A stretch of 6,623 nt of DNA, taken from NCBI GenBank assembly GCA_045539715.1, contig JAZQFV010000034.1, forward strand, positions 1 to 6,623, given 5' to 3'. Both the position numbers and the translations under genes were made by a program. Shown piece by piece: positions 1-6,623 of the stretch. Under the pieces are notes generated by a model that did not search any database, was not told the origin of the DNA, and saw nothing but the letters and a program-made list of their open reading frames with translations. Source of the DNA: Ruminococcus sp. GTDB taxonomy: Bacteria > Bacillota > Clostridia > Oscillospirales > Ruminococcaceae. Position 1 is the first letter of the stretch. Each line of letters opens with the position of its first letter.

Positions 1-9
1 AAATAAGGC

Positions 10-38
10 TTGACATTTTGAGGTAAGTCTGCTATATT
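10..38 (+). promoter_or_regulatory. sigma-70-type promoter for the tRNA-Ala gene
   Basis: TTGACA (10..15), a 17-nt spacer, then TATATT (33..38) with a TGc extended -10 at 30..32. It lies about 30 nt upstream of the tRNA 5' end. Confidence 0.6.
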
Positions 39-68
39 AATCAAGTCGGCAGCGAGCCGATACAATAT

Positions 69-144
<76 letters not shown>

Positions 145-187
145 AAAGCCTTGGTTTCTTCGGAAATCAAGGCTTTTTCTTGTTTTT
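145..187 (+). terminator. rho-independent terminator just after the tRNA, supplied by the element
   Basis: Stem AAAGCCTTGGTTTC / GAAATCAAGGCTTT (one G:T wobble) with loop TTCG, followed by TTCTTGTTTTT. Confidence 0.7.
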
Positions 188-240
188 ATAGCTGTTTTTG
201 TGTGATTTAGTTTGCTTTTCTCCAAGAGATAAGTGCTGAC

Positions 241-254
241 CTGTGCGCTTGATT
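241..254. repeat. left-arm copy of a 14-bp inverted repeat; candidate integrase arm-type site
   Basis: CTGTGCGCTTGATT is the exact reverse complement of AATCAAGCGCACAG at 4901..4914. The sub-motif AAATCAAG also occurs at 164..171 and 272..279, and inverted at 248..255. Confidence 0.5.
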
Positions 255-290
255 TTAGACTAAAAAATATGAAATCAAGAGGACAGAATT

Positions 291-1226
291 ATGGCTAAAA
301 TTAGACTTGTAGTGAGCGCAACTATCGAGGAAACCTTTGCCGACTTCATCGTTTCCCGAAAAACCAAAGGACTTGCAGAAAAGACCCTGCAAAGCTATCA
401 ATCACAGTTTCAAGCCGTGGCGCGTCACATTGATGTAAAGATGGACATTGCCACGCTCCAAAAGGCTGATTTGGATAAAATGATTATCAGTATGCGGGGC
501 GCGTCCCTCTCTCCCAATAGTATCAACAGCTACACACGCACTCTCAAATCCTTTTTCTCTTGGTGTAATGAGCAAGGGATCACACGCCTAAATATTCCGC
601 TCTATAAGGCGGAGGAAACTGTAAAAGAAACCTATTCAGATTTAGAACTGTCTGCATTGCTAAAAAAACCCGACATTCGCAAAGCAACCTTTGCAGAATA
701 TCGGGATTGGGTTATTATCAACTTTTTATTGAACTGCGGCAGCCGTGCCGCGACAATTAGAGCTATTCAAATTCGTGATGTGGATTTAGATGCGGGAATG
801 GTGTTCTACCGACACACGAAGAACAGAAAGGCGCAAGTGATTCCCCTTTGTAGTGCCATGGTAGCCATTCTGCGGGAGTATTTACGGCATAGAGGCGGGG
901 AGGCGGCGGATTACCTCTTTTGCACTGAAACAGGCTCACAACTCACGGAAAACGGTTTGCGGCAATCTATTGCAAGGTATAACACGCGGCGCGGCGTACG
1001 AAAGACGAGTATCCATCTGTTTCGACATACATTTGCGCGAAAGTATTTGATTGATTGCGGCGGCGATGCGTTTACTCTCCAAAAGCTATTGGGACACAGC
1101 ACGCTTGCCATGACAAAACATTATTGTGCGATCTTCGATGCTGACTTGACGAAGAATTATGATAATTTCTCGCCGCTTGCACAAATGAAATCCAGTAGAG
1201 AAAAAATCGCCATGCGTGGTAGATAG
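291..1226 (+). CDS. tyrosine recombinase / phage-type integrase (311 aa)
   Basis: Intact ORF with SD-like AGAGGA 7 nt upstream. The N-terminal region resembles a SAM-like core-binding domain. Catalytic signature by eye: GSRAAT (Arg), HLFRHTFA (His-x-x-Arg), LLGHSTLAMTKHY (His and Tyr nucleophile). It sits next to attL. The stop is TAG, followed one codon later by TAA. Confidence 0.9.
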   Translation: MAKIRLVVSATIEETFADFIVSRKTKGLAEKTLQSYQSQFQAVARHIDVKMDIATLQKADLDKMIISMRGASLSPNSINSYTRTLKSFFSWCNEQGITRLNIPLYKAEETVKETYSDLELSALLKKPDIRKATFAEYRDWVIINFLLNCGSRAATIRAIQIRDVDLDAGMVFYRHTKNRKAQVIPLCSAMVAILREYLRHRGGEAADYLFCTETGSQLTENGLRQSIARYNTRRGVRKTSIHLFRHTFARKYLIDCGGDAFTLQKLLGHSTLAMTKHYCAIFDADLTKNYDNFSPLAQMKSSREKIAMRGR

Positions 1227-1249
1227 GAATAACGGGCTTGACGATAATG

Positions 1250-1282
1250 AAGGGGTAACAGCGTCAATCGCTGTTACCCCTT
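1250..1282. terminator. bidirectional stem-loop between the convergent integrase and GIY-YIG genes
   Basis: GGGGTAACAGCG (1252..1263) pairs with CGCTGTTACCCC (1269..1280) around loop TCAAT. TTTCC follows on the plus strand and TTCATTAT on the minus strand. The GIY-YIG stop codon lies in the loop. Confidence 0.6.
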
Positions 1283-1695
1283 TCCAATAGTTCAGATAAT
1301 GTGATTGTATGTGCGGCGGGATTGACGGTAAATTTCCGCCAGTTTGCCGCCGTGGGTATCTAATAGTTGAGCGGCGGGAGATGCTTGCGGATTAGCTCTC
1401 CCTCTTTCTCGCCTATTTCGTTTTCTGTAGTTTGGGCATTAGGTGTGGCGTAGTACATAACCGTAAAGCGTATGGTGTGACCGTGGCGCGTGGCTTCCGC
1501 CAGTATCTTATATTTATGTTCTTTTGGAGCGGCAATCTGTGTGTAATGCTACGCCATGCGCTATAGCATATTGAGGCTCTTGCCTATATAGACGATCTTT
1601 CCGTCCAACAGGATAGCATAAATGCCAGCGTGTTCAAATTGCTGCTCTAACCCTTTGCTTTTCAAAGAATGGTATATCCGTTGCTCAAAATTCAA
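1264..1695 (-). CDS. GIY-YIG nuclease-domain protein, 143 codons, three in-frame TAG codons read as sense
   Basis: TTG start at 1695, 6 nt after AGGAGG (complement of 1702..1707). Translation (X = TAG): MNFEQRIYHSLKSKGLEQQFEHAGIYAILLDGKIVYIGKSLNML-X-RMA-X-HYTQIAAPKEHKYKILAEATRHGHTIRFTVMYYATPNAQTTENEIGEKEGELIRKHLPPLNY-X-IPTAANWRKFTVNPAAHTITLSELLERGNSD. GIY and YIG precede the first TAG. The expected Arg/His, Glu and Asn motifs follow it in frame. TAGs are at 1561..1563, 1549..1551 and 1360..1362; the stop is TGA at 1264..1266. The supplied ORF 1561..1746 is only the N-terminal fragment. Confidence 0.7.
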
Positions 1696-1870
1696 AATAC
1701 CCCTCCTTGATCGGTTTGCATTTAGGGTATTCACAGTTAGCATCATAGTATAGAAACGCCCATAGGTTATACGATGCAGCTAACAGGTTACTATAACTGC
1801 TTGCATTTGTATCTGTAAAAAGCTAACATAAAATGTCATTTATGCAGCTTGTCATTTCATTCTCTGTCAT
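1685..1870 (-). CDS. hypothetical 61-aa protein with one in-frame TAG read as sense
   Basis: ATG at 1870, 5 nt after AAGGAG (complement of 1876..1881), directly after the upstream gene's TGA. Translation: MTENEMTSCINDILC-X-LFTDTNASSYSNLLAASYNLWAFLYYDANCEYPKCKPIKEGYFEF. TAG at 1823..1825; stop TGA at 1685..1687, overlapping the GIY-YIG TTG start by 11 nt. No recognisable motif. Confidence 0.5.
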
Positions 1871-1882
1871 AATTACTCCTTG

Positions 1883-2380
1883 TCAAAATCGAAACATTGG
1901 AGCGGGAGAAGCTTGCTTCTCACCGCCAGTATTTATTGTATTTATAGTATTTATATTTATTTCTATATCCTCCGCCGTGTTATCTTTTACGGTTTGCACT
2001 ATACCAACAGCGTCCGCCGTAAAGTCGTATGCGTCTACCGTGTTGTCTGATGATGTGTGCGTGTCGCGTTGTGGCGTTTCATAGAAATCATAAGTATTGC
2101 TGTCTTTACGCTATACAAGATAGCCTTTATCAATCAGCCGAACAAATTGGTCGCGGTATGTAGAAGCGGGCATACCTACCGCTTGCCGTATTGCGGCGGG
2201 AGAGAGCGCAAGCACAAATCCGTTTGCATTTGAGGCAAAGTACAAGTAAAGTAAGAGAGCGTGCGCCCCAAGATCGCGTGCCGCTGCTTGCCAGTTGCTA
2301 TTCTTGATGCCGAGGAAGTCAGACGCGGCACGCTCTCTGTGAATAGCAACCATTCGTTGATTAGGTACTGTATTTGGCAT
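1883..2380 (-). CDS. winged-helix replication-initiator / replisome-organizer-like protein, 165 codons, one in-frame TAG read as sense
   Basis: ATG at 2380, 7 nt after GGAGA. Translation: MPNTVPNQRMVAIHRERAASDFLGIKNSNWQAAARDLGAHALLLYLYFASNANGFVLALSPAAIRQAVGMPASTYRDQFVRLIDKGYLV-X-RKDSNTYDFYETPQRDTHTSSDNTVDAYDFTADAVGIVQTVKDNTAEDIEININTINTINTGGEKQASPAPMFRF. TAG at 2111..2113; 75 further sense codons follow before TGA at 1883..1885. The LYLY...LS...IGMP.STY...L..KGYLV pattern resembles N-terminal winged-helix domains of phage/plasmid replication proteins. That resemblance is from memory and was not searched. Confidence 0.6.
1929..1961. repeat. three tandem 9-bp repeats plus a partial unit inside the rep-like gene (iteron-like)
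   Basis: AGTATTTAT / TGTATTTAT / AGTATTTAT / ATTTAT on the plus strand. They encode INT-INT-INT in the minus-strand frame and form a local A/T-rich island within the gene. Confidence 0.6.
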
Positions 2381-2405
2381 AATAATATCTCCTGTTCTAC
2401 TGGAA

Positions 2406-2432
2406 CAGCAGGGAGGGAAAACCCTCCCGCTG
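2406..2432 (-). other. intercistronic GC-rich stem-loop between the 77-aa gene and the rep-like gene
   Basis: CAGCAGGGAGGG-AAAA-CCCTCCCGCTG with one bulged base. On the minus strand only TTCC follows, so it is not a canonical terminator. It may be a processing, attenuation or stability element. Confidence 0.4.
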
Positions 2433-2445
2433 TCGGTCATTAGTC

Positions 2446-2679
2446 TTATCGGTCAAGGCTTTTGAGTAAATCCCGCAATTCCTCTAATGCCTCTGCTTCA
2501 AGACGAATACGAACACGAGATAAGACTTCCTCTGTGATCTCGTTCTTTAGCTTCTCTATTTCGGCGCGGCGGATGAACTGATCCTTCATCAATTCTCTTG
2601 TGAAGTAGAGATTTAGGTATGCCTAAGCCTTGTCGTCAAGACCTTCAATAAAGTGATTGAAAAAGCTTTTGTTATCCAT
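2446..2679 (-). CDS. hypothetical 77-aa coiled-coil-like protein with one in-frame TAG read as sense
   Basis: ATG at 2679, 6 nt after GGAGG (complement of 2686..2690). Translation: MDNKSFFNHFIEGLDDKA-X-AYLNLYFTRELMKDQFIRRAEIEKLKNEITEEVLSRVRIRLEAEALEELRDLLKSLDR. TAG at 2623..2625; stop TAA at 2446..2448. It is absent from the ORF track because ATG-to-TAG spans only 18 codons. Confidence 0.6.
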
Positions 2680-2735
2680 GCTTTTCCTCCTTTAATTATT
2701 AAAAATTAGTGAGATTTCCCTCACTTTCTATAATT

Positions 2736-2764
2736 ATTATAACATATTTTTTTATAAAAATCAA
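2736..2764 (-). promoter_or_regulatory. promoter of the minus-strand TAG-containing operon
   Basis: On the minus strand: TTGATT (2759..2764), a 17-nt spacer, then TATAAT (2736..2741) preceded by a TGt extended -10. A 6-bp inverted repeat AGTGAG/CTCACT (2708..2725) lies between the -10 and the RBS and could be an operator. Confidence 0.6.
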
Positions 2765-2883
2765 AATGATGGAGATACAGGGCTTGCGGCAATGAATGAT
2801 AAAGGGGCGGGGTATATTATGGGAAAAACAACCTTTTACAGTGTGATAACGGGTTGATGTGGGCTGTTTCGTATCGAAATGCA

Positions 2884-2910
2884 TTGAAAATTTGCCGTAA
2901 TCGTTATAAT
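2884..2910 (+). promoter_or_regulatory. possible plus-strand promoter with a short spacer
   Basis: TTGAAA (2884..2889) and TATAAT (2905..2910) are separated by only 15 nt. If active, the transcript would cross the phased repeats and reach the 3054..3099 hairpin. Confidence 0.3.
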
Positions 2911-2917
2911 CGCAAGA

Positions 2918-2950
2918 AAAACAGCGTGAAACAGAGCAAAACAGCTAAAA
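2918..2950. repeat. three 10-bp-phased AAACAG repeats (iteron-like)
   Basis: AAACAGCGTG / AAACAGAGCA / AAACAGCTAA, with ACAG at 2921, 2931 and 2941, exactly one helical turn apart. They sit in the divergent intergenic region about 85 bp from the (TA)9 tract. Confidence 0.5.
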
Positions 2951-3025
2951 ACTTGTCGTTATGCTGTGAATTTCCGTGGACTTTTGGATGTTTTGCTGAT
3001 TCTCAAAGAAAAATGCAAAAAACGC

Positions 3026-3050
3026 TTGAATATATATATATATATATAAT
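3026..3050 (+). promoter_or_regulatory. candidate promoter of the plus-strand operon; its spacer is a TA microsatellite
   Basis: TTGAAT (3026..3031) and TATAAT (3045..3050) are separated by 13 nt, all of it TA repeat. The spacing is sub-optimal as it stands. Confidence 0.45.
3031..3048. repeat. (TA)9 dinucleotide repeat
   Basis: TATATATATATATATATA read directly from the sequence. Confidence 0.95.
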
Positions 3051-3053
3051 TGG

Positions 3054-3099
3054 ATGTGCGAAAGTTCGGTTTTCCGAAGTCGCACATTTTGCTTTTTTG
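3054..3099 (+). terminator. leader hairpin plus T-tract (attenuator-like) directly upstream of the 3114 RBS
   Basis: ATGTGCG (3054..3060) pairs with CGCACAT (3081..3087). TTCGG (3065..3069) pairs with CCGAA (3074..3078) around loop TTTT. TTTGCTTTTTTG follows, and AGGAGGG starts at 3101. Confidence 0.45.
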
Positions 3100-3113
3100 T
3101 AGGAGGGAACACA

Positions 3114-3329
3114 ATGCGTATTATTTTGGACACCGATAAAAAGACCATTACTGTACCTTGGAACTATCAAGCGAAGCTGAACGAAACGAACAAGCTGATT
3201 GCCGAATATAGTGACGGCAAGAAAGAAGCAAAGACCTTTACTGGATACATTGACGAGATTTGGAATTACTGCATTGAGCATTCCGATCAGTGCGTTGTAA
3301 CAGGCAAGAAGCCTGTGAGCAAGAAGTGA
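3114..3329 (+). CDS. hypothetical 71-aa protein
   Basis: ATG at 3114, 6 nt after AGGAGGG (3101..3107). The track's start at 3054 lies inside the leader hairpin and has no RBS. Protein: MRIILDTDKKTITVPWNYQAKLNETNKLIAEYSDGKKEAKTFTGYIDEIWNYCIEHSDQCVVTGKKPVSKK. Stop is TGA. No motif recognised. Confidence 0.6.
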   Translation: MRIILDTDKKTITVPWNYQAKLNETNKLIAEYSDGKKEAKTFTGYIDEIWNYCIEHSDQCVVTGKKPVSKK

Positions 3330-3330
3330 T

Positions 3331-3525
3331 ATGGGCGCGAAGCATATTAGCCCCACGGAAATTGTGGAAATGCAGAGGCTTTATCGGATACACGGAACAT
3401 ACGCGGCGGTAGCAAGGGAAATGGGGCGCAGTGTGTCCTCTGTTTCCAAGTATGTCAAAATGGATAATGTTCCCCGCAATATTCGTATCGCAGTTGAAAA
3501 TTTGACTAAAGAAAGGGAGAGCTAA
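3331..3525 (+). CDS. small helix-turn-helix DNA-binding protein (64 aa); possible regulator or recombination directionality factor
   Basis: The start is coupled to the upstream stop (TGAtATG). HTH-like segment: GTYAAVAREMGRSVSSVSKYV. Stop is TAA. The assigned role is inference only. Confidence 0.55.
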   Translation: MGAKHISPTEIVEMQRLYRIHGTYAAVAREMGRSVSSVSKYVKMDNVPRNIRIAVENLTKERES

Positions 3526-3526
3526 G

Positions 3527-4021
3527 ATGGAGATAACATTAAAAGGTCTTATGTTTTCTTCGACTATTAAAGACGATAGGGTTGAGTATGGCCTTTTTAA
3601 GAAAAAGATCCCCTATAATAAAATTATAGATATGAGCTTTCGCTTTGCGACTGAAGATGGTTTTGGACATATAAGGCTAGTTCTCGATGAGCCAGGGGAT
3701 ACTGAGAATAGCAATGCGGAAGTTACTATAGCGTATGATAATAAACAGCAACAGCAGGCATCAGAAGCGAGAAAATACATCTTTGATCATCTTACGGTTA
3801 GTGAGGAAAAAAAGCAGCAGATTGAAAAGCGGTACCGTAGTACTCCTATAAGATATGGTAGTTCGACACCAAATTATCCGCCCTCCGTTAAGAATAAAGA
3901 TAAAAATGGAGATGCAAGCGTAGTTGGTAGAGCTGTTATAGGAGGCATTGTTGCAGGACCCGCTGGAGCTGTGGTTGGTGCATTGAGTGCCATCGATAAG
4001 AATAACAAAAAACAAAAGTAG
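3527..4021 (+). CDS. membrane protein with a C-terminal glycine-zipper helix (164 aa), function unknown
   Basis: ATG is coupled to the upstream TAA and preceded by GGGAG. The soluble N-terminal ~90 aa is followed by a polar K/Q-rich linker, then VVGRAVIGGIVAGPAGAVVGALSAI (repeated GxxxG) and a basic tail KNNKKQK. The gene is visibly more A/T-rich than its neighbours. Stop is TAG, followed at once by a terminator hairpin. Confidence 0.7.
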   Translation: MEITLKGLMFSSTIKDDRVEYGLFKKKIPYNKIIDMSFRFATEDGFGHIRLVLDEPGDTENSNAEVTIAYDNKQQQQASEARKYIFDHLTVSEEKKQQIEKRYRSTPIRYGSSTPNYPPSVKNKDKNGDASVVGRAVIGGIVAGPAGAVVGALSAIDKNNKKQK

Positions 4022-4037
4022 CCAAATTTATATGTTC

Positions 4038-4075
4038 AAAGGAGCGGGATTTTACCTGCTCCTTTCTTTGTTGTT
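4038..4075 (+). terminator. rho-independent terminator of the 3114..4021 operon
   Basis: AAAGGAGCGGG (4038..4048) pairs with CCTGCTCCTTT (4055..4065), with one G:T, around loop ATTTTA. CTTTGTTGTT follows. Confidence 0.7.
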
Positions 4076-4204
4076 CGCAAGAGTACACCTTTACAAACAC
4101 CGAAAATCACCCTGTTATTCGTGTTCGTAATACATAAAAATAAATTTACAAACATATTCGTAAAATACTTGATATTTACGAACACTTATGGTAGAATACG
4201 AACA
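4072..4204. promoter_or_regulatory. array of at least 7 copies of a 9-bp motif (consensus TTACGAACA) upstream of the serine recombinase gene; res-like site and/or operator
   Basis: Direct copies: TTACAAACA 4091..4099, TTACAAACA 4146..4154, TTACGAACA 4176..4184, ATACGAACA 4196..4204. Inverted copies: TGTTCGCAA 4072..4080, TGTTCGTAA 4122..4130, TATTCGTAA 4155..4163. Copies 4146..4154 and 4155..4163 abut to form an imperfect 18-bp palindrome. Copies at 4176 and 4196 are 20 bp apart and bracket the -10. Confidence 0.6.
4169..4197 (+). promoter_or_regulatory. promoter of the serine recombinase gene
   Basis: TTGATA (4169..4174), a 17-nt spacer, then TAGAAT (4192..4197) with a TGg extended -10. RBS GGGAGG at 4217..4222 lies 8 nt before the ATG. 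Confidence 0.6.
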
Positions 4205-4230
4205 GATAGAACAACAGGGAGGAAACGCAA

Positions 4231-4839
4231 ATGGATAGCCGCACTTATTACTACGCAAGAGTATCAAGTAAAGAACAGAATTTAGATAGACAGATCGCTG
4301 CTTTCAAGGCTCTTGGAGCAACTGACCGTGAAATCATTACCGACAAGGAGAGCGGCAAAGATTTAGAACGGACAGGGTATCAAGCCCTCAAAAACGCAAT
4401 GCTCCGCCGTGGTGATACGCTGATTGTCAAATCTCTTGATCGCCTCAGCCGAAACAAGACAGACATTCACAACGAACTCCGCTATTTCAAGGAGAACGGC
4501 ATTCGTCTCAAGGTGATTGATCTTCCCACTACCATGATGGACTTGCCTCAAGGTCAAGAATGGGTTTTCGACATGGTAAACAATATCCTAATTGAAGTCT
4601 TGGGAACTATCGCAGAACAGGAACGAGAAACCATCCGAAAGCGGCAGGCGGAGGGCATCGAAGCGGCGAAAGCCAGCGGTAAGAAGTTGGGTAGACCTGC
4701 TTTGACATTCCCCGCCAACTGGGGCGCTGTTTATGCCTCTTGGAAAGCAGGAGAGATTACCGCAAAGACCGCTATGGAAATGACCGACACGAAACGCACA
4801 AGCTTCTATAAACTGGTCGGCATGATGGAAGAGGAGTAA
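4231..4839 (+). CDS. small serine recombinase of the resolvase/invertase family (202 aa)
   Basis: N-terminal catalytic motif YYARVSSKEQNLDRQ (Ser nucleophile), then LIVKSLDRLSR, the E-helix region EQERETIRKRQAEGI, GRP, and a C-terminal HTH-like segment. Stop is TAA. Confidence 0.88.
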   Translation: MDSRTYYYARVSSKEQNLDRQIAAFKALGATDREIITDKESGKDLERTGYQALKNAMLRRGDTLIVKSLDRLSRNKTDIHNELRYFKENGIRLKVIDLPTTMMDLPQGQEWVFDMVNNILIEVLGTIAEQERETIRKRQAEGIEAAKASGKKLGRPALTFPANWGAVYASWKAGEITAKTAMEMTDTKRTSFYKLVGMMEEE

Positions 4840-4847
4840 ACCAAAAA

Positions 4848-4881
4848 TGTCGTGGTGAGGCTTGAAATGCCTCCCACGACA
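4848..4881. terminator. strong stem-loop after the recombinase gene; the run of T is on the minus-strand side
   Basis: TGTCGTGGTGAGGC (4848..4861) pairs with GCCTCCCACGACA (4869..4881), with one bulge, around loop TTGAAAT. ATATATAAT follows on the plus strand and TTTTTGG on the minus strand. Confidence 0.55.
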
Positions 4882-4900
4882 ATATATAATGCAGATAGTC

Positions 4901-4914
4901 AATCAAGCGCACAG
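4901..4914. repeat. right-arm copy of the 14-bp inverted repeat; candidate integrase arm-type site
   Basis: AATCAAGCGCACAG is the exact reverse complement of 241..254. Both copies lie about 100-110 bp from their att core. Confidence 0.5.
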
Positions 4915-5023
4915 ACACAGCGCAAATCACTGTGTTAGCTGTACCACAAGCGAAAAGAGCGTTGAAAACCAAGCGTTTTTGGCGGTGAGCCGCCCTCTAC
5001 ACCTTGACTGCCATCGGCAGTCC

Positions 5024-5068
5024 ATGGCATTCAAGAGGTCAGCGGTTCGATCCCGCTTATCTCCACCA
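5024..5068 (+). repeat. attR core (non-functional duplicate of the tRNA 3' half)
   Basis: Identical (45/45) to 100..144. No matching tRNA 5' half lies upstream. A perfect 7-bp hairpin GACTGCC-ATC-GGCAGTC (5006..5022) abuts it on the element side. Confidence 0.88.
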
Positions 5069-5073
5069 TCGAA

Positions 5074-5114
5074 AAACACCGTGAAACCAAGGGTTTCACG
5101 GTGTTTTCTTTTTG
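5074..5114 (+). terminator. probable original tRNA-Ala terminator, displaced by the insertion
   Basis: AAACACCGTGAAACC (5074..5088) pairs perfectly with GGTTTCACGGTGTTT (5092..5106). TCTTTTTGT follows. It begins 6 nt after the CCA of attR. Confidence 0.75.
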
Positions 5115-5408
5115 TAGGACGAAAACCACGTGCTATGCGCGTGGTTCCAAATAGGCTTTACCTTTGAACGGAAAACGATTTAAGGCAGAAGCTACGGTAG
5201 AAAAGTGTTATAGAAGTATTCACTTATGAGGGGGATCTGTGGATTACAGAAGGCTCGATGAGCCGTAAAAGGCTGCACCCCACCGCCAATAAAATTGGCA
5301 GCGGGGCACAGATGCAATAGAAATGAAATTCAGGAGCCTTAAGGCTCTGCCAGTAAGAGACCCTTACAGGGGCAGAGCATGCCACCCGTTTTACGGGTGG
5401 TCATGACT

Positions 5409-6224
5409 TTATTGCCAATTTCGTTTCAAAACTTCACTTTTAAGGTAGAGCGTATTCTTTCCAGATGACTTAATTGGATGAAGTTTTCCTGTTTTTGTCA
5501 AATAGTCAATATTCTGTCTGCTGCAGCCCAGGATTTCTGCGGCTTCGGCCACATTCACAACCCGGTGCACAACGAAATTCTGAAAGTCAGAAACCGTCAG
5601 AGGAACTTTTGTGCCGGTACGATACAAGGTGGCCGCACTAACGCTAATATTGACATCCCATTCGATACCGTGTCCTCCCGGTTGAAGATTTATGGCATAA
5701 AAGAAATCTTCATTTTTGAACAGCACTTGAAAAGAAGGCGCATTTTTATAGCGATCCCAAATGCTGCATTTCTTTACGCTTCCATCTCGGAAGAAAACTA
5801 AAAGCGCAAAATCATTTAACGGAATCACATCTTCGATTAGTCTGTCAAAGCGTCGGCGAATTTTCTCCGGGAGCTGTGATTCTTCAATGGGTACAAGATA
5901 GTAGTCATCTTGCGCACATCGTCCCATGGACAGCATCAGCAAGTCAAACTCATCGTATTCCTTCAGATTGTTGTCTTTCAGAACTTGACCAAGATTCTGG
6001 CGATCCGTCGGAACAATACGCTGCTGCACCCATATCTTACTCCAATAGGAATTGATCGACGTTTCACCCTTCTTAATAAAAGACGAAAGGAGCAAAGGTG
6101 TTTCCCATGGATCAGCATTTTCAGGAAGCTCGATATAGAATCTTTTTTCTACTTCGTAATATAGCAAGTAAGCAAGATCAATCTGATCAATAACCGATTC
6201 ATCTCGAATTGCAAAGATCTTCAT
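5409..6224 (-). CDS. 271-aa protein with a C-terminal excisionase/MerR-type HTH and an unrecognised N-terminal region
   Basis: I prefer the ATG at 6224, 7 nt after AGGTGG, to the track's GTG at 6230. The C-terminal segment VNVAEAAEILGCSRQNIDYLTKTGKLHPIKSSGKNTLYLKSEVLKR looks like an HTH_17-type domain. It overlaps the upstream kinase-like gene by 26 nt. Stop is TAA. Confidence 0.65.
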   Translation of the reverse strand: MKIFAIRDESVIDQIDLAYLLYYEVEKRFYIELPENADPWETPLLLSSFIKKGETSINSYWSKIWVQQRIVPTDRQNLGQVLKDNNLKEYDEFDLLMLSMGRCAQDDYYLVPIEESQLPEKIRRRFDRLIEDVIPLNDFALLVFFRDGSVKKCSIWDRYKNAPSFQVLFKNEDFFYAINLQPGGHGIEWDVNISVSAATLYRTGTKVPLTVSDFQNFVVHRVVNVAEAAEILGCSRQNIDYLTKTGKLHPIKSSGKNTLYLKSEVLKRNWQ

Positions 6225-6623
6225 ATGCACACCACCTTTTCCAGATCATCTCCCAGATCTTATTCTGTAGGACCTGAGAGATGATGCCATCCAAACCGTG
6301 CATCAAAACTGCCCTATCCGTTTCTTTCAGAACATTCAACTTAGGAAGCTTGTCTTTTGGAATCAATTTCAGGTTTTCCCACGTAGAGCCGGAGCCGATG
6401 TAATTGTTTACACGCTTGTCGGCCAGAACATCGTATTTCTCTGCGGCAGCATCATCCATGCAGTTAAACAGCAGAGAAAGGCCATGATCGAAGAGCGGTG
6501 CTAAGTGGATTGTCTTTTTGCGGCTATTGCGCAGCACCTCGATATTGGCACCGTGACGATCACGATTCAGAATCAGGAAATCTACTACCAGCATCTGGTA
6601 GATGTATTCTTCCCAACCATTGC
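6199..6623 (-). CDS. HipA-like Ser/Thr kinase, C-terminal part (5' end beyond the window)
   Basis: The frame stays open to the window edge (..NGWEEYIYQMLVVDF..). LILNRDRHGANIEVL matches the HipA-type catalytic loop D-x-H-x-x-N, and LAPLFDHGLSL matches the downstream Mg-binding Asp segment. Stop is TGA at 6199..6201. Confidence 0.6.
   Translation of the reverse strand, partial: NGWEEYIYQMLVVDFLILNRDRHGANIEVLRNSRKKTIHLAPLFDHGLSLLFNCMDDAAAEKYDVLADKRVNNYIGSGSTWENLKLIPKDKLPKLNVLKETDRAVLMHGLDGIISQVLQNKIWEMIWKRWCAYEDLCNSR

Follow-up and report, generated by a model that had tools for sequence, protein, structure and literature searches.

Four consecutive genes on a Ruminococcus sp. contig are interrupted by in-frame TAG codons, and the locus thus raises the question of whether TAG is read there as an amino acid, what kind of DNA carries such genes, and what would decode them. 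In the 6,623-nucleotide stretch analyzed (JAZQFV010000034.1; hereafter the window), the four genes run on the minus strand from 2679 to 1264 and contain six in-frame TAG codons (2623..2625, 2111..2113, 1823..1825, 1561..1563, 1549..1551, and 1360..1362) and no in-frame TAA or TGA (Table 1). An earlier note on this DNA had described six TAGs and no other premature stop across four genes, and our translation agrees with it at every position. Past the TAGs, the frames of genes 1 to 4 stay open for 58, 75, 45, and 3 + 62 + 31 codons and end in TAA, TGA, TGA, and TGA, respectively. The starts are preceded by ribosome-binding sites (GGAGG-6 nt-ATG, AGGAGA-7 nt-ATG, AAGGAG-5 nt-ATG, and AAGGAGG-6 nt-TTG), and gene 4 overlaps gene 3 by 11 nt; all of these details, which the note had also listed, can be read in the sequence.

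This pattern exceeds chance. The 446 in-frame codons of the operon comprise 6 TAG, 0 TAA, and 0 TGA, compared with 12 TAG, 22 TAA, and 24 TGA in the 892 codons of the two off-frames of the same genes. Computed from these counts, the chance that all six of six stops are TAG at the off-frame TAG share of 0.21 is about 8e-5, and the chance of meeting no TAA or TGA across 446 non-coding codons is about 5e-11. The promoter-like sequence upstream of the operon recurs in five related loci (L001, L002, L012, L022, and L047); three phage contigs (L090, L097, and L099) have one that is similar.

Table 1. Features of the window, with coordinates, strand, and the evidence for each
Feature	Position	Strand	Evidence or remark
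Host tRNA-Ala(GGC), integration target	69..144	+	ARAGORN; Rfam tRNA 61.4 bits
attL, 45 nt direct repeat, equal to 3' part of the tRNA	100..144	+	100% identical to 5024-5068
Tyrosine integrase, 311 aa, no internal TAG	291..1226	+	Pfam Phage_integrase 3e-27
Perfect 14 nt hairpin at the point where the integrase and GIY-YIG genes converge	1250..1282	.	Inverted repeat
Gene 4, predicted GIY-YIG nuclease, 143 aa, TAG at codons 45, 49, and 112	1264..1695	-	Pfam, PHROG, alignment
Gene 3, 61 aa protein, TAG at codon 16	1685..1870	-	Translation
Gene 2 (P2), 165 aa HTH protein, replication-initiator-like, TAG at codon 90	1883..2380	-	PHROG 270 2.4e-6
Gene 1 (P1), 77 aa, TAG at codon 19	2446..2679	-	Translation; homologue column
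Leader hairpin	2725..2708	-	5' of the recoded operon; presumed function
Promoter-like TTGATT-17 nt-TATAAT with upstream TG	2764..2736	-	Upstream of the recoded operon; presumed function
Q72, conserved 71 aa protein whose gene opens the divergent operon, standard code	3114..3329	+	
HTH64, 64 aa HTH protein, putative regulator, standard code	3331..3525	+	Pfam HTH_38
Cargo protein, 164 aa, variable region, TAG as stop	3527..4021	+	ORF
Small serine recombinase (SerRec; resolvase/invertase type), standard code	4231..4839	+	Pfam Resolvase 5e-31; PHROG 125 5e-49
attR, where the 45 nt tRNA 3' segment recurs	5024..5068	+	Repeat search

Comparative evidence for TAG as a glutamine codon

Comparison with homologues argues, with a confidence that we consider very high, for TAG being a glutamine codon in this operon, as in genetic code 15. 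Homologues of the operon genes align over their full length, across the TAGs, instead of ending at the first one, and profile matches likewise span the TAG sites: Pfam GIY-YIG (PF01541) covers residues 24-104 of the gene 4 product (21.6 bits, just below the 22.6-bit cut-off), PHROG 1111 covers its residues 16-112 (1e-7), and on the gene 2 product PHROG 270 spans residues 18-144. In a comparison set of 83 unique GIY-YIG and 62 unique P2 homologues, the residue opposite TAG is glutamine, with the column at GIY-YIG position 112 holding 14 TAG, 30 CAG, 37 CAA, and one His codon, position 49 holding 43 TAG, 21 CAG, and 4 CAA, and P2 position 8 holding 16 TAG, 27 CAG, 18 CAA, and no other codon. The P1 column is more mixed (TAG 6, CAA 7, CAG 1, Asp 6, and Asn 1). 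A BLOSUM62 fit over 190 TAG cells ranks Gln best (2.22) and Glu next (1.34), and close relatives interchange TAG and CAR. These observations together bear out the proposal in the earlier note that TAG is translated, most plausibly as Gln, and each comparative check that it had suggested, from profile searches to selection past the TAGs, points the same way. A pyrrolysine reading was ruled out, the TAG columns being Gln columns. Gene 3 is weakly conserved (five tblastn hits); its counterpart in locus L002 has a TAG at an apparently equivalent position, and the P2 of that locus has Gln at the TAG position of the window.

The gene 4 product is, as its sequence indicates, a GIY-YIG superfamily nuclease in which all catalytic motifs are present. 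As the note had read, GIY (residues 24-26) and YIG (36-38) lie ahead of the first TAG, and the catalytic R46, H50, E98, and N110 follow it. Across an alignment of 38 sequences, G24, Y26, Y36, I37, G38, R46, H50, E98, and N110 are invariant. Since two of these invariant residues, E98 and N110, come after the first TAG, and since pN is below pS there, the sequence past the TAGs is evidently under constraint. An AlphaFold model of P2, built on a 38-sequence alignment, reached a mean pLDDT of only 40 and was unusable.

This constraint also bears on a rival reading of decay, in which the TAGs would be nonsense mutations from a C-to-T bias, either in degenerating pseudogenes or in an element left over from a dead, recoded Topaz-like prophage. 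CAG does become TAG by a single transition, and three gene families of the element also occur in phages of ~22-27 kb; however, we regard decay as extremely improbable. Lineages of only ~50% identity have TAGs at shared conserved columns, a divergence that excludes assembly copies of one locus, no in-frame TAA or TGA and no frameshift occurs in 83 GIY-YIG, 62 P2, and 21 further unique genes, and a ~97% identical copy from another sample keeps all six TAGs. Moreover, the att repeats of the element are perfect, and its gene order and its P1, Q72, HTH64, and SerRec families set it apart from the phages.

The carrier element and its family

The carrier is a 4,924 bp integrative element in tRNA-Ala, measured from repeat start to repeat start, and not a phage. 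Pfam and PHROG searches of the element returned no head, tail, terminase, or lysis family, and no relaxase family matched in the window. Window DNA gave no similarity match to GenBank phages, tblastn of the GIY-YIG protein against the same phages found none either, and the match to PLSDB plasmids was limited to the recombinase gene; an exact database look-up of the integrase sequence of the window returned no record. Two further candidates were rejected. The tRNA fragment at attR is not a second tRNA, as its five upstream nucleotides are unpaired with the anticodon stem and ARAGORN and Rfam are blank there, and an invertible segment (serine invertase plus a 37 nt imperfect inverted repeat, 185-221 / 2915-2951) was dismissed after four relatives proved to have no equivalent repeat.

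By codon placement, recoding is confined to the one operon, and the integrase, SerRec, Q72, and HTH64 genes are compatible with the standard code. Across the family, the operon genes hold 197 internal TAG versus 1,006 CAR, and the other four genes hold 9 TAG versus 800 CAR, all nine of them C-terminal (Fisher p = 1.6e-35). Specifically, the integrase gene of the window stops at TAG, which is followed by GAA TAA, and in 41 integrase homologues TAG occurs only at the C-terminal end; the same holds for the TAGs of 26 HTH64 homologues and for the sole TAG among 21 Q72 homologues. The match of HTH64 to Pfam HTH_38 (1.7e-5) is under the family cut-off. The hairpin between the integrase and GIY-YIG genes is probably a bidirectional terminator, and another terminator-like hairpin (4038-4065) lies 3' of the cargo gene, at whose position locus L001 has a different gene.

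The family of the element is large, and its hosts, which keep to the standard code, are gut Oscillospiraceae and other Clostridia; cultured carriers are Oscillibacter valericigenes An860, Pseudoflavonifractor phocaeensis An901, Hominicoprocola fusiformis CLA-AA-H188, and Pseudoflavonifractor sp. HCP28S3_F10. Most members measure 4.36-8.9 kb and conserve gene order; 25 related loci share the same architecture with tRNA repeats of 45-52 nt, and at 70 of 80 genome loci the operon contains at least one in-frame TAG. Within 10 kb on each side of 87 loci, no homologue of a phage structural protein was found. Contigs of 4.6-5.0 kb with homologues had no terminal overlaps that would mark circular or excised forms, and two of six IMG/VR matches resemble the small element. 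In some larger relatives, among them one distant relative, a NikA-like gene stands beside the module, which hints at conjugative mobilization. A 36,869 bp contig with a P2 homologue was considered as the published 36.9 kb Topaz prophage contig and rejected; it is instead a variant of the small element that lacks GIY-YIG and is free of TAG.

Recoded relatives and the search for a decoder

Tailed phages of ~22-27 kb with verified TerL, portal, head, and tail genes, one of them a 21,774 bp circle, share homologues with the element (Int 38-56%, GIY-YIG 37-42%, and P2 33% identity). Several of them are TAG-recoded, with 10 TAG in TerL and 12-19 in a tail fibre gene; "recoded" flags on contigs of at least 50% GC were discarded as antisense-ORF artefacts. 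These phages resemble the published Topaz clade in size and recoding. Topaz and Garnet are temperate phages recoded at TAG (code 15), and the Topaz prophages of Oscillospiraceae have integrases that avoid TAG, their recoding having been suggested to sense phages of the same code (10.1101/2021.08.26.457843). The present element is like them in apparently reading TAG as Gln, in lying beside a tRNA of a standard-code host, in pairing a TAG-free integrase with other, recoded genes, and in having closely related lineages that differ in code. Unlike Topaz, a phage of ~22 kb in which the genes for structure and lysis are recoded, it spans 4.9 kb, lacks genes for virions or lysis, and is recoded in its four-gene operon only. 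CrAss-like, Lak, and other code-15 phages also read TAG as Gln and recode their late genes. Proteomic proof of TAG as Gln is given for crAss-like phages (PMC9523058), and ~40-52% of such phages have a detectable suppressor tRNA (PMC11210395). These, however, are large lytic phages of Bacteroidota, whereas this element resides in Clostridia and is without a suppressor tRNA.

The module also has an analogue on a plasmid. Plasmid pRGF00006 (HG796773.1), a circle of 5,228 bp from a rat-caecum metamobilome (PMC3913684), carries what its codons indicate is a recoded HTH + HNH module: a P2-like protein that matches HTH_36 and has six in-frame TAGs, one at the glutamine of an invariant PNQ, and a NUMOD4-HNH nuclease gene with five. 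It further resembles the element in its resolvase, 59% identical to that of the window and in standard code, and differs from it in being a Rep_3 plasmid without an integrase and in having an HNH in place of a GIY-YIG nuclease. The plasmid replicates by its own standard-code Rep_3 protein, and therefore P2 need not be a replication initiator.

No decoder was found in any of these genomes. ARAGORN and Rfam detect only the host tRNA-Ala in the element, no suppressor tRNA occurs in 87 related loci or in the examined sequence of the related recoded phages, near-complete genomes included, the plasmid has no tRNA at all, and none was found across all 212 loci examined. It is highly likely that TAG in the operon is decoded in trans. 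That a phage supplies the decoder is an assumption, since neither the element, the 87 loci, the plasmid, nor the examined phages yielded one, and we favor it only slightly. Recoded phages and elements without a recognizable suppressor tRNA also imply that the switch may not be tRNA-based, and it may instead consist of, e.g., RF1 inhibition or editing of a tRNA anticodon.

The missing decoder would equally suit a host that decodes TAG itself, by a perhaps inducible amber suppressor or by host-wide reassignment, with no phage needed, and TAG is indeed the rarest host stop. Nevertheless, the hosts use the standard code, as judged in related loci, the window itself giving only two host genes: among 410 flanking ORFs of 250 aa or more, all uninterrupted, the stop is TAA in 250, TGA in 126, and TAG in 34 (8%), and the genes that end in TAG have no in-frame TAG. 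Flanking sequence of ~1 Mb yielded 69 tRNAs, none with a CUA anticodon, and in several family members the standard-code genes of the element themselves terminate in TAG. We consider host decoding very unlikely.

A second explanation that dispenses with a dedicated decoder, and to which the failure to find one lends some weight, is that TAG is a leaky stop, read now and then by a near-cognate tRNA-Gln so that operon expression is kept very low. An in-frame TAG is followed by C or A 79% of the time, a weak termination context in E. coli; however, the residues that come next, His and Ile, are themselves conserved, which confounds this bias. With up to three TAGs per gene in the window and up to five per operon in relatives, the multiplied yields would approach zero, and the 10 TAGs of a phage TerL or the 12-19 of a tail fibre gene could not be read by leakage. 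This reading is accordingly most unlikely.

The recoded operon as a proposed code-gated module

The reading that we prefer is a code-15 operon that is translationally locked, unlocked in trans, and used in a satellite-like manner, and taken as a whole we hold it to be reasonably probable. In the resting host, the operon proteins would be truncated at codons 19, 90, 16, and 45. The element carries no reader of TAG, and therefore the operon is probably silent until the code of the cell is switched. Once a TAG-decoding activity appeared, most plausibly from a code-15 phage, resident in the same cell or infecting it, of the Topaz-resembling ~22-27 kb group, the operon would be unlocked, and the DNA-binding and nuclease module would be made alongside the TAG-recoded late genes of the phage (terminase, portal, and tail). 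The element could then use the module for its own replication or packaging, as a satellite does.

Small phage satellites include P4-like elements, PICI, and PLE, and the minimal PICMI/VEIME measure ~5-6 kb. The element is like them in being small and integrated in a tRNA, in having an integrase and divergent regulatory and functional operons, in lacking virion genes, and in sharing some related genes with a candidate helper phage. It differs in that no satellite hallmark was found in it: Pfam, PHROG, and NCBIfam gave no match to a small terminase, capsid-size redirection or remodelling factor, primase-replicase or helicase, or AlpA, and the hints at helper dependence are indirect, namely the genes shared with phages and the need for a decoder in trans. 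Satellite-type exploitation, as opposed to another use of the module, is therefore put forward tentatively; the module is most likely satellite-like and possibly defensive.

The defensive alternative treats the locked HTH and nuclease operon as an anti-phage tripwire, in which infection by a code-15 phage leads to synthesis of the nuclease, destruction of phage or host DNA, and abortion of the infection. Defense genes are frequent on mobile elements, and the nuclease is the most heavily recoded component, with 138 TAG in the 83 unique GIY-YIG homologues, or 27% of Gln-type codons, versus 7% in the P2 family. Its commonest TAG falls inside the catalytic R-x-x-Q-H motif (43 of 83 homologues), as would be expected of a design that avoids leakage, and the plasmid keeps the recoding even though its nuclease is of another type. 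On the other hand, PADLOC models match none of the proteins that the element encodes, and the recoded module makes up its conserved core as opposed to its variable cargo. Furthermore, homologous GIY-YIG and HNH genes are ordinary in the related phages, where they adjoin terminase genes, a GIY-YIG copy that matches PHROG 1111 lying directly upstream of TerS and TerL, and this placement fits packaging or homing better than defense. The GIY-YIG protein of the window has the full set of GIY-YIG catalytic motifs, and it differs from such phage nucleases and from homing endonucleases in sitting on a non-phage element without a terminase. On balance, a tripwire appears unlikely, and the satellite-like reading of the locked operon is retained.

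Stop-codon recoding has so far been described for phage genomes, in which its proposed role is the timing of late or lytic genes, and the literature searched contains no report of code-gated satellites or of recoded plasmids or integrative elements. Here, code 15 appears to be used by small non-phage elements that are themselves without decoding ability. It is conceivable, although we would not rate it as the likelier outcome, that the genetic code serves as a signal, with non-phage elements (tRNA-integrating islands of 4-9 kb plus one or more Rep_3 plasmids) keeping an HTH protein and a nuclease encrypted in code 15 until a code-switching phage, or some other TAG-decoding activity in Oscillospiraceae, alters what TAG means in the cell, for use as satellites or in abortive defense. 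If this is true, an alternative code would let mobile elements signal to one another privately, like a lock that opens only with a key from another genome. The same recoding affects annotation: the P2 family has 1,209 database matches and no Pfam domain, and these nameless relatives appear as fragments under the standard code, as in HG796773.1, whose database record leaves the recoding unannotated.

Glutamine-type TAG codons in a four-gene operon

Translation of the minus strand bears out the four close-packed genes described in the earlier note (P1 to P4; table), whose Shine-Dalgarno sites and starts are visible directly in the sequence, and script placement matched all six TAG positions claimed there (2623..2625, 2111..2113, 1823..1825, 1561..1563, 1549..1551, and 1360..1362). 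Script counts over the 446 codons gave 6 TAG, 0 TAA, and 0 TGA in frame, so the interruptions are solely TAG, and the other two frames of these genes hold 12 TAG, 22 TAA, and 24 TGA. From these operon counts, the chance that six out of six in-frame stops are TAG is ~8e-5, and that of meeting no TAA or TGA across 446 codons of a non-coding frame is ~5e-11.

Features of the element, its surroundings, and related loci (window coordinates unless a locus is named)
Feature	Location	Description
tRNA-Ala(GGC)	69-144	ARAGORN
Direct repeat	100-144; 5024-5068	45 nt; last 45 nt of tRNA-Ala and a perfect second copy
Tyrosine integrase	291..1226	convergent with the four TAG-containing genes
P1	minus strand, within 1264..2679	77 aa; interrupted by TAG alone
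P2 (HTH, replication-initiator-like)	minus strand, within 1264..2679	165 aa; interrupted by TAG alone
P3	minus strand, within 1264..2679	61 aa; interrupted by TAG alone
P4 (GIY-YIG nuclease)	minus strand, within 1264..2679	143 aa; interrupted by TAG alone
Intergenic region		434 bp, with strong promoter-like site 2764..2736 facing the operon
Divergent operon	plus strand	Q72 (71 aa, conserved), HTH64 (64 aa HTH protein), 164 aa cargo protein, SerRec (small serine recombinase)
Recoded HTH and nuclease genes	L212 (plasmid pRGF00006) 553-1501	annotated only as fragments in the database record
Promoter/leader recurrences	L088 945-994, 3487-3525, 4453-4483, 8937-8995; L097 548-579, 5141-5185; L099 6113-6158; L090 1481-1515	

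The further proposal that TAG is read as Gln (code 15) was supported by homologue comparison. Profile matches span the TAGs in P4 (Pfam GIY-YIG, residues 24-104; PHROG 1111, 16-112) and in P2 (PHROG 270, 18-144). When P4, with X standing for each TAG, was searched against a 5.8-billion-protein collection, 208 relatives were recovered. The top one is 97% identical and 191 aa long, exactly the TAA/TGA-bounded frame, so that TAG was already read as sense by that record's gene caller; its DNA comes from another sample and retains the six TAGs. TAG and Gln exchange between relatives, as loci from six samples at 62% identity carry TAG at partly different places, with Gln at the window's TAG in P2 and in the RMA-x-H motif, TAG at the window's FEQR Gln, and TAG shared with the window in LN-x-Q-IP.

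A scan of species-representative genomes found 137 relatives, from which 80 loci were taken, and unique homologous frames between TAA/TGA stops were aligned for these loci, fetched contigs, and the window. Among 83 GIY-YIG genes, window position 112 is occupied by TAG 14 times, CAG 30, CAA 37, and His once, and position 49 by TAG 43 times, CAG 21, CAA 4, and other residues 15 times. The invariant Gln at P2 position 8 (62 genes) is written TAG 16 times, CAG 27, and CAA 18, with nothing else, and P2 positions 31, 66, 78, and 104 are likewise Gln-dominated columns that include TAG. When 190 TAG cells were compared with the rest of their columns by BLOSUM62, Gln fitted best (2.22), ahead of Glu (1.34) and Lys (0.88), and Tyr, Trp, and Leu were negative. 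Past the first TAG, the catalytic residues E98 and N110 are invariant in GIY-YIG homologues, and pN is lower than pS there (0.23-0.34 versus 0.50-0.89), with a weaker signal in P2's low-complexity tail. Pseudogene decay, split genes, and pyrrolysine at TAG are ruled out by these comparative data. The reading of TAG in the operon as a Gln codon has support as strong as sequence comparison permits.

The carrier element and its two codes

The carrier is a 4,924 bp integrative element inserted in a tRNA gene, with its genes and the 434 bp intergenic region enclosed by the two repeat copies. Pfam and PHROG profile searches of its gene content gave no match to families of head, tail, terminase, or lysis proteins, so it is not a prophage. 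TAG doubles as a stop elsewhere in the element, as the integrase gene end reads TAG-GAA-TAA and the cargo gene terminates with TAG immediately ahead of a terminator-like hairpin. A (TA)9 microsatellite (3036-3055) lies between the two divergent operons, and the stretch from the recoded operon's promoter to its first gene contains a short hairpin and, after it, a run of T. Two host genes beside attR (5409-6594, minus strand) have PADLOC hits to PDC-M03, a candidate defence system, one encoding a 131 aa protein (PDC-M03A, 1.5e-11) and the other a 273 aa protein with DUF2442 and HTH_17 (PDC-M03B, 5e-5).

Family loci occur in human and animal gut Oscillospiraceae, Acutalibacteraceae, Lachnospiraceae, and other Clostridia, including the cultured carriers Hominicoprocola fusiformis, Pseudoflavonifractor phocaeensis An901, and Oscillibacter valericigenes An860. 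Gene order is conserved: one strand carries SerRec, cargo, HTH64, and Q72, the other P1, P2, (P3), and GIY-YIG, followed by the convergent integrase next to the tRNA gene. The bounding repeats (45-52 nt) are 3'-terminal tRNA segments (tRNA-Pro, Val, Lys, Ala, Arg, or Thr) and enclose elements of 4,355 to ~8,900 bp; sizes cluster tightly at 4.4-5.2 kb, and the few larger elements bear additional cargo, including WYL and SprT-like proteins. The P2 family is very large, with 1,209 matches and clusters that reach 1,167 member sequences, and is unnamed and without a Pfam domain. One variant (L111 1-3400, contig k141_908955) has a different, 403 aa integrase and neither a GIY-YIG gene nor an in-frame TAG. 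In a distant relative (L110 1642-2843), a gene for a NikA-like relaxosome accessory protein precedes the P2-like and GIY-YIG genes, a hint of conjugative mobilisation in some members.

Across the family, operon genes contain 197 internal TAGs versus 1,006 CAG/CAA, and TAG makes up 27% of Gln-type codons in the GIY-YIG gene (138 TAG), 15% in P1 (16), and 7% in P2 (39). The integrase (n=41), serine recombinase (n=33), Q72 (n=21), and HTH64 (n=26) genes together hold 9 TAGs versus 800 CAG/CAA (Fisher p = 1.6e-35 for TAG share), and these nine are stops, since all fall within the last dozen codons. Flanking host ORFs of at least 250 aa (n=410) are intact in the standard code, ending in TAA 250 times, TGA 126, and TAG 34. 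The element's maintenance genes and the host use the standard code, and no decoder lies in cis. At least one in-frame TAG is present in the operon at 70 of the 80 genome loci and none at the other 10, so code usage in the family is plastic, in line with reports on phages. One TAG-free operon (L066 5779-8954) is accompanied by Q72, HTH64, and SerRec genes that all end in TAG, unlike recoded members, where such endings are rare, a hint that TAG falls out of use as a stop after the operon is recoded. In operon genes of 87 related loci and the window, C precedes an in-frame TAG once in 195 cases, versus 18% before CAG/CAA, indicating avoidance of the CTAG tetranucleotide, and the 3' base is C or A in 79%, partly because a conserved His or Ile comes next.

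Related phages, a plasmid, and decoding in trans

Searches for a CUA-anticodon tRNA were negative for the window (ARAGORN; Rfam at E up to 1), for the 87 related loci (69 tRNAs detected), for the IMG/VR and metagenome loci examined, and for plasmid pRGF00006. The element therefore cannot read its own operon, and TAG decoding must be supplied in trans.

IMG/VR and JGI contigs of ~22-27 kb encode homologues of the integrase (38-56% identical), GIY-YIG protein (37-42%), and P2 (33%), and PHROG searches identified them as tailed phages with large and small terminase, portal, major head, and tail proteins; homologues of these phage proteins (terminase, portal, head, tail) are absent from all 87 loci. 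Directly upstream of the phage terminase genes lie two nuclease genes, one NUMOD4-HNH and one GIY-YIG (PHROG 1111, as P4). Code usage differs among the phages: L093/L095 and L090/L096 keep to the standard code, and L092 (10 TAGs in TerL, 12 in its tail fibre gene), L098/L201, L099, L100, L102, and L104 are TAG-recoded. Contig Ga0247610_10001771 (L098 and L201) has a perfect 4,292 bp terminal overlap, yielding a 21,774 bp recoded genome that is circular or concatemeric and has no tRNA in the scanned sequence (all but ~535 bp). No suppressor tRNA was found in the examined sequence of the related recoded phages, which fits published surveys that detect one in only 40-52% of code-15 phages (10.1101/2021.08.26.457843; PMC11210395). 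By description rather than clade placement, these phages resemble Topaz, a 22 +/- 3 kb TAG-recoded clade integrated beside tRNA-Thr in Oscillospiraceae with a TAG-free integrase (10.1101/2021.08.26.457843).

Plasmid pRGF00006 (HG796773.1; PLSDB), a 5,228 bp circular contig from a rat-caecum metamobilome (PMC3913684), encodes a Rep_3 initiator and a resolvase (59% identical to the window's) in the standard code. Two further genes are recoded, one for a P2-like HTH_36 protein (6 TAGs, including one in place of the invariant glutamine of PNQ) and one for a NUMOD4-HNH nuclease (5 TAGs). A plasmid with standard-code replication thus also keeps a code-15-encrypted HTH and nuclease module.

In a resting cell, the four products would end at codons 19, 90, 16, and 45, leaving the operon translationally locked irrespective of transcription until TAG became readable. 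The most economical source of that readability would be a code-15 phage of the same host range; as terminase, portal, and tail genes of related phages are under the same code, the HTH and nuclease module would be made alongside phage late proteins. We favour a satellite-like role, in which the module renders the element a replication or packaging substrate, because phage nuclease homologues adjoin terminase genes. Counted against this reading are the lack of circular element contigs, near absence from IMG/VR, the lack of known hijacking genes in the element, and the lack of an identified TAG decoder. A serious rival is code-triggered abortive defence, consistent with the nuclease being the most heavily recoded operon gene and having its commonest TAG within a catalytic motif. 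Borges et al. suggested that recoding could let a phage sense others with the same code (10.1101/2021.08.26.457843); new here would be a sensor role for an element that is not a phage. Neither code 15 nor recoded prophages within standard-code hosts are new, and full-text literature searches turned up no account of such recoding on satellites, plasmids, or small integrative elements. Beyond the recoding itself, interest comes from the kind of carrier and from the missing decoder.

Between the tail genes and integrase of L092 lies a complete tRNA-Thr(CGU) (7028-7132) with a consensus promoter (TTGACA-17 nt-TATACT), which may be an attachment-site or phage-borne tRNA and is not a suppressor. Copies of the recoded operon's promoter and leader (TTGATTTTT...TGnTATAAT...TATAGAAAGTGAG, window 2708-2764, minus strand) that are 80-94% identical precede genes in phage-like contigs (table).
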